Part shown: piece after piece, positions 1-37,437 of the stretch | Numbering within the stretch: the first letter of the stretch is position 1 | Layout of the letters: every line of letters begins with the position of its first letter | Assembly (NCBI GenBank): GCA_964653295.1 | Contig: CAZZFH010000001.1 | Span: 1-37,437, forward strand | From: an uncultured Candidatus Bathyarchaeia archaeon | GTDB lineage: Archaea; Thermoproteota; Bathyarchaeia; TCS64 | Length of the DNA: 37,437 bases | Direction of reading: 5' to 3' | Translations under genes and position numbers: made by a program | The notes under the pieces: generated by a model | Seen by the model: the letters and a program-made list of their open reading frames with translations, nothing else | Databases searched by the model: none | Told to the model about the DNA's origin: nothing

Positions 1-410
1 GGTGGATAACAGTCCTCACCCATGAGAACCCTGCCCAAGGTGTTTGGGCTCAACCCATCAACATCCTTCTCCGGATCAATAGCATCCACAGCCTTCAACT
101 CATCCAAGCCCTCTGCTAATGGTAGCTGGACCATTATGCCATGGATCTTGGGGTCCTTGTTGAGTTTTTTAACAAGTGCAACGAGTTCTTCGTCTGTGGT
201 TTGTTCAAGGTGATGGAATTCACAGTACATCCCAATGGACTCTGCTCTTTTCTTCTTGAGCTTCACATACCGGGCGCTATACTGGTCATCACCAGTAAGA
301 ACCAAGGCTAAGCCGGGTGTTACCCCCTTCGCTGCGAGTTTTTCTACCTCGACGGCAAGCTCTTCCATTACCTTGCTGGTGGTCTCTTTTCCATCTAATA
401 CTATTGGCAT
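1..410 (-). CDS. folD: Bifunctional methylene-THF dehydrogenase / methenyl-THF cyclohydrolase FolD; N-terminal part only, because the gene runs off the window start
   Basis: Absent from the ORF track because it is open-ended. Hand translation of the minus strand from ATG 410-408 gives MPIVLDGKETTSKVMEELAVEVEKLAAKGVTPGLALVLTGDDQYSARYVKLKKKRAESIGMYCEFHHLEQTTDEELVALVKKLNKDPKIHGIMVQLPLAEGLDELKAVDAIDPEKDVDGLSPNTLGRV. These are typical FolD blocks (LVGDD-like, VQLPLP-like, DPxKDVDG). The ATG lies 1 nt after the fhs stop. Confidence 0.85.
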   Translation of the reverse strand, partial: MPIVLDGKETTSKVMEELAVEVEKLAAKGVTPGLALVLTGDDQYSARYVKLKKKRAESIGMYCEFHHLEQTTDEELVALVKKLNKDPKIHGIMVQLPLAEGLDELKAVDAIDPEKDVDGLSPNTLGRVLMGEDCYP

Positions 411-411
411 T

Positions 412-2109
412 CTAACTCAGTCCCTTGATTACCCCGTTCTCATCGATGTCCATATCATTTGCCGCTGGCTTGCTTGGGTGAGCAGGCATTGTCGAGATGT
501 CTCCACAATATGCAACGATGAATCTTACTCCAGTGCTGGGTTTGAGCCTTACAATGGGCAATACATAGCCTTCTGGGGGCATTCCCTGTATCTTGTCATT
601 ATCAGTTAAGCTCAGAGGGGTCTTTGCCATACAGATGGGCATCTTGTCGAAGCCCAGTTTCTCGATCTGACGTAGGTTGCTTCTTGCATCACTGTTTAGC
701 TCGATGTCAGCTACCTTGTACATCTGGGTTGCGATGATTCTGATCTTCTCCTCGACAGGCATATCTAGGTCGTATAGGAAGTGGAAGTCGCTGGGTTTCT
801 CTGCTTCTTCAAGAACTAGTTTGGCTAGTTCTGTTCCACCGGGACCGCCCTTGAGCACTGTATCGGTGAATGCTGCGGGTACTCCTTCTGCCTTTGCCCA
901 GTCGAGAACGACTTTGATCTCAGCATCATCATCAGAATAGAAGTGATTCATACAGACCACTGGTCTTAACCCGAATTTTCTGACGTTATCAACCTCGTTT
1001 GCGAGAATAGGAAGCCCTTCCTTCACCTTCTCAGGGTTTACCTCCTTCAAGTCTCTGTATTTGACGCCTGCATGACGCTTCAACGCCTTGATAGTAGCAA
1101 CCACCACAACGACGCTTGGTTTGAGTCCACCAGCCCTTGAGGCGATGTTCATGAACTTCTCCATACCAAGGTCTGCACCGAACCCAGGCTCCACAACAAC
1201 ATAATCAGTTAGCTTGAGAGCCGTCTTTATAGCCGCAAGGCTTGGGCAACCGTGAGCAATATTTGCAAATGGACCACCGTGGATGATGGCTGGGGTGTTT
1301 TCCAGTGTCTGAACAAGGTTGGGTTTAACAGCCTCCTTCATCAGTATAGCCATAGCACCAATGCCACCGATCTCCTTGGCTTTCACTGCACCGCCTTTGC
1401 TGTTGAATGCTACTGTGATCTCGCCCATACGCTCCTTACAGTCCATCAGGTCCTTACTGATGGCGTGGATAGCAGCGATCTCAGAAGCAGTAGTAATCTC
1501 GAACCCAGTCTCATAGGGGACACCACCATTCTTGTCCCCCAGACCAGCGACAACGTATCTCAGGGACCTAGACTCAATATCAAGAACCCTCTTCCACATA
1601 ATGTTCTTGATGTCAATGTCTAACGCGTTGCCTCTGAAGATATGATTCTCCATAAGACTCGTAAGCAGGTCATGGGCACAGGTGACTGCATGCAGGTCGC
1701 CTGTGAAGTGAATGTTGATGTCTTCCATTGGAAGAACCTGTGCGTATCCGCCGCCAGCGGCGCCGCCTTTTATCCCGAATACGGGTCCAAGGCTTGGCTG
1801 CCTGAGTACAACTATGTTTTTCTTGTTCAACTGACCCAGTGCCTGTGCTAGACCAACAGCCATGGTAGTCTTACCCTCACCAGTTTTGGTGGGAGTGACC
1901 GCCGTAACTACGATTAATTTTCCGTCAGGCTTGTCCTGTCGCTCCCTTAAAACATGGGGTTTGATCTTGGCCTTGTATTTTCCATATAATTCAATATCGT
2001 CCTCTGTGAGCCCAAGGCCCCCAGCGATCTCTTTGATAGGTTTGAGCTCTGCGCTCTGAGCTATCTCAATATCTGGTGGAATTGCCATATTTATTCCGTT
2101 AATAATCAT
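412..2109 (-). CDS. fhs: Formate--tetrahydrofolate ligase (formyl-THF synthetase)
   Basis: 565-aa ORF with an FTHFS-type P-loop (TPTKTGEGKTT) and full-length resemblance to Fhs (DIEIAQ...KPI N-terminus, GGPFANIAHG block). An alternative start at ATG 2088 (MAIPPDIEIAQ) is equally plausible. Confidence 0.93.
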   Translation of the reverse strand: MIINGINMAIPPDIEIAQSAELKPIKEIAGGLGLTEDDIELYGKYKAKIKPHVLRERQDKPDGKLIVVTAVTPTKTGEGKTTMAVGLAQALGQLNKKNIVVLRQPSLGPVFGIKGGAAGGGYAQVLPMEDINIHFTGDLHAVTCAHDLLTSLMENHIFRGNALDIDIKNIMWKRVLDIESRSLRYVVAGLGDKNGGVPYETGFEITTASEIAAIHAISKDLMDCKERMGEITVAFNSKGGAVKAKEIGGIGAMAILMKEAVKPNLVQTLENTPAIIHGGPFANIAHGCPSLAAIKTALKLTDYVVVEPGFGADLGMEKFMNIASRAGGLKPSVVVVVATIKALKRHAGVKYRDLKEVNPEKVKEGLPILANEVDNVRKFGLRPVVCMNHFYSDDDAEIKVVLDWAKAEGVPAAFTDTVLKGGPGGTELAKLVLEEAEKPSDFHFLYDLDMPVEEKIRIIATQMYKVADIELNSDARSNLRQIEKLGFDKMPICMAKTPLSLTDNDKIQGMPPEGYVLPIVRLKPSTGVRFIVAYCGDISTMPAHPSKPAANDMDIDENGVIKGLS

Positions 2110-2149
2110 TGGTCACGCATTAAAACTTGTTGAAAAAAATAAAAAAGGG

Positions 2150-3763
2150 TTATATTCCCTCATGGAGAACCTTGTACTCTTTATCGGGTCCAGGTTTTGT
2201 GAGACTCCACTCATAGCCACGTTGAGTAGTAACATACTCGGGCCAAGGCAGATCAATGGGTGGATAGAAATCCTTCGGCAGCAACGGAGCAACCCATTTA
2301 CTACCACCTATGCCTCCTCCAGTTCGTTCCTCAAACTCTTTCTGGGCCTGTGCCAGCTCAGATGGATTGGACAGGATATCGATGATGGCGGTACCAAGCG
2401 TCTTTGAGGCGGTGATGATCCCAGGGTCTATACAGGCTGAATAACCATTCAAAGCGAATCTAGCCCACATTGGTAGGGGTTGATCAGGGTTAGGGTTCCT
2501 GAGACTGGCGTTTGCGGTGTTGAGCCTCGTTGATGGGGCTGTCCACTGATAGTCGACATAGTCGTCACTGCCTTGAGTATTTACCCACGGGGGGAACTGG
2601 TACCTGATATCCTTATCAATATAGTCGATTGGCGATATCTTCTGGCATGCCTCAGTGAATGGATCATCCATGGGTTTAAAGCCCAAGTTCTCCTGTAGCT
2701 TGCGTCCAAACTCCTTGGCTTCCTCATTGAACACTGGTGGACCAACTAGTTGCAGGTTCCTGTAGATTATCTCTGATAGCTTCTTGTTGCTGAGCCCTAC
2801 CCTTGTTCTCGCGATGATTCGCTTGGTTACCCTAGTACCTGTGATCTGGGCTACTCCTTTGGCTGTGTTATCCAAGACATCTGATATCTGCTGCTGCATC
2901 TCAAGTATTGGAGCCCTGTGAGCGTATTGTATCTGGGCAATTCGTGGGGGTAGGTTATCGCTTGTGGCTTGTCCCCCCACCATTATGTACTCGTTGAGGG
3001 TCCAATACGCAGTATAGGGCAGCATCGCGTCCTCAACATACTTTGTTGCAGTATACATCAGACACACAGCGTCCAGTGCAGCTGGTATCCGCCCACCCGA
3101 GTGACCCAGCATCTTGAATGGGATATTCTTTGGCCTGAACCATTTCTCAGGGTTGACCGTCTCGAATGTATAGAGGGTGTTCCAGTAGCTGGCGGCGTTG
3201 ATCTCATATCGAACAGTATTGTACCCGGCTGGGTGATACGGCAACGAGGCGTTGAAGTCATCGAAGTAACCCTTTGCCGCATGCACAGGCTTTGAACCAC
3301 ATACCTTCTCGGCTGGCTCACCAAACAACTTCAAAGTTCCCTTCAAGCCATGCTTCTCCATAGCGTGTTTGGCTGCTAGGAACCCGAATAATGCACCAGT
3401 CCCTAATCCGCTATGTGGGTCAGTGTGCCCAGCTGCGTATGGATGTAGTTTATCGTCTCTAGGTTTCTTGTAGGGAACATTCGCCTGACTGGTCCCAGGA
3501 ACGGCGTCATACTCAGCGAATCCACCGATAACTGGTTTCCCATTGCCCCACACAGCGCAGAACGCTGTGGGCATCTCTCCGCTTCCCGCTTCCACTGTCC
3601 AGCCATCCTCACTGAGGAGCTTCACATAACCCGCAGCAGACTTGTACTCCCTGAACGCTGGTTCAGCGTAGTTCCATATCTCCATGTGGAAATCAGACAG
3701 CCACTCCCTGTTATCGTCAAGATAGTCTAGGGCGGTCTGCTTTTCCTTCTGAATCTTACTCAA
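2150..3763 (-). CDS. M20-family amidohydrolase, AbgB-like (p-aminobenzoyl-glutamate hydrolase subunit B family)
   Basis: 537-aa ORF. The N-terminal third (DFHMEIWNYAEPAFREYKSAAGYVKLLSEDGWTVE...MPTAFCAVWGNGKPVIGGFAEYDAVPGTSQ) parallels E. coli AbgB (IWDHPETRFEE...IPNAFIASFGQGKPVIALLGEYDALAGLSQ). TTG start preceded by GGTGA with a 6-nt spacer. Confidence 0.75.
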   Translation of the reverse strand: MSKIQKEKQTALDYLDDNREWLSDFHMEIWNYAEPAFREYKSAAGYVKLLSEDGWTVEAGSGEMPTAFCAVWGNGKPVIGGFAEYDAVPGTSQANVPYKKPRDDKLHPYAAGHTDPHSGLGTGALFGFLAAKHAMEKHGLKGTLKLFGEPAEKVCGSKPVHAAKGYFDDFNASLPYHPAGYNTVRYEINAASYWNTLYTFETVNPEKWFRPKNIPFKMLGHSGGRIPAALDAVCLMYTATKYVEDAMLPYTAYWTLNEYIMVGGQATSDNLPPRIAQIQYAHRAPILEMQQQISDVLDNTAKGVAQITGTRVTKRIIARTRVGLSNKKLSEIIYRNLQLVGPPVFNEEAKEFGRKLQENLGFKPMDDPFTEACQKISPIDYIDKDIRYQFPPWVNTQGSDDYVDYQWTAPSTRLNTANASLRNPNPDQPLPMWARFALNGYSACIDPGIITASKTLGTAIIDILSNPSELAQAQKEFEERTGGGIGGSKWVAPLLPKDFYPPIDLPWPEYVTTQRGYEWSLTKPGPDKEYKVLHEGI

Positions 3764-3863
3764 AAATAATCACCAATACCATATTGATCTAGGGTATATA
3801 CATTATTTACCAACACGTGTACCGAAAACTTATCTCTTCAGAGAGAGTCATAAACAGGCATAG

Positions 3864-4700
3864 GTGAAAGAATTGGTTACAGTTACTTTCGTAAAGATTG
3901 GTTTCATAGGTACAACTATAATAATCGAGGCTCTCCTCGATGAGCGAAGCGCAAGAACAGACCTCAAGATGAGGGTAGTCTCATGTGGGGTAAGCATGGA
4001 TGAGGCAGACGCAGAGGAAGTCAGCAAAATCGCGGCTGGCATCAAGTCTGATCTCTATGTGGTAATATCACCCAACGCTGCACTGGCTGGACCTAAAAAA
4101 GCCAGAGAGGTACTAAAAGAGACAGGAAAACCCATTATCGCCATCAGTGATGAGCCAAGCAGAAAAGCGATGAAACAACTCCCAGAGGAAGGGATAGGAT
4201 ACATAGTCATATATGGAGACCCCATGATTGGGGCAGTCACATCATTCCTCGACCCAGTGGAGATGGCTATATTTAATGGGGATGTCTTGAAGGTTCTCAG
4301 CGTGACAGGTGTATTCAGGCTGATTCATTCGGAGCTTGACAGGGTATTGGACGAGATAAAAGCTGGACAGAAACCCACGTTACCAGAGATCGTTATCACC
4401 AAGATGTTGGCTCTAGAACACAGTGACTTGCAGAATCCTTATGCATATGCAAAAGCCTTGGCTGCCTTTAATATGAGTCGAGACGTGGCAAGCCTAACCA
4501 CAGAAGGAGTATTCAAGACAGAGGACCGAACAGAAACCATACACAAGGTCACAGCAGCCCACGAACTAATCAGACAAGCAGCGAAGCTAGCTGATGAGGC
4601 TCGTGAGATAGAAAAAGCCAATGACACAGTCATGCGATACACCCACTTCAAGAAAGGCGATAGAAGAAGAAAGACCGAGCTTCACGGAAAACATGAGTAA
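3864..4700 (+). CDS. mtd: F420-dependent methylenetetrahydromethanopterin dehydrogenase
   Basis: 278-aa ORF collinear with Mtd as recalled (VKIGxIxxGNIG-like N-terminus, ISPNAA..GP.KARE, GYI.V..DPMIGA...FLDP.EMA.FN.DV.KVL, AREIEKANDTV). The start is GTG 3864, or more likely TTG 3873, which sits 5 nt after GGTGA. Confidence 0.88.
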   Translation: MKELVTVTFVKIGFIGTTIIIEALLDERSARTDLKMRVVSCGVSMDEADAEEVSKIAAGIKSDLYVVISPNAALAGPKKAREVLKETGKPIIAISDEPSRKAMKQLPEEGIGYIVIYGDPMIGAVTSFLDPVEMAIFNGDVLKVLSVTGVFRLIHSELDRVLDEIKAGQKPTLPEIVITKMLALEHSDLQNPYAYAKALAAFNMSRDVASLTTEGVFKTEDRTETIHKVTAAHELIRQAAKLADEAREIEKANDTVMRYTHFKKGDRRRKTELHGKHE

Positions 4701-4704
4701 TATG

Positions 4705-5214
4705 CTATCTGTGCCTTTCTCTTCCCCTTCTCACATTTACTGCCTGACCATTTTTGAAACGCATCATCTCTTCTGAGGTCAATACAGCCTTACCAACAGC
4801 CACTACCTCACCGCTGATATCGCGAACTATTATCTCATCATCTGGTCTAATCCCGGGTCCAGCCTCAACCACATGCTTGGCGAAGAGATTCTTACCCAGC
4901 ACGATGAACTCTAACACATCATCAATCACGACAACATAACCAGTGAATCCAGGCAAAGAATTCAATCTCTCCGCCCCAGCGATAGTGATGGTGAATAAGG
5001 CATCAGTCGGACGATAATTGGCTAGCAACACATCTTCCAAGAAAATATGTCTCGGACGACTCGTGTTTCGGCTATACTCTATATGTATGCCATCTGGAAA
5101 TAGTATCTCTCCTGCCCCGTATCCGAACTGGTAATCGGCTATTGCCCGAAGCCTCTGGAGGTCCTCGTTCATCAGCAAGCCTATGCGTTGATGATTTATA
5201 AGACGATGCCCCAT
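4705..5214 (-). CDS. Stand-alone PUA-domain RNA-binding protein
   Basis: 169-aa ORF. The C-terminal half (GIRPDDEIIVRDISGEVVAVGKAVLTSEEMMRFKNGQAVNVRRG) is a typical PUA pattern. The likely true start is ATG 5172 (MNEDLQRL). Confidence 0.7.
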   Translation of the reverse strand: MGHRLINHQRIGLLMNEDLQRLRAIADYQFGYGAGEILFPDGIHIEYSRNTSRPRHIFLEDVLLANYRPTDALFTITIAGAERLNSLPGFTGYVVVIDDVLEFIVLGKNLFAKHVVEAGPGIRPDDEIIVRDISGEVVAVGKAVLTSEEMMRFKNGQAVNVRRGRERHR

Positions 5215-5233
5215 TGGGATATGAGGCTTAAAG

Positions 5234-5737
5234 ATGCGTTGCGAGGTATGCGGACGAGAAATACATGGACCACCATACTACAGAGTTATCGAGGGCGGCA
5301 GACTTACGGTCTGCTCACAATGCTCAAAGTTCAGCGACCAAGAATGGGACCCCAAAAGACCCCAAGCAAGAAAGAGTCCAACACGCAGGAGATCAGCACA
5401 ACCACAGCCCAGACGGCGAAGCGACATCGAGACAGCAGAATCCCTAGAACTCGTAGAAGGTTATGGTATGATCATCAAGAAGGCGAGACAGAAAAAAGGA
5501 ATGTCAGTCGAGGATTTCGCTAAGAAGATAAGCGAGAAAGAGTCTGTGGTTAAGAAGCTTGAGAAAGAGAATATGAACCCACCCTTGAATCTGGTTAGGA
5601 AGGTCCAGCGAGAACTCAGCATCAATATTCTTGAGGAAGCTGAGACAGGAAGCGGAGCGGTCCTTACAAGACCAATGGGACCGAGAACGCTTGGAGACCT
5701 AATAAAAATCAAGGACTCCACCAAGAAAGAGGAATAA
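5234..5737 (+). CDS. mbf1: Archaeal multiprotein-bridging factor 1 (MBF1): N-terminal Zn-ribbon plus C-terminal HTH
   Basis: CEVCG...CSQC zinc ribbon, a basic linker, then a cro/C1-type HTH (IKKARQKKGMSVEDFAKKISEKESVVKKLE). Confidence 0.85.
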   Translation: MRCEVCGREIHGPPYYRVIEGGRLTVCSQCSKFSDQEWDPKRPQARKSPTRRRSAQPQPRRRSDIETAESLELVEGYGMIIKKARQKKGMSVEDFAKKISEKESVVKKLEKENMNPPLNLVRKVQRELSINILEEAETGSGAVLTRPMGPRTLGDLIKIKDSTKKEE

Positions 5738-5739
5738 TC

Positions 5740-6324
5740 ATACCATCTATCATTCTTTTAACTGGTACTCCTGGGACCGGCAAGACCACCGTAGCCAAGA
5801 TTTTATCCACTGAACTGGATGCGAGACACATTGAGTTATCAGTTTACGCAATGGAAAATGGGTTAATTCTGGAGAATGACGCTGAGAGGGATACACAGAT
5901 AGTTGATATGGATGCCCTTAGGGAATCACTTTTAGAGCTTACAAGCCACACAGAACAGACCATCATAGTCGATGGGCATTACAGCCATGAATTATTTGAT
6001 GTAGAACTGGTGAACCTCGTCATAGTTCTCAGGAAAGCCCCATGGGAGCTATATGATGTACTCCAGAACAGGCTGTACAGCTACGAGAAGGTCTGGGAAA
6101 ACCTAGAAGCAGAGATAATGGGAGTAATCTCAGATGAAGCACAAGAATATCCAAGGGAGAAACTACACGAGATAGATACAACGGGTAAATCTGCTGTAGA
6201 GGCTGCTGAGGATATCTTAGGGGTTATCAGAGGCGAAAAGCCTGCAAGCTTTGGTCCCATCGACTGGGTTACATACCCAGAGACCCTCAGAGTATTGGTG
6301 AACAGGACATGTACTTTATCATAA
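5740..6324 (+). CDS. Fap7/AK6-like adenylate kinase (ribosome-biogenesis NTPase); start assigned to non-canonical ATA 5740
   Basis: The ORF track starts at ATG 5851, but the same frame is open from 5644. It encodes (I)PSIILLTGTPGTGKTTVAKILSTELDARHIELSVYA upstream, which is the Walker A P-loop of this family. There is no ATG/GTG/TTG in frame between 5644 and 5850. ATA 5740 lies 2 nt after the mbf1 stop and about 7 nt after AGAGGA. Confidence 0.75.
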   Translation: MPSIILLTGTPGTGKTTVAKILSTELDARHIELSVYAMENGLILENDAERDTQIVDMDALRESLLELTSHTEQTIIVDGHYSHELFDVELVNLVIVLRKAPWELYDVLQNRLYSYEKVWENLEAEIMGVISDEAQEYPREKLHEIDTTGKSAVEAAEDILGVIRGEKPASFGPIDWVTYPETLRVLVNRTCTLS

Positions 6325-6533
6325 ACTGCCCGAGCTGTGGAAAAATTATTATGGCTAGCACAGCCAACCGCACAAAAACATGTCCTCATTGCGGCTCAAA
6401 AATACAGATATTCAACGCAAAGATATTAGCCAAGACTGAGTCAAGCCAAGATGCGTTGGAGATAATTCAACACCTAAAGCAACGGGAAAACACCGACCCT
6501 CATCCGGTAACTTTTAAAAAATTCAGGGCATAA
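6309..6533 (+). CDS. Small Zn-ribbon protein (DUF1922-like)
   Basis: 74-aa ORF with CPSCG...CPHCG. It overlaps the end of the kinase gene by 16 nt and sits in the MBF1/Fap7 neighbourhood. Confidence 0.6.
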   Translation: MYFIINCPSCGKIIMASTANRTKTCPHCGSKIQIFNAKILAKTESSQDALEIIQHLKQRENTDPHPVTFKKFRA

Positions 6534-6595
6534 GCACCTGAAAAGTTTCTGATTTTTATACTGGTACTGTATGATAGTAGGGCAGAGGAATAATA

Positions 6596-7018
6596 TTGGC
6601 GGCCGTAACAGGAAGAAAATTCTTTGAAGAACTTGGACAGCTTGTCGGAAAACCAGTAATAGTCGAGGACGCAGCTGGAAAGACCTATGAGGGAAACCTC
6701 CTCGGGTTTGATTCACAGAGTATGAGCGTCGCTATGGGTGACGTGAAAGGCTCACAAGGAACTCTATACCACAGGCTATTCATAACAGGCAATACAATCA
6801 CGAAAATCATGGCCACAGATACACCGTTCAATCTTGACGGACTCAAAGAGAGACTCGATAGAGTCTTCCCAAACATGGTTCAGTACTTCCCAGAGGCAGG
6901 GGTAATGGTTGTAATGAACAAGATCAGGGTCAACGAGACAGGTGTAATAGAGGGAACTGGACCCGCTGCAAGCAGGGTTCAGGACATCTATAATAGGTTC
7001 ATCCAAGAAACCTCATAA
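6596..7018 (+). CDS. Sm-like (LSm) domain protein with a C-terminal extension
   Basis: 140-aa ORF. The N-terminal LVGKPVIVEDAAGKTYEGNLLGFDSQSMSVAMGDV...LFITGNTITKI fits the Sm1/Sm2 fold pattern. TTG start follows AGAGGA with a 6-nt spacer. Confidence 0.6.
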   Translation: MAAVTGRKFFEELGQLVGKPVIVEDAAGKTYEGNLLGFDSQSMSVAMGDVKGSQGTLYHRLFITGNTITKIMATDTPFNLDGLKERLDRVFPNMVQYFPEAGVMVVMNKIRVNETGVIEGTGPAASRVQDIYNRFIQETS

Positions 7019-7060
7019 CCCTTTTTTCAATATATTAATGAAAATTTTTTAAAAATATAG

Positions 7061-7119
7061 AAAAAAAATGGTTTTCTTGGAGATTTTTTTTGGTAAAAAA
7101 AATGGTTTTTCCATTTTTT
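7061..7119. repeat. AT-rich intergenic motif repeats: AAAAAAAATGGTTTT twice, the second forming a perfect 9-bp hairpin
   Basis: AAAAAAAATGGTTTT occurs at 7061-7075 and 7095-7109. AAAAAATGG (7097-7105), TTTTT, CCATTTTTT (7111-7119) is an inverted repeat. AAAAAATGG recurs at 7189-7197, spanning the ATG of the next ORF. Confidence 0.6.
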
Positions 7120-7193
7120 CTTTACCCAAGACATATAAGCCTTGATTGGTATATATTAGTCGTAACACTTATTAATGGAGTATTTACCAAAAA

Positions 7194-7784
7194 ATGGAAA
7201 TTCAATATGAATCCGAGTGGATGAACCCCACAATAGAGCTTATGAAATGCCTAGGAATTATGGGAAAGCCAATAAGAAACGAGGAGATGGGCTCTATTGA
7301 CTATAAGATTGATAATGATAAGGAAAAAAAATTGATCCGTGCGATAGTGGATAAGAATAACCACGCTGCACCTGTTTATGTTGATGTAATTCGAGGGACA
7401 ATCGAAGAACTTGAAGAAAACAAGTATGATGAGGCAATAATTCTCTCAAAGAGGATAACCAACTCGGCGCATGATCTTGTAGCCAAGATAGAAAATCTGA
7501 GCATAATTACTCCCAACATGAAGAACAACTTCAATCTGATAGAAGTATTATCTGCAATACAGAAAAAAACCATAGATCTTTGCGAGATGAAATGTGGAAA
7601 AGCCCCAGAGACCAAAGAAGACTGTAAGGGCAAGACAGGAAGAAGCTACGAGTGCGATATTCGCAGGATAAGCGATGATGCTACATTCCATGCAACTATG
7701 AAATGGAAGAATGTGCTTTTAGAAGATTTCAACAACCTGTGTGAAGTAGAGAAAGAGATGAAAACCAACCTGGGGGTGAACTAA
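7194..7784 (+). CDS. Hypothetical protein; visibly low-GC, with a C-terminal Cys4 cluster
   Basis: 196-aa ORF. No family recognised. It contains CEMKCGKAPETKEDCKGKTGRSYEC (C-x3-C-x10-C-x8-C). Its last codons contain the GGGGGTGA SD for the downstream eS30 gene. Confidence 0.55.
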   Translation: MEIQYESEWMNPTIELMKCLGIMGKPIRNEEMGSIDYKIDNDKEKKLIRAIVDKNNHAAPVYVDVIRGTIEELEENKYDEAIILSKRITNSAHDLVAKIENLSIITPNMKNNFNLIEVLSAIQKKTIDLCEMKCGKAPETKEDCKGKTGRSYECDIRRISDDATFHATMKWKNVLLEDFNNLCEVEKEMKTNLGVN

Positions 7785-7785
7785 G

Positions 7786-7959
7786 ATACCCACACACGGC
7801 TCGCTTACCAAGGCAGGTAAGGTCAGGTCACAGACACCAAAAGTAGATCGGACAGTTGATCATTCTGGACCAGGACCTATGCGTAAAAATAAGAGGTTAT
7901 ACATCAAACGGATTGTAACTCAGAGCGATAAAAGATATAATGATAGAAGAAGAAGGTAG
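7786..7959 (+). CDS. rps30e: 30S ribosomal protein eS30; start assigned to non-canonical ATA 7786
   Basis: Absent from the ORF track. Hand translation gives (I/M)PTHGSLTKAGKVRSQTPKVDRTVDHSGPGPMRKNKRLYIKRIVTQSDKRYNDRRRR*. HGSLxxAGKVRxQTPKV is the eS30 signature. The frame opens only at 7780 (TGA at 7777-7779). The only in-frame ATG (7879) lies after the signature. Confidence 0.8.
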   Translation: MPTHGSLTKAGKVRSQTPKVDRTVDHSGPGPMRKNKRLYIKRIVTQSDKRYNDRRRR

Positions 7960-8103
7960 AAATTTACTTACTTTTTCTATTCCTATTTTTTAGTGTTTTA
8001 GGTCAAATACCTAAGACTTATAACATACTATTTTCGTTAAAGGGGTAACTTATTTGTTAGATAAGTGGAAATTTCAAAATAGAAAACAATTGAGAGGTGA
8101 CAT

Positions 8104-8307
8104 ATACTGAGAGGCGTAGTTAAGAAATGGTTATACGATGATGGATTTGGATTCATCAAAACAAAAGATACTAAGAAGGATATTTTTTGCCACAGTCGAG
8201 ACGTGAAAAACTGTTATGATCTAGATAGTGGAGATGTAGTCGAGTTCGAGATCGAGAAGACCGATAAAGGCGTAAGAGCCGTCAACGTGAAGATAGTTTA
8301 TAACTAA
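8104..8307 (+). CDS. Cold-shock-domain (CSD/OB-fold) protein; non-canonical start at ATA 8104 or CTG 8107
   Basis: Absent from the ORF track. Hand translation gives (I)LRGVVKKWLYDDGFGFIKTKDTKKDIFCHSRDVKNCYDLDSGDVVEFEIEKTDKGVRAVNVKIVYN*. It has an RNP1-like GFGFI and an RNP2-like IFCHS. The frame opens at 8101 (TGA at 8098-8100). A strong SD, GAGGTGA, sits at 8093-8099. Confidence 0.75.
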   Translation: MLRGVVKKWLYDDGFGFIKTKDTKKDIFCHSRDVKNCYDLDSGDVVEFEIEKTDKGVRAVNVKIVYN

Positions 8308-8357
8308 TTCACATTTTTTAGACCAAATTATATACTGCATATTGTATTTGATGCCCT

Positions 8358-9944
8358 ATGTCGTTTGAGCTGAGGGACCGAGACCTATTGGGAAGAATAG
8401 GCAGGATCACAGTCAAAGGGAAAAACCTTGAAACACCGGCATTCATGCCAGTGGTAAACCCACTAATTGAGACAATCCTTCCCCGAAAGCTCAAAGAAGA
8501 GTTTGGATGCGAGATAATCATCACAAACAGCTACATCATACGGAACCACTTCAAGGATACCTCAAACCTTGAGCTACACAATCTCCTTGACTATGATGGG
8601 GTAGTGATGACTGATAGCGGCGCATACCAGATACTGGTCTATGGCGATGTCGAGGTAACCCAGCCAGAGATAATCGAGTGGCAGAAACAGATTGGCAGCG
8701 ATATCAGCGTCATCCTTGACATCCCCACAGGGTGGGATGTACCAAGGGAGACAGTTGAATACACGGTAGAGGAGACCCTCAGACGGGCGAAGGCAGCATT
8801 ACCGCTAATCGAGGATACCCCAAATCTATGGGTTGGACCTATTCAAGGGGGTAAACATCTGGATCTTGTAGCCGAGTCTGCGAAAAGGATCGGTGAGATG
8901 CCTTTTGATATTCACGCATTGGGGAGTCCAACAGAGGTCATGGAGCGATACATGTACCCGGTCCTTGTTGATATGGCCATGACTGCGAAACTCAATGCCC
9001 CAATCGAGCGCCCAATTCATCTCTTTGGGGCAGGACACCCCAACATATTCGCAATGAGTGTAGCCATGGGATATGACCTATTTGACTCGGCGGCATACGC
9101 CCTCTTCGCCAAAGACGAACGCTACCTCACCAATAGGGGCACATACATCTTCAAAGACCTCCAATATCTACCATGCAGTTGCCCGATCTGCAGAAACCGG
9201 AGCCCAGAAGACCTGCGAGACAGGTCGAAGGGAGAACGCCAACAGTTAATCGCTGAGCATAACATGCATGTGACAATGGCTGAGATGGAAATAGTAAAAC
9301 AAGCTATAACTGAAGGAAGTCTCTGGGACCTTGTAGAGACTAGAGCAAAGGGACATGCCCAGATGATGGCAGCATTGAAAACCCTAGAAAAGTATAGTAA
9401 ATACCTTGAGGAAGGCAGCCCGGGATTCAAAGGCAAAGGAGTATTCTATTATGATTACCATAGCCTCTCCAAGCCAGAGGTAATCAGGTACAATAAAAAA
9501 CTGCTCGAAAACTATCAAAGACCAACAGAAAAAGACATACAAGTACTCTTGACAGCGCCACCCCGAAAACCCTTCAACAAGAATCAAGGATTCAGGAAAC
9601 TCAAGAAACAGACCGTGGAATTCAATGACAGGATTCACTATTGTTTCATGGCTGCTCCATATGGGTTGATACCCGAGTATCTGGCTGAGACCTATCCCAC
9701 TAGCCAGTACCAGATAGCAGAGCCCCTAGACTATGAGACTGTTCAACACACTGTTGATGCCATCATGGAGTACCTAGAGAAACACCCCCTAGAACACACA
9801 GTAATCGTATACAGTAATACTCAGATAGATAACGAACTCATCAAGAGACTGGATGGGAAATACCCCACAATACTGAGTCAAGAACTGGGTGAAGAAGAAA
9901 CAGCTGAAGCATTATTAGATATATTGAAGCAGATCAACAAATAA
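8358..9944 (+). CDS. tgtA: Archaeosine tRNA-guanine transglycosylase (ArcTGT), apparently without a C-terminal PUA domain
   Basis: 528-aa ORF. It shows the TGT catalytic pattern (FELRDRD..GRIGRI...LETPAFMPVVNP, MTDSGAYQ, LFGAGHP) and the Zn site CSCPICR. I could not recognise a PUA motif in the C-terminal 150 aa. Confidence 0.85.
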   Translation: MSFELRDRDLLGRIGRITVKGKNLETPAFMPVVNPLIETILPRKLKEEFGCEIIITNSYIIRNHFKDTSNLELHNLLDYDGVVMTDSGAYQILVYGDVEVTQPEIIEWQKQIGSDISVILDIPTGWDVPRETVEYTVEETLRRAKAALPLIEDTPNLWVGPIQGGKHLDLVAESAKRIGEMPFDIHALGSPTEVMERYMYPVLVDMAMTAKLNAPIERPIHLFGAGHPNIFAMSVAMGYDLFDSAAYALFAKDERYLTNRGTYIFKDLQYLPCSCPICRNRSPEDLRDRSKGERQQLIAEHNMHVTMAEMEIVKQAITEGSLWDLVETRAKGHAQMMAALKTLEKYSKYLEEGSPGFKGKGVFYYDYHSLSKPEVIRYNKKLLENYQRPTEKDIQVLLTAPPRKPFNKNQGFRKLKKQTVEFNDRIHYCFMAAPYGLIPEYLAETYPTSQYQIAEPLDYETVQHTVDAIMEYLEKHPLEHTVIVYSNTQIDNELIKRLDGKYPTILSQELGEEETAEALLDILKQINK

Positions 9945-10107
9945 AAAAAGGGGTTTTTGATTATTTTAAGTAACATATAAAAAGGGCATTGCATTTTAGT
10001 GCCCTGTCCCCCTAGGGGAAATAGCGCGAGTTGTTCGTCAGGGAAAGGACTGAAAGACCGCTCCAAGCAGGAGCATAAATGGTTTTTCGACTAGGTTAAA
10101 GAATACA

Positions 10108-11367
10108 ATGGTTAAACTAAGTTTCATGGGCGGCACCCATCAAGTAGGTGGTAATGCCATCCTAGTTAACAGTAATGAAGGAAATCTACTCCTAGAGTAT
10201 GGAGTAAAACCCGGGACCCCACCGGAGTTCCCAGGACACATTAGAGCAAAAGACATCGATGGAATCGTCGTTGGGCATGCTCACCTGGATCACAGCGGGG
10301 CTGTACCCCTCTTTTATCTGAGTGAGAAAAAACCCTATTTCGCTACACGCACTACGAGCGAGTTGATGAAGATACTCATCAAGGACATGATTAAACTCAA
10401 CAGCTACTATCTGCCCTTCGAGTACCTTGAACTGGAGAAGATGCAGCAGCAGCGAAACGATCTAAAATATGGTCAGAAGGTGAAGCTCAAAGACTTTAAT
10501 TTCCAGCTAATCGATGCGGGTCACATCCCCGGAAGCGCGATGGTGGACATCGAGGTAAATGGGAAGAAGATTCTATACACGAGCGACTTCAACACAATTA
10601 CGACCCGGCTATGTAACGCCGCCAAGATTCCAAGGAAGAAATATGACGCTGTAGTCGTGGAATCAACATATGCCCTCCATGAGCACCCTGAGAGAAAGGC
10701 GCTGGAGAAGGAATTCGTCAATGACATAAAGTCCACCCTCAATCAAGGGGGAAAGGTGTTAATCCCCGCGTTCGCGGTTGGGAGAAGCCACGAGATGCTC
10801 AGTGTACTGTATGCTCACAAGTTCGAGGGATACAAACTACTGGACGGGATGGCGAGAGCAGTAAACAAGGTCATGCTCGAATACCCGGATTCAGTAAAAA
10901 CCCCCAAGACATACGCAAACGCGGTTAGGGATGTTCACGAGATCAGGGGCTGGAGAGACCGCAGGCAAGCTGTCCGTAAAGCAGACGTGATAGTAGCCCC
11001 CAGTGGAATGCTGCAGGGCGGTACTGTCATGTTTTATATGGAGAAACTGGCGCTGAACCCACAGAACAGCATATTCATCGTCAGCTTCCAAGTCCCAGGC
11101 ACCAATGGAGCTAGACTCATGGAGACAGGGATGTTCCCAATAAAGGATAAAGAGACAAAGGTATCTGCCAAGATCAAGCACTTCGACTTCAGCAGCCACA
11201 GCGGCAAGACACCACTCCAGCAATTCCTAAAGGGATTGAAAGGCAAACCAGATGTCTACGTGATACACGGAGAAGAAGAGTCTTGCGATTACCTCGCCGA
11301 ATACGTCAGAGATGAGCTTGATATGAACGGTGTTGCACCCAACAAGGAAGAAGAGTTCACAGTTTAA
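10108..11367 (+). CDS. Metallo-beta-lactamase / beta-CASP ribonuclease (aCPSF2-like; no KH domains)
   Basis: 419-aa ORF with the HAHLDHSG motif, a downstream DAGHIPGS, a TYALHEHPER-type motif and HGEEE near the C-terminus, which matches beta-CASP architecture. Confidence 0.8.
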   Translation: MVKLSFMGGTHQVGGNAILVNSNEGNLLLEYGVKPGTPPEFPGHIRAKDIDGIVVGHAHLDHSGAVPLFYLSEKKPYFATRTTSELMKILIKDMIKLNSYYLPFEYLELEKMQQQRNDLKYGQKVKLKDFNFQLIDAGHIPGSAMVDIEVNGKKILYTSDFNTITTRLCNAAKIPRKKYDAVVVESTYALHEHPERKALEKEFVNDIKSTLNQGGKVLIPAFAVGRSHEMLSVLYAHKFEGYKLLDGMARAVNKVMLEYPDSVKTPKTYANAVRDVHEIRGWRDRRQAVRKADVIVAPSGMLQGGTVMFYMEKLALNPQNSIFIVSFQVPGTNGARLMETGMFPIKDKETKVSAKIKHFDFSSHSGKTPLQQFLKGLKGKPDVYVIHGEEESCDYLAEYVRDELDMNGVAPNKEEEFTV

Positions 11368-11413
11368 TCTCAAACCTTTTATTCTTTTCAAACTCATTTT
11401 TCGGGATTTATAT

Positions 11414-12700
11414 ATGGGCAATAATGAGCAGCCTACCCGAGAGTATACCTTACGTGAATTAATGAAAGGCAATATTCTGGTCTTGACTGTAAGCCGGATA
11501 ATCTGGAGCCTTAGCAGCTCCATCGTATGGCCCTATCAATCATTATTTATTCAAGACTTGGGGGGTACCAAACCAATAATCGGACTGATAACAGCCTTGG
11601 GCAATGTCACAGGAATGCTCTTCTATCCCCTTGGAGGATACATCGCGGATAAATCAGGTAGGGCAAAACTTGTAGGATACGCGACCCTTCTCTATGCTAG
11701 TAGTTTCCTGATATACGCGTTTGCGCCCTCATGGGAGTGGATCGCGATTGCTATATCGGTACAACAATTGATGTTGTTTTACATGCCTGCTCTCAACGCC
11801 ATAATGGCTGACAGCATACCTCCGGGAGCACGGGGAAAGATACTGAGCCTAACCATTAGCATACCCGAGGCAGTAAGAATATTCGCACCCGTCATAGGAG
11901 GCTGGCTAATAGAGACCTATACACGGGTCCCAGCCATGAGAATTGGTTACTTGTTGAGCTTCATTACAGCAATGGCAGTAGGTGTTATGCGGATCAAGTT
12001 CCTGAAAGAGACACTTCCCCCACAGGAGTTCAAGTGGGATATCAAGAAAATATTCATCGAGAGCTACAAGGACATATGGAAATCCAGCCAATGGATATTC
12101 TCCAATCTACGAGGCTACACGGTAATAGCCATGGTCCTTATTTTTGTGGCTAGTCTCGTACAGCCGTTCTGGGTATTATACGCTAATGAGATAGTAGGGC
12201 TATCTGAGTGGCAGTGGGGCCAGATGCTTCTTGTTGCTGGATTAACCAAGACCATTGTGAGCCTTTTTGTCGGTAATTATGTGGATAAGATTGGCCCAAG
12301 AAAATGCATGATGATCGCATTTGTGCTTGGAGCACCGGGAATGATAGCTTTTCCATATGTAACGGGATTCGTTTCAGTGACACTGGTTTATGTTTTGCTT
12401 GTGCTTGCAAACGCGTTTGTCTGGATAAGTAGCGGCGTATACCTAGCCAATATTATTCCCAGAAACATCCGTGGGAGGATAATGGCGGGTCTAGGTCAGG
12501 GTATACCTCTTGGAATCTCGGGTGGTGGATATGCTCAGGGCTTTGTTCTGTTCATTCCCAATATGCTTGGGAGCTTGGTTAGTGGGTTCATCTATGAGTT
12601 AAACCCCATGTATCCATGGTACATCAATGCTGTAACGCTCGTTGCCTGTCTAGGATTCACCATTGGGATGGTCAAAGAGCCTGATCACGCTGAGGTATAA
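11414..12700 (+). CDS. MFS-type transporter
   Basis: About 12 predicted TM segments and an MFS-like loop motif (GGYIADKSGRAK). The ORF-track start at 11330 overlaps the upstream gene, so ATG 11414 (MGNNEQ) is preferred. Confidence 0.7.
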   Translation: MGNNEQPTREYTLRELMKGNILVLTVSRIIWSLSSSIVWPYQSLFIQDLGGTKPIIGLITALGNVTGMLFYPLGGYIADKSGRAKLVGYATLLYASSFLIYAFAPSWEWIAIAISVQQLMLFYMPALNAIMADSIPPGARGKILSLTISIPEAVRIFAPVIGGWLIETYTRVPAMRIGYLLSFITAMAVGVMRIKFLKETLPPQEFKWDIKKIFIESYKDIWKSSQWIFSNLRGYTVIAMVLIFVASLVQPFWVLYANEIVGLSEWQWGQMLLVAGLTKTIVSLFVGNYVDKIGPRKCMMIAFVLGAPGMIAFPYVTGFVSVTLVYVLLVLANAFVWISSGVYLANIIPRNIRGRIMAGLGQGIPLGISGGGYAQGFVLFIPNMLGSLVSGFIYELNPMYPWYINAVTLVACLGFTIGMVKEPDHAEV

Positions 12701-12750
12701 GCGAAACCATTAAAACCAACCTTACTTTTGTATGTGGACGCGTGAAAACA

Positions 12751-12945
12751 ATGCCAGTCGAGATAAAAGACAAGGAAAAATTCATTGAAATATCTGAGAA
12801 TGCCGCAGAGTGCCGGGTCAAGAAAAACAAGGACAATACCAAGCTCAAGCTTAGAACGGGAAAATACCTGTATACTATTAAGCTCGACCCTGATGAGGCG
12901 GATGAATTGGTTGGAAAATTAAACTGTCCAACAGTAGAGATTTAA
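12751..12945 (+). CDS. rpl38e: 50S ribosomal protein eL38
   Basis: MPVEIKDKEKFIEISENAAECRVKKNKDNTKLKLRTGKYLYTIKLDPDEADELVGKL parallels eukaryotic and archaeal eL38 (MPxxI.D...F.......K.V.IKKNKDN.KFK.R...YLYTL...D.EKAEKL). Confidence 0.8.
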   Translation: MPVEIKDKEKFIEISENAAECRVKKNKDNTKLKLRTGKYLYTIKLDPDEADELVGKLNCPTVEI

Positions 12946-12994
12946 AATCAGTTATATCTTGTTAATTAAAAATTATTTAAAAAAATTTAGAAAT

Positions 12995-13013
12995 AGTAGA
13001 TTTTTTTTCTACT
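12995..13013. terminator. Short hairpin (AGTAGA-T7-TCTACT) in T-rich DNA between convergent genes
   Basis: The inverted repeat 12995-13000 / 13008-13013 is embedded in oligo-T/oligo-A tracts between rpl38e (+) and the 83-aa ORF (-). Oligo-T is the usual archaeal termination signal. Confidence 0.35.
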
Positions 13014-13260
13014 TTTTCTCAAGATAGGCAATGTTGTTAACAACTGAGACCTCGACGCTGTTTTGAAGGTCTCTTGCATCGATTCTTTTCTTTAACTGTG
13101 TTCTGAGATAGTTGGCGTCTTTCTCCGGCACTTCCACCTTTACTAACTTGTGTTCACTTTTCATGAATGAATCGATGATGGGGTCATACTTACTGCCTTT
13201 TCTATATTTTCTTGAAGGCTTTTTTGATACTGGTTTTAAGTCGAACTTAACGTCACTCAT
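13009..13260 (-). CDS. Hypothetical small lysine-rich protein in an AT-rich island
   Basis: 83-aa ORF with an ATG start. No family recognised. It is flanked by very AT-rich intergenic DNA on both sides. Confidence 0.45.
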   Translation of the reverse strand: MSDVKFDLKPVSKKPSRKYRKGSKYDPIIDSFMKSEHKLVKVEVPEKDANYLRTQLKKRIDARDLQNSVEVSVVNNIAYLEKK

Positions 13261-13426
13261 ATTATACGCCTGATATTCTTGTCATCTATTTCCTTTATAT
13301 AAGTTATCATTGATTAATTGTTTATTGAATTAGTTACTCTCAAGTTGATAGAATAACTCTCATAAATAAAAATAACAAAAAAGTTTACACATGTATACAC
13401 AATATAATATATATAAAAAAATTAGA

Positions 13427-14554
13427 CTAAAGACAAACTCGTCTAATTAGTTGCTTGTAAGTCTCAACACCACGATCAATTTGCTCCAAACTAATATACT
13501 CATCAGGAGTATGCGCTTGATCTATGCTCCCCGGACCACAGATCACAGTAGGTATCCCAGCTTTTGAGTAGCTTACAGCCTCAGTATAATATGGTGCACC
13601 AACGGGCTCAGTACCAAGTATATCTTTTAATAAAGATACAATCGGTGAATCCAATGAGATATCTAATGGCAAACTAGCACTATTACTCAGTATTTCCGCT
13701 TTAAACATAGGATCATTTTCTGATAACCTGTTTATAATATCCATTAACCACTTCTTCGAGGTATTAGGGTCCTCATGACCGGGTACAAACCTGAAATTCA
13801 AGTTTAGATGAGCTTGATCAGGGATGATATTCGCCTTGAAGCCCCCTTTCATAATAGTGCATTCGACAGTAGTGGGTCCCAGAAGCGGATGCGGACTCTG
13901 GTTTAGCCTGTTTTGGAGGTCTCTAAGTTCATAGAGGAAATCGGCTGCTTTCTGGATCGCGTTTATACCTAACTCAGGTCGGCTGCTATGGGCAGCCTGC
14001 CCATGGATCATTACCTCAGCTCCCCCGGAGCCCTTGTGAGCTGGGATTATCTCCATCAAGCTAGGTTCACCTATCACCCCAAACATCGCCTCTTTGGGGG
14101 TAACCAGTCTATCTGAGAGCACCCGGTCCACGAACCACCCCCCAGTGTCCTCACCAGCAGTAAAAACGAGGGTCAACTGTTTCTTAAACTCCTCATTTAT
14201 CAATTCCTCTGCAGCTTGAATAATACAGGCATCGGGGCCCTTCATATCACAGGCGCCCCGACCGTATAGCCTACCATCCTTAACAATTGGCTCAAAGGGT
14301 CCAGAGACCTTCCATAGCCCCGGGTCACCAGCCAGTACAACATCTATATGCCCTGATAGAACCAGCCCAGGGTTGGTTCCTTCACCTATTTTTGCAATTA
14401 TGTTTGCTCTTCCCGGTTCTATGACCTGTAGATATGTATCGAAGCCTAGATTATCCAGATAGGCTTGTATCCATTCGGCGCAGGGTTGTTCCCTTGTTGG
14501 GGGTCCACTGGTATCGAATTTGATTAACTCCTTGGCTATATCAACGGCATTCAA
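13427..14554 (-). CDS. M20-family metallopeptidase (ArgE/DapE-like deacylase)
   Basis: 375-aa ORF with SGHIDVV and GRGACDMKG motifs and a FTAGEDTGG block, all typical of ArgE/DapE/CPG2 enzymes. TTG start. Confidence 0.8.
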   Translation of the reverse strand: MNAVDIAKELIKFDTSGPPTREQPCAEWIQAYLDNLGFDTYLQVIEPGRANIIAKIGEGTNPGLVLSGHIDVVLAGDPGLWKVSGPFEPIVKDGRLYGRGACDMKGPDACIIQAAEELINEEFKKQLTLVFTAGEDTGGWFVDRVLSDRLVTPKEAMFGVIGEPSLMEIIPAHKGSGGAEVMIHGQAAHSSRPELGINAIQKAADFLYELRDLQNRLNQSPHPLLGPTTVECTIMKGGFKANIIPDQAHLNLNFRFVPGHEDPNTSKKWLMDIINRLSENDPMFKAEILSNSASLPLDISLDSPIVSLLKDILGTEPVGAPYYTEAVSYSKAGIPTVICGPGSIDQAHTPDEYISLEQIDRGVETYKQLIRRVCL

Positions 14555-14608
14555 CTGATCTCACTGCAAAAAGCAACCTCAACGTATTTAGAGTTTCAGA
14601 AAGGTGAT

Positions 14609-14687
14609 TGGTGCTCCCGCCGGGATTCGAACCCGGGTTCTCCAACTCGAAAGGCTGGAATGCTTGTCCGGACTACACCACGGGAGC
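14609..14687 (-). tRNA. tRNA-Glu (anticodon UUC), genomically encoded CCA
   Basis: The reverse complement GCTCCCGTGGTGTAGTCCGGACAAGCATTCCAGCCTTTCGAGTTGGAGAACCCGGGTTCGAATCCCGGCGGGAGCACCA folds as a cloverleaf. Acceptor stem is GCTCCCG/CGGGAGC, anticodon stem CCAGC/GTTGG, anticodon loop CTTTCGA, and T-arm CCGGG-TTCGAAT-CCCGG. Confidence 0.93.
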
Positions 14688-14714
14688 ACGTACCATCATT
14701 AACCACGAAGCCTG

Positions 14715-14751
14715 TTTATAATTGTTTTTCAACGGGAGTAGTTTTTATATT
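14715..14751. promoter_or_regulatory. Divergent TATA-box candidates for the two tRNA genes
   Basis: TTTATAA (14715-14721) lies about 28-34 nt upstream of the tRNA-Glu 5' end on the minus strand. TTTTTATATT (14742-14751) lies about 29-38 nt upstream of the tRNA(CAU) 5' end. Confidence 0.5.
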
Positions 14752-14779
14752 GAGGTTGCTAGTTTATTGGCTGTGCGTG

Positions 14780-14858
14780 GGGCCTGTAGCTCAGTTTGGC
14801 CTAGAGCACCTGGCTCATAACCAGGGGGTCATGGGTTCAAATCCCTTCAGGCCCACCA
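14780..14858 (+). tRNA. tRNA with CAU anticodon. It is Met by anticodon, but the body resembles archaeal tRNA-Ile, so it may be tRNA-Ile2 (agmatidine-modified, AUA-decoding). CCA is genomically encoded.
   Basis: GGGCCTGTAGCTCAGTTTGGCCTAGAGCACCTGGCTCATAACCAGGGGGTCATGGGTTCAAATCCCTTCAGGCCCACCA. Acceptor stem is GGGCCTG/CAGGCCC, anticodon stem CTGGC/ACCAG region with loop CTCATAA. It is not initiator-like, since there is no AGCGGG 5' end. Confidence 0.9.
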
Positions 14859-15180
14859 TCACTCTTTCTCGGGGTTGCTTGTTATGCCTATTATCACGAT
14901 TATGATGAGGGATATACCAGCTAGAAGGTGATTAATGTCATTATATCGATTGAGAAGATTGGGTTTGAGCTAATGATGATGGATAAACCTATGTAGACCC
15001 ATGGAGATGAGCCCGAGGAAGAGCCTCCAGCAGGAAGTCTGGACGCCTGTCTTCAGGATATAGTTCTTGTAGGAATATGCCGAAGCCGTATTTTGATAGT
15101 GTTGCTGCGATCTGGGCGTATCTTGATAGACGATTGACCATTGATAATGATGGAGGATCATAATTAATTAAACGAGCCAT
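14859..15180 (-). pseudogene. Remnant of an ABC1/UbiB-family kinase gene: N-terminal ~60 codons plus a possible C-terminal TM tail, with the kinase core missing
   Basis: ORF 14989-15180 encodes ...RLSRYAQIAATLSKYGFGIFLQEL..., the N-terminal helix signature of ABC1/UbiB kinases (R..eI...L.KYGFG), and then stops after 63 aa. A different frame at 14859-14969 encodes LKPNLLNRYNDINHLLAGISLIIIVIIGITSNPEKE*, which resembles the C-terminal TM tail. Full-length family members are about 550 aa. Confidence 0.5.
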
Positions 15181-15245
15181 GGTGTGATGTGAATGTTCAT
15201 TGAAAACTTTTAGTATTATAATGCGTAACCTAGTACTGATTTGTC

Positions 15246-15608
15246 GTGGCGAATATCCTAGTTGTTGATGATGAGAATGATATTCTTGATATGACGGGCA
15301 TCATGCTCGATGATGTGGGATATGATGTTCTTACCGCTTCGAATGGAGAGACAGCGATTGAGATGGTAAAAGACAACAATATCGATCTCATACTTCTCGA
15401 TGCTGTGATGCCTGGGATGAATGGATTGGAGGTCTGCAGGACATTAAAGAGAAATGCCCAAACACGAGGCATACCGATTATTATTTTCAGTGCACTGGGA
15501 AACGGTCTTGATATGATGCTTGAGAATAGAGACAAGGCTGATGCCTACATAACTAAGCCGTTCACAAGAAAAGTATTACTCGAGAAGATAAATGAACTAT
15601 TGTTCTAA
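15246..15608 (+). CDS. Single-domain response regulator (CheY-like receiver)
   Basis: 120 aa. It has the acidic pocket VVDDE, the phospho-acceptor motif LILLDAVMPGMNG, IIIFSA and the conserved YITKPF lysine. GTG start. Confidence 0.88.
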   Translation: MANILVVDDENDILDMTGIMLDDVGYDVLTASNGETAIEMVKDNNIDLILLDAVMPGMNGLEVCRTLKRNAQTRGIPIIIFSALGNGLDMMLENRDKADAYITKPFTRKVLLEKINELLF

Positions 15609-15758
15609 GGAACTTGTTTTACTCTCATAAATTCAGGAATTATGTGGGGTGGAATTAGGTTATTTTTGGTATTTACCGGTTTCTGATAGAAACCTTTTAA
15701 ATTGGACGACTCGTTACACTCGTAGAATCCAAGGAAACTTGGGCATTACATTCAACAA

Positions 15759-16610
15759 GTGAATATCATGTTTGACGAAGAAAAACCAGATGTCCTCGAT
15801 GAAAAAGAGGAAAAAGAAGAACCCGAGGAAGAAGTAGAGTCCGAAGAGGTTCAGGTTGAAGAGAAAGCTGCTCCAGAGGAGGAGCCAGAAGTAGAGGAAG
15901 AACCCGAAGAGGTTCACTACGAGAACGCTGTCAACAAGGGAGACTTCATCAAGGTCGAGATGACTGGGAGCTCTGTCGAGACCGGGGAAGTATTTGAGAC
16001 CACCAGCGAAGAGGTTGCTCAAGAGTCCGGTTTATGGGAAGAGAACAGGACATATGAGCCTAGGTTGGTCATCGTTGGAGACGGCTTTGTGCTACGGGGA
16101 CTTGACGAGCGCCTACCGGGTACACCATTCGATGAGGAAATTGAGATAGAGATCCCTCCAGAGGAGGCTTTTGGTGAGAGAAACCCAGCAGAGGTCCAGA
16201 TGGTGCCTTTCCGAGTTCTTAGGAGCAAAGGGATCAACCCATATGTTGGGGCTGAGCTGGAGATCGATGGAAGGCAAGCTATAGTTAGAAGCGTTGGAGC
16301 TGGAAGGGTTCAGTTAGATTATAATCATCCTTTGGCGGGAAGGCAGATCGTCTACAAGCTAAAAGTCATAGAGCATATGACCGACGAGAAGGACAAGATG
16401 AGAGCACTCATAGGTAGAAGATTCTTGGGAATCGATACAGCGGAGTTCGCCCTCAAGAAGACCAAGAAGAAGCTCAGGATCGGTATCCCTGACCAGATAT
16501 TCTTTGGTGAGAACATCCAGATAGCCAAACGTGGCGTAGCGCTCGACCTTCTCAGATACTTTGAGGACATCGATGAAGTCGAATACTACGAGTCCATCAA
16601 ACGATCCTAA
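15759..16610 (+). CDS. Long-type FKBP peptidyl-prolyl isomerase (SlyD/FKBP26-like) with a highly acidic N-terminal extension
   Basis: FKBP core blocks (GDFIKVEMTG...GEVFETT, LVIVGDGFVLRGLDERL, DYNHPLAGRQIVYKLKV) follow about 50 residues of E/P/K-rich sequence. The start is GTG 15759 or ATG 15768. Confidence 0.8.
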   Translation: MNIMFDEEKPDVLDEKEEKEEPEEEVESEEVQVEEKAAPEEEPEVEEEPEEVHYENAVNKGDFIKVEMTGSSVETGEVFETTSEEVAQESGLWEENRTYEPRLVIVGDGFVLRGLDERLPGTPFDEEIEIEIPPEEAFGERNPAEVQMVPFRVLRSKGINPYVGAELEIDGRQAIVRSVGAGRVQLDYNHPLAGRQIVYKLKVIEHMTDEKDKMRALIGRRFLGIDTAEFALKKTKKKLRIGIPDQIFFGENIQIAKRGVALDLLRYFEDIDEVEYYESIKRS

Positions 16611-16632
16611 TTTTTCATAGGGGGAATCCCCA

Positions 16633-17829
16633 GTAAAGACTGAGGCAGCGATAATCGGAGCCGGTCCGGCGGGATTACTGGCTGCTGATGTTATTTCTAA
16701 GCATGGTTTTAGTGTTGAGGTTTTTGAGGAGCATGGACAGGTAGGCTACCCTGTTCACTGCGCTGGTATGGTTAGTGTTGAGGGGTTCAGCAGGCTGGGC
16801 ATCGAGATAAAACCTGTTTTCCACCAGAACACGGTTTTCGGGGGAAGGATTTTCTCGAGTGATGGCAGCTGTATTACTATCAGGGACAGGAAACCTAGAG
16901 CCTATATCATTGATAGGGGGCGGTTTGATGCTTATCTCGCTGAGGTGGCTGAGGGTAATGGTGTAAACATCAATACAGCGAGACGGGTTGATCAAGTTAT
17001 CTTCAAGGATGGCGTTGCTACGGGATTGAGGGTCGGGGGCTCAGAGATTGCGTCAAAGATTACTGTTGACGCTGAGGGGGTTTTGGGCAGGGTTCTGTCT
17101 AGATCGGGTGTTTCTACTTGTCAAGTGGGGGTATTGAACGGGTTTAATGTGGAGTTTGATGTGGAAGATATTGAATCTGATATGGTTGAGGTGTGGTTCA
17201 ACCAAGAGACCTCCAAGGACTTTTTCACATGGGTGATCCCGATCAAAGAAAATCGGGTAAGATGTGGCTTAGCTACCTCAAGCAGTGATGGGGTAATGGC
17301 GCTCAAACACTTCATCGAGAAGCGCTTCAATAAAGAACCCTCATCAACAATCCACGGCGGACTCGTATACACAGGGGGACCAGTAAATAAAACCGCTTAT
17401 CCGGGTTTATTGTTGGCAGGGGATGTAGCAGGGCAGGTTAAACCCACCACTGGTGGTGGGGTGGTGATTGGGGGGCTTTGCGCCCACTTAGCGGGGGAGT
17501 TTGGTGCAAAGGCGTTAGGAGAAGATGTTGGTGTGCTTGGTGAGTATGAGAGAGAGTGGCGGAGAAGATATGGCTCTGAGCTTCAGACCATGCTCATCAT
17601 GCGAAGACTGGTTAATGGTTTAAGTGATGACCAGCTGAATAAAGCAGTACACGCCTTTATTGAGGAGGGATTGGACGAGAAATTCACCCACTTGGTTGAA
17701 GAAGGAGACATGGACATGCAGGCAGGTATAATCAAAAGAGCGTTAACTGACCCAGCGATACTAGCTTCTCTCGCACGCTCATTAGGGAGACTCGTGGTCT
17801 CAGAGTTCTTCTCGGCTTTTGGGCTCTAA
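16633..17829 (+). CDS. Geranylgeranyl reductase-family flavoprotein (archaeal lipid saturation); no canonical start codon
   Basis: The ORF track starts at ATG 16768. The same frame is open from 16621 and encodes ...PVKTEAAIIGAGPAGLLAADVISKHGFSVEVFEEHGQVGYPVHCAG, the FAD-binding GxGxxG beta-alpha-beta, upstream of that ATG. There is no ATG/GTG/TTG in frame between 16621 and 16767. Candidate starts are GTA 16633 (after AGGGGGA) and ATA 16651 (5 nt after GAGG). Confidence 0.75.
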   Translation, partial: VKTEAAIIGAGPAGLLAADVISKHGFSVEVFEEHGQVGYPVHCAGMVSVEGFSRLGIEIKPVFHQNTVFGGRIFSSDGSCITIRDRKPRAYIIDRGRFDAYLAEVAEGNGVNINTARRVDQVIFKDGVATGLRVGGSEIASKITVDAEGVLGRVLSRSGVSTCQVGVLNGFNVEFDVEDIESDMVEVWFNQETSKDFFTWVIPIKENRVRCGLATSSSDGVMALKHFIEKRFNKEPSSTIHGGLVYTGGPVNKTAYPGLLLAGDVAGQVKPTTGGGVVIGGLCAHLAGEFGAKALGEDVGVLGEYEREWRRRYGSELQTMLIMRRLVNGLSDDQLNKAVHAFIEEGLDEKFTHLVEEGDMDMQAGIIKRALTDPAILASLARSLGRLVVSEFFSAFGL

Positions 17830-17867
17830 CTGGGTTTTCGCGTTACTTATACAATGGTAATCGGTTT

Positions 17868-18041
17868 ATGGGAATAGTTGGAATGGATTCGAAGTTTCCT
17901 CGGGCAGTTGATAACTATAAGGGGATTGAAATCTGGTATGACCCAGTTAAGGGCAAATATTATGCATCCCACTGCGAGCATACCAAGAGAGATAAATCGA
18001 TTAAAGTCGTGAAGCAGTGGATAGATGAGTATAAGCGTTAG
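17868..18041 (+). CDS. Hypothetical small protein (57 aa)
   Basis: Hand-found ORF below the track cutoff: MGIVGMDSKFPRAVDNYKGIEIWYDPVKGKYYASHCEHTKRDKSIKVVKQWIDEYKR*. No family recognised. It overlaps the convergent flavoprotein gene by 4 nt. Confidence 0.3.
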   Translation: MGIVGMDSKFPRAVDNYKGIEIWYDPVKGKYYASHCEHTKRDKSIKVVKQWIDEYKR

Positions 18042-18583
18042 GCTTTTCCCAGTTTGACCCCGAGATTGTAAGCTTCCTCTAGTTTATCTGGTAACTCATC
18101 TATTGGTATATCTCTTCTCGTCTCCGGGTCGTAGGTACAACAGTCGAGTATGTGTAGATCGATCTTAAAATGGGGGGCTATTCGCTCAAACATTGATGCT
18201 GCTGATTGGTAGTGGTGGCGATAGGTCATTAGTACTGCGAAGGTCTTGTTTTCGAATCCGCTCCATGCGAGGGCTTCCATCCTGTCTTGGACTAGTTTCA
18301 GCTGGGCTGTGAGGTACCCCCAGTACATGGGGGATACCCAGAGGGTGAGGTCGGATTCCTTGTATGACCTGTAGATGGACTGCATGTCGTCTTCGATTCG
18401 GCAGTTATGGGGGGGTTTTGCGCAGCTCAGGCATCCCTGACAGGGGGCTATGGATAACTCGTTGATGTAAAAGTGCTCTATGCTGTGATCTGCTGATGAG
18501 TTTAATCCGTTTAGGAAGTGTTCTGCTAGGGTGTCACTGTTTTTTCCCTTTCGAGGGCTACCATGCAGTACTGTGACTTTCAT
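18038..18583 (-). CDS. Flavodoxin-fold NAD(P)H-dependent FMN reductase / iron-sulfur flavoprotein-like
   Basis: 181 aa. The N-terminal MKVTVLHGSPRKGKNSDTL is the FMN-phosphate loop of the NADPH-FMN reductase family. It also has a compact Cys cluster (CQGCLSC...C), as in Isf-type proteins. Confidence 0.7.
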   Translation of the reverse strand: MKVTVLHGSPRKGKNSDTLAEHFLNGLNSSADHSIEHFYINELSIAPCQGCLSCAKPPHNCRIEDDMQSIYRSYKESDLTLWVSPMYWGYLTAQLKLVQDRMEALAWSGFENKTFAVLMTYRHHYQSAASMFERIAPHFKIDLHILDCCTYDPETRRDIPIDELPDKLEEAYNLGVKLGKA

Positions 18584-18653
18584 AATGTATGAAGCGTTGC
18601 TTTGGGATTATATTTTCTCTGAATGCTGTTTGTTGTGGTTTAAGTATCCAGTA

Positions 18654-19460
18654 TTAGGAGAGGTCTAGGCTGGAGTCTATTCGGTTGATCACTGTCTGGT
18701 ATGCGGTGGGATCGATTTTGATGGTTATTGCTTTTTGTGGGCATATCTCGACGCATCTGCCACAGCCCCTGCATTCATCAGTGATGACTGCTTTTCCGTC
18801 CACCAACTCGATGGCGTGGATAAAGCAGGTATCAACGCATGATCCGCAGCCTATACAATCACCCGTTACAGATACCTCGACTCCCTCCATCCGGGTAATC
18901 TTATCACTGATATGGCTCCCAAGGTCTGGGATCATCTTCCACAAACAGCAACAGGGACAGCAATTACATACAGTCATCAATTTCTCATCTGGCCCAGTAT
19001 CCAGCCAGACAGCATCCAGCTTATTTCGACCAATAAGATGAACCAACCCCGCCTCTCTAGCCTTAACAACATGTTGATGGGCTTCCTCACGGGAAACGAG
19101 ACTGCCCAGCCGTGGATCGATCTTAGCTGCTGCCTCGCCCATGAAGAGGCATCCTATGTTGATTGGGTAGTCTTTGCACTGGGAGCTATCCCTGCAGATG
19201 CAGAAATCCATGATGAAGTGAATGTTTGCCTCATCTATGAAGCGGTGGACTATCTGGCTGGGGAGCACGGTGTTGGTGAAGGGGATTTCTTGATTGATCT
19301 CAACAACAACGCTGTCCTTGGGTAAGTAGACCATATCATCCTTGTCGAAGAACATCCAATCAATCAAGGAGCCAAGCAGGGGAAGCCGGGATAGTTTTGC
19401 GTAAAAGAACCTATACCGGAAGTTCTTCTTGATGAAGTCTATGACCCAGAGGGGAAGCAT
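18654..19460 (-). CDS. 4Fe-4S dicluster-domain protein with an additional Cys-rich N-terminal domain
   Basis: 268 aa. It has two ferredoxin motifs (CIGCGSCVDTC and CRGCGRCVEICP), plus upstream CICRDSSQC and CNCCPCCC clusters. Confidence 0.7.
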   Translation of the reverse strand: MLPLWVIDFIKKNFRYRFFYAKLSRLPLLGSLIDWMFFDKDDMVYLPKDSVVVEINQEIPFTNTVLPSQIVHRFIDEANIHFIMDFCICRDSSQCKDYPINIGCLFMGEAAAKIDPRLGSLVSREEAHQHVVKAREAGLVHLIGRNKLDAVWLDTGPDEKLMTVCNCCPCCCLWKMIPDLGSHISDKITRMEGVEVSVTGDCIGCGSCVDTCFIHAIELVDGKAVITDECRGCGRCVEICPQKAITIKIDPTAYQTVINRIDSSLDLS

Positions 19461-19498
19461 GAGGAATAGAAATAAGATGATCTGATAAAGATTGGGAG

Positions 19499-20350
19499 CT
19501 AGAGCTCAGGTTTGCGATAGGCGAGAGCAAGAGCCAGCAATGAGCCCATAATCAGGCTGGTGACTGGGAATCCGGGTATCCCACCTCCACTATTGCCACT
19601 ATTTGTGCTAACTGTAATGTCAAAGGTCTGGGTAGCACCCTCAGAGTATGTCCAGCCTTGAGGCGTCTCAAAAACTATGTCTGCCCCAAGAGTATAATCT
19701 CCCTCGGTCTCCGGTGCAGAAAGTTCAAACCAATAACTTCCGACCTGATCGCCAACTGTCTGATCCTCAACTTCGAGAATGGCTTCACCTGTCTCTGGAT
19801 CGGTTACGGCTACAGAGAAGGTGGTCATCTCTGGGAAACTCATCTGGACGTATACTGTGACATTGAATAATTCACTTGGTTCGAGATTGCTGGGTGCGTC
19901 CACGTCTGTAACCCAGGCAGCGTATTGACCGCTTCCCGTCTCGCCGACTTGTATGTAAATATAGTGCTCTTCGTATCCTGTGTCTGATTGTATCCAGCCC
20001 TCTTCATTATAAAATACATTTACGAGGTATTCGTAGACACCATTGGTCGATGGCGCTGTGAAAGAGAGCGTTATGTTTCCCATTCCAGTGTTTGCTACGG
20101 TGTAGATGTCTTCTGCAACATACTCCTCAGCCAATGTATCAAAGATACCGGGACCAATCTCTGTAGAAGCAGGAAAGTCCCACCCCAATTCCAAGGTAAT
20201 AGTTATTGTCTGACCGGGATCGTATTGGGTTTCGTCTGTCCATATGCCATATATGCCAACTTCTTTGGTTTGAGCGATGGCTGGAGCAATGAGGAATGAG
20301 GAAAATACTATTATCAAAAATATTGTTCTGATTTTTAAGTGCATAACCAA
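19499..20350 (-). CDS. Secreted surface protein with a PGF-CTERM-type archaeosortase sorting signal
   Basis: N-terminal signal peptide (LIIVFSSFLIAPAIAQT). The C-terminus is SGNSGGGIPGFPVTSLIMGSLLALALAYRKPEL, meaning a Gly/Ser linker, a PGF motif, a TM helix and a basic tail. The likely start is ATG 20344. Confidence 0.75.
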   Translation of the reverse strand: MVMHLKIRTIFLIIVFSSFLIAPAIAQTKEVGIYGIWTDETQYDPGQTITITLELGWDFPASTEIGPGIFDTLAEEYVAEDIYTVANTGMGNITLSFTAPSTNGVYEYLVNVFYNEEGWIQSDTGYEEHYIYIQVGETGSGQYAAWVTDVDAPSNLEPSELFNVTVYVQMSFPEMTTFSVAVTDPETGEAILEVEDQTVGDQVGSYWFELSAPETEGDYTLGADIVFETPQGWTYSEGATQTFDITVSTNSGNSGGGIPGFPVTSLIMGSLLALALAYRKPEL

Positions 20351-20524
20351 TGAGTGGTGATATAGTATTCAAAGTTTCTTGGTTTAATTAATTATTTACC
20401 TGAAAAATCAGCGATTAACTTCAGATTTATCTATTTTTAAAACCTTTTTTCTTATATTTTAAGGTAATCAGCTTTTATAGCGTTCTCTAATAAGGTATAT
20501 CGTAGTCTTTGGGGTGGTGTTTAG

Positions 20525-20677
20525 ATGAGACCTTTCGATTTTGAGTATTGGGATAGCCTTGACTCACGGTACGTAATACTATCTATTGAGGCTGAGACAA
20601 GGAGTGACGCTATTAAAGAGTTCAATGCCCAGCATCCTCATAAAAAATATCGTTTACTAGACTCCTTGGATGATTAG
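20525..20677 (+). CDS. Hypothetical small protein (50 aa)
   Basis: Hand-found ORF: MRPFDFEYWDSLDSRYVILSIEAETRSDAIKEFNAQHPHKKYRLLDSLDD*, preceded by GGGGTGGTG (SD-like) 6 nt upstream. No family recognised. Confidence 0.35.
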   Translation: MRPFDFEYWDSLDSRYVILSIEAETRSDAIKEFNAQHPHKKYRLLDSLDD

Positions 20678-20717
20678 AGCCTTTTTTATCGAATGTTTTA
20701 TTCTTCTTTTCGCGTGA

Positions 20718-21245
20718 TTGTATATGGTTTCTATGAGGGGTCCAAGAGATACGTATAAAATCGAGGTTATTCCTATCGGGGAAGAGCATATTCCAAGTTT
20801 TCGTAGCTGTCTTGACTCTGTGGCTCGTGAGAGAGTTTATCTTGGGATGACAAAGGCTCCTCCAATCGATTCCACATTTGAATTTGTGAGGTCAAATATC
20901 AAGAACAATTATCCTCAATTTGTGGCTGTCGAGGAAAATAGGGTTGTTGGCTGGTGTGATATTATTCCAAGGAAGGGAGAGGGATTTACTCATAGCGGTA
21001 CACTGGGGACAGGGGTTCTTGAGGGATATCGTGGGCAGGGGCTAGGGAATAGGTTGATGGATGCTACGATTGAGGCTGCTAGGAACTTTGGGGTTGAACG
21101 CGTAGAGTTGGAGGTTTATGCATCCAATACCCGGGCAATTAGAATGTATGAGAAATGGGGTTTTGTCCGAGAGGGCGTCAAGAAACGTGCTCGTAAGCTT
21201 GATGGGGTATATGATGATATCATCGTGATGGCGTTGTTCCTTTAA
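20718..21245 (+). CDS. GNAT-family N-acetyltransferase
   Basis: 175 aa. It has the acetyl-CoA-binding motif A (GYRGQGLGNRLMDATIEAA) and a downstream NTRAIRMYEKWGF motif. Confidence 0.85.
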   Translation: MYMVSMRGPRDTYKIEVIPIGEEHIPSFRSCLDSVARERVYLGMTKAPPIDSTFEFVRSNIKNNYPQFVAVEENRVVGWCDIIPRKGEGFTHSGTLGTGVLEGYRGQGLGNRLMDATIEAARNFGVERVELEVYASNTRAIRMYEKWGFVREGVKKRARKLDGVYDDIIVMALFL

Positions 21246-21642
21246 TCAATAATTTTATCATCACATCAATGACCAAATCATTTAGTAGAATAGCCGCTAA
21301 CAGGGGAGAGGGGGGGTACACAAAGATAAGAGGTAAAATAAGCCCCAACCATAAAAGAGCCCCTAAAAACGCTTCTTCCTGATCCAAATCTATACCAAAA
21401 TGCACATTTTAACCGGGTAATCAAACCAAAAAATGCACCGAACCACCACCAGTTGACCCCAGAACACATGGTGCAGGGGAATGAGGTTCAAACACCAGTA
21501 GTGATATCACCATCTCTTTCTCGAATATTCTATCCTCACCTCACCCACTCTACAAGGCTCATATACAATATCGCATTACGACAGCTTTCTTTGCAGTCAA
21601 TGTTTAAATAATACTGCAGAGGGATAGTTGGTGATTCACAAA

Positions 21643-21804
21643 ATGGCAATATGTATCTCATGTGGAAGAAAAATCACCCCAGAGGAAAAAACAGTAAAAT
21701 TCCTTTGCCCAAGCTGCGGCGCAGTAACCCTCTGGAGATGCGAGAAATGCAGGCTATTCGGAAGACACTATAAGTGCCCAGCCTGCGGACACACAGGACC
21801 CTAA
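21643..21804 (+). CDS. Small double Zn-ribbon protein (COG2888-like, translation-associated Zn-ribbon RNA-binding family)
   Basis: Hand-found 53-aa ORF: MAICISCGRKITPEEKTVKFLCPSCGAVTLWRCEKCRLFGRHYKCPACGHTGP*. It carries four CxxC pairs. Confidence 0.6.
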   Translation: MAICISCGRKITPEEKTVKFLCPSCGAVTLWRCEKCRLFGRHYKCPACGHTGP

Positions 21805-21826
21805 TTCTACCCAAAAATTACCAGCG

Positions 21827-21847
21827 AATCACAGCTATGTGATTTTT
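21827..21847 (+). terminator. Hairpin plus T-run downstream of the Zn-ribbon gene
   Basis: AATCACA-GCTA-TGTGATT (7-bp stem) runs into TTTTT, 23 nt after the stop codon. Confidence 0.45.
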
Positions 21848-22046
21848 ACAAAAACAGCATAAAAAAATGCCAAATTCTAAACGTCATTTATTCTCCAAAA
21901 CCAGAACTCAGCTATGAACAAGAATTATTATCCTTTCTTGTAGGTCCATCCTGTGGTTTCCCTCTCCTCATGTATCTTCGGGATTAGTTGCGAGATTTTT
22001 TATCCACCCAATGCCTCGTATAATCAAATTCTAGGAGAAATACGCG

Positions 22047-23777
22047 TTGATTGAGCTGAATTTCGGTAAATATCCACTTTATGATGAGCTTGTGGAGATA
22101 CTCCAGAGTCTTCACAAGGAGTACCCCAAGCTAACCAAACTATACAGCATAGGAAAAACACTCCAAGGCAGGGACCTCTGGACCATGGAGGTTACCAACC
22201 AAGAGACAGGACCAGGGAAGGAGAAACCCGGCATATGGGTTGATGGAAATACCCACAGCAGCGAGCCTACGGGCACCAATGTTTGTTTGAAGACCATCTG
22301 GTATCTTGTTACCAAGTATGGTGTGGATGAGACGGTCACAGAGATCATGGATAACAGGGTGGTCTATGTGCTCCCAAGGGTAAACCCAGATGGGGCTGAG
22401 ATATTCCTCACCAAACCATACCACTATACCAGTGGAGGTGTGCCCAACCCAGACTTCAAGGATGGGGAAGGACACTATGAGGAAGACGTGAATGGCAATG
22501 GAAAATCAGCCTTCATGCGCTGGATAGACTCCAATGGAGACTACAAGAAATCCAAGAAAGACCCACGCCTCATGATCAAGAGAGAACCAGAGGACACCCA
22601 TGAGGAAGATGGTCCCTTCTACAAGGTACTCCGCGAGGGTTTATTCATGAAGTGGAAACCCGGCAAAGAGATCACAATGGCTCCCAGAAGATATTTTGGA
22701 GGTAGCAATAGGAACTTCCCTGCCTACTGGGCGCCGGGAGGGCTACCCCTTGGGGGCTCAGGTCCTTTCCCGCTCTGGGAACGAGAGCCAAGAGCTATCA
22801 GCGACTTCTGGGCTAGCCACCCTAACCTTAGCGGCATGCACACATACCACACCAGCGGCGGATTAATCCTCAGAGAAGCAAACGCCCACCCAGACAGCTG
22901 GTTCCAAGAATCCGGCTGCGAGGAAGACCTAGAAGTATACAAGGTACTTGGAGGCATCGGTAAAGAGCTAACCGAGTACCCCTGCATCAGCATCTATGAT
23001 GAGTTCACATTCGAGGACGACCGCCCCTTCAGGCGTGGATGCGCCACCAGCTTCTTCTATGAGCACCTAGGAGCCTTTGTGTTCAGCACCGAGCTCTGGG
23101 ATTGGCCTTGGATGATAGGTTTGGATCACTTCAGGGAGCGTGGAGGCGTTGACTTCGACTGGGCTAAACTCTCAGAAGAGGAACAGCTTAATGAACTCAA
23201 ATGGATCGATGAAAACTATTCTGACGGCTTCCTTGACTGGACACCCCATGAGCACCCCCAGCTAGGACCAGTGGAGATCGGGGGAGTAGAGCGAAAATAT
23301 ACACGCAGGAATCCTCCGCCGGGAAAATGGCTTGAATACGAGGTAGATAAGTGCCTCATGTTCGCCATTCGACACGCAACCCTACTTCCCTTGTTGAGGA
23401 TCACCGAGCACAGGGTGGAGAAGGTAGCTGAAAAGATCTACAAGGTCTCGGCACAGGTAGCTAACACCGGGTTCATGTCTACCAATGTTACCAAGATGGC
23501 GGTTAAGATCAAGGTAGCCAAACCGGTGCTAGCTGAGATCAAGTTACCGGAGGGCGCCGAACTGGTCACTGGGCATGAGAAGGTTGATCTAGGTCACCTT
23601 GAGGGTCGTAGCGCTAAGTTATTGCTTCCAAGGGTTATCGGGGCTGATGTGGTGGACAAGACACGGAGCAGCGTGGAGTGGGTAATCAAAACCGAGTCCA
23701 ATAAGCCGCTTGAGGTAACCATCGAGACAAGGTGCCCCAGAGCCGGTACAGACAGGAAGAAGGTAATACTTCAATAA
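22047..23777 (+). CDS. M14-family zinc carboxypeptidase (no obvious signal peptide)
   Basis: 576 aa. The N-terminal YSIGKTLQGRDLWTMEVTN...GIWVDGNTHSSEPTG contains the M14 HxxE zinc motif, and PRVNPDG follows. TTG start. Confidence 0.8.
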   Translation: MIELNFGKYPLYDELVEILQSLHKEYPKLTKLYSIGKTLQGRDLWTMEVTNQETGPGKEKPGIWVDGNTHSSEPTGTNVCLKTIWYLVTKYGVDETVTEIMDNRVVYVLPRVNPDGAEIFLTKPYHYTSGGVPNPDFKDGEGHYEEDVNGNGKSAFMRWIDSNGDYKKSKKDPRLMIKREPEDTHEEDGPFYKVLREGLFMKWKPGKEITMAPRRYFGGSNRNFPAYWAPGGLPLGGSGPFPLWEREPRAISDFWASHPNLSGMHTYHTSGGLILREANAHPDSWFQESGCEEDLEVYKVLGGIGKELTEYPCISIYDEFTFEDDRPFRRGCATSFFYEHLGAFVFSTELWDWPWMIGLDHFRERGGVDFDWAKLSEEEQLNELKWIDENYSDGFLDWTPHEHPQLGPVEIGGVERKYTRRNPPPGKWLEYEVDKCLMFAIRHATLLPLLRITEHRVEKVAEKIYKVSAQVANTGFMSTNVTKMAVKIKVAKPVLAEIKLPEGAELVTGHEKVDLGHLEGRSAKLLLPRVIGADVVDKTRSSVEWVIKTESNKPLEVTIETRCPRAGTDRKKVILQ

Positions 23778-23799
23778 TAACAATACATTCTTTTCCCCC

Positions 23800-24399
23800 A
23801 TGAAGGCAGAGGAGATCACTGGACGATACATCGTCTACTACTTCGCTGCCTTACTTTTCTTTTACGAACTCTTCATGATCATACCCAGCACATGGATCGA
23901 GCTACTCACAGCCCGGCTAAGCTCAGGACTCCTCAACATGCTAGGACTAAACTCCGAGTATGGGTTGAATCATGTATGGGTCTGGATGACCCTCACAGGA
24001 GGCGCCCGAGATGTCAAGGTATACATAATCCGTGAATGCACAGCGTTTCATGTTTGGGGCATACTCTTGGGGCTTATAGTGCCGCTCCAAGGACCTGAGT
24101 GGGGTAGAAAACTCAAGGCAGTCGCCTTTGGAGGAGTCCTCGTCTTCTTGATGAACCTAACAAGAATCATGGTTACAGTATATCTCACCGGTTACGATGT
24201 GCTACCATTCAGCTGGTTCTTCACAAACCCAACAGTCGACACATATCACTACCCTGTGAGCTTTGCTTATGGTGTAATTGGGATAGCCATCGTTATCACG
24301 CTAATTAACGCACATATTTTGCCAGAGCTTGGTGATTTCCTCGTTGAGCTCCCAGACGCATTGATGAAAAACATCCGCAATCTACGTAAATCAGAGTAG
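23800..24399 (+). CDS. Archaeosortase/exosortase-family membrane protein (small variant, 199 aa)
   Basis: Polytopic membrane protein with a Cys-containing block, IIRECTAFHVWGILLG (equivalent to the xECSG active-site Cys), and an NLTRIMV Arg block, as in the exosortase/archaeosortase family. Confidence 0.6.
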   Translation: MKAEEITGRYIVYYFAALLFFYELFMIIPSTWIELLTARLSSGLLNMLGLNSEYGLNHVWVWMTLTGGARDVKVYIIRECTAFHVWGILLGLIVPLQGPEWGRKLKAVAFGGVLVFLMNLTRIMVTVYLTGYDVLPFSWFFTNPTVDTYHYPVSFAYGVIGIAIVITLINAHILPELGDFLVELPDALMKNIRNLRKSE

Positions 24400-24497
24400 A
24401 CGGATCGACCATCAGAATCTAAAACAAGGCTCCAACCCATTTACCAGCCCCAGAATAGAGTATCTTGGGGCTCAATTTGCTGAACGGGTAGCGTTAC

Positions 24498-25562
24498 TTA
24501 TCCGCCGGGTTCATTCTTCATAAACTCCCTGAGCAAAGTGGTAGCGAAACCACCCTTATGCAGCATAAAGGATAACTCGACGCCCCGGGGAGAATCAGAT
24601 ACCTCGATCCTTGGAATCAACCTACCTAGGCGACGGGTCCCTGTGACCTTCATTCGCTTGAAGTTCTTCATGGACATCTCAGACTCTTCTAGAATCTCAG
24701 CCTCCAGAGCACCAGAATCACCCAGTGCCTCAGACATCTGAAAACCAAACATAGGAGCCGTGAAACTGATCTCCTGAGCAACATAACGAGGCTGTTCATC
24801 AGCCAAATCATTTACCCAGAAAATACCACCAGTATCATGCTTCTTTGCAACATCACCCACAATCAGGGTATCAAATAAGCCACGCCTAACCCGCTCAGAG
24901 AGATACCTGTTACAGAGATAGCTCTGATAGCTTGCGATTAGTAGCTTGCTTAGCCATCTATCTGTGAACCTGCGCTTGCCTTGAAGTATTCCCCAGCCAT
25001 CCACCACATTCTTACCATGCTTACCGGTTCTTTGCTCACCGTAATAGTTGGGTAAGCCACGTTTATGGATCATATCCGCGATGCGTTTGCTGTTCTCGAT
25101 TGCTTGGTTCTTTGGGATATGGATGGCTGTGATTATTACCTTGAACTTGTTACCGATGAGGTGCCCAGCCCTGAACTTGTTACTATGCCACTTCGCCCAA
25201 TTCACCCTTACATCAAGGCTCCCCTCAATAACCTCCATAGCCTCACCAGAGGAGATCACATTCTGCTCAAAGAGAATACTGAAGGTCTGGGTAGAGACCG
25301 AGAACTTATCCTTGAGCCCACCAGTGCCAATGTTCTGGGGCTTCAGGTTAAACAACTCTGCTAATTGAAGCTGCACATCCCGTGTGGTCTGATTCACCTT
25401 TGTTATGTTCACATACAGGTGGCTACCATCCCCCGAGGGCTCATAGAGCGAGACCTCCTCAACCATAAAGTCTTCAGGGCGAGCCCTGATCCTGCCCCCT
25501 ACACCTCTAAGTCCTGCAGTGAGGTACGGGAGTGATAAGTCGAGGGGTGGAGGTTTTGTCAT
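24498..25562 (-). CDS. truD: tRNA pseudouridine(13) synthase TruD
   Basis: 354 aa. It has the TruD signature GGLKDKFSVSTQ (GxKDxxAxTxQ) and NYYGEQRTG. Confidence 0.88.
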   Translation of the reverse strand: MTKPPPLDLSLPYLTAGLRGVGGRIRARPEDFMVEEVSLYEPSGDGSHLYVNITKVNQTTRDVQLQLAELFNLKPQNIGTGGLKDKFSVSTQTFSILFEQNVISSGEAMEVIEGSLDVRVNWAKWHSNKFRAGHLIGNKFKVIITAIHIPKNQAIENSKRIADMIHKRGLPNYYGEQRTGKHGKNVVDGWGILQGKRRFTDRWLSKLLIASYQSYLCNRYLSERVRRGLFDTLIVGDVAKKHDTGGIFWVNDLADEQPRYVAQEISFTAPMFGFQMSEALGDSGALEAEILEESEMSMKNFKRMKVTGTRRLGRLIPRIEVSDSPRGVELSFMLHKGGFATTLLREFMKNEPGG

Positions 25563-25666
25563 TCTGTGAAGTACCGCACATTGGTTATTGAAGGATTCGA
25601 AAAAAAATTCATAGGATACTTTATGTATTCCGCTTAACGTTTACGGCGAGATAAACAAATAGGAGT

Positions 25667-26521
25667 TTGGGTCTCGTGGAGAAAATCAAGGCAATCCATG
25701 GTCTGATAAAAACCGAGTTACCTGTTGCCGCGGGGATATGTGTTGTCGCAGGTATGGTGATATCAGGTCAACTACCCTCAATCAACCTAATACTGCTGGG
25801 ATTCGCCGTAGGCTTCTTCATATCAAGCACAGCCATGATGACCAATGATTACTGGGACCTCGAAGTAGACAAGATCAATCACCCAAATAGACCCCTTCCA
25901 TCAGGCAGAATCACGATACCAGAACTAAAGATACTCGCAACCTTATTTTCCATAGCTGGGCTCTCCGCTGCAGCAGTATTGGGTCTTGCTCCATTTGTAT
26001 TCTCGTTTATAATATGGGTTATTGGGCTTCTCTATAACTGGAGATACAAGGAGTCTGGGTTACCCGGAAACTTGATGGTAAGCCTTTCTGTTTCCTCAAC
26101 CTTCATACTGGGAGGTATCATAGCAGGTGGTCTCCTCAACAGAATGGTATGGCTGTTTGGAGGCATTGCCTTCCTCTTCGATCTAGCCGAAGAGATTGGC
26201 AGTGGGGCTATGGATATTGAGGGAGATGCCAAGCGGAACGTAAAGAGCATCGCTAGGGTATGGGGTAGAGAGTTTGCTTTGCGAACTTCTTTTGTGATTT
26301 TCGTATTTGTCTCGTTGCTGACATTTGTGCCCTATGTGTACGGTTGGTTCGGTGGTTTTTACCTGATTTCTGTCATCGTTTTGAATCTGGGAGTCTATTT
26401 CTATGCCTTCAGGCTTCTACGAAGCAGCACACCGGATGAGGGCAGAAGCAACTTGAGAGCACTATATATCTCAATGCTATTGTTTGTACTGGTTTTCATC
26501 GCCAATAATCTTCTAAAATAG
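25667..26521 (+). CDS. UbiA-family prenyltransferase, probably digeranylgeranylglyceryl phosphate synthase
   Basis: 284 aa with about 8 TM segments. First Asp-rich motif is NDYWDLEVDKINHPNRPLPSGRI; second motif region is DIEGDAKRNVKSIA. Confidence 0.8.
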   Translation: MGLVEKIKAIHGLIKTELPVAAGICVVAGMVISGQLPSINLILLGFAVGFFISSTAMMTNDYWDLEVDKINHPNRPLPSGRITIPELKILATLFSIAGLSAAAVLGLAPFVFSFIIWVIGLLYNWRYKESGLPGNLMVSLSVSSTFILGGIIAGGLLNRMVWLFGGIAFLFDLAEEIGSGAMDIEGDAKRNVKSIARVWGREFALRTSFVIFVFVSLLTFVPYVYGWFGGFYLISVIVLNLGVYFYAFRLLRSSTPDEGRSNLRALYISMLLFVLVFIANNLLK

Positions 26522-26540
26522 AGTAATTCATAGAATAAGT

Positions 26541-27895
26541 CTATGAGAAATTAGATGAGAGACTAGATATTTTCTCAAGTTTCTCCAAGTTGTCAACCTG
26601 CGTGATTATCCTTGAGACCTTATCGCTTGGGAGGGTCATGGATGCGAACGCGGTGAACTTTTCCTTGATGAACTCCAGTGGAATGGGTTGCTTGTCTTCC
26701 TCAAAAAGGTGATAACGTCTACCATCGCGGGTGAATATCTCAAGCCTTGTCCCTATCTTCGTGGGGAAGACCTCATCGATGACTGGATCAATATAAACCT
26801 CGGCTTTCTGCCCAAGCTCAACCACCCGGGGATCAGTGTAACAGTCAAAGAACTCCTTCATGAAAACCTGTCCCTCAACAAGGGCTATGGCAACTGCTAC
26901 TGCAGGGTGATTCTGGGCGTGGAGTGGGGTCTCGGCTACCTTGAGCTGGTTCTCAGCTGTGATGTGGTTCAACCCTATCCTGATCTTTTCTATGTCATCG
27001 ATCTCGATCCCATTCTCTTCCTGTAAGTCCAGCGCCATCTTGATGGGGGGACATAGCTCGTGGCAGCAAGCATAGGGCTTGAACTTGCATTTGAGAATCT
27101 TATAATCCGTGCCCAAGCCCTCGGTTAAACGGTTCAAGTCGTAGCCTTCAGCGTGAGACGCCAATAACCCATACTTTCCCTCGAAAACCGTACAAGGACC
27201 AGTATAGCCCTCACGAGCCAAGAGGGCGGCTAGGACCCCATTCATGGCAGCCTTCCCAGCGTGCAACCGCTTACTCATATCACCTGTGGTCAGCCATTCC
27301 TCTAAACCTGCTGCCTGAGTCCCAGCCAATCCAAAGGCGTTTACCAATTCATCCTCGTTTAACCCAAGCAACTTACCAGCAGCAGCAACTGCACCAATAG
27401 TGCCTACTACGCCTGTTGCGTGGAAGCCCCTGTTCCTGAGCCCGGGATAGACAGCGCTATCGACCCTACAGCTCACCTCATAACCGGCAACCAGAGCCAC
27501 AATAAGGTCTCTACCAGTTACCTGCTCTGCCTCTGCTACTGCTAAAGCAGCGGGTATGATGCATGCTCCCGGGTGTGCCCAGCTGGGGCGTGCCCTGAGT
27601 CATCTGCATCTATTCCATGAGCCATTGTTCCGTTTGCTAGGGCAGCCATTATCATGGGGTATTTTGTTGTTTCTCCGAGTACAGTGGATTGGGGTTCTCC
27701 CTTCATCTGCCGTACAATGTTGATGACCATCTGGCTCCACGGTAATTCGTGGGCGCCTAGGATGTTTCCAAGTGAATCTAGGAGATGCATCTTGGTTTTT
27801 ATTACTACTTCTGGGGCTAGGTCGTTGTACTTGAGTTCTGAAACATATTTGGCGAAAATCCGTGAGTATTCTTCCATATAGACACCGTGCTTCAT
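26541..27895 (-). pseudogene. MmgE/PrpD-family dehydratase gene interrupted by a single frameshift
   Basis: ORFs 27542-27895 and 26541-27500 are the N- and C-terminal parts of one PrpD-fold protein. The upstream frame ends ...AHGIDADDSGHAPAGHTREH...*. The adjacent frame reads ...SWAHPGACIIPAALAVAEAEQVTGRDLIVALVAGYEV, the conserved D.DD...HPG..IIPAALA block. The switch must lie between 27578 and 27599, around a G4/C4 run at 27585-27588. Confidence 0.75.
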
Positions 27896-27981
27896 TAGAG
27901 GGCTCGGAAAATATATCTTTTATTTGAAAAGAAAAGGATATGTCATAACTTTAGATTTGTGCAACTTTTTTCTTAAAAATT

Positions 27982-28146
27982 TTAGAGTAATGGTAGGCTG
28001 CCTGTCACCTTGTCTATGAACTGCTCCTGATGAGGACCAATACAAGTTGTGGTACCCGGGGCTACCTCAGTATACCCAGCATCCTGAATCAAAACATAGG
28101 TAATATCCAGCGACTCAGCCTTCTTCGCGAGTTCCTCAAGCTCCTA
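27982..28146 (-). pseudogene. Orphan 3' fragment of a second pth2 copy (last 53 codons plus stop)
   Basis: Minus-strand translation gives ELEELAKKAESLDITYVLIQDAGYTEVAPGTTTCIGPHQEQFIDKVTGSLPLL*. Intact Pth2 reads EELEELAEKAESLDITYVLIQDAGHTEVAPGTTTCIGVGPHQEQFIDKVTGNLPLL*. There is an in-frame TAG immediately upstream and no start codon. Confidence 0.85.
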
Positions 28147-28401
28147 TCTAGCATCAAATAGCTGACCCATGATCCGAGGCATACAAGAGCATCATCGTGA
28201 CAAGACGCGGGGGGATATGAGAGCGTAGGAAGCCTGGTGCTCAATTACTTGTTTCAAGGTTGACTGAGTGTAGGCATTGGGTGGGTGAAAAAAGGGTTAC
28301 GGGGCTATCTTGACCAACACGTATCTGATATATGGTTCAAATGCATTGGTTAAGAAACTTTTACAAAAAAGCATAAAACACGTCCAAAGAGATTCAATGA
28401 T

Positions 28402-30159
28402 GTGAACCTTCAAGGGCAAGGCAGGATTGGATACTGGTCTTCCTTCTTGTTTGTCCTATTATCATTTCTTGTGTTCAACCAAGCCTGCAGTGGATACAGT
28501 GAACCCATAGAAATGGATCAAAGCCTTCGGGTAGAGGGAAACGAGAACCTATCATACATTAATGAGAACCTGGTTATTGATGGTAACATAGAGGTAGGGG
28601 GTGATGCCTCGCTTCTTTTCCGAGACTGCAACATCACAATACTCTGGAGTCAGTTTAGTGGTAAATCGAATATACTGGTATCAGACAGGGGTGTACTTCG
28701 ACTGGAAAACAGCACAGTATGGATAAGACTGGACACCGAGTACCATGTCTCAACAATCGGCGATATCACCATTCAAGATCAAGCGAATCTCATCCTAGAC
28801 TCATCCACGATTCTGTCAACAGACATTATCTTCATGAGTGTAAGAAACAAGGCAAGGGTAGAGTTTACTGATTCAATGTATTTTGGGAAGGCGCCGAGGT
28901 CTAGTCAACACGGGATAATCGAGGACATGATGCCACGAGGTGTAATCAGCGAACTGAATGATGATTACTGCATATATGTCCAGGAAAACGCGGTTTTGAC
29001 AGCAGTTGGCTCCGAGCTTGGGGTTGTTGATTTATCTGATGACACATGGTGCAGTATAAACAACTCAAGAATCGTCATATTATCGCCATACTCGTCAAAG
29101 GAGACTCAGTGTTCTGAGTCCGAGATCACTATCATCTCAATGAGTCAGATGAACTCAAACTTCACATTAAATGGCACCCTAAGCGGGTACTATGATCTAT
29201 TTATCTTGGAGGAGGCTCTTGGCTCAGATACAGGTGGAAATCTACGCCTGATTGACTCCAGAATCGAGAAAGTAAGACTGTCACTGGTTGACTGCAAATC
29301 AGAGATTATGGACGCAAACCTTTGGCAGCTAACCATATCAGGCGGAGAAACAAACATACAAGGCTCAGAGATAACGATAGCCAACCTCTACTATGGAAAC
29401 ATAACGATAACGGACTCAGAGATACCATATCTTCTTGGAAACTGCCGCGACGGCAAACTAAGGGTACAGGGCTGTGAATGTCTATGGGTCAGCCTTACAG
29501 GACATAACCGAGACGGTTTGGATTATATCTGGGCGGAGTTCAATGACACAGACATAGAGACCTGTGTTATAAACTACATGAGTATAGTGGAGGAGGCAGA
29601 TATATTCCTAAGAGACGTCACCATGTATAACCTGTCGATGAAGGCGGCGCCTAGATTCGAAATGTATACAGATAACTGTGTAGTCGAAAACAGGGTCACC
29701 CTAACCAGTCTAATGGGCGCCCCAATGATCAACCTCAGAGGCACAATCGAATTCTATATGGATGACTTGGTTGTCTACGGTAACACGATACTGCACCGTG
29801 AATACGAGATTAGGTTACAGGAAGACGGTGAACCCTCCGCAAATAAGCAGGTGCAACTCGTAAAGGATTCAGTTACAATAGATAACGCGACTTCAAATCA
29901 AGAAGGGCTCCTGTTCTTTGATGTATACTGGGAGGAGGGAGCCACTCCTGACTTGTATTGGTATGATAAGCGTCTGTATGATATTGATGAACCATTGATA
30001 GTAAGGGTAGGCGACACTGAGAGGGAGATCAGGATTCTCAGTGATACCCCCGTCGAGATTGAGTTAGCTGAACCCGTTTTCCCGGTAATCTATGCGGTAA
30101 TCACAACAGGGGTTCTGGTGTTGTTTATTGCTTTCATTTTTATTCGGAAGCGGCTCTAG
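28402..30159 (+). CDS. Secreted or anchored surface protein, probably a beta-helix-type repeat protein, with many N-glycosylation sequons
   Basis: 585 aa. Signal peptide-like N-terminus (WSSFLFVLLSFLVFNQACSG). Recurring short N/D/S/I-rich segments typical of parallel beta-helix adhesins. C-terminal TM anchor is PVFPVIYAVITTGVLVLFIAFIFIRKRL. GTG start. Confidence 0.6.
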   Translation: MNLQGQGRIGYWSSFLFVLLSFLVFNQACSGYSEPIEMDQSLRVEGNENLSYINENLVIDGNIEVGGDASLLFRDCNITILWSQFSGKSNILVSDRGVLRLENSTVWIRLDTEYHVSTIGDITIQDQANLILDSSTILSTDIIFMSVRNKARVEFTDSMYFGKAPRSSQHGIIEDMMPRGVISELNDDYCIYVQENAVLTAVGSELGVVDLSDDTWCSINNSRIVILSPYSSKETQCSESEITIISMSQMNSNFTLNGTLSGYYDLFILEEALGSDTGGNLRLIDSRIEKVRLSLVDCKSEIMDANLWQLTISGGETNIQGSEITIANLYYGNITITDSEIPYLLGNCRDGKLRVQGCECLWVSLTGHNRDGLDYIWAEFNDTDIETCVINYMSIVEEADIFLRDVTMYNLSMKAAPRFEMYTDNCVVENRVTLTSLMGAPMINLRGTIEFYMDDLVVYGNTILHREYEIRLQEDGEPSANKQVQLVKDSVTIDNATSNQEGLLFFDVYWEEGATPDLYWYDKRLYDIDEPLIVRVGDTEREIRILSDTPVEIELAEPVFPVIYAVITTGVLVLFIAFIFIRKRL

Positions 30160-30219
30160 CAGGGTCTGTAAATTTTTCTTTACAAACAGGCTTAAACTTT
30201 CAACAAGAAAATATGAATC

Positions 30220-31434
30220 ATGGACCGAGAGAACACCCTCATCATCGCGGCTGTTATATTCATACTTACAGTGGTATTGTTCTTCCCAAAGGAACCCGAT
30301 GCAGAAGAAACTCAACTCGTCAAGATAGGAGTATTAACTTTCGACAAGGACAATAATGCGTCTGAGGCGTTCCTATCAACCCAAGCAATTGATGATATTA
30401 ACCAGTACTGCCTGAATCAATCAATCCCATATCAGTTTATACCTGTATTCAAGTGTAGCGAGAAGAGGGTTCAACGCGCCATTGAGAGGGTAGATGAGTT
30501 TCACATGGAAAACGTCTCAATCATCGTGGGTTTCAGGTGGGCAGGTACGCTGGATGCCTGTGACTATCAAAGCAAGAGCTATGGGATGGTGATTGTCTCA
30601 CCCTATGCTTCTACATCGTTCCACCGCGATATTTACCCCCATATTATTCAGTTAATGCCGATTGATATTCACGAGACACAGGTAATCGCCCGGGCTATGG
30701 TTGAGCTTGGTTTTATGGAGACGGTTATCTTCACTGAGGAATACAATACGCGCCCCGGTTACATGGTGGATGAGTTCAGAAGGTACTATGAGGGAATGGG
30801 TGGAGCGGTAAATGATACGGTGGTATATAGGTTCTCACAAAACCTAGCTCAGATTAACGGGACATTATCAAGACTGGAAGACGCAGTAAACCCAAACAGT
30901 GCAATCTTTTACCCTGAAGAATATCCATACACTCAATACTTCCACGAAATACACAATCACCCGAGTCTACATAACCACACATGGTTCTCAACAAGCAGCG
31001 CAAAAAGTAACTACACCGCGGAGATATCAGCTACCCCGGAGTTAGATGAGATGAGACTCATTCACCCCTATCTAGATACAACACCAGACCATTCAAACCC
31101 GGTGTACCAGGAGTTAAACAGCTTATACTATGACGAGTTCGGAGAAAACATGACGCGTTACACTGGGAATATATATGACGCGGTCTGGTTATCAGCATTA
31201 ACCATCATCGAGACAGGTGAATACAACAACATATCCTTCATCGAAACACTCCCAGAGATAGCCAAAAACTACACTGGAGCCTCGGGTAACTGCAGCCTAG
31301 ACCAATACGGAGACAGACTCCACGCAGGCTACAACATCTACAGATATGTCCTCCGTGACGAAGACATCTACCTCAAAGAAATCGGGTACTGCGATACATC
31401 AAAAAATGAAATCGAATGGACTTCATTACAATAG
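30220..31434 (+). CDS. Membrane-anchored type-1 periplasmic-binding-protein-fold protein (LivJ/ANF-receptor-like ligand-binding protein)
   Basis: 404 aa. N-terminal TM anchor, then VKIGVLTFDK...AIDDIN...IIVGFRW, typical of Leu/Ile/Val-binding-protein-like SBPs. About 10 NxS/T sequons. The 3' end overlaps the convergent pth2 by 9 nt. Confidence 0.55.
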   Translation: MDRENTLIIAAVIFILTVVLFFPKEPDAEETQLVKIGVLTFDKDNNASEAFLSTQAIDDINQYCLNQSIPYQFIPVFKCSEKRVQRAIERVDEFHMENVSIIVGFRWAGTLDACDYQSKSYGMVIVSPYASTSFHRDIYPHIIQLMPIDIHETQVIARAMVELGFMETVIFTEEYNTRPGYMVDEFRRYYEGMGGAVNDTVVYRFSQNLAQINGTLSRLEDAVNPNSAIFYPEEYPYTQYFHEIHNHPSLHNHTWFSTSSAKSNYTAEISATPELDEMRLIHPYLDTTPDHSNPVYQELNSLYYDEFGENMTRYTGNIYDAVWLSALTIIETGEYNNISFIETLPEIAKNYTGASGNCSLDQYGDRLHAGYNIYRYVLRDEDIYLKEIGYCDTSKNEIEWTSLQ

Positions 31435-31595
31435 GGGTAGGTTGCCTGTCACCTTGTCGATGAACTGCTCCTGATGAGGACCTACTCCAATACAAGTTGT
31501 GGTACCAGGTGCCACCTCTGTGTGCCCCGCATCCTGAATCAAGACATAGGTAATATCAAGTGACTCAGCCTTCTCAGCAAGCTCCTCAAGCTCCT
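31426..31595. repeat. Copy B of the pth2 3'-end repeat (partner at 27982-28146)
   Basis: Hand alignment of 31436-31595 with 27992-28145 gives about 16 mismatches over about 154 aligned nt, plus one 6-nt in-frame indel (TACTCC, 31483-31488). Many differences are synonymous. Confidence 0.85.
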
Positions 31596-31797
31596 CAAAG
31601 CTATCAGCTTGAAGTGCTACCTTCTTGGCTCCCTCGTCCCTCCACCTTTTCCAGTGCTTGGTCTGGGTCCGCTTACACTCCTCGCTACAACTAACTGCCG
31701 CGTGGCAAGCCTGCGCTATCATCTTACCGAGGCTCATGTCGAGATCGGTGCGCATTACTATGACCATCTTATAGGTGAAAGGACTGCCCTTAGCCAT
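31426..31797 (-). CDS. pth2: Peptidyl-tRNA hydrolase, archaeal type (Pth2)
   Basis: 123 aa: KMVIVMRTDLDMSLGKMIAQACHAAV...KKVALQ...DAGHTEVAPGTTTCIGVGP matches the Pth2 family. Its ATG directly abuts the aspS stop (TAGATG). Confidence 0.9.
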   Translation of the reverse strand: MAKGSPFTYKMVIVMRTDLDMSLGKMIAQACHAAVSCSEECKRTQTKHWKRWRDEGAKKVALQADSFEELEELAEKAESLDITYVLIQDAGHTEVAPGTTTCIGVGPHQEQFIDKVTGNLPLL

Positions 31798-33138
31798 CTA
31801 GGGCACCAACCTATCTCTGTCCCTTGGGAACATACAGCACTCACGGATATTATCCTGACCTGTAACAGTCATAGTGATGCGCTCCATGCCGATACTCCAG
31901 CCCGCGTGAGGTGGTGCACCATACCTGAAGGCTCCGATATAGTACTCGAAGTTATCTGGGTTCAACCCCTTGTACTTAATGCGCTCAGCCAGTAGCTCAG
32001 GTAGGTGGATACGCATGGTGCCGCTGCTGATCTCGATGCCACTGTAAAGGCAGTCAAACGCCCTTACTATCTTGTCACCCATCTCCACGTTACCATAGGT
32101 CTCTTCAAGATACTTGGCGTCAATCTCATTCTCCTTGTTATAGGGCATAGCATAGAACGCCTTCTGGGCTCCAGGCCAGTCCTTCAAGAAAAAGGCTTCC
32201 TGCCCAACAAGCTCTGTGAGCAGCTTCTCCTGTGTCTTGGTGAAATCGTCACCCCAAAGAATAGTCTCTCCCTCGCCCTGAAGCATCTCGATAGCCTCAG
32301 TGTAGGTAACCCTTCTCAATGGTAGTTCAGGAACCACCAGCTCTCTTCCAAGAAGCTCCAGTTGATCAGCTGCCTTCTCCTTGGTTACTGCTAGCATGTG
32401 AGCCAAGACTTTCTCCAGTACGCCCATCACTGTCTCGTCATTGCTGAATGCCTGCTCGATATCCATCTGCCTTACCTCGTTAAGATGAGTGGGCGTATTG
32501 AATTTCTCAGCCCTCCAGATTGGTGTAATGGTGAATACCTTCTCGAAGCTAATGGCACACATCTGCTTGTATAGCTGGGGGCTCTGAGCCAAGAAAGCCA
32601 TTTTATCGAAATAGGGAATAGCGAATAGATCTGCTCCACCCTCAGAAGCGCTTCCTATGATGCATGGGGGCTGGAACTCCATGTAGCCATTACCACTGAG
32701 ATATTCTCTGAAGGCAGTGACCAGTGTGTTCTGTATGGTAAATATGGCGTTGCTTGTGGGGCTACGGAAATCGAGGAACCTGTAATTGAGCCTTGTGTCA
32801 AGGTCGCTCTTCTTGTTCTCCAATATATCCACGGGGAGCGGCTGCTCGCTCTTATTAATCACATCAATATTATCTGGGACGAACTCCAGCCCAGCGTTTG
32901 CTACATTGCTTCTCACAGCTTTCCCCGTTACAGCAATAACATCCTCTCTTCCCAAGGGCAGCTCAAACAGCTCTTTGGATTCGGGTTTGACAACTACCTG
33001 TATCTCGCCTGTACGGTCCCTGAGAACGATGAATCTGATCTTCTTGAGGTCCCTTGTTCGGCTTACCCAACCGGCTAGGGTTATGGTCTCGCCTAAGTGT
33101 TCCTCTGCTTCTTTAATGTATATTCTACTGTCAAACAT
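31798..33138 (-). CDS. aspS: Aspartate--tRNA ligase, archaeal/eukaryotic type
   Basis: N-terminal OB anticodon-binding domain (ITLAGWVSRTRDLKKIRFIVLRDRTGEIQVV) and class II motifs (FREYL...GYMEFQPP; QSPQLYKQ; GGADLF; GAPPHAGWSIGMERI). The ORF extends to 33174, but ATG 33138 (MFDSRIYIKEA) is the likelier start. Confidence 0.9.
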   Translation of the reverse strand: MFDSRIYIKEAEEHLGETITLAGWVSRTRDLKKIRFIVLRDRTGEIQVVVKPESKELFELPLGREDVIAVTGKAVRSNVANAGLEFVPDNIDVINKSEQPLPVDILENKKSDLDTRLNYRFLDFRSPTSNAIFTIQNTLVTAFREYLSGNGYMEFQPPCIIGSASEGGADLFAIPYFDKMAFLAQSPQLYKQMCAISFEKVFTITPIWRAEKFNTPTHLNEVRQMDIEQAFSNDETVMGVLEKVLAHMLAVTKEKAADQLELLGRELVVPELPLRRVTYTEAIEMLQGEGETILWGDDFTKTQEKLLTELVGQEAFFLKDWPGAQKAFYAMPYNKENEIDAKYLEETYGNVEMGDKIVRAFDCLYSGIEISSGTMRIHLPELLAERIKYKGLNPDNFEYYIGAFRYGAPPHAGWSIGMERITMTVTGQDNIRECCMFPRDRDRLVP

Positions 33139-33200
33139 TCCTTGACACCATTCACTGGCTACGCACTTGAACATGAAAATGGTATAAAAAGTTTAGGCGG

Positions 33201-33710
33201 TCAGTAGGCGTACTCTACGCGAAGATCCATATTTCGCACGGTCTTTGCGACATTGACGAGTGCCTGCAGACGCTTTTTACTGAGACGCCTGTTACCGCGT
33301 CCCTGTAGTACGACTCTGGTTTCTGTGCTTCCGTCTGGTAGCCAGATGATGTTTATTGTAACAATGTGCTGGCTTGCGAACAAGTCTTCAAGGAACTGCC
33401 TGTCTTTAACACCACTCTCGATGACAAGCACACGTTTATTGAACTGATCACCGAGGTCTCGCGTTAATTTTGGATCGGCGTTTATCTTTGCGGAGTCTCC
33501 CTTTCCCACTACGAGAACAAGGAATCCTCCTGCCTCCAAAACATTGTCCAGCCTTACCTTCTGTAAGAACTGGTACTGGTTCTCCATTCCCAGCAATAGC
33601 TTAGCTACCTCGATATACTGATCACTAACTTCTCCGGAATCTACCTTAGCCTTACATTTGTTACAGAGCATCCCGCTCTTTAAACAGAATTCACATAGCT
33701 GTATCTGCAC
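33201..33710 (-). CDS. Zn-ribbon plus KH-like RNA-binding protein (NusA-like archaeal family); assignment tentative
   Basis: 169 aa. N-terminal CEFC...CNKC ribbon, followed by a region with a VVGKGDS (GxxG-like) loop. GTG start. Confidence 0.5.
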   Translation of the reverse strand: MQIQLCEFCLKSGMLCNKCKAKVDSGEVSDQYIEVAKLLLGMENQYQFLQKVRLDNVLEAGGFLVLVVGKGDSAKINADPKLTRDLGDQFNKRVLVIESGVKDRQFLEDLFASQHIVTINIIWLPDGSTETRVVLQGRGNRRLSKKRLQALVNVAKTVRNMDLRVEYAY

Positions 33711-33720
33711 GTCGATAGGT

Positions 33721-33738
33721 CCTCCGGCGCGTCGGAGG
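33721..33738 (-). promoter_or_regulatory. GC-rich hairpin that pairs the SD of the Zn-ribbon/KH gene with an anti-SD
   Basis: On the mRNA strand the sequence is CCUCCG-ACGCGC-CGGAGG. The 3' arm contains GGAGG, 10 nt upstream of the GTG start (33710). It sits in the 52-nt alba-to-KH spacer. Confidence 0.45.
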
Positions 33739-33762
33739 AATCAGGATGCTCTACCGTCTTAT

Positions 33763-34035
33763 TTAAGCTTTGACTGTGATGTCGATGGTGCTTACGTTGG
33801 AAGGCCCTCTATCCTCAGACTCTAGGCTCTCGGTGCCAATCTGTATATCGGCTACCGCTGCATTGGGCATAAATCTGTTCTTGAGGACCTCGACAACATC
33901 AACAGCCCTGCTGATGCTGCGTCCCCTAGCCTTGATGCTTATCTCCTCGTGACCTGACTTGAACAGTGTCATGCATGCGAGAACATAGTTGAGAACGGGC
34001 TTCCTCCCGATGAAAACGGTATTAGATCGCTCCAT
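33763..34035 (-). CDS. albA: Chromatin/RNA-binding protein Alba
   Basis: 90 aa. NTVFIGRKPVLNYVLACMTLF...EISIKARGRSISRAVDVVEVLKNRF...NVSTIDITV is the canonical Alba pattern. Confidence 0.92.
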   Translation of the reverse strand: MERSNTVFIGRKPVLNYVLACMTLFKSGHEEISIKARGRSISRAVDVVEVLKNRFMPNAAVADIQIGTESLESEDRGPSNVSTIDITVKA

Positions 34036-34180
34036 ATAGATTCCTCATCTAGTTTTTACGCTGGTGTTTAAGGTAAGCATGGTAAAGAGTTAAAAGGATT
34101 TTCCTTTTAAATAAAAAAAATCAAAGACGAGTAAAAATAGTAATTATTAATAAAAAAAGTATAAAAAATGTGAAAAGAGG

Positions 34181-35950
34181 CTAAACCCGTTTAAGCACTC
34201 TTCCCGGACGAGCACCAGTGTGTTTACCATCCTTGACTACAGGTTCACCGTTTACAAAGACATACTTGATGCCTTCAGGATGCTTTCTTGGCTCAACCTC
34301 ATTGGCAGTCACATTGAGATTGGGCATATCAATCAACACGATATCCGCGTAGCTGCCTAAATCCAAGACCCCTCTCCCATCAAGGTTATGGACTCTCGCA
34401 GTCATGGCGCCCATCTTCTGAACAGCCTCCTCTAAAGTGAAGGTCTTCTTTTCCTTGACATACTTGTTTAGGAAGATGGGATACGCCGCAAAACTATTGA
34501 TCCCAGGTATACTATAGGGTGGAGTCTCTCTCTGGTATTTGTCGTCATTTACCATGGTGTCGAGCCCTATCATTCCCTTAGGGTGAGTATAGTACTGGTC
34601 ATATGCTGGATTGTAGCTCAGGGTCCCAGTTACTCCTCTAGTATCCGGATCCTTCACGATAATATCACAGTAGGCATCCCATGGGTCAACCCCCCACATC
34701 TCAGCTATCTCTTGGACGCTCTTCCCATCGACCCCCGGGGTCTTGCTCTTGGTTACTGTGAGGTTCTTAGCCCAGTGAGGATTGGTGTTGGGATTATAAT
34801 TTACCCTGATGAACCATCTTCCAGCCCTGATGGCCTCAAATACCTCTTGCCTGAAATCAGGTACTGCAAGCCACTTGCCAAGAGCCTCTCGGCTTCCTAG
34901 TTCACGTAGCCATGGCTCAAGTAATCCACAGAGATAGGGCATGACGCTGAATCCTCCTCTTACGAGGAATGGGATGGCATCCCATGTAATATCCAGCTCA
35001 CCCTTGCTGCGCTCCAGTATCATATCTATGGTAACCCTTAGGTTGGCTTCCTCCAGTGCGGGTGGAGCATCGGGATATACCTGCCAACCCGTACTCAGGT
35101 GAGCATAGTGAAGCCTGACACCTGTCTTCTCATATACATCAACACACTCCATCAATGCAGTGATCTTCTCGTTTGGAACATGCCCAGCGGCGATACCCCT
35201 CCTACGACCAGTTCTCCTCCAGTGAGGACAATAAACCCCACCATACTCTTTGAGCTGCGCCACAGATTCAACTATCTCATCGTGACTGGCGAATACATCA
35301 GGATCATAGTCGAGACCAGTGCTCATACCGACGCAGCCCTCTTTCATTGCCTCGTGGATGAGTTCATGCATCTGGCTACGCTCTTCCTGCGTACTATGTC
35401 GCTTATAATCGAGCCCCATTACCTTGGTTCGTACAGTTCCATGCCCCACAAGCGGCGCGTAGTTGATGCTGATACCGGTTTTTTCCACTGTCTTGAAATA
35501 GTCACCCATGGTTTTCCAGTCTAGGGTCCAGCCATAGGTCTCTTTCATCCACTCATTGACCGTCTCAAGAGGATAATACGGCTGACGTGGATAGTACTTG
35601 TAGGGATCATACTTCATCAGGTGATCCATTAGCATCCAAGGAACCCTGATATGCTCCCCAAGGGGAGCCGGGCTACCACCACACTGACCCCCAACAAAGG
35701 TAGTGATCCCCTGCATTACGTGGCTCTGGGTCTCTGGGTACCAGAGGAGAGCCCAGTCAGCGTGACTATGGGAATCGACGAACCCGGGAAAAGCTGTTAA
35801 ACCCTTGGCGTCAATGGTTTTAACCGCGTCTCCTTTTACTTCTCCGAGAGCGGCCACCTTGTCATCCTTGACCCCGATGGCTCCAGTGTATGCTTTCTTG
35901 CCGGTTCCCTCGACTACTGTTGCGTTCTTGATTAAGTAATCATACTCCAT
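34181..35950 (-). CDS. N-acyl-D-amino-acid deacylase (D-aminoacylase) family amidohydrolase
   Basis: 589 aa. N-terminal YDYLIKNATVVEGTG...GAIGVKDDKVAALG...IDAKGLTAFPGFVDSHSHAD is the D-aminoacylase/amidohydrolase-3 signature (HxH metal site). Confidence 0.8.
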   Translation of the reverse strand: MEYDYLIKNATVVEGTGKKAYTGAIGVKDDKVAALGEVKGDAVKTIDAKGLTAFPGFVDSHSHADWALLWYPETQSHVMQGITTFVGGQCGGSPAPLGEHIRVPWMLMDHLMKYDPYKYYPRQPYYPLETVNEWMKETYGWTLDWKTMGDYFKTVEKTGISINYAPLVGHGTVRTKVMGLDYKRHSTQEERSQMHELIHEAMKEGCVGMSTGLDYDPDVFASHDEIVESVAQLKEYGGVYCPHWRRTGRRRGIAAGHVPNEKITALMECVDVYEKTGVRLHYAHLSTGWQVYPDAPPALEEANLRVTIDMILERSKGELDITWDAIPFLVRGGFSVMPYLCGLLEPWLRELGSREALGKWLAVPDFRQEVFEAIRAGRWFIRVNYNPNTNPHWAKNLTVTKSKTPGVDGKSVQEIAEMWGVDPWDAYCDIIVKDPDTRGVTGTLSYNPAYDQYYTHPKGMIGLDTMVNDDKYQRETPPYSIPGINSFAAYPIFLNKYVKEKKTFTLEEAVQKMGAMTARVHNLDGRGVLDLGSYADIVLIDMPNLNVTANEVEPRKHPEGIKYVFVNGEPVVKDGKHTGARPGRVLKRV

Positions 35951-36011
35951 AACAATCGAGTTAGTATTGGTTAGAGGAGATTTAACATTTGCATCAACCT
36001 AACCAATACTA

Positions 36012-36398
36012 TTATTTGGAGAAGACGAGCAGCGAGGCTACGGTACCAATAAGCAGAACCCCGAACATCGCAGCCATAGCGGTCTCACCAAGATCGATAT
36101 AGTAGCCGCTGCTATTGATTATGGCGTAGATTAGCATACCCTGCGAGACATGGTGAAGGCGATTCAAGGGGTTCCAGCTCCACAGCACAGATAAGCCTCC
36201 CAGTATCAAGGCTCCAGCGGTCAGCAGTTCTGTGAATATATGGAGCTTGATCTCTACCTGGGGAGTATCTAGATACGGTACCTGCCCAGTGAAAACAAGC
36301 ATGGTCCACATGCCCATCATCAAAACACCGACAATGATAGTGAAGAATGCTGAGGCTCTGTTTTTATCCATAAACACTGAAAACCATTGACCAGTCAT
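36012..36398 (-). CDS. Small integral membrane protein (4 predicted TM segments), function unknown
   Basis: 128-aa hydrophobic ORF. It lies 16 nt downstream of, and is co-oriented with, the Mo-oxidoreductase gene. Confidence 0.55.
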   Translation of the reverse strand: MTGQWFSVFMDKNRASAFFTIIVGVLMMGMWTMLVFTGQVPYLDTPQVEIKLHIFTELLTAGALILGGLSVLWSWNPLNRLHHVSQGMLIYAIINSSGYYIDLGETAMAAMFGVLLIGTVASLLVFSK

Positions 36399-36414
36399 AT
36401 AAGGGGAATGGTCA

Positions 36415-37029
36415 TTAGCTGTATCGCTGTCGTCTCCATGGGTCAGCGTTATTATGGTAGGCTTCTTGTTCCCAGTATCCTAGTTTATCCCGTTCACTGA
36501 ACATTATCTTGTGGAGCCACATGATGGATTTGTAGCCATACTTATGGGGTACAACCAGCCTCATGGGTCCTCCGAGGGGTTGGGGTAGAGGTTCATCATT
36601 CAATCTGTGGGCTAGGAGTATATTGTCGCCCATTAGCTCGCTTAATGTAAGGCTGGTGGTGTATGTATCATAAGCTTCAAGGAGTACGTATCTTGCCTTG
36701 TTCATTGGTCCTGCTGCATTGGCTATTGTCTTGAACTGGACGCCCTCCCATTTCTGGTCCTTTACGCTCCATGTCTCGACGCAGTGAAAGTCGCTCACTG
36801 ATTCGAGTTGAGGTAATTCCATGAACTCGTCCCAAGTATACGCTCTTGGGTTCTCCACGAGACCGCTTATGTTGAGCCTCCAATCGGATAACGCTATCTC
36901 TGGGAGTGTGGGTTGTATTCCCCTGTGCTCGGTTCCCCAGCCAAGGATGTGATCGATCCAGTGTTGATCAGGGGGGAGGCGGGTTTTCTCCTTCTTTTCC
37001 TTTTTTTTGAATAAGAACAAGGCACTCAA
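36415..37029 (-). CDS. Sulfite-oxidase-fold molybdopterin oxidoreductase, short YuiH/MsrP-like form
   Basis: 204 aa. FHCVETWSV (Mo-ligand Cys block)...LLAHRLNDEPLPQPLGGPMRLVVPHKYGYKSIMWL is the oxidoreductase molybdopterin-binding domain pattern. No twin-arginine signal is visible. TTG start. Confidence 0.8.
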   Translation of the reverse strand: MSALFLFKKKEKKEKTRLPPDQHWIDHILGWGTEHRGIQPTLPEIALSDWRLNISGLVENPRAYTWDEFMELPQLESVSDFHCVETWSVKDQKWEGVQFKTIANAAGPMNKARYVLLEAYDTYTTSLTLSELMGDNILLAHRLNDEPLPQPLGGPMRLVVPHKYGYKSIMWLHKIMFSERDKLGYWEQEAYHNNADPWRRQRYS

Positions 37030-37098
37030 TTTGAGCAGGGTATGGATGCTTGATAATGGTTTCTAAACAATTTAAGCAACCAAGGCATAACAGAGGGT

Positions 37099-37437
37099 AT
37101 GGACAATCAGCAGAAGACGAACCAGATACTGGCTAGACTGGAGAAGGCTTACCCAGAGGTAGCTGGGACCGCACTACACCACGATAACCCACTGGAATTA
37201 CTCGTAGCTACAATACTCTCGGCTCAAGCAACGGATGAGCAGATCAACAAGATCACAGTGGACTTGTTCAAGAAATACAAGACAGTAAGAGACTACGCTG
37301 AGGCACCGCGGGAGGAGTTTGAGAATGATATACGATCATCTGGTTTCTATCGACGCAAGGCAGACGCGATACAGACCATGGCAAAGACACTGGTAGATGA
37401 ATATGATGGAAAGGTTCCTGATACCATGGAGGAGCTT
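37099..37437 (+). CDS. nth: Endonuclease III (Nth), N-terminal part; runs off the window end
   Basis: Hand translation from ATG 37099 gives MDNQQKTNQILARLEKAYPEVAGTALHHDNPLELLVATILSAQATDEQINKITVDLFKKYKTVRDYAEAPREEFENDIRSSGFYRRKADAIQ..., the HhH-GPD family N-terminus (LVATILSAQ.TD..VN). Confidence 0.85.
   Translation, partial: MDNQQKTNQILARLEKAYPEVAGTALHHDNPLELLVATILSAQATDEQINKITVDLFKKYKTVRDYAEAPREEFENDIRSSGFYRRKADAIQTMAKTLVDEYDGKVPDTMEEL

Follow-up and report, generated by a model that had tools for sequence, protein, structure and literature searches.

Translation table 11 lists ATA, ATC, ATT and CTG as start codons, the classic rare start being the AUU of bacterial infC. In animal mitochondria AUA also initiates translation, with a tRNA-Met that carries 5-formylcytidine at position 34. 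For archaea, a 2020 review of initiation names only AUG, GUG and UUG as starts (PMC7531240), and a search of open-access papers and bioRxiv yielded no description of ATA or CTG starts in Bathyarchaeia or other archaea. Termination-reinitiation coupling has been described in archaea and bacteria (Huber et al., 2019, PMC6728339; PMC10666635); in archaea it requires very short stop-start distances (PMC10666635). The Fap7/AK6 (hCINAP) proteins, such as Fap7 of Pyrococcus abyssi (structure 4cvn), are ribosome-biogenesis NTPases. Here we describe a gene of this family from an uncultured Bathyarchaeia archaeon, located in a contig stretch of 37,437 nucleotides that was analysed as a whole (the window).

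The reading frame containing the ORF 5851–6324 was open back to 5644, and its first 69 codons included no ATG, GTG or TTG, the ATG at 5851 being the first. Translation of 5644–6324 gave ...ERGIIIPSIILLTGTPGTGKTTVAKIL..., and the sequence around the kinase start was GAGGAATAAtcATAccatct, in which an in-frame ATA (5740–5742) lies 2 nt past the mbf1 stop. The initial annotation of this DNA had pointed to the open frame, to the lack of canonical starts before 5851 with the P-loop upstream, and to the position of this ATA behind mbf1. The first two observations were confirmed by ORF analysis and translation (P-loop at 5764–5787), and the local sequence agreed with the third. The 194-aa product matched the Pfam family AAA_18 from residue 5 (E 2e-23). 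Its best match among solved structures was 4cvn (E 3.4e-26, query residues 4–181), with further matches to 1y63 and to the human AK6/hCINAP structures 1rkb, 3iij and 5jzv, the latter three with E values of about 1e-15. By its Walker A motif and its full-length similarity, which extends to P. abyssi Fap7, the predicted product is a member of the Fap7/AK6 P-loop family. As in the family, Walker A lies 5–8 residues from the N-terminus (non-Bathyarchaeia homologues have their N-terminus 5–8 residues ahead of the P-loop Gly), and the VDGH(Y) of the kinase aligns with the VDYH of AK6. Compared with the rest of the family, the gene is odd only in its start codon and in its fixed place directly behind mbf1, the protein being ordinary-looking. 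The features considered here are collected in Table 1.

Table 1. Coordinates of the kinase locus and of other features of the window.
Feature	Position	Strand	Remarks
mbf1 (MBF1-like Zn-ribbon + HTH_3), upstream cistron	5234..5737	+	canonical ATG, GAGG 7 nt upstream; ATG kept in all relatives
SD-like AGAGGA within last mbf1 codons	5728..5733	+	end of GAGG core 7 nt upstream of ATA 5740
mbf1 stop TAA	5735..5737	+	2 nt upstream of Fap7 start
ATA, putative initiation codon of kinase gene	5740..5742	+	codon -8 from first P-loop Gly; ATA in 39 loci, groups A–E
Fap7/AK6-like P-loop kinase, predicted full CDS	5740..6324	+	194 aa, MPSIILLTGTPGTGKT...
Walker A / P-loop GTPGTGKT	5764..5787	+	residues 9–16 of ATA-started protein
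First canonical start of kinase frame, ATG	5851..5853	+	start in deposited annotation; 157-aa protein without P-loop
DUF1922 zinc-ribbon gene	6309..6533	+	ATG overlaps Fap7 3' end by 16 nt; GGTGA upstream
Ribosomal protein S30e	7773..7959	+	SD GGGGTGA 7773–7779, 6-nt spacer, putative ATA start 7786
Cold-shock-domain protein	8094..8307	+	SD GAGGTGA 8094–8100, 6-nt spacer, putative CTG start 8107
tRNA, CAU anticodon	14780..14858	+	G1-C72, anticodon stem CCUGG/CCAGG
Geranylgeranyl-reductase-family flavoprotein	16620..17829	+	GGGGGA 16620–16625, GTA 16633 at conserved N-terminal Met position

A run of 37 codons without a canonical start is not rare alone (P about 0.13, given the codon usage of the window). 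What goes beyond chance is that the 37 codons specify the conserved beta1/P-loop/alpha1 segment and that they evolve under purifying selection. Against 12 close relatives, codon differences in 5740–5850 were mainly synonymous, with ratios of synonymous to non-synonymous changes of 13:1, 13:2, 14:1, 19:5 and 21:6; since synonymous changes far exceed non-synonymous ones, this stretch is clearly translated. It is established that the kinase frame lacks a canonical start ahead of a region that is coding. The protein deposited from the contig of the window (P0001; 157 aa, 100% identity) starts at ATG 5851, and this frame offers no other canonical start. Translation from that codon, giving a kinase from which the P-loop is absent, is nevertheless very improbable, as is a decaying pseudogene, which we reject: in every relative, strong purifying selection acts on the 37 codons upstream of ATG 5851, and these codons encode the family-defining Walker A loop. 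Moreover, gene callers truncate relatives at many internal positions (137–189 aa), so there is no conserved alternative start. That standard callers would truncate such genes had been anticipated in the initial annotation, and 68 of the 120 best Fap7 homologue clusters in a database of 5.8 billion proteins were indeed N-terminally truncated, P0001 included. Exact look-up of P0001 and of the mbf1 protein of the window in a contig index gave no match.

Alignment of orthologues, which had been proposed as a way of fixing the N-terminus, was carried out with about 60 Bathyarchaeia loci, and ATA 5740 was the sole position that was invariantly near-cognate. Codon -8 was ATA in all 39 loci of orthologue groups A–E, whose mutual protein identity is only 45–50%; in group F (3 loci) it was ATC, with an in-frame TAA at -10. 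Among the parsed loci, ATA occupied codon -8 in 32/32 cases versus 28/74 at three invariant-Ile control sites of the same gene, where ATA, ATC and ATT were mixed (Fisher P 8e-11, uncorrected for relatedness, the locus counts not being phylogenetically independent). ATA makes up 34% of the Ile codons in the window. Codon -9 was variable (I/T/N/P/K/E/A) and spacer-like, and differences upstream of it were synonymous in the mbf1 frame (e.g., ACC to ACG in L001). The invariance of ATA in 39 loci, together with the purifying selection on 5740–5850, largely supported the proposal of a near-cognate start at this codon. We consider it likely that the gene 5740–6324 specifies a full-length P-loop kinase of the Fap7/AK6 type and that its translation would start at the near-cognate AUA 5740–5742. 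The predicted N-terminal peptide of this product is MPSIILLTGTPGTGK / PSIILLTGTPGTGK.

Other near-cognate codons occur in frame around the kinase start: ATA 5734 (which overlaps the mbf1 stop), ATC 5737, ATC 5749 and ATT 5752. Initiation at one of these instead of ATA 5740 is an unlikely reading, albeit one with some points in its favor. The second ATA of the window's own group (5734) is conserved within group A and aligns with the ATG of group C, specifically that of L008–L011, and NCBI annotation of sister genomes places the kinase start at ATT (-4; L004 and L091, JAOZIG010000311.1 and JAOZHP010000085.1) or at ATC (-5; L094, WJJC01000143.1). Against it, a near-cognate codon at -10 is missing in groups B, D and E, which have AAA, CTA, CAG or GAA there, while group F has a stop codon; ATA 5734 is itself dictated by the GAA-TAA codons of mbf1, and a single nucleotide separates it from the SD core. 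ATC 5737 is replaced by ACC or AAC in close relatives, and positions -4 and -5 are occupied by TTT, TAC, GTT or GCC in other groups. The start choices of NCBI for the kinase also differ between genomes. The same pipeline assigned ATA and CTG to the S30e and cold-shock genes of sister genomes, and it picked ATT for FTHFS though an ATG stands 2 codons upstream. Because these calls are inconsistent, with ATT or ATC chosen beside an available ATG or TTG, they do not constitute independent evidence of rare starts. In group C (L005, L008–L011, L046, L047, L049–L054) a GTG and/or an ATG is found at -11/-10, so that in those loci the ATA at -8 could be an internal Ile codon conserved for another cause.

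The preferred start, ATA 5740, has to be set beside what is known of near-cognate codons elsewhere. AUA was a very weak start in the model organisms tested, which counts against reading it as a start, and in E. coli ATT reached about 0.3% of the ATG level (Hecht et al., 2017, cited in PMC10666635). A simple error would offer another way out, since the contig belongs to a metagenome-assembled genome and a frameshifted PrpD-family gene elsewhere in the window indicates that errors or mutations do exist. However, a consensus or assembly error that turned ATG into ATA at 5742 is so improbable that it was rejected: about 39 loci, assembled independently in different projects and from different samples, had the same ATA, and the other non-canonical starts of the window were conserved likewise.

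A start codon would be unneeded if programmed -1 frameshifting or stop-codon read-through near the end of mbf1 joined the kinase to MBF1. As such a fusion would have it, the genes are neighbors in every case, and for 32 codons ahead of ATA the kinase frame is open and overlaps the mbf1 3' end. Nevertheless, the relation between the two frames changes among groups (one offset in A, C and D, another in B, the same frame with a stop in F), and the open stretch of the kinase frame begins only 24 nt upstream in L002, 36 nt in L006 and 3 nt in L015, in the latter after the mbf1 stop. No slippery heptamer of the type X_XXY_YYZ was present in CCAAGAAAGAGGAATAA, and upstream substitutions were synonymous in the mbf1 frame, not in that of the kinase. 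Nor was there a conserved stable RNA structure around the junction: when 90-nt segments spanning the start were folded for 19 orthologues, no structure was shared, and most energies lay near those of shuffled controls. We regard a fusion as highly unlikely and reject it.

Initiation at AUA 5740 would take place within a conserved cluster, mbf1-Fap7-DUF1922, in which DUF1922 is the third cistron. The three genes are tightly packed and would probably be co-transcribed. An SD-like AGAGGA before the ATA had been noted in the initial annotation; its GAGG core lies at -11, in a register that proved to be conserved. The same core at -11 precedes mbf1 (ATG), the Lsm gene (invariant TTG) and Alba, and the kinase shares its context AGAGGAATAAT-N-start with the Lsm gene at 6596, whose invariant TTG stands in a nearly identical setting (AGAGGAATAATA-TTG). 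The SD of the kinase consists of a core of 4–5 nt only. The distance from the mbf1 stop to codon -8 was 0–5 nt, or the two overlapped, in every orthologue group, with the arrangements TAAxcATA, ATAA, ATAG, TAAagaaATA and TAAcccATC. For the kinase gene, conservation of the codon, of the SD register and of the stop-start distance is therefore established.

Ribosomes could reach the AUA by two routes. In one of them, a ribosome would bind the SD-like AGAGGA at 5728–5733, with its core 7 nt upstream of AUA; in the other, a ribosome that has terminated at the mbf1 UAA, 2 nt upstream, would reinitiate locally. In either case initiator Met-tRNA would pair with AUA with the third codon position mismatched, giving the product MPSIILLTGTPGTGKT...; the choice of tRNA, the nature of the first residue, the need for coupling and the efficiency of initiation are inferred here. 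The second route resembles the termination-reinitiation systems of archaea and bacteria in that the genes are co-oriented, stop and start are 2 nt apart and the upstream gene harbors the SD motif within its final codons, but the described cases involve canonical ATGA or TGATG overlaps (PMC6728339; PMC10666635), whereas the restart codon here would be AUA. Not every non-canonical case of this genome needs coupling, since the cold-shock CTG gene sits behind a 147-nt intergenic region. A leaderless transcript from the TATA-like TAATAAAAAT (5700–5709), starting at ATA, was considered and rejected because this element is unconserved (e.g., CTGATAAGCATAAAG in L001) and is simply mbf1 coding sequence. 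A scan for bacterial-type promoters and terminators gave counts at the level of shuffled sequence.

The initial annotation had listed three companion cases in the window, with near-cognate starts at 7786, 8104 and 16633. The first, the ATA of S30e, was borne out: an in-frame TGA lies 6 nt upstream of it, leaving only ACT, AAG and ATA as possible start codons, and among relatives 7 distinct ones have ATA, L015 has CTG and L090 has ATG. At the second, the cold-shock gene is real, but its start had to be moved; ATA 8104 was unconserved, and CTG 8107 was preferred, as 6 sequences have CTG as start, L048 has ATG and L015/L060 have TTG. At the third, the codon at 16633 in the reductase gene is GTA rather than ATA. 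The first canonical ATG of this gene (16768) is downstream of the GxGxxG motif, sister loci L083–L088 have ATA at the position of the GTA, and homologues at <=71% identity begin MKTEAA; the N-terminus predicted from GTA is (M)KTEAAIIGAGPAGLLAADVISK. The earlier estimate that about 9% of the genes start in this way holds approximately, as 4 of about 41 genes were counted, all of them preceded by an SD motif. Its core was found at -11 to -13 in 4/4 non-canonical genes versus 9/34 canonical ones (P 0.0097). This would fit a habit of the lineage, whereby SD-led cistrons of this Bathyarchaeia clade tolerate AUA or CUG (here also GUA), and genes without an SD would keep ATG, GTG or TTG.

The occurrence of ATA at the position of the expected Met in several genes might also be explained by reassignment of ATA to Met in this lineage. 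This change of the genetic code is extremely unlikely and was rejected. Internal ATA codons of FTHFS align with conserved Ile residues of the Moorella enzyme (DIEIAQ, GIKGG), or else with Leu, Thr or Met, whereas its ATG codons align with Met; ATA accounts for 34% of the Ile-family codons, and CTG and GTA also appear to serve as starts. In addition, the tRNA with a CAU anticodon in the window is compatible with tRNA-Ile2. Because of its G1-C72 pair and its anticodon stem CCUGG/CCAGG it is not of initiator type, and it is probably, judging from these features, either tRNA-Ile2 (the AUA decoder) or elongator tRNA-Met. An initiator tRNA was sought in the window and in 94 related loci, and none turned up.

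The start proposed at AUA 5740 thus shares several traits with known rare starts. As with genes of the infC type, a conserved essential-type gene begins at a one-mismatch variant of AUG whose positioning depends on an SD, and Met from the initiator tRNA would presumably still come first. In contrast to them, about 4 of 41 genes are concerned here, including one for a ribosomal protein, and not one or two special genes; the near-cognate codon is kept across orthologue groups only 45–50% identical, and nothing points to autoregulation of the infC kind. The likeness to animal mitochondria lies in the use of AUA as a regular initiation codon beside AUG; there, however, AUA is also read as Met in elongation, whereas internal ATA is Ile here. 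Rare starts are a known category, and what is new is the extent of the pattern, its conservation and the correct position assigned to the kinase start. This novelty is tempered by the listing of ATA and CTG in table 11 and by the use, albeit inconsistent, of rare starts by NCBI in sister genomes.

Bathyarchaeia are among the most abundant uncultured sediment archaea, and their biology has been read almost wholly from metagenome-assembled genomes with automatic annotation. Should ATA, CTG or similar codons start about 10% of their genes, callers limited to ATG, GTG and TTG cut enzymes at their catalytic N-termini, as in this window the P-loop of the kinase and the FAD-binding GxGxxG of the reductase would be lost, and short genes like that of S30e would be dropped altogether. 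We tentatively raise the possibility, which we rate as rather doubtful, that in Bathyarchaeia or a large clade of them the initiation apparatus is relaxed at the third and first codon positions, AUA, CUG and even GUA being regular and stable starts of SD-led cistrons in about one gene in ten, that of S30e among them. The cause may lie in a modification of C34 of the initiator tRNA or in an altered aIF1/aIF2. If true, a systematically expanded set of start codons would for the first time be known from an archaeal lineage, and estimates of gene content and completeness for these abundant sediment archaea would be biased. Near-cognate starts that persist despite deep divergence, invariably accompanied by an SD and in most cases directly following a stop, offer a natural test of start-codon stringency in archaea with eukaryote-like factors, and of whether SD pairing or reinitiation can substitute for a cognate codon.

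At the junction between mbf1 and the Fap7/AK6-like kinase gene the sequence reads GAGGAATAAtcATAccatct, in which ATA occupies positions 5740-5742. The frame of the ORF 5851..6324 is open from 5644, translates as ...GIIIPSIILLTGTPGTGKTTVAKIL... and comprises 69 codons without ATG, GTG or TTG, so that every sequence feature reported at this site in the initial annotation (open frame, absence of a canonical start, ATA 5740) was present. A run of 37 codons without a canonical start is not improbable alone (P about 0.13); the notable point is that these 37 codons hold the Walker A loop that defines the family. Read from 5740, the 194-aa product matched Pfam AAA_18 from residue 5 and, among solved Fap7/AK6 proteins, P. 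abyssi Fap7 (4cvn, E 3e-26) and human AK6 (~1e-15). The encoded protein is predicted from these matches to be an ordinary Fap7/AK6 kinase.

A protein search covering 5.8 billion proteins revealed that the closest relatives (60-85% identity) have nearly all been called short, at 137-189 aa and beginning at many different internal Met, Leu or Val codons. More distant homologues (about 55% identity) are full length, with N-termini MITIPQVF... or MTIPPVY.... Among the best 120 clusters the P-loop was wholly missing in 57, and 11 started within or just ahead of it, which is the truncation by standard gene callers that had been anticipated; P0001, the protein deposited from the window contig, is a 157-aa stump. 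Loci from species-representative genomes (36) and metagenomes (46) were compared. In the 12 closest loci, differences from the window along 5740-5850 (37 codons) were mainly synonymous (synonymous to non-synonymous 13:1, 13:2, 14:1, 19:5, 21:6, etc.), which indicates that this stretch is translated and under purifying selection in each independent assembly. A sequence error was rejected because this held in all 12 assemblies, and a truncated protein because the selected codons lie above ATG 5851.

All loci were anchored on the first Gly of the P-loop, from which upstream codons are numbered. Codon -8 (5740 in the window) was ATA in 39 loci of five orthologue groups, whose mutual protein identity is only 45-50%; the sixth group (L015, L060 and L062) has ATC at -8 and an in-frame TAA at -10. 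ATA was found at -8 in 32/32 parsable loci versus 28/74 at three invariant-Ile control sites of the same gene, and it accounts for 34% of the Ile codons in the window. Codon -9 varied (Ile, Thr, Asn, Pro, Lys, Glu or Ala) through second-position changes, apparently behaving like a spacer, and changes further 5' were synonymous in the mbf1 frame, not in the kinase frame. As an alternative start, ATA 5734 (-10), which overlaps the mbf1 stop, has an ATG as its counterpart in group C, and is AAA, CTA, CAG, GAA or a stop in other groups; at the sites of ATC 5749 (-5) and ATT 5752 (-4), other groups have GTT, GCC, TTT or TAC. In group C (L005, L008-L011 and others), GTG and/or ATG stands at -11/-10, yet every member has ATA at -8, and translation there may start at either. 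Since ATA is invariant at -8 and the other candidates fail in some group, 5740, the codon picked in the initial annotation, is the best-supported start and very probably the one used. In another Bathyarchaeia group (L017, L019, L020, L059, L064-L066), codon -12 of the Fap7 orthologues is GTG or GCG depending on the locus, and CTG, ATC or ATA occurs between -6 and -4; non-canonical Fap7 starts may occur in further Bathyarchaeia orders.

The SD-like AGAGGA (5728-5733) proposed ahead of ATA 5740 was found in the same register as at genes with canonical starts: its GAGG core ends 7 nt 5' of the ATA, and a core register of -11 to -12 is common to mbf1 (ATG), Alba (ATG), DUF1922 (GGTGA, ATG) and Lsm. 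The context of the invariant Lsm TTG (AGAGGAATAATA-TTG) nearly matches that of the kinase (AGAGGAATAATC-ATA). The mbf1 stop lies 2 nt 5' of the ATA in the window and 0-5 nt off or overlapping in all groups, in the forms TAAxcATA, ATAA, ATAG, TAAagaaATA, TAAcccATC and TGAtgacaATA. Termination-reinitiation coupling in Haloferax and E. coli functions only across very short distances like these (PMC10666635). Conserved RNA structure around the kinase start was not found. Frameshifting that would fuse MBF1 to the kinase was excluded: the frame offset varies by group, the kinase frame is closed just 5' in L002, L006 and L015, and the junction contains no slippery site. We propose that an SD would position initiation at AUA 5740 and that reinitiation following the termination of mbf1 probably strengthens it, this contribution being less certain than the start itself.

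Gene order is conserved from mbf1 through Fap7, DUF1922, Lsm, an unknown ORF, S30e, the cold-shock protein and ArcTGT onward. Three companion cases of AUA-type initiation had been reported in the window, and that of S30e (7786) was upheld. A spacer of 6 nt separates its start from GGAGGTGA, and a TGA in the same frame, 6 nt 5' of the start, leaves only ACT AAG ATA. Like the window, seven distinct relatives have ATA at this codon; L015 has CTG and L090 has ATG. At ATA 8104 of the cold-shock gene, relatives carry GAA, AAA or AGA, so this codon is not conserved; the conserved start is the following codon, CTG 8107, which stands 6 nt 3' of GAGGTGA and corresponds to ATG in L048 and to TTG in L015/L060. 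Between these two genes, the sister loci L089 (1680-2603), L092, L093 and L094 have a gene for TFIIB (TFB, 307 aa); the gap in the window (7960-8093) is only about 147 nt. In the geranylgeranyl-reductase-family gene, the codon reported at 16633 is ATA only in sister loci (six of six). Homologues of 71% identity or less begin MKTEAA..., their Met aligning with GTA 16633-16635, which is so far unique to the window among the compared loci, and the closest relatives have been shortened by gene callers. Because the six sister loci carry ATA, the GTA represents a further change; it has two mismatches from AUG and may represent a weak start, a mutation of recent origin or an error in the consensus.

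Non-canonical starts thus concern about 4 of about 41 window genes, close to the ~9% first estimated. Comparison of 21 other genes with sister loci showed conserved canonical starts swapping among ATG, GTG and TTG, and four small genes found via a sister locus have canonical starts too. An SD core lies between -11 and -13 in 4/4 non-canonical genes versus 9/34 canonical ones (P 0.0097); most other window genes, without an SD, are probably leaderless. The G(A/G)GGTGA motifs at 7773-7779 and 8094-8100 are the only strong SDs directly 5' of an ORF in the window, and both ORFs start with ATA or CTG; in related loci the codon that stands 6 nt after a strong SD is ATA (9) or CTG (7), almost never ATG. 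This pattern suggests that a strong SD offsets a weak start codon. Elsewhere, the first ATG of FTHFS (2109, - strand) is TGG, GTG, ACG or GTA in relatives, and ATG 2088, 7 codons 3', is invariant and the likely start by this comparison. The start listed for an MFS transporter ORF (GTG 11330) overlaps the beta-CASP gene; since a stop directly follows that GTG in sister locus L083, the true start lies further 3'.

Internal ATA codons are read as Ile: in FTHFS they line up with Ile residues conserved in the DIEIAQ and GIKGG motifs of the Moorella enzyme, and ATG codons line up with Met. The tRNA(CAU) gene has the features of a non-initiator and may encode tRNA-Ile2; it forms a divergent pair (14609-14858) with tRNA-Glu(UUC) on the - strand, CCA being encoded in both.

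Coordinates of genes and gene remnants in the window
Feature	Position	Strand	Remarks
mbf1	5234..5737	+	stop TAA 5735-5737
tRNA(CAU)	14780-14858	+	G1-C72; without the three G-C pairs found in the anticodon stems of initiators
ABC1/UbiB-type kinase gene	14862-15180	-	N- and C-terminal fragments only; adjoins tRNA-CAT gene
576-aa ORF	22047-23777		Peptidase_M14 match at N-terminus only (profile positions 3-108 of 286)
MmgE/PrpD-family gene	26541-27919	-	split over two frames; junction about 27545-27600

Sister loci L083-L085 and L092 have an intact ABC1/UbiB-type kinase gene (538-553 aa) in the corresponding position; the fragments in the window look like what is left after about 1.3 kb was deleted internally. 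In the MmgE/PrpD gene, profile positions 3-96 fall in ORF 27542..27919, and positions 95-242 and the C-domain in frame 26541..27599, with an imperfect direct repeat (GGGCACGCCCCAGCT / GGGCACACCCGGGAGC) at the junction; the split may stem from a frameshift mutation or an assembly indel, or mark a pseudogene. The 576-aa ORF is kept at full length in sister loci and gave no Pfam match outside its N-terminal part.

Rare starts already form a known category (table 11). No description of them in Bathyarchaeia was found in the literature (open-access papers and bioRxiv), and a review of initiation in archaea from 2020 lists no start codons other than AUG, GUG and UUG (PMC7531240). In sister genomes, NCBI annotation already uses ATA for S30e and CTG for the cold-shock gene, and it puts the kinase start at ATT (-4) or ATC (-5), differing between genomes. 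This annotation also chooses ATT or ATC at sites with an ATG or TTG two codons off. The kinase calls therefore reflect alignment heuristics, not biology, and the invariant ATA at -8 is the better model. The initial interpretation is therefore supported, corrected for 8104 and 16633, and its interest lies in conserved, lineage-wide near-cognate starts and their effects on annotation.

Follow-up and report, generated by a model that had tools for sequence, protein, structure and literature searches.

The gene for ribosomal protein eS30 (rps30e) on a Bathyarchaeia contig very likely starts translation at ATA 7786-7788, where initiation at this near-cognate AUA would be driven by its Shine-Dalgarno (SD) sequence. 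The window, meaning the whole stretch of DNA analysed, is this 37 kb contig, and it is the part of the genome that the analysis covered. The combination of a weak start codon and a very strong SD is best explained as a stable, inherited arrangement of a Bathyarchaeia clade, as judged from comparison of related loci. The features of the locus are as follows.

7194-7784, + strand: ORF196 (196 aa), a family found only in Bathyarchaeia
7772-7779, + strand: SD GGGGGTGA, 6 nt 5' of the ATA, with eight anti-SD pairs including one G·U
7777-7779, + strand: in-frame TGA closing the eS30 frame, identical with the 3' end of the SD
7782-7784, + strand: TAA stop of ORF196, in a frame different from that of eS30
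7786-7788, + strand: ATA, putative eS30 initiation codon from the comparison of homologous codons
7786-7959, + strand: rps30e coding sequence, 57 codons, stop TAG 7957-7959
7968-7993, + strand: T-rich tracts (ctttttct, ctatttttt) just 3' of the eS30 stop, by sequence a probable archaeal oligo-T terminator

Direct translation of the eS30 frame gives TGA(7777-7779) ACT AAG ATA(7786-7788) CCC ACA CAC GGC TCG, that is, a stop followed by TK-IPTHGSLTKAGKVRSQTPKV... The ATA thus occupies the Met site of other archaeal eS30 proteins, as the initial annotation had proposed, and direct reading bears out its statements that the frame is shut upstream by the TGA and that the ATA follows the upstream stop after one nucleotide, G 7785. 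Also as proposed there, the earliest canonical in-frame start is ATG 7879 (ORF 7879-7959, 26 aa), from which the eS30 signature would be lost; no GTG or TTG precedes it in frame, and its site is a Leu in relatives. Ignoring the TGA does not help, as neither the window nor two relatives (L006 and L009) then offer a canonical start further upstream. Together with the absence of TGA inside real genes, this led us to reject read-through or a sense reading of TGA, a codon that is the stop of only one of about 36 window genes.

The identity of the protein is supported at several levels. Its translation matches Pfam PF04758 Ribosomal_S30 (E 5.9e-11; score 42.8 bits, cut-off 27), with residues 3-48 aligned to positions 2-50 of the 58 in the profile, and the only NCBIfam family matched is NF006817 (E 2.6e-16), at 59.2 bits versus a cut-off of 75 bits. 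The archaeal signature (M)PxHGSL(T/S)KAGKVR is present with its Pro2, and the tail is rich in K and R. Among 30 eS30 homologues inspected, 29 begin MPTHGSLTKAGKVR, and the remaining one (P0022) has the same sequence after a 10-residue extension. Pro2 is found in most archaeal eS30 proteins, and in the 30S structure of S. solfataricus the Pro2 of mature eS30 touches rRNA helix h44 (PMC11698992). Since this contact is made by the mature N-terminal residue, the start codon of eS30 must directly precede the CCN codon.

The initial annotation had suggested comparing ATA with ATG across related rps30e loci, and ATA turned out to be kept in nine assemblies, namely the window and eight others (L001-L005, L008, L009 and L101). 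Within the same clade the homologous codon is ATT in L016, GTA in L006 and ATG in L007, each one nucleotide away from ATA, while 72 other archaeal loci use ATG, TTG or GTG; the survey behind these counts is biased, with Met included in one of six search patterns and L001-L006 retrieved through ORF196. GTA, two substitutions away from AUG, does not fit easily with simple near-cognate pairing. The two codons between TGA and ATA vary (AAG, AAT, AGG or TGA). In L008 an in-frame TGA lies immediately 5' of the ATA, so that this locus has no other usable start codon; ORF196 is absent there and the intergenic region measures 190 nt. L009 likewise keeps ATA and SD without a long upstream ORF, and L007, nested in the clade, combines its ATG start with loss of the SD and an AT-rich, promoter-like region upstream. 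The NCBI pipeline itself starts these coding sequences at ATA in P0003 (= L002) and P0005 (= L008). Across eS30 codons 2-21 we counted 530 synonymous versus 82 non-synonymous pairwise codon differences, a pattern indicative of strong purifying selection, and residues 2-14 are invariant among the relatives compared.

The SD of the window gene forms the strongest duplex among 35 gene starts in the window (-14.3 kcal/mol). The 6-nt spacer given in the initial annotation is correct (7780-7785), but the coordinates shift by one, GGGGGTGA lying at 7772-7779 and not at 7773-7780; its comparison with two TTG starts holds roughly, as TTG 3763 (- strand) has GGTGA plus 6 nt and TTG 3873 has GGTGA plus 5 nt. 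Relatives carry GGAGGTGA in place of GGGGGTGA. All ten non-canonical eS30 loci measured have an SD of 7-9 nt with a 5-6 nt spacer and duplex energies of -14.3 to -15.8 kcal/mol, versus a mean of -7.4 kcal/mol for the 72 loci with canonical starts, only one of which reaches -14.3 kcal/mol. A Mann-Whitney p value for this difference overstates independence, because all non-canonical loci belong to a single clade and the association of SD and start codon therefore amounts to roughly one evolutionary event. Nor is the in-frame TGA an independent coincidence, since an SD ending in ...GGTGA with a 6-nt spacer always places TGA in frame. The mRNA fold around the start is no better than that of shuffled sequences (z = 0.22), and an Rfam scan of the window matched the two tRNAs only and no leader element.

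The last codons of ORF196 (..GGG GTG AAC TAA) house the SD of eS30. The distance between the two genes is +1 nt and leaves no promoter-like gap, and we infer that both lie on a single transcript. ORF196 has no match in Pfam or NCBIfam; its homologues form 84 clusters, each hypothetical and each from Bathyarchaeia, with a conserved C-terminal ..EVN. An AF2 model (pLDDT 87) gave only weak PD-(D/E)xK-like matches in Foldseek (best E 1.2e-3, TM <=0.36).

These observations suggest a simple route to initiation. On a probably bicistronic ORF196-eS30 mRNA, the small subunit would be anchored by the 8-bp SD:anti-SD duplex (GGGGGUGA), which would place the AUA 6 nt downstream in the P site. Initiator Met-tRNA with anticodon CAU would then take the AUA, tolerating a third-position C·A mismatch, and the Met before Pro would be trimmed, exposing the conserved N-terminal Pro. 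Ribosomes ending at the ORF196 stop may also reinitiate at the ATA in the window; such coupling is not required, as two relatives (L008 and L009) do without ORF196.

Start codons of this kind appear not to be confined to eS30. We infer from the sequence that at least three further genes in the 37 kb window start non-canonically, about 4 of 35 genes when eS30 is counted.

5740-6324, + strand: AAA_18 or putative-kinase gene, putative ATA start (5740-5742), P-loop before the first canonical start ATG 5851
8092-8100, + strand: SD GAGAGGTGA of the cold-shock gene, with TGA 8098-8100 in frame with the start
8107-8307, + strand: cold-shock-domain (CSD) gene, putative CTG start (8107-8109), 6 nt after the SD
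16633-17829, + strand: geranylgeranyl-reductase-like FAD enzyme, putative GTA start (16633-16635), GGGGG tract 8 nt upstream

In the cold-shock gene the domain match (E 2e-16) spans residues 3-63 of the translation from 8104, and initiation at GTG 8203, the first canonical start codon, would cut off RNP1 and RNP2. Its SD GAGAGGTGA forms the second strongest duplex in the window (-11.5 kcal/mol). The CTG is kept in four relatives (L001, L002, L004, L005) while the codon before it is variable, and outgroups have ATG (L010) or GTG (L095-L099). For the kinase-like gene, positions 1-128 of the AAA_18 profile are matched only with the N-terminus included; L001-L004 and L008 share its ATA, and for the L008 homologue the NCBI start is an Ile codon. 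The Rossmann GAGPAG motif of the geranylgeranyl-reductase-like enzyme lies 5' of its first canonical start, ATG 16768; the start codon is ATA in five relatives, and a homologue with 71% identity starts with ATG (MKTEAAVIGAGPAG). Above-average SDs precede three of the four non-canonical window starts (ATA, ATA, CTG and GTA). The initial annotation had argued that the expression demand on a ribosomal protein makes its degenerate start unexpected, and hence functional. The further genes without a canonical start weaken that argument; a functional codon, as opposed to an error or a dead gene, is nonetheless supported by conservation, purifying selection, the TGA of L008 and the NCBI annotation.

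It is conceivable, if rather unlikely, that the clade as a whole has a relaxed or altered start rule under which about one gene in ten begins with a codon other than ATG, GTG or TTG, and AUA and even GUA are regular starts. Candidate causes would be position 34 of the initiator tRNA, the stringency of aIF1, or 30S states that depend on eS26 or eS30. We also give little chance to the reading that the ATA start works through a lineage-specific mechanism and not through simple mismatch tolerance, either by an initiator tRNA with a modified or changed position 34 that reads A or by A-to-I editing of the mRNA. A position-34 variant would make AUA and GUA cognate-like, as with mitochondrial f5C, and editing would turn AUA and GUA into AUG-like and GUG-like codons. 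The occurrence of GTA at two ATA-derived starts (eS30 of L006 and the window geranylgeranyl-reductase-like gene) speaks for it, as does ATA being by far the commonest non-canonical start (three genes), and about 4 non-canonical genes in 35 exceeds usual leaky initiation. However, the CTG of the CSD gene and the ATT of L016 break a rule of A in the third position, each GTA is backed by one assembly, and both ATG-to-ATA and ATA-to-GTA are transitions, so that mutation bias can explain the spectrum. The window tRNA(CAT) at 14780-14858 was considered as a special initiator and rejected, its G1:C72 pair indicating an elongator of the Met or Ile2 type.

Similarly improbable is that the ORF196-linked rps30e is a decaying, untranslated copy that has lost its start, with eS30 supplied by another, canonically started copy elsewhere in the genome. 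Some lineages do point in this direction: rps30e of L100 has lost 66 nt in frame, and with them GSLTKAGKV, and in the distant ORF196 homologues of L095-L099 a badly diverged eS30-like ORF follows, which suggests that the linked copy can decay. In addition, the annotation deposited for this contig lacks eS30; the best database match is 89% identical, and another protein of the contig is present. Against this, at least 10 assemblies retain the ORF at full length, under strong purifying selection, and both the Pfam score and the K/R-rich tail are those of a typical eS30. The synteny Lsm-(ORF196)-eS30-TGT is common to the window and L008, where the gene is annotated as S30e, and the ATG-starting gene of L007 is an ortholog and no second copy, because it has the downstream TFB-like neighbour in common. 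Retention of both the ATA and a perfect SD would also not be expected of a dead gene.

In principle, ORF196 could be fused to eS30 by a programmed +1 frameshift of the prfB or antizyme type, occurring at AAC-TAA under stimulation by the SD-like GGGGGTGA; the ATA would then be an Ile codon. We assign this reading a very low probability. The eS30 frame is indeed +1 relative to that of ORF196, and skipping T 7782 would yield ...GVN-K-I-P-T-H. The junction GGTGAAYTAR-N-RTA is conserved in seven loci, the SD-like element sits just before the stop in a prfB-like arrangement, and the Ile-to-Val change in L006 would be conservative. Yet tRNA-Asn cannot re-pair from AAC or AAT on the shifted ACU or AUU, where the middle position mismatches, the homologous outgroup codons are ATG, TTG or GTG, and a 196-aa extension clashes with the conserved free Pro2 (PMC11698992) unless it is cleaved. 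We rejected the fusion on the evidence of L008 and L009, both without ORF196, and of the TGA adjoining the ATA in L008.

Two remaining explanations have practically no standing. Reassignment of AUA to Met, as in several mitochondrial codes, has nothing beyond the start-codon usage itself in its favour and was rejected: ATA accounts for 2.4% of codons, a share normal for an Ile codon, and where ATA occurs inside seven window genes, relatives have an Ile, Val or Leu codon 178 times (Ile 127, of which ATA 79, ATC 27 and ATT 21; Val 32; Leu 19) and Met six times; for ATG the aligned codon is ATG in 160 cases. We likewise rejected the idea that ATG became ATA through an error of sequencing or assembly, for which one might cite the MmgE/PrpD gene of the window, where a 2-nt indel is probable: eight further, independent assemblies (NCBI, ENA and JGI) show the identical ATA.

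SD-driven initiation at the AUA codon of eS30 has close parallels in bacteria. The weak starts of infC (AUU or AUA), of S. aureus ccpN and citZ (AUA) and of cvfC1 (AUU) are conserved across species, as is that of eS30, and they share with it an unusually long SD at proper spacing and a translation-related or regulatory product. In S. aureus, AUA and AUU starts are always accompanied by an extended SD, and reporters show 10-30% of the activity obtained with AUG (PMC13009471). The eS30 loci display the same traits, with no upstream canonical start, an extended SD and a conserved codon one position away from AUG, the GTA of L006 being the exception. We see the eS30 ATA, by analogy, as best explained as an archaeal counterpart of the infC and ccpN starts. 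The host differs in being a TACK archaeon with eukaryote-type aIF1/1A/2 and no IF3, several unrelated genes of the Bathyarchaeia genome behave alike, no autoregulatory loop is known for eS30, and its start is deduced from sequence. Speculatively, the AUA start could contribute to feedback control of initiation fidelity, much as IF3 acts on infC; eS30 is located at the mRNA entry channel and A site (PMC11698992). A search of the literature for ATA starts in Bathyarchaeia or other archaea retrieved nothing.

Among archaea, aEF1A of P. abyssi, a model strong-SD mRNA, has the same SD GGAGGUGA with a spacer of 5 nt versus 5-6 nt here, but starts with AUG (PMC6237735). In S. solfataricus, aIF1 reportedly discriminates against codons other than AUG (PMC6237735). 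The coupled pair HVO_0685/0686 of H. volcanii also has a +1 nt gap, and there too the final codons of the first gene contain the SD of the second (PMC10666635); coupling cannot be the sole basis here, as L008 and L009 keep ATA without the upstream ORF. The ORF196-eS30 arrangement also recalls eukaryotes in that eS30 lies directly downstream of another protein-coding unit. Eukaryotic FUBI-eS30 (Fau) is a fusion precursor. Unlike it, the archaeal locus has two ORFs in separate frames with a stop between them, and ORF196 is without a ubiquitin-like fold in the AF2 model.

In TACK archaea, SD pairing of the bacterial type coexists with eukaryote-type proofreading of the start codon by aIF1/1A/2. 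A lineage that stably keeps AUA, CUG and perhaps GUA starts would offer natural substrates for asking how far an SD duplex overrides this proofreading. There are also consequences for annotation. Prodigal accepts ATG, GTG and TTG alone as start codons (PMC2848648), which is why eS30 goes uncalled in L100 and L101, two JGI records of this clade. Ribosomal proteins that are missed and enzymes that are truncated would skew completeness estimates and metabolic reconstructions of Bathyarchaeia. The geranylgeranyl-reductase-like enzyme is a case in point: the NCBI call on this contig (P0121, 353 aa) is truncated, and the annotated protein is cut before the FAD-binding motif here as well as in five relatives.

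At the conserved Met position of ribosomal protein eS30 (rps30e, 7786..7959, +), the sequence reads ATA CCC ACA CAC GGC TCG, that is (I)PTHGSLTKAGKVRSQTPKV, as the initial annotation had reported. The ORF beginning with this ATA comprises 57 codons up to the TAG at 7957-7959, and its translation scores 42.8 bits against Pfam Ribosomal_S30 (cut-off 27). Its frame is indeed closed upstream by TGA 7777-7779, three codons before the ATA, and ATG 7879 proved to be the first in-frame ATG, GTG or TTG. The Shine-Dalgarno (SD) sequence GGGGGTGA lies 6 nt from the ATA as described, although it occupies 7772-7779, one base to the left of the position first given. Since an SD ending in GGTGA with a 6-nt spacer always sets a TGA in the start frame, the in-frame TGA is no separate coincidence; the same arrangement precedes TTG 3763 and the cold-shock gene at 8107. 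Upstream, ORF196 (7194..7784, +; 196 codons) ends with TAA 7782-7784 in a different frame, 1 nt before the ATA. Neither significant RNA structure (z = 0.22) nor an Rfam element was found at the eS30 start. The six closest loci in a species-representative genome collection are all titled Bathyarchaeia or Bathyarchaeota MAGs.

Comparison with related genomes, a check that had been proposed, rules out a sequencing error. ATA recurs at the homologous codon in loci L001-L005 (fetched via the upstream ORF), L008 (via an NCBI S30e protein), L009 (from a metagenome scan) and L101, while the codon is ATT in L016, GTA in L006 and ATG in L007. Across 11 loci the peptide of codons 2-14 is invariant, although a single site may use as many as four synonymous codons, and codons 2-21 show 530 synonymous versus 82 non-synonymous pairwise differences, which indicates that the N-terminal signature is translated. 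The codons between TGA and ATA vary (ACT AAG, ACT AAT, ACT AGG, ATT AAG). TGA immediately precedes ATA in L008 (GTG AAC TGA ATA CCA), where, judging from the sequence, only ATA can start the protein. The NCBI pipeline places M at the ATA in the S30e proteins P0003 (L002 contig) and P0005 (L008). The comparative evidence thus identifies the ATA as a real, conserved, non-canonical start of a ribosomal protein gene.

A +1 frameshift at AAC-TAA could instead fuse ORF196 to eS30: the reading frames are compatible, an SD-like element lies just upstream of the shift site as in prfB, and replacing ATA by GTA would swap Ile for Val, a conservative substitution. This fusion is rejected because L008, with only a 190-nt intergenic region after an Lsm gene, and L009 both lack the upstream ORF yet keep SD and ATA. 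Read-through of TGA was examined because this codon ends only one of about 36 window genes (TAA 22, TAG about 13), but TGA is absent inside genes, and even when it is ignored no canonical start lies upstream in the window, L006 or L009. Where TGA does occur in the window, it mostly closes a GGTGA ribosome-binding site. A Met reading of AUA fails, as the ATA codons inside seven window genes are matched in relatives by ATA/ATC/ATT 127 times, by Val codons 32 times, by Leu codons 19 times and by ATG only 6 times.

The Met position was surveyed in 82 eS30 loci, a sample biased by one search pattern that contained Met and by the choice of L001-L006 through ORF196: 63 have ATG, eight TTG, one GTG, eight ATA, one ATT and one GTA. 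All ten non-canonical loci carry GGAGGTGA, AGGAGGTGA or GGGGGTGA at 5-6 nt, with predicted duplexes with the archaeal anti-SD of -14.3 to -15.8 kcal/mol, whereas the 72 canonical loci average -7.4 kcal/mol and only one reaches -14.3. In a neighbour-joining tree all non-canonical loci group in a single clade within which L007 (ATG) is nested; L010 (ATG) lies next to it. The pairing of SD and start codon thus goes back in essence to one inherited state, followed by three single-base changes, and does not represent ten independent events. L007 offers a contrast within the clade, as it has lost the SD, carries an AT-rich TATA-like region upstream and starts with ATG. Among the 35 gene starts of the window, none matches eS30 in SD strength. 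The model strong-SD mRNA, Pyrococcus abyssi aEF1A, naturally starts with GGAGGUGA, 5 nt and AUG (PMC6237735).

Beyond this sequence anatomy, we infer that most likely the SD duplex would put the start codon in the P site in advance, AUA would be taken by initiator Met-tRNA despite the third-position mismatch, and Met would be cleaved off before Pro, so that free Pro2 could contact h44. This contact is visible in the Sulfolobus solfataricus 30S structure (PMC11698992), and the structural need for a free Pro2 also argues for a start directly before CCN. Termination-reinitiation at the ORF196 stop may be an extra in the window; its +1-nt spacing matches the coupling geometry shown in Haloferax volcanii (PMC10666635), but L008 and L009 make such coupling optional. 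This kind of mechanism is already known, and the closest characterised analogues are bacterial. In Staphylococcus aureus, infC, ccpN and citZ (AUA) and cvfC1 (AUU) are each preceded by an extended SD and reach 10-30% of AUG activity (PMC13009471), while AUA, AUU, AUC and CUG give 0.02-3% of AUG in Escherichia coli (bioRxiv 10.1101/063800). In S. solfataricus, aIF1 reportedly discriminates against non-AUG codons (PMC6237735); the weak eS30 codon is therefore expected to reduce expression, unless initiation in this lineage tolerates such codons better.

In three further window genes no canonical start precedes the conserved N-terminal motifs:
8092-8307 (+), cold-shock-domain gene, with SD GAGAGGTGA at 8092-8100, then CAT ATA CTG AGA GGC
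5734-6324 (+), AAA_18 / putative-kinase gene, with P-loop LLTGTPGTGKTT encoded before ATG 5851, its first canonical start
16618-17829 (+), geranylgeranyl-reductase-like FAD enzyme, with Rossmann motif AAIIGAGPAG upstream of ATG 16768

The cold-shock frame is closed by the TGA of its SD, Pfam CSD (2e-16) spans residues 3-63, and initiation at GTG 8203, the first canonical start, would cost the protein both RNP motifs. CTG 8107, 6 nt after the SD, is kept in L001, L002, L004 and L005, unlike the variable codon before it, and its counterpart in outgroups is ATG (L010) or GTG (L095-L099). For the putative kinase, ATA 5740 is kept in five relatives (L001-L004 and L008), and the NCBI annotation of the L008 homologue begins at an Ile codon. 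Whether translation starts at 5734 or 5740 is less certain than the position of the eS30 start. In the reductase-like gene, the codon aligned with the Met of a 71% homologue (MKTEAAVIGAGPAG; ATG in L092) is GTA in the window and ATA in five relatives. Oddly, GTA, although two positions off AUG, thus stands at two start codons for which relatives have ATA, in one assembly each. The other, L006 925-927 at the eS30 start, is on a single 2-kb contig, where the sole alternative is an ATT two codons upstream, abutting the SD.

About 4 of 35 window genes (11%) use ATA, CTG or GTA starts, and their SDs rank 1, 2, 6 and 12 of 35 (one-sided Mann-Whitney p = 0.005). What is new here is the unusually high frequency of near-cognate starts in this Bathyarchaeia clade; we found no description in the literature of such starts in Bathyarchaeia or other archaea. 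Gene callers truncate or miss the genes concerned: the NCBI reductase-like protein of the window (P0121) is truncated to 353 aa, its relatives P0122-P0126 (371-383 aa) miss the Rossmann motif, and no eS30 gene is called in either L100 or L101.

A 66-nt in-frame deletion in the eS30 gene of L100 (~1796-1900) removes GSLTKAGKV...TT; it is absent from the otherwise near-identical L101 of a sister sample and may reflect population variation or misassembly. In L095-L099, distant ORF196 homologues (42-47% identity) are followed, before a TFIIB gene, by a heavily diverged eS30-like ORF (~1789-1960; KPMHGSPDKAGGTMSHT... / TPMQDSLDRAGGMIPQTPRVG...) called by no gene finder. This ORF may represent eS30 in decay or with a new function; in some lineages, then, the copy next to ORF196 can degenerate. 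A 27%-identical ORF196 homologue adjoins eS30 in a distant archaeon (L055 1166-1912), which hints at a conserved linkage. The ORF196 family (84 clusters, all Bathyarchaeia) has no match in Pfam or NCBIfam and shares the motif CGKAPET..DCKGK..Y.CD.RRISDDATFHA.MKW; its AF2 model is good (pLDDT 87), with only weak, PD-(D/E)xK-like fold matches. Several oligo-T tracts and TATA-like boxes (e.g. tatatatta at ~7151) at 7019-7193, before ORF196, suggest an Lsm gene terminator and a promoter that would give ORF196 a very short leader.

Two tRNA genes lie elsewhere in the window:
14780-14858 (+), tRNA with anticodon CAT, Met according to ARAGORN
14609-14687, tRNA-Glu (TTC), divergent to the former

The G1:C72 pair of the first rules it out as an initiator; its sequence resembles archaeal tRNA-Ile, and it may be an AUA-reading tRNA-Ile2. 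Lastly, an MmgE/PrpD gene (26541-27895, -) changes frame partway: its N-terminal portion (27895..27542) covers Pfam profile positions 3-96, and the remainder (27599..26541) continues from position 95 in another frame. Two additional bases in a CACAC run around 27573-27577 best account for the join; the gene may be a pseudogene, differ between strains or have been misassembled.

Follow-up and report, generated by a model that had tools for sequence, protein, structure and literature searches.

The cold-shock protein (CSP) gene described here lies in a window of 37,437 nt, by which we mean the whole stretch of DNA that was analyzed, from an uncultured archaeon of the Bathyarchaeia. Its neighbors encode an archaeal Lsm protein, a 196-aa protein (unk196), and the archaeosine tRNA-guanine transglycosylase TgtA, and the nearest homologs of the protein, like all 13 genome loci, belong to metagenome-assembled genomes (MAGs) of Candidatus Bathyarchaeota/Bathyarchaeia or to an unclassified uncultured archaeon MAG. 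The cold-shock domain (CSD) frame opens at 8101, directly after an in-frame TGA at 8098 to 8100, as a sequence-only reading of this DNA had proposed and as our own read of the sequence bore out. A further in-frame TAG lies at 8080 to 8082, with no start codon between the TAG and the TGA. The window sequence at 8090 to 8112 is ttGAGAGGTGAcatataCTGaga, which from 8090 reads tt, GAGAGGTGA, and catata, followed by CTG AGA GGC GTA GTT AAG AAA TGG. The frame runs from CAT 8101 through ATA 8104 and CTG 8107 to a final AAC and the stop codon TAA at 8305 to 8307. Its first ATG, GTG, or TTG is GTG 8203, which follows both RNP motifs and leaves 34 aa that lack the GFGFI and FCH motifs; the 34-aa ORF from this GTG was the sole entry for the CSP in the ORF list of the window. 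No canonical start is thus found in frame ahead of the essential N-terminal residues. The earlier suggestion that a functional CSP needs a noncanonical start stands, given that the CSD motifs fall between TGA 8098 and GTG 8203 and that this interval contains no ATG, GTG, or TTG.

Read from the CTG at 8107 to 8109 (+ strand, as are all features of the gene given below), the predicted coding sequence (8107 to 8307) specifies 66 aa, (M)RGVVKKWLYDDGFGFIKT...NVKIVYN, and its assignment draws on the Pfam CSD profile, on PDB matches, and on the ratio of nonsynonymous to synonymous divergence (dN/dS). The translation from 8101 matched PF00313 at 59.9 bits against a cutoff of 27 (E = 2.1e-16), with protein residues 4 to 64 on profile positions 2 to 64 of 66, and position 2 of the profile corresponds to the Arg right after the CTG. 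CspA and the Thermotoga maritima Csp (TmCsp) in the PDB matched the protein at E = 2.5e-8 to 7e-8, and the sequence from CTG aligns end to end, residue 1 to residue 1, with the solved 66-aa T. maritima Csp and Bacillus subtilis CspB. At 66 aa, it is a single-domain CSD protein in the range of ~65 to 70 aa, with RNP1 as D-G-F-G-F-I at residues 12 to 17 and RNP2 as I-F-C-H-S at residues 26 to 30, the latter a variant with Cys instead of Val. In all 28 sequences compared, residues G13, G15, F16, F27, and H29 are the same, and the CSP orthologs share 24 invariant residues, including those of the RNP motifs. The protein scored below the cutoff of every NCBIfam equivalog for CspA, CspC, CspD, CspE, and CspG (best, CspE at 47.3 bits versus 120), suggesting a distinct archaeal subfamily. 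From these matches, the protein is most readily read as an ordinary, though subfamily-specific, CSP.

Given that protein databases are biased, holding only what gene callers have called, orthologous loci were found independently of any gene caller by translated-DNA scans of species-representative genomes and metagenome contigs with two peptide patterns. The comparison took in about 40 related loci, 30 of which were full-length orthologous loci used for the codon tally. The codon homologous to 8107 was CTG in 22 of these 30, TTG in 7, and ATG in 1, and CTA, CTC, CTT, or TTA occurred at codon 1 in none of the 30. Made non-redundant at 97% nucleotide identity, with the window included, the tally was 16 CTG, 6 TTG, and 1 ATG. 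Across the 30 loci, the near-cognate codon is therefore conserved, and where it differs, it is another start-competent codon. The preceding codon is under no such restriction (ATA, GAA, AAG, AAA, TTT, GTT, AGA, ACA, TTA, AAC, AAT, and TAT), which argues against ATA 8104 as the start. Most database homologs of the CSP are 66 aa long and begin with M or L at the CTG position, and the NCBI annotation takes CTG as the CSP start in two MAG contigs (JAOZIG010000311.1 and SPBR01000055.1). Three shorter entries, P0013, P0024, and P0030 (62, 62, and 49 aa), are 5'-truncated calls of CTG-start genes in which the caller fell back on an internal GTG or ATG. Codon conservation in the orthologs and the residue-1 alignment to TmCsp and CspB together indicate that the start of the CSP gene is CTG 8107. 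The sequence-only reading had narrowed the choice to ATA 8104 or CTG 8107 behind a strong Shine-Dalgarno (SD) sequence, which holds, and the orthologs settle that choice for CTG.

Translation from ATA 8104 would give M-L-R-G-V-V-K-K-W. The codon lies 3 nt behind the SD in the correct frame, and a P-loop kinase gene of the same lineage seems to start with ATA. However, apart from the window, ATA is found here only in loci L014, L042, and L010, and a 3-nt spacing would be shorter than that of any other SD-led gene examined here (4 to 8 nt). Moreover, where orthologs have ATG or TTG, it sits at the position of the CTG and not at that of the ATA. We consider initiation at ATA 8104 to be very improbable.

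The SD itself, GAGGTGA, lies at 8094 to 8100 and is conserved in orthologs; its last three bases form the TGA that bounds the reading frame on its upstream side. We take it to be complementary to the 3' end of archaeal 16S rRNA. The sequence-only reading had placed it one position too early, at 8093 to 8099, with CTG and ATA at 7 and 4 nt; counted from the final A of GAGGTGA, the spacings are 6 and 3 nt. Its description as the best SD in the window was also overstated, given that GAGGTGA is not enriched there (three exact copies observed, compared to 5.6 expected by chance). The motif count is not significant in itself, and what makes the SD significant is where it lies and that the orthologs conserve it. 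GGTGA is invariant in all 30+ orthologs, except for one clade with GGAGTGA, and the distance from SD to start is 4 to 6 nt, with 8 nt in L022. A scan of all the DNA examined for further CTG starts, which combined an SD with an ORF and was noisy from internal motifs, returned CSP orthologs only.

The spacing also bears on whether a canonical start could be reached by another route, namely from the GTG within the SD, by upstream initiation with read-through of TGA 8098, or by a shift from another frame. A 6-nt spacer puts the TGA of the SD in frame, and a 5-nt spacer puts its GTG in frame. Only in the 5-nt-spacer clade is the GTG available as a possible start, and gene callers do use it: database calls of 68 to 70 aa that start with MNKL or VTEL (P0009 to P0011 and P0017) begin at the GTG inside the SD. 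However, in the window and in 12 of the 27 catalogued loci (those with CTG and a 6-nt spacer), this GTG is not in frame, whereas the TGA is. The close relatives L003/L016 (6 nt) and L002/L004 (5 nt) have the same protein N terminus, such that the GTG is out of frame in the first pair but in frame in the second and is not expected to be the start. A GTG embedded in the SD would also have no SD of its own, and read-through from upstream would meet the in-frame TAG at 8080, with no start codon between it and the TGA. A canonical start by any of these routes is highly unlikely.

The gene is strongly constrained, and so is its first codon. Across 21 non-redundant orthologs, the median proportion of synonymous differences (pS) was 0.76, with synonymous sites saturated, and the median dN/dS was 0.09, showing that the CSP is under strong purifying selection and that its silent sites have fully turned over. 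In the same orthologs, internal Leu codons were TTA (16), CTT (11), CTC (10), CTA (6), CTG (2), and TTG (0), such that only 2 of 45 (4%) were NTG and 43 of 45 were non-NTG. Codon 1, by comparison, is NTG at every locus, over at least 10 mutually saturated lineages. The chance of this under ordinary Leu usage is roughly 0.044^10 or below, a rough figure for which lineages were counted by eye from the tree. The exclusive use of NTG at codon 1 despite saturation, against 4% internally, argues that this codon is constrained to start-competent triplets. Parsimony on a neighbor-joining tree placed CTG as ancestral, with at least three changes to TTG and two independent changes to ATG (L030 and L038). 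The weak start codon is conserved in the CSP family and is probably its ancestral state, one that interchanges only with UUG and, rarely, AUG.

The same data speak to whether this copy is a decaying pseudogene, or one whose start was lost to a sequencing or assembly error, from which no protein would be made. The lack of a canonical start would fit such a view, as would the defects seen in two relatives, an in-frame stop in L022 and a frameshift in L032. However, the same CTG is shared by over 20 assemblies that are independent and come from different samples, which excludes the sequencing error or frameshift hiding a canonical start that the sequence-only reading had named as the outcome that would overturn it. 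Leaders near-identical to that of the window occur in L014 and L042, both with CTG. A dN/dS of ~0.09 with saturated dS, the conservation of the promoter, the SD, and the short spacing, and the retention of the 24 invariant residues all argue against decay. The comparative data have effectively refuted this explanation already, and we assign it a negligible probability.

Upstream of the gene, the most conserved noncoding block in an alignment of 22 ortholog upstream regions is CAAATACCTAAGACTTATAACATAC at 8004 to 8028. Its consensus, AAAAC-N-AAG-N-TTATAAC-A-N-AC, combines a nearly invariant TATAAC with AAAAC..AAG upstream. From this alignment, the consensus, and the position, we infer that the block is a promoter composed of an A-rich BRE-like element and a TATA box, TTATAA (8018 to 8023). 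The sequence GTAAC at 8045 to 8049, ~26 nt downstream of the TATA center, is conserved in most orthologs, and transcription likely starts within it, judging from the usual archaeal distance between TATA box and transcription start, which would give a leader of ~60 nt. An inverted repeat, ACTTAT-ttgttag-ATAAGT (8048 to 8066), sits where the mRNA is predicted to begin. It is present in most orthologs and might form a weak hairpin at the 5' terminus or serve as a site for protein binding. Its loop ranges from 3 to 13 nt among orthologs, some inner-stem changes are compensatory (CC/GG versus TT/AA), L001/L006 carry a different stem (ATTGTC/GACAA), and the repeat is absent from L010, L015, L022, and L028. 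RNAalifold gave the repeat a weak energy of -1.97 kcal/mol with a covariation term of -0.1, and given these values, we make no claim that it is an RNA element.

The rest of the leader, at 8067 to 8093, is predicted by folding to be an unstructured, A-rich linker, and the orthologs are likewise A-rich here. We did not find leader structure beyond that of shuffled controls: the minimum free energy of 8047 to 8150 was -9.2 kcal/mol, compared to a shuffled mean of -12.0 (z = +1.1). An Rfam scan of the window at gathering thresholds returned two tRNAs only, with no cspA-type element. A thermoregulatory RNA like the bacterial cspA 5' untranslated region (UTR) was considered and set aside, given that there was no Rfam match and that the leader is less folded than shuffled sequence.

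Downstream of the stop, a run of six T's (8314 to 8319), just after the stop, is a candidate archaeal terminator, and in most syntenic orthologs the T-run and AGACCAAATTATATA are conserved there. A separate tgtA promoter, TTATATA, follows the T-run at 8328 to 8334; the tgtA ATG lies ~27 nt after this TATA, suggesting that tgtA is leaderless or nearly so. The preceding gene has its stop at 7784, and the CTG follows 323 nt downstream. The sequence-only reading had held that the gene stands alone, with no upstream gene for coupling or reinitiation, and we agree: translational coupling does not fit a 323-nt gap with a conserved promoter block inside it. Its own promoter, the T-run, and the separate tgtA promoter argue that the CSP gene is monocistronic and that coupling cannot explain its start.

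We consider it very likely, on comparative sequence evidence, that this is a monocistronic Bathyarchaeia CSP gene whose translation starts at CUG 8107. In the mechanism that we propose, transcription from the gene's own BRE/TATA promoter would give an mRNA whose leader, ~60 nt long, is A-rich and unstructured. The SD in it, the near-perfect GAGGUGA, would pair with the 3' end of 16S rRNA and pre-position the small subunit, such that the triplet 5 to 6 nt downstream of the SD would be placed in the P site and sampled by the initiator tRNA. The initiator Met-tRNA, which we presume is used here, would accept CUG despite the first-position mismatch, yielding a 66-residue CSP with the normal M-R-G-x-V-K-K-W N terminus. 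The strong SD and the open leader would presumably compensate for the weak codon. This scheme follows the archaeal SD model from Pyrococcus abyssi, in which the tRNA samples P-site triplets after SD pairing (PMC6237735). The same work reported that aIF1 destabilizes initiation complexes on non-AUG mRNA, which counts against a CUG start (PMC6237735). In surveyed prokaryotes, switches to CUG were seen for 2 of 61,358 AUG starts and 1 of 2,468 UUG starts (PMC5622118). Given the effect of aIF1 and the rarity of CUG switches, efficient CUG initiation in archaea has no demonstrated precedent.

Weak starts are not confined to the CSP gene in this part of the genome. The Lsm gene has AGAGGA-N6-TTG, with TTG in six of seven relatives; the methylene-H4MPT dehydrogenase (MTD) gene has AGGTGA-N5-TTG at 3873, with TTG also in L038; and a 537-aa gene has GGTGA-N6-TTG, the same as in L038. 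In the P-loop kinase gene, GAGGA is followed by ATA-AYN-ATA, an arrangement identical in L011, L038, and L041. The Walker A motif of the kinase lies upstream of its first canonical start, and the NCBI annotation of L041 takes the first ATA as the start. In a gene for a FAD-binding (GGR-like) protein (frame 16621 to 17829), the GxGxxG motif precedes the first ATG, and GAGG-N5-ATA occurs at 16651; a homolog search with its N-terminal region (16621 to 17070) found one distant match of 36% identity and retrieved no orthologs. In genes without an SD, the ATG was invariant in orthologs (unk196, 8/8; tgtA, 14/14; beta-CASP, 6/6; HTH_3, 2/2). The block as a whole split into SD-led genes with non-ATG starts (5/5) and genes with no SD and ATG (6/6), in a small sample that was not selected blind. 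These starts fit a local rule in which SD-led genes would carry weak or near-cognate starts (UUG, CUG, and AUA) and genes without an SD, whose mRNAs are leaderless or have short leaders, would carry AUG. L038 has ATG for the CSP but ATA for the kinase, which suggests that weak starts are gene-specific states and not one global switch. We also asked whether the tRNA-Met at 14780 to 14858 might be an initiator of an unusual type, but it carries G1-C72 and is an ordinary elongator.

A further possibility is that the CUG start is a selected regulatory device that ties CSP synthesis to initiation stringency, through the level or activity of aIF1, or to temperature. The start codon itself would then act as a stress or cold sensor, replacing the structured 5' UTR thermosensor of bacterial cspA, on the premise that cold raises the tolerance for a mismatched codon-anticodon helix. 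Such a role would refine the explanation of a CUG start at 8107 and would not replace it. It is consistent with CTG being both the majority and the parsimony-ancestral codon despite saturated synonymous divergence, with ATG arising only twice (L030 and L038). Both ATG lineages have a 4-nt spacer, compared to 5 to 6 nt elsewhere, which hints at co-adjustment, although this correlation has n = 2. The absence of both a stable thermosensor structure and an Rfam cspA-type element from the leader points in the same direction. A weak start is also unexpected in this gene, given that CSPs are normally highly expressed and that such genes favor AUG (PMC5622118). However, the interchange of CTG and TTG at least three times on the tree fits near-neutrality of two weak codons equally well, and the SD-led housekeeping genes for Lsm, MTD, and the kinase also have weak starts, such that the pattern looks lineage-wide and not CSP specific. 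Together, the interchange and the lineage-wide pattern favor tolerance or tuning over a selected control point, and we regard the regulatory role as unlikely. A wider proposal would have start-codon choice in Bathyarchaeia follow the mode of initiation, with AUG where there is no SD and UUG, CUG, or AUA, each conserved gene by gene across saturated divergence, where there is one, and with the CUG of the CSP gene as a selected control point through which the amount of CSP would vary with initiation stringency (aIF1) or temperature. We hold this proposal to be doubtful. If choice by initiation mode were true, the eukaryote-like archaeal machinery of this lineage would accept CUG and AUA efficiently once anchored by an SD.

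The practical consequence of a CUG start is one of annotation. Given that standard gene finders accept three start codons and CUG is not one of them, the CSP gene is truncated or missed: Prodigal-type callers leave it out, call a shortened version (62, 49, or 36 aa), or call a longer one that begins at the GTG in the SD. Because ~70% of the orthologs carry CTG, cold-shock proteins are probably undercounted in Bathyarchaeia and perhaps in other archaea, which touches statements on cold adaptation in sediment archaea. A CUG-majority family beside a kinase with a conserved AUA would also be a natural test case for how the aIF1/aIF2 machinery treats near-cognate codons on SD-led mRNAs. The rule that pairs an SD with a weak start and no SD with AUG is simple and testable and could be checked across thousands of MAGs, and the larger upside would come if it holds genome-wide.

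With the bacterial CSPs (Escherichia coli CspA, B. subtilis CspB, and T. maritima Csp, PDB 1g6p), the archaeal CSP shares its fold family, its size of 66 aa, and the GFGFI (RNP1-like) and F-x-H (RNP2-like) motifs, and its gene is likewise monocistronic, with a long leader and a strong SD. It differs from them in its archaeal host, in a CTG rather than an ATG start, in an unstructured leader, and in an invariant motif of its own, F-C-H-S...N-C-Y-D-L-D, with two conserved Cys residues. In bacteria, infC, which encodes IF3, has a conserved AUU start that is used for regulation. The CSP gene resembles infC in that the orthologs of a single gene keep a near-cognate start behind a ribosome-binding site that is otherwise good. 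Unlike in infC, the mismatch of CUG is at the first position, the gene and the domain of life are different, and fidelity would be policed via aIF1/aIF2 and not IF3. No autoregulatory loop is evident for the CSP, given that, unlike IF3, it is not an initiation-fidelity factor.

Eukaryotic ORFs that start at CUG offer a second comparison. Near-cognate initiation in eukaryotes is policed by eIF1, and CUG is the near-cognate codon that is tolerated best. The archaeal factors aIF1, aIF1A, and aIF2 have eukaryotic homologs (PMC4705826; PMC6237735). The CSP start differs in being positioned by SD-anti-SD pairing and not by scanning and Kozak context, and the CUG would be the sole start of a main ORF and not that of an alternative isoform or an upstream ORF. 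In Haloferax volcanii, ribosome profiling placed ~30% of putative initiation sites at near-cognate codons, which were set aside (PMC7261190). The closest architecture is that of SD-led UUG and GUG genes in archaea and bacteria, which likewise pair a strong, conserved SD with a weak start. Belinky et al. found that the SDs of UUG-start genes are better conserved, also in Archaea, and that, in the genomes surveyed, start codons switched 10 to 100 times less often to CUG than to GUG or UUG (PMC5622118). Unlike in those genes, CUG is the majority state of the whole CSP family. We did not find a CTG-start CSP described in the literature on start codons in archaea and Bathyarchaeota or on CSPs in these lineages, and what appears undescribed is CUG as the conserved majority start of an archaeal gene family, in a lineage of weak SD-led starts. 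As a kind, the conserved near-cognate start is already known from the AUU of infC, from eukaryotic CUG ORFs, and from SD-led UUG genes.

The P-loop (Fap7/adenylate-kinase-like) gene at 5644-6324 on the plus strand appears to start at a conserved ATA. Its Walker A motif, GTPGTGKT, precedes the first canonical start (ATG 5851), and between this motif and the stop at 5641 there is no ATG, GTG, or TTG. The candidate starts are ATA 5734 and ATA 5740, and the arrangement ...AAAGAGGA ATA AYN ATA... is common to the gene in three related loci (L011, from 943; L038, from 6275; and L041, from 774). The TAA of the upstream HTH_3 gene overlaps the first ATA, and the ATA start is possibly coupled to that gene. 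The NCBI annotation of the L041 ortholog begins at ATA, and the L038 ortholog was cut to 139 aa by the gene caller.

Three further genes have SD-led TTG starts that are kept in relatives: Lsm (AGAGGA-N6-TTG, 6581-6598, plus strand, with TTG at 6596), methylene-H4MPT dehydrogenase (AGGTGA-N5-TTG, 3861-3875, plus strand, with TTG at 3873), and the 537-aa gene on the minus strand (2150-3763; GGTGA-N6-TTG, start region 3763-3780). Mechanical ORF listing chose the GTG within the SD (3864) for the dehydrogenase, and in L038 the caller placed the start of the 537-aa gene's ortholog at a GTG further downstream. In the FAD-dependent (geranylgeranyl-reductase-like) gene at 16621-17829 on the plus strand, the GxGxxG motif (IIGAGPAG) begins at 16651, which is 39 codons before the first ATG (16768), and no canonical start is present upstream as far as the preceding stop. 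GAGG at 16642-16645 is followed after 5 nt by ATA 16651, and a palindrome, GGGGGAATCCCC, lies at 16620-16631. A search for close orthologs of this gene retrieved none. On the minus strand, two ORFs overlap in different frames (27542-27895 and 26541-27599; 117 aa and 352 aa), and in the downstream part 33 codons are open ahead of the first canonical start. The pair looks like a single gene broken by a frameshift, with an assembly error, pseudogene formation, and programmed frameshifting as possible explanations.

The divergently arranged genes for tRNA-Glu(UUC) (14609-14687, minus strand) and tRNA-Met(CAU) (14780-14858, plus strand) were also considered. The latter was ruled out as an initiator and assigned as an elongator because it has G1-C72 and the anticodon stem CCUGG/CCAGG.

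The 54-nt stretch just before the beta-CASP/RNase-J-like gene (10054-10107, plus strand; ATG 10108) shows conservation at each of the three codon positions across six diverged loci of Bathyarchaeia, and this conservation exceeds that of the adjoining coding sequence. It contains a hairpin that differs by a compensatory change between relatives (GCCCC-aagca-GGGGC) and the window (GCTCC..GGAGC). The stretch is a candidate for a conserved element in the 5'UTR of the ribonuclease gene.

The cold-shock protein (CSP) family includes another SD-led gene with a non-ATG start. On the minus strand of three related loci (L012, L029, and L032), some 0.6 kb ahead of the CSP gene and divergent from it, lies a second gene, a 64-aa CSD paralog (TTG-EGTVKRWLDRG...), whose start region reads GAGGTGA-aagaa-TTG. 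The same MAG, CAZLHX01, has the main CSP in two copies, both with a TTG start. Two CSP orthologs are disrupted, by an in-frame TAA at codon 51 (L022) and by a frameshift after about codon 16 (L032). Either these changes are errors of sequencing in short metagenome contigs or the genes are occasional pseudogenes. An F-C-H-S...N-C-Y-D-L-D signature (residues 27-40; window 8185-8226) is invariant in this archaeal subfamily and stands in place of the V-F-V-H-F...region of bacterial CSPs. Its two invariant cysteines, C28 and C36, may point to a disulfide or a metal site, or to redox sensitivity.

Follow-up and report, generated by a model that had tools for sequence, protein, structure and literature searches.

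The locus described here lies in a 37,437-nucleotide stretch of DNA from an uncultured Candidatus Bathyarchaeia archaeon (the window; all coordinates are counted from its first letter, and all features discussed are on the + strand). Positions 15759 to 16610 encode an FKBP-type peptidyl-prolyl isomerase, the TAA stop of which occupies 16608-16610. Downstream from it, in another frame, lies a gene for a flavoprotein of the geranylgeranyl reductase (GGR) family, for which we propose a coding sequence running from 16633 to 17829 (398 codons plus the TAA) and initiating with the GTA codon at 16633-16635, 22 nt beyond the FKBP stop. The FKBP-GGR gene pair is kept across the Bathyarchaeia, with GGR as the distal cistron.

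On its 5' side, the GGR frame is closed by a TAG (16618-16620), and many more stops are found in the same frame upstream from this codon. From the TAG to the first canonical initiation codon, the ATG at 16768-16770, the frame (16621-16767) translates as GESPVKTEAAIIGAGPAGLLAADVISKHGFSVEVFEEHGQVGYPVHCAG; no ATG, GTG or TTG occurs in the GGR frame (16621..17829, + strand) ahead of this ATG. The ATG, which would specify residue 46 of a protein initiated at 16633, is the start selected by the gene caller, and the resulting 353-amino acid product is devoid of the beta1-alphaA-beta2 unit. The dinucleotide-binding GxGxxG motif of the FAD domain (GAGPAG) is encoded at 16657-16674 and corresponds to residues 9-14 of the 16633-start protein. 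The latter would begin with the peptide (M)KTEAAIIGAGPAGLLAADVISK, which is encoded upstream of 16768. Another candidate initiator, an ATA at 16651-16653, is found 5 nt 3' of a GAGG sequence (16642-16645) and is judged less likely (see below). The positions assigned to the TAG, the GTA, the ATA and the ATG in a preliminary description of this region proved exact on re-reading, and its claim that a complete FAD-binding beta-alpha-beta is encoded without ATG, GTG or TTG before 16768 was confirmed by translating the frame and by Pfam matches (see below).

If start-type codons make up about 5% of all codons, a stretch of 49 codons free of them is estimated to arise by chance in about 8% of cases (roughly 1 ORF in 12). 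The start-free run is thus unremarkable taken alone; the part not attributable to chance is the presence of a conserved essential domain inside it.

Start codons at orthologous loci

Thirty loci with a GGR gene were compared, drawn from ENA, JGI and Logan contigs and from GTDB species representatives; the close GGR loci are all labelled Bathyarchaeia or Bathyarchaeota. The encoded proteins share the N-terminus M/L-K-T-E-A-A-[IV]-[IV]-G-A-G-P-A-G. Alignment with orthologues had been proposed in the preliminary description as a check on the start, and the orthologous N-termini land exactly on codon 16633, GTA occupying the very column of the orthologous start codon. Orthologues at 54-72% identity begin MKTEAA[VI][IV]GAGPAG at this column, and more distant Bathyarchaeota orthologues (66-71%), retrieved in a database search, are full length and start MKTEAA[VI]IGAGPAG. 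The codon in the start column is ATG or TTG at 22 loci, ATA in seven sister lineages (L001, L027, L028, L030, L031, L004 and L113) and GTA in the window only. The eight sequences with ATA or GTA have no canonical start in the interval that separates this column from the stop upstream.

Immediately downstream from the start column, the codons for K-T-E-A-A vary in their third positions at all loci with conservation of the amino acids. That these codons, which lie ahead of ATA 16651, vary as coding sequence argues against initiation at the latter, whose own column is occupied by ATA, GTA, GTG, GTC or ATC in the relatives. We consider it very probable that position 16633, or one immediately adjacent to it, is where the coding sequence starts. 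In the databases searched, the nearest relative is 85% identical and the species has no other assembly.

Coding character of the region upstream of the first ATG

Substitution rates were compared among the eight sequences with ATA or GTA in the start column. The dN/dS ratio was 0.06-0.31 for codons 2-45 (44 codons) and 0.09-0.20 for the remaining 350 or so codons, with dS ranging from 0.2 to 0.9 within the window's subclade and saturated in the comparisons with L004 and L113. Judged by these rates, the 44 codons upstream of 16768 are under purifying selection and evolve as protein-coding sequence, to the same degree as the remainder of GGR.

In the stop-to-stop ORF, the Pfam families FAD_binding_3 and NAD_binding_8 are matched from residues 6-11 onwards. 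TIGR02032, an NCBIfam model at subfamily level with a cutoff of 158.8 bits, scores the protein initiated at 16633 at 172.7 bits and the protein initiated at ATG 16768 at 128.5 bits; hence, the cutoff is passed only with the N-terminal extension. In line with the contention that an enzyme starting at 16768 would lose FAD binding, such a product would be without both the GxGxxG motif and the beta1-alphaA-beta2 unit. Alignments with two GGRs of known structure, 3oz2 and 3atq, start at residue 2-5 of the protein initiated at 16633. An AlphaFold model of this protein has a pLDDT of 88 (91 for its ten N-terminal residues) and places beta1 at residues 5-8, the following helix at residues 12-23 and beta2 at residues 28-32. 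The best Foldseek matches to the model are all GGRs (E-values 1e-28 to 1e-31): 3oz2 from Thermoplasma acidophilum (TM 0.81), and 4opl and 3atq from Sulfolobus acidocaldarius (TM 0.83 and 0.78, respectively).

The window's GGR thus has its fold in common with the solved archaeal enzymes (TM 0.78-0.83), as well as the N-terminal GxGxxG FAD site; it differs from them in sequence, with only 20-22% identity, and in that its gene has a non-canonical start. The equivalog models for DGGGPL reductases are not reached (NF041080, 97.7 vs 580; NF041160, 69.4 vs 780; NF041385, 25.8 vs 700). With these cutoffs far above the scores, the GGR is assigned at the subfamily level, which does not fix the substrate (membrane lipid or other prenyl compound). 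At that level, the enzyme is a conventional GGR.

Start codons of other genes in the window

A second gene with a non-canonical start was identified at 5734..6324 (+ strand). It encodes a Fap7/adenylate kinase-like P-loop kinase (AAA_18) with the P-loop GTPGTGKT at 5764-5790, and its first ATG is at 5851. Two ATA codons are candidate starts: ATA 5734, which overlaps the TAA of the upstream gene, and ATA 5740, which lies 6 nt after a GAGGA sequence. The gene ahead of it is MBF1-like, and after the ...GAGGAATAA of that gene the frame reads GGA ATA ATC ATA CCA.... Both ATA codons are kept in L116 and L117 (85% identity, local BLASTP) and in L118 and L119 (64%). Full-length distant homologues of the Fap7-like protein begin MITIPQVFVITGTPGTGKTT. 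None of the clusters with at least 60% identity, among the matches listed, is full length, the entries measuring 137-189 amino acids versus about 195.

The N-terminus of a PrpD-like gene in the window is also out of register with its frame, due to a 1-nt deletion in a run of Gs relative to three relatives. This case is therefore not a start codon problem; the deletion implies that the contig is imperfectly assembled or carries real lesions. Other window genes that could be aligned have canonical starts in relatives. The preliminary description had counted the GGR gene as the fourth in the window to lack a canonical start upstream of its conserved N-terminus: one further gene, that of the Fap7-like protein, shares this property, so that two such genes were found and the figure of four was not reproduced.

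When ORFs from 33 loci were clustered, the GGR cluster was the only one, among those recognized as real genes, without a canonical start. In the window itself, the 33 gene models start with ATG (20), TTG (6), GTG (5), ATA (1) or GTA (1), and stop with TAA (21), TAG (11) or TGA (1). From these tallies it can be concluded that start codons have not been reassigned and that TAG is not recoded. A clade-wide reassignment of start codons was in fact discarded as an explanation, since most of the models use ATG, TTG or GTG and the anomaly is confined to the GGR cluster in the ORF clustering.

Initiation signals

The sequence preceding the GGR start contains a Shine-Dalgarno (SD)-like element, AGGGGGA (16619-16625), which overlaps the TAG at 16618-16620, lies 7 nt 5' of GTA 16633 and is followed by a CCCC at 16628-16631. 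The element is found at all loci. The 34 nt that precede the start are conserved, and run from the FKBP stop through a T-rich spacer to (T)AGGGG(G)-N4-7-CCCC, ahead of the start codon. The run of Gs in the element varies in length: it is of five in all eight of the ATA/GTA sequences, and of four in the ten canonical-start sequences compared, except for L114, where it is of three. The four-G set includes L033, a locus with ATG that is sister to L113 (see below).

A similar spacing is seen in the window for GAGGA, which is followed by 6 nt and the start codon at the Lsm gene (TTG), at the gene for the 93-amino acid protein hyp93 (ATG) and, in the gene for the Fap7-like kinase, at ATA 5740. The majority of the remaining window genes are without an SD, and a few have a TATA-like box at about -30 to -23, a position compatible with leaderless transcription. 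In TACK archaea, mRNAs are mostly leaderless and the SD is used at distal cistrons (PMC11698992). The SD pattern in the window matches this picture.

These features suggest the following sequence of events at the GGR gene. The G-rich AGGGGGA would set the small ribosomal subunit with its P site on codon 16633, and the initiator Met-tRNA would begin translation at this near-cognate codon, which entails the presumed decoding of AUA and, especially, of GUA. Output would probably be low, and the one-base-longer SD may partly compensate. We thus infer that translation is initiated de novo at a near-cognate codon under the direction of the SD, whose extra G would compensate. Initiation with AUA in E. 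coli amounts to 1-2% of that with AUG, and for codons that are not near-cognates the figure is 0.1-1% (10.1101/063800).

A different mechanism, translational coupling through termination-reinitiation, has been described for overlapping gene pairs by Huber et al. (PMC6728339, PMC10666635). There is a resemblance in that both non-canonical-start genes of the window are also distal and placed tightly behind an upstream ORF; furthermore, the overlap of the Fap7-like ATA 5734 with the upstream TAA (ATAA) is reminiscent of the ATGA overlaps of coupled pairs. Gaps of about 20 nt are reported to leave next to no coupling in Haloferax (H. volcanii) and in E. coli (PMC10666635). To the extent that this applies here, the 22-nt gap from the FKBP stop makes de novo, SD-led initiation of GGR likelier than coupling.

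Other elements that could affect initiation were also considered. A hairpin between GGGG and CCCC that would hide the SD was rejected, as the stem is invariant and without covariation, RNAalifold yielded nothing and the minimum free energy (z-score 0.05) is no better than that of shuffled sequences. A promoter proper to GGR, giving a leaderless mRNA, was set aside on the weak evidence that the T-rich stretch is located about 20 nt, and not about 27 nt, before 16633. An initiator tRNA with an altered anticodon was sought with Aragorn in 120 sequences (119 loci plus the window), and only a syntenic tRNA(CAU) was obtained. This tRNA, which the window shares with about 20 related loci, has a G1:C72 pair and is without the three G:C pairs of the initiator, indicating that it is not the initiator.

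Evolution of the start codon

A neighbor-joining tree was built with 200 bootstraps. The window sequence groups with L027 and L028 (95%) inside a clade supported at 100%, the other five members of which all have ATA in the start column. Being nested in an ATA clade, the GTA must derive from ATA by a single A>G transition. A second clade (99%) comprises L004 and L113, both with ATA, and L033, which has ATG and is sister to L113 (99%). The mixture of ATA and ATG in this clade implies that the two codons were exchanged at least twice. On this tree, the start codon of the window's clade is shown to have gone from ATG to ATA, and ATA to have been retained thereafter through a long divergence. ATA is identical in all seven sister lineages; for comparison, the codon is likewise unchanged in three of the eight all-Ile columns. 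The invariance of the ATA is compatible with constraint, but goes only weakly beyond the background set by conserved Ile codons.

Alternative explanations

The G at 16633 might have been introduced in assembly or base calling, or might represent a minor population variant, in a genome that truly has ATA, the ordinary non-canonical start of the clade. The presence of ATA in all seven sister lineages, the confinement of GTA to a single contig and the occurrence in that same contig of the deletion in the PrpD G-run are all consistent with such an artefact. However, consensus assemblies suffer much less from substitution errors than from homopolymer indels, genuine A>G transitions are frequent and the remainder of the region is clean coding sequence, so that we regard this explanation as rather unlikely. 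Alternatively, the G could be real and have disabled the ancestral start, translation now proceeding from ATA 16651 to give a protein beginning M-I-G-A-G-P-A-G. The preliminary description had listed this codon as a candidate. Its position after GAGG (16642-16645) stands, and ATA can be counted as a tolerated start in the clade; as a likely start, however, it did not hold, given that its column is freely variable and that the synonymous-type variation in the K-T-E-A-A codons shows that these are translated in the relatives. A start at this point would keep, in the model, a single native residue of beta1 (residues 5-8), and the solved GGRs carry 5-6 residues ahead of the equivalent position. 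Initiation at 16651 is, in our opinion, improbable. Equally conceivable is that the GTA allele is a hypomorph or a null, with the gene scarcely translated, or not at all, and heading for loss, or with a paralogue covering for it; a hypomorph might also be rescued by initiation at ATA 16651. The two mismatches between GUA and the CAU anticodon would be in line with this possibility, as would the broken appearance of another window gene, PrpD. Against it, the 398 codons are free of frameshifts and stops, dN/dS relative to the nearest relatives (0.12-0.21) is not raised and the strengthened SD is intact, all of which make a decaying allele quite unlikely.

Reading through TAG 16618 (for example, with pyrrolysine) would allow translation to start at an in-frame ATG (16573) in the 3' end of FKBP and would add some 20 residues to the protein. 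The window does have this ATG, as well as a TTG (16561), upstream of the TAG, and some Bathyarchaeota are reportedly users of pyrrolysine. In four relatives (L027, L030, L004 and L113), however, a second stop is found two codons 5' of the TAG, and thus read-through is not the clade's solution. In addition, TAG behaves as an ordinary stop, ending 11 of the 33 gene models, and no Pyl genes were seen in the window. We regard read-through as very improbable. Finally, the annotated start, Met 16768, could be correct and the upstream GxGxxG a decaying remnant. This is what the gene finder's own call for the window implies (entry P0001); still, the strength of the purifying selection seen in the 44 codons ahead of this Met, the loss of beta1-alphaA-beta2 and of the FAD motif with failure of the TIGR02032 cutoff, and the fact that the relatives are called at differing internal codons render it hardly credible. 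A fusion of the GGR frame to a canonical start or to FKBP through an indel or frameshift was also rejected. The preliminary description had pointed to a 1-nt indel as a possibility to be checked: ATG, GTG and TTG are found in no frame between the FKBP stop and 16650, and relatives present the same architecture with spacers of varied lengths.

GUA and AUA as proposed initiation codons

The explanation that we favor, and consider probable, is that of an intact GGR gene whose coding sequence starts at GTA 16633, initiation being near-cognate and led by the SD. The earlier suggestion, in which a non-canonical codon initiates and GTA 16633 comes first among the candidates, is sustained by the orthologues, by the selection on the upstream codons, by the family score, by the structure and by the lack of an indel or read-through alternative valid across the relatives. 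That GUA itself is the working initiator is slightly more probable than not. GTA differs from ATG at positions 1 and 3, and the relatives' ATA at one position only.

Near-cognate starts are known in prokaryotes, the AUU codons of infC and pcnB in E. coli being examples, and translation table 11 lists ATA, ATT, ATC and CTG as rare starts. To our knowledge, GUA is not among the start codons of this table. Like those of infC and pcnB, the start proposed here would be SD-directed, gene-specific, conserved and of low expected efficiency, with a codon that, in the relatives (AUA), is one base removed from AUG. The differences are that the archaeal host uses aIF1, aIF1A and aIF2, and not IF3, that two housekeeping genes retain AUA throughout a Bathyarchaeia clade and that the window's GUA has two mismatches with the CAU anticodon. 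Searches of the literature for an earlier description of AUA/ATA starts in archaea or Bathyarchaeota found none. The new elements are an archaeal AUA start conserved in a clade for two housekeeping genes, an SD that varies along with it and its further change to GUA.

In mitochondria, AUA serves as a start and is read as Met by a tRNA-Met with a modified C34 (f5C). The resemblance to the present case lies in the acceptance of a third-position A opposite C34 of the methionine tRNA. The elongation code of the archaeon, unlike that of mitochondria, is standard, as deduced from the alignment of internal ATA codons in GGR with Ile or Val of the orthologues. As a tentative extension, to which we attach a rather low probability, initiation in this lineage might tolerate A in the third position generally, NUA codons then forming a second series of starts in which AUA parallels AUG and GUA parallels GUG. 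Should GUA prove functional, this would be its simplest account. Such a tolerance could stem from the modification state of the initiator tRNA at C34, from a changed anticodon or from a relaxed proofreading by aIF1 at SD-led internal cistrons. If real, the tolerance would explain how a long-retained AUA could move to GUA without loss of the gene; it would also define a class of start codons outside the standard tables and imply that many Bathyarchaeia N-termini are mis-called. The comparative evidence points to the maintenance of AUA as a start, with a stronger SD, in an archaeon with eukaryote-like initiation factors, and to its passage to GUA in one lineage. If confirmed, the locus would provide a natural system for the study of start codon stringency in archaea.

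Consequences for gene annotation

Public gene calls systematically cut the GGR N-terminus. Gene finders that admit only ATG, GTG and TTG truncate the enzyme at arbitrary internal codons, which affects metabolic and lipid-biosynthesis inference for the Bathyarchaeia, a group very abundant in sediment, as well as the assignment of proteins to families by HMM cutoffs. The database copy of the window's GGR (P0001) is 353 amino acids long and runs from ATG 16768. Its closest relatives (79-85% identity, plus P0032 and P0042) are each called at a different internal codon beyond the GxGxxG motif, which makes it apparent that the gene-caller starts are arbitrary. The FAD motif is missing in nine of the nine nearest entries with N-termini examined, in at least one of them solely as a result of a cut contig.

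Start regions of geranylgeranyl reductase homologues and of a P-loop kinase gene

Immediately 5' of the GTA proposed as start codon of the geranylgeranyl reductase (GGR) gene lies a GGGG(G)-N4-7-CCCC element (positions 16620-16631) that is kept across Bathyarchaeia, being found at the equivalent position in 17 related loci. The stem is invariant and therefore shows no covariation; in folding comparisons the element does no better than shuffled sequences.

Two distant GGR homologues (34-35% identity) on JGI metagenome contigs, at L055:1936-2010 and L058:3923-4000, each likewise have an FKBP-like gene and a strong Shine-Dalgarno element, AGGTGGG, upstream. In both, no ATG, GTG or TTG occurs between the upstream stop and the FAD-binding GxGxxG motif, and an obvious near-cognate codon is also absent at the expected start position. 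A different arrangement is seen in the database protein P0019, a GGR call from the same contig as related locus L118, represented by its protein sequence only. P0019 begins MGEPIIKTEAA and has Ile at the residue homologous to the GGR start. Here a canonical start seems to have arisen at the codon position that the upstream TAG occupies elsewhere, and evolution may in this way have found another route away from ATA initiation.

In the gene for a Fap7/adenylate-kinase-like P-loop kinase (5734-6324, + strand), the P-loop precedes the first ATG, at position 5851. The likely start is ATA 5734, which overlaps the preceding TAA (as ATAA), or ATA 5740, which follows GAGGA after 6 nt. Both ATA codons are kept in the related loci L116-L119. 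Among the database homologues listed at 60% identity or more, none is a full-length call.

Other features of the contig

TATA-like boxes located approximately at -30 to -23 of the start codons of the TGT (8358), response regulator (15246), GNAT (20724) and PUA (5178) genes suggest that these genes are expressed from leaderless mRNAs. A divergent tRNA-Glu(UUC)/tRNA(CAU) pair (14609-14687, - strand, and 14780-14858, + strand) is kept at the same position in about 20 Bathyarchaeia loci. The tRNA(CAU) is an elongator Met or Ile2 tRNA and not the initiator, because it has G1:C72 and lacks the G29-31:C39-41 run. Relative to L004, L007 and L008, a PrpD/MmgE-family gene (26541-27950, - strand) carries a 1-nt deletion near 27585, in a G-run (TCAGG-GCACGC), which breaks it into two frames; the gene is either a pseudogene or the product of a homopolymer assembly error. 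The 33 gene models of the window end in TAA (21), TAG (11) and, only once, TGA.

Follow-up and report, generated by a model that had tools for sequence, protein, structure and literature searches.

The last ~54 codons of pth2 are present twice in this contig of Bathyarchaeia, in the same orientation, and the two copies, 3.4 kb apart, enclose a pair of genes for surface proteins (table 1). We give a probability of about 60% to the reading that this arrangement is a displacement scar, left by recombination that was homologous at one end of an incoming piece of DNA and illegitimate at the other, within an island that has been reworked by homologous recombination. As part of that same reading, the orphan copy would be the displaced original 3' end of pth2. 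The first-pass annotation had recognized the duplication, which is real, and had taken it for the att-like scar of a decayed integrating element, with homology-driven exchange of surface-gene cassettes as its fallback. It is the fallback that fits the strain comparisons described below. The att-like scar is not supported: no recombinase turned up in the window or the related neighbourhoods, the cargo is chromosomal DNA of sister lineages and the left join is illegitimate in character. The window, that is, the whole stretch of 37,437 nucleotides that was analysed, is a single MAG contig; the sequences with which it is compared (L-numbered loci) all come from metagenomes, and several of these contigs are short and thinly covered.

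Table 1. Positions in the window of the two pth2 copies, the enclosed genes and the adjoining features.
Feature	Positions	Strand	Remarks
MmgE/PrpD-family gene	26541-27895	-	split by a 1-nt frameshift near 27581-27593; direct pth2 neighbour in L104
Orphan pth2 3' fragment (codons ~70-123 plus stop, 2-codon deletion)	27982-28145/28146	-	from sequence comparison; non-coding
Junction-adjacent DNA, ~70 nt	28146-28215	.	without detectable homology to anything; perhaps filler DNA, perhaps the decayed stub of a gene
BH585 upstream region	28216-28401	.	counterpart in type-A relatives: the intergenic region between MFS and BH, to which it is homologous
MFS-start-like stretch, ~35 nt	28224-28258	.	marginal support
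Promoter-like motif AAGAAACTTTTACAAAAAAGCATAAAAC	28352-28379	.	conserved; within the BH585 upstream region
BH585	28402-30159	+	membrane-anchored, sequon-rich, all-beta surface protein; no Pfam family
PBP404	30220-31434	+	N-terminally anchored type-I periplasmic-binding fold, Pfam ANF_receptor
Duplicated 3' segment within intact pth2	31426-31595	-	foreign-like
pth2 5' part	31596-31797	-	native-like; adjoins, without a break, the conserved block aspS - 169-aa gene - Alba - amidohydrolase

How closely do the two copies agree? The intact gene (31426-31797, minus strand) encodes 123 aa and matches Pfam PTH2 with E=7e-43. Relative to its 3' end the orphan carries 20 substitutions and one in-frame 6-nt deletion. 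The single in-frame indel had been noted before; the identity, put at ~90% on that occasion, was measured at 86.6-87.8%, varying with the placement of the gap. Homology runs from the pth2 stop codon at one end to ~28145/28146 at the other, a repeat of ~165 nt in which the longest exact runs common to both copies are just 23, 20 and 16 nt. Because the runner-up direct repeat in the surrounding 7.5 kb is 30 nt long at 70% identity, the pth2 repeat stands far above chance. The translation of the orphan is ELEELAKKAESLDITYVLIQDAGYTEVAPGTTTCIGPHQEQFIDKVTGSLPLL, ending at the stop; a stop codon also precedes the orphan, and it has no usable start.

Under what constraint did these differences accumulate? 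Sorted by codon position they number 4/1/15, with dN/dS at 0.05 and dS at 0.66. These values bear out the earlier statements that many of the substitutions are synonymous and that the copies evolved as coding sequence in separate lineages. The dN/dS values of orphans against intact alleles, 0.03-0.07, are the same as those of intact genes among themselves; for the window orphan taken singly they are 0.03-0.06. The window orphan is nearest to the pth2 of another species, L021 (90%), ahead of its own intact copy (87%), and is 79-83% identical, depending on the alignment, to the pth2 3' ends of L104 and L087.

What lies between the copies? The two genes BH585 and PBP404 are the only ORFs there, and both are sequon-rich, as had been claimed: BH585 has 10 N-x-S/T sites (1.7 per 100 aa) and PBP404 has 11 (2.7 per 100 aa), against a density of ≤1.1 per 100 aa in all other genes of the window. 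Only seven homologues of BH585 were found in a collection of 5.8 billion proteins. Its structural model (pLDDT 76.5) has a hydrophobic helix at the N-terminus and another at the C-terminus; the matches of the model in the PDB are all right-handed beta-helix proteins, weak and none of them significant (best E=1.3e-3, TM ≤0.34). A sequence search of the PDB with PBP404 returned no match. The last 9 nt of the PBP404 gene overlap the 3' end of pth2 on the opposite strand. Both proteins are clade-restricted and probably glycosylated.

What does the site look like when the cassette is absent? In L104 only 59 nt separate pth2 from the intact PrpD gene that comes next, so that the adjacency of these two genes asked about in the first-pass annotation does exist, and with it an empty site in a close relative. 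Otherwise the two sequences are collinear, apart from TruD, which L104 also lacks at this site. The site is occupied in the window, L084, L087 and L111. Homologues of BH and PBP are normal chromosomal neighbours of pth2 in L019, L081, L082, L083, L086, L087, L112, L113 and L114, and wherever PBP abuts pth2 directly (L019, L082, L086, L114) the same 9-nt overlap recurs. The aspS-pth2 block itself is kept in ~56 loci. The BH/PBP identity to the window is 51/62% in L086 and L087, 64/81% in L081 and 99%/89% in L084/L111, while AspRS is 90-97% identical. Overall, BH alleles span 51-99% and PBP alleles 62-89%.

At the left junction GCTCCT is followed directly by ATCTAGCATC, and not a base differs there between the window, L084 and L111. 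The junction between orphan and BH is the same in three independent assemblies (the NCBI contig, ENA ERZ25073488 and ENA ERZ23498689), across which the BH DNA is 98-99.5% identical. Codon ~70 of pth2 here abuts BH-upstream DNA, and there is no sequence common to both. The same BH promoter region is found in the type-A relatives, where it borders an MFS gene. Since the left end consists of BH-upstream intergenic DNA fused to a truncated pth2, it points to an illegitimate join, not to an att core. The window also shows a short, marginal similarity to the MFS start; its score was reached by 2 of 500 shuffles for one relative and was not significant for three others.

If the orphan is a displaced end, what of the 3' end that pth2 now carries? 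Against L087, the nearest backbone relative, the 3' segment of the intact gene shows 31 differences in 162 positions (19.1%), the 5' part 14 in 207 (6.8%; Fisher p=0.0004). Chimerism was also detected against L104 (p=0.01) but not against L021, L019 or L081. The dN/dS of the 3' segment is 0.06, and this boundary gene has a peak of mostly synonymous substitutions, which was also followed in a sliding profile. Judged by these sequence comparisons, the intact pth2 is chimeric, native-like in its 5' part and foreign-like in its 3' part, with the switch at the start of the repeat. On the other side of the cassette, the PrpD gene and the orphan together form a patch of ~1.5 kb whose divergence is above that of its surroundings. 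We had considered the window orphan as the recipient's native 3' end and dropped this, its best match being L021 and neither L087 nor L104. The orphan allele is not what the local backbone would lead one to expect, which counts against the displacement reading, and a further import over orphan and prpD (~26590-28125) must therefore be assumed.

How might such an arrangement have come about? We infer a founding event of the following kind. An ancestor with the gene order aspS-pth2-prpD, as in present-day L104, would have acquired a piece of the chromosome of a related Bathyarchaeon, in which the genes run aspS-pth2-(PBP)(BH)-MFS. One end of the incoming DNA would have been resolved by homologous recombination in pth2 or aspS, while the other, just upstream of BH, would have been joined illegitimately inside the recipient pth2 near codon 70. 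The product would be an intact hybrid pth2, PBP404, BH585 and then the stranded old 3' end beside prpD. A process of this sort, homology-facilitated illegitimate recombination or '3'-end displacement', would not need an integrase. L104 may represent the ancestral state, or else a revertant that arose by deletion between the repeats.

And what has become of the locus since then? The strain comparisons support its having served as a replacement island for surface proteins. They likewise support a swapping of BH/PBP alleles by homologous recombination with other lineages, an overwriting of the orphan, up to the junction, by intact-pth2 sequence of other lineages, recombination of the two pth2 copies with each other, and deletions that appear to have left further stubs. 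In L084, a contig of only ~2.4 kb, BH is 99.5% identical to that of the window; the orphan is only 77.5% identical and is nearest to the pth2 of L087. In L111, also only ~2.4 kb long and with its linkage running through repeats, the cassette parts are 98-100% identical to the window, the backbone truD only 78.6%. The order there is PBP, hybrid pth2 fragment, junction, BH; the window has prpD beside the orphan instead. At 28 of 29 informative sites the pth2 fragment of L111 alternates between the window-orphan (O) and the window-intact (I) state (OOOOOOO x IIIIII OOOOOOOOOO IIIII), and the switch points lie in shared stretches of just 14-16 nt. The 6-nt deletion is common to the orphans of the window and L111. 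In L087 a 33-nt piece of pth2 is fused to what is left of a BH C-terminus, and a complete, divergent BH-PBP pair follows, which suggests that cassettes arrived there more than once.

The combination of 33 nt of pth2 and a BH stub makes a second junction type, found in L087 and L111 at another pth2 position than the main junction. Site-specific recurrence of this type was set aside, given that a homologous import with its anchor in an extended stretch of backbone homology can replace a stub as far as the point where the homology stops. The L087 DNA between the pth2 remnant and BH was at one stage read as an MFS stub; alignment with L111 assigned it to the BH C-terminus. The layout of L111, a single short contig, suggests two units, and a search for longer contigs carrying its TruD returned only fragments of ≤1.3 kb.

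Could other routes have led to the same pattern? An integrase-free mobile cassette, integrating in the manner of Campbell, seems to us unlikely. Recombination between the pth2 repeats would release a circle (pth2 fragment - junction - BH - PBP) that re-enters the genomes of other Bathyarchaeia through one homologous crossover, either in pth2 or in PBP; pth2, an essential gene, would always be rebuilt, and the stop-proximal part of the orphan would be the recipient's own sequence. Such a circle would place the same junction and near-identical BH DNA beside differing orphan alleles and neighbours, prpD in the window and PBP in L111. The order in L111 is the joint expected of a circle, or of unequal crossover, its pth2 fragment is made solely from the window's two alleles, and its truD diverges from the window far more than its cassette parts do. 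However, ordinary double-crossover imports up to the homology boundary explain the pattern too, and the 6-nt deletion common to the window and L111 points to a shared ancestry of the orphan instead of independent integrations. A circular form was not seen, and L111 is one 2.4 kb contig. Were it true, the pth2 fragment would be a portable homology arm, and variants of the surface proteins would spread by recombination alone, in a counterpart to attP/attB integration. We think it improbable, too, that a provirus, plasmid or casposon-like element with site-specific integration entered at the pth2 3' end, bringing a replacement 3' end with it, and has since lost its integrase and most of its other genes. 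The insert is indeed bracketed by a direct repeat, an empty site is known and the gene is restored; moreover, archaeal elements do target 3'-distal parts of protein genes (PMC6563490). Yet neither the window nor ~10 related neighbourhoods yielded a recombinase. A Pfam scan of the main ORFs of ≥100 aa across the 37 kb showed no integrase, recombinase or casposase, in agreement with the first-pass annotation, and the Pfam lists of L081-L083, L085, L086 and L113 contain no recombinase or other mobile-element gene. Nor did the search for the cassette genes on viruses or plasmids, which had been proposed as a check, find any: IMG/VR contains no relative of either cassette protein, and PLSDB and INPHARED contain none of BH585. 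Cargo and left flank are instead chromosomal DNA of sister lineages, the repeat (165 nt, 87%) shows no long identical core, though with a longest exact run of 23 nt a core for strand exchange may or may not be present, and the second junction type lies at a different position in pth2.

A purely internal event, in which the pth2 3' end was duplicated locally in one lineage and diverged in place, would suit two copies of the same orientation only 3.4 kb apart, but it is very improbable. A non-coding fragment could not reach a dS of 0.66 with a dN/dS of 0.05, and the data by codon position already contradict it. The orphan is, in addition, nearer to pth2 in L021 than to the intact copy in the window, and orphan alleles are 22% apart in strains whose BH is 99.5% identical. 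The suspicion that assembly or binning fused two strains at a shared pth2 segment arises naturally from a single MAG contig, given that co-occurring strains with other arrangements clearly exist; we consider this scarcely credible. A chimeric join at the repeat would create no duplication, the exact runs shared by the copies do not exceed 23 nt, and the junction between orphan and BH is reproduced base for base in two more assemblies from other samples.

Displacement at a homologous anchor has precedents. A homologous anchor combined with an illegitimate join has been proposed for Rhs loci and for the orphan immunity-gene arrays of the Vibrio cholerae T6SS (PMC5361080). There, as here, a conserved upstream gene acts as anchor, the other end is illegitimate, the old 3' part is kept downstream as an orphan, and repeated events yield strings of remnants, such as L087 may show. 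Unlike those systems, ours is archaeal, and its anchor is a housekeeping region, pth2/aspS, outside the variable protein itself; unlike the T6SS arrays, the cargo is a pair of surface proteins, not a toxin-immunity pair, with no sign that the orphan retains function. In replacement flexible genomic islands, genes for exposed structures are exchanged by homologous recombination between clonal frames, and the signature is a boundary peak of mostly synonymous substitutions (PMC4033161). The present locus resembles them in holding very different versions of surface genes at the same position, in the synonymous peak of its boundary gene and, as far as contigs of ~2.4 kb suggest, in near-identical island DNA beside divergent flanks. 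It differs from the classical islands in being tiny, with two genes, and in having one boundary marked by a partial gene duplication. The cell-wall island of Haloquadratum walsbyi is reportedly a possible archaeal example of a replacement island. In a survey of Thaumarchaeota, 14 of 68 integrated elements sit in the 3'-distal parts of protein genes (PMC6563490). Like our locus, those elements have direct repeats that originate in the 3' end of a protein gene, leave their target whole and have an empty site in a relative. The locus departs from them in that it is without integrase or mobile-element genes, its repeat is long and diverged where theirs are short, exact att sites, its cargo is sister-lineage chromosomal DNA and its junction position varies.

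The locus offers a base-level record of gene flow among uncultured Bathyarchaeia lineages that are 10-20% divergent. Their surface-protein repertoire would turn over through recombination anchored in a housekeeping gene, without the machinery of mobile elements. The patterns of the replacement island and of the orphaned 3' end, so far mainly bacterial and haloarchaeal, would thereby extend to a major group of sediment archaea. The region downstream of pth2 is a defined locus at which metagenomes can be followed for the diversity of strains and perhaps for arms races between virus and host. It also carries a caution: not every direct repeat of part of a gene is an att site.

Does the cassette stand out by composition? 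Its tetranucleotide distance is ~2 SD above the mean, and its GC content is 0.443 vs 0.462 for the window. The codon-usage distances of the two genes, 0.076 and 0.101, fall inside the range of the other genes, and a foreign origin by composition was not borne out, codon usage being ordinary for the genome. An Rfam search of the window returned two tRNAs only, both distant from the locus.

What does the repeated 3' end of pth2 bracket? The duplication reported by the first-pass annotation is real. The orphan, the pth2 fragment next to prpD, comprises the last ~54 codons including the stop, and differs from the intact 123-aa gene by 20 substitutions and by one 6-nt in-frame deletion, which lies in the orphan; the longest exact run common to the two copies is 23 nt. 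A repeat search of the region around the locus found nothing comparable. As had been claimed, two genes alone lie between the copies, the pair that we call the cassette, and they encode the most sequon-rich proteins in the window.

Positions in the window of the two pth2 copies and the cassette genes
Feature	Coordinates	Strand	Basis
Intact pth2	31426-31797	minus	Pfam PTH2, E=7e-43
Orphan pth2 fragment	27982-28145	minus, orientation as intact pth2	sequence comparison
BH585 (585-aa surface protein)	28402-30159	plus	ORF between pth2 copies
PBP404 (404-aa membrane-anchored PBP-fold protein)	30220-31434	plus	ORF; final 9 nt overlap opposite-strand pth2 stop region

The model of BH585 (pLDDT 76.5) is all-beta between N-terminal and C-terminal hydrophobic helices. 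The better PDB matches, none of them significant, are all right-handed beta-helix proteins (PL6 lyases, tailspikes, pertactin), so the earlier description as beta-helix-like is kept as a weak call. PBP404 matches ANF_receptor/Peripla_BP_6 and has a hydrophobic segment at its N-terminus. Neither gene has a linked partner permease gene.

If the cassette is an insertion, what does the locus look like elsewhere? The AspRS gene adjoining pth2 retrieved 80 loci, almost all labelled Bathyarchaeia, of which about 50 keep the block amidohydrolase, Alba, 169-aa gene, aspS, pth2. Four loci (L009, L014, L029, L076) place the archaeal Alba-aspS-pth2 block in MAGs labelled Krumholzibacteriaceae, Desulfaltia, Patescibacteria and Verrucomicrobia, probably because Bathyarchaeia contigs were mis-binned. 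Past pth2 the gene content varies. In more distant relatives (AspRS 81-84% identical) pth2 is followed almost directly by homologues of the window genes at 23800-24399 and 22047-23777; in closer relatives differing gene sets are inserted between them, and the site downstream of pth2 is thus a zone of plasticity. PrpD and UbiA are likewise present or absent independently. TruD (24498-25562) also shifts position: in the window it stands between UbiA and the 199-aa gene, in L104 and L088-L091 it is missing from the equivalent spot, and L001 and L111 carry it immediately downstream of pth2 or a pth2 stub. The plasticity zone therefore extends from pth2 all the way to the 199-aa gene.

With the PrpD protein as query, two decisive contigs were obtained. 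The empty site that the first-pass annotation had suggested seeking is found in L104 (60.6 kb; AspRS 96%, Pth2 93% identical to the window), which reads pth2, 59 nt, intact PrpD, UbiA and the next window genes, without BH, PBP or a second pth2 piece; TruD is missing there too. This empty site may be either ancestral or revertant. The second contig, L087 (14.7 kb; AspRS 97%), is occupied in the window's order, pth2, PBP, BH, PrpD, UbiA, with PBP 62% and BH 51% identical to the window's, and retains beside PrpD just the final ~33 nt of pth2. Among all loci searched, second pth2 pieces occur in the long form only in the window, L084 and L111, and in the short form only in L087 and L111.

Where did the cassette come from? 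A collection of 5.8 billion proteins holds seven homologues of BH585 and 17 of PBP404, and all contigs fetched for them that carry more than that gene and TruD come from the aspS-pth2 neighbourhood. The usual order, type A, is MFS(-) BH(+) PBP(+) pth2(-) aspS(-), then a cystathionine-synthase-like gene, Dus and others. The 9-nt convergent PBP/pth2 overlap of the window recurs in L019, L082, L086 and L114, where PBP directly abuts pth2. Upstream of BH, about 28216-28401 aligns to the type-A MFS-BH intergenic region, and marginally to the first ~35 nt of the MFS gene. The alignment takes in a 28-nt AT-rich motif, AAGAAACTTTTACAAAAAAGCATAAAAC (28352-28379, about 25-50 nt upstream of the BH start), which is nearly invariant in L081, L082, L085, L086 and L087 though the BH proteins are only 51-64% identical, and which is probably the BH promoter. 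The ~70 nt separating this region from the junction with the orphan (pth2 codon ~70) match nothing. The homologous neighbourhoods and the upstream alignment together indicate that the insert is a slice of type-A chromosome that begins just outside BH, spans PBP and extends into pth2, set in a genome with the native order pth2-prpD. The strain set compared lacks a donor of the window's particular BH/PBP allele. Some type-A loci have further genes wedged in: an ABC exporter with TrmB (L081, L083), a radical-SAM gene (L082) or two unknown genes (L113). Tandem PBP duplicates beside pth2 in L019 (2732-3960) and L114 (3074-5590) are further evidence of unequal recombination in the locus. The second PBP copy of L019 carries a frameshift.

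How far into pth2 did the incoming DNA reach? Compared with L087, the nearest backbone relative, the window's intact pth2 differs at 14/207 sites 5' of the duplicated segment and at 31/162 within that 3' segment (Fisher p=0.0004); with L104 as reference, the contrast gives p=0.01. No such contrast exists against L021, L019 or L081, so a general rate effect is ruled out. The remaining right-hand block is about 91% identical to L087, and the greater divergence of the 3' part argues that the 3' end of the working gene arrived together with the cassette. Where either orphan differs from intact pth2 alleles, it does so at third codon positions, with dN/dS of 0.03-0.07, as in comparisons between intact genes; the orphan sequences were thus working pth2 until recently.

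The comparison data are all metagenome contigs, and two of the key ones are about 2.4 kb. L084, from another ENA sample, spans 27988-30452. Its junction is identical to the window's, and its BH upstream region (99.3%) and BH (99.5%) nearly so, yet its orphan body is just 77.5% identical and lacks the 6-nt deletion. The pth2 nearest to this orphan is that of L087 (about 92%); the nearest to the window orphan is L021 (90%). Over about 26590-28125, which holds the window orphan and PrpD, identity to L087 and L104 is 67-83%; across PrpD those two are 81-94% identical to each other, whereas UbiA, just past the divergent patch, is 90-96% identical to L087. By these identities the stretch appears to be an imported patch, and its donor must have carried prpD beside an intact pth2. 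Any donor strand with its anchor in long backbone homology would overwrite the orphan up to the end of homology, which would explain a constant junction with variable orphan alleles. The MmgE/PrpD gene itself (26541-27895, minus) is split by a 1-nt frameshift at 27581-27593: the window reads GACTCAGGGCACGCC where relatives encode D-S-G-A-R-P, apparently one G short in a G run, and PrpD is in frame in L104 and L087. Either the gene is a true pseudogene lying in the imported patch, or the shift is a sequencing error in the homopolymer. In PBP404, 30244-30277 (codons ~9-20, membrane anchor) has 11 substitutions in 34 nt relative to L084, between flanks 99-100% identical, a cluster due either to a small conversion tract or to hypervariability of the anchor.

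L111, from a third sample, reads TruD start, 33-nt pth2 stub, BH C-terminal stub, PBP, 165-nt pth2 fragment, window-type junction, BH start. In PBP, identity to the window is about 70% over the first 400 nt and 92-100% after. The 165-nt fragment carries the 6-nt deletion and has the window-orphan or window-intact state at 28/29 informative sites, in four alternating blocks. The switches lie in stretches of 14-16 nt common to both states; a k-mer assembly chimera would need longer ones. This mosaic indicates recombination between the two pth2 copies of a window-like genome, whether through conversion, unequal crossover or a circle. L111 shares its stub-to-stub (pth2/BH) junction with L087, where it is followed by another join, to the BH promoter, and by a full-length but divergent BH; L087 would thus require more than one round of cassette arrival.

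How might the arrangement have arisen? We favour, with a probability of about 0.6, one-sided homologous plus illegitimate recombination followed by other exchanges. In the founding event that we infer, type-A DNA would have entered pth2 of a pth2-prpD genome in this way, stranding the old pth2 3' end as the orphan; homologous recombination, conversion between copies and deletions would then have yielded the present mosaics, and the sequence comparisons support such later exchanges. To our knowledge, displacement or replacement-island events of this kind have not been described in this lineage. The locus behaves as in the displacement model put forward for Rhs and for orphan arrays of Vibrio T6SS (PMC5361080). 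It also behaves as do replacement flexible genomic islands for exposed structures, in which mostly synonymous substitutions peak at the boundaries (PMC4033161).

A unit mobile by recombination only, looping out and re-entering through a single crossover, is an unlikely alternative. A decayed integrase-borne element is less probable again. The locus resembles only in outline the archaeal elements that integrate into 3'-distal regions of protein genes (PMC6563490): searches found neither the recombinase nor the mobile cargo that define them. The absence of an integrase noted earlier thus holds: a Pfam scan of the main window ORFs of at least 100 aa, a few of them without a match, returned housekeeping genes (including FTHFS, MTD, archaeosine TGT, Lsm, beta-CASP, FKBP and carboxypeptidase) and no recombinase or transposase, nor do the Pfam lists of related neighbourhoods contain one. 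BH585 and PBP404 have no relatives in IMG/VR, nor BH585 in PLSDB or INPHARED. Their codon usage is ordinary for the genome, GC is a little lower and the tetranucleotide distance exceeds the mean by about 2 SD, a composition that fits a related donor and also the atypical amino-acid content of surface proteins. Internal duplication is very improbable, and an assembly artefact scarcely credible.

Elsewhere in the window, a low-GC stretch (about 0.36) at 12700-13430 holds a short ORF (about 12753-12945) and an AT-rich spacer, with no ORF of at least 100 aa and no Rfam match. The archaeosine tRNA-guanine transglycosylase is apparently split (8358-9944 and 4705-5214) into one gene with TGT and DUF5591 and a separate 169-aa gene, on the other strand 3 kb away, with C2 and PUA domains.
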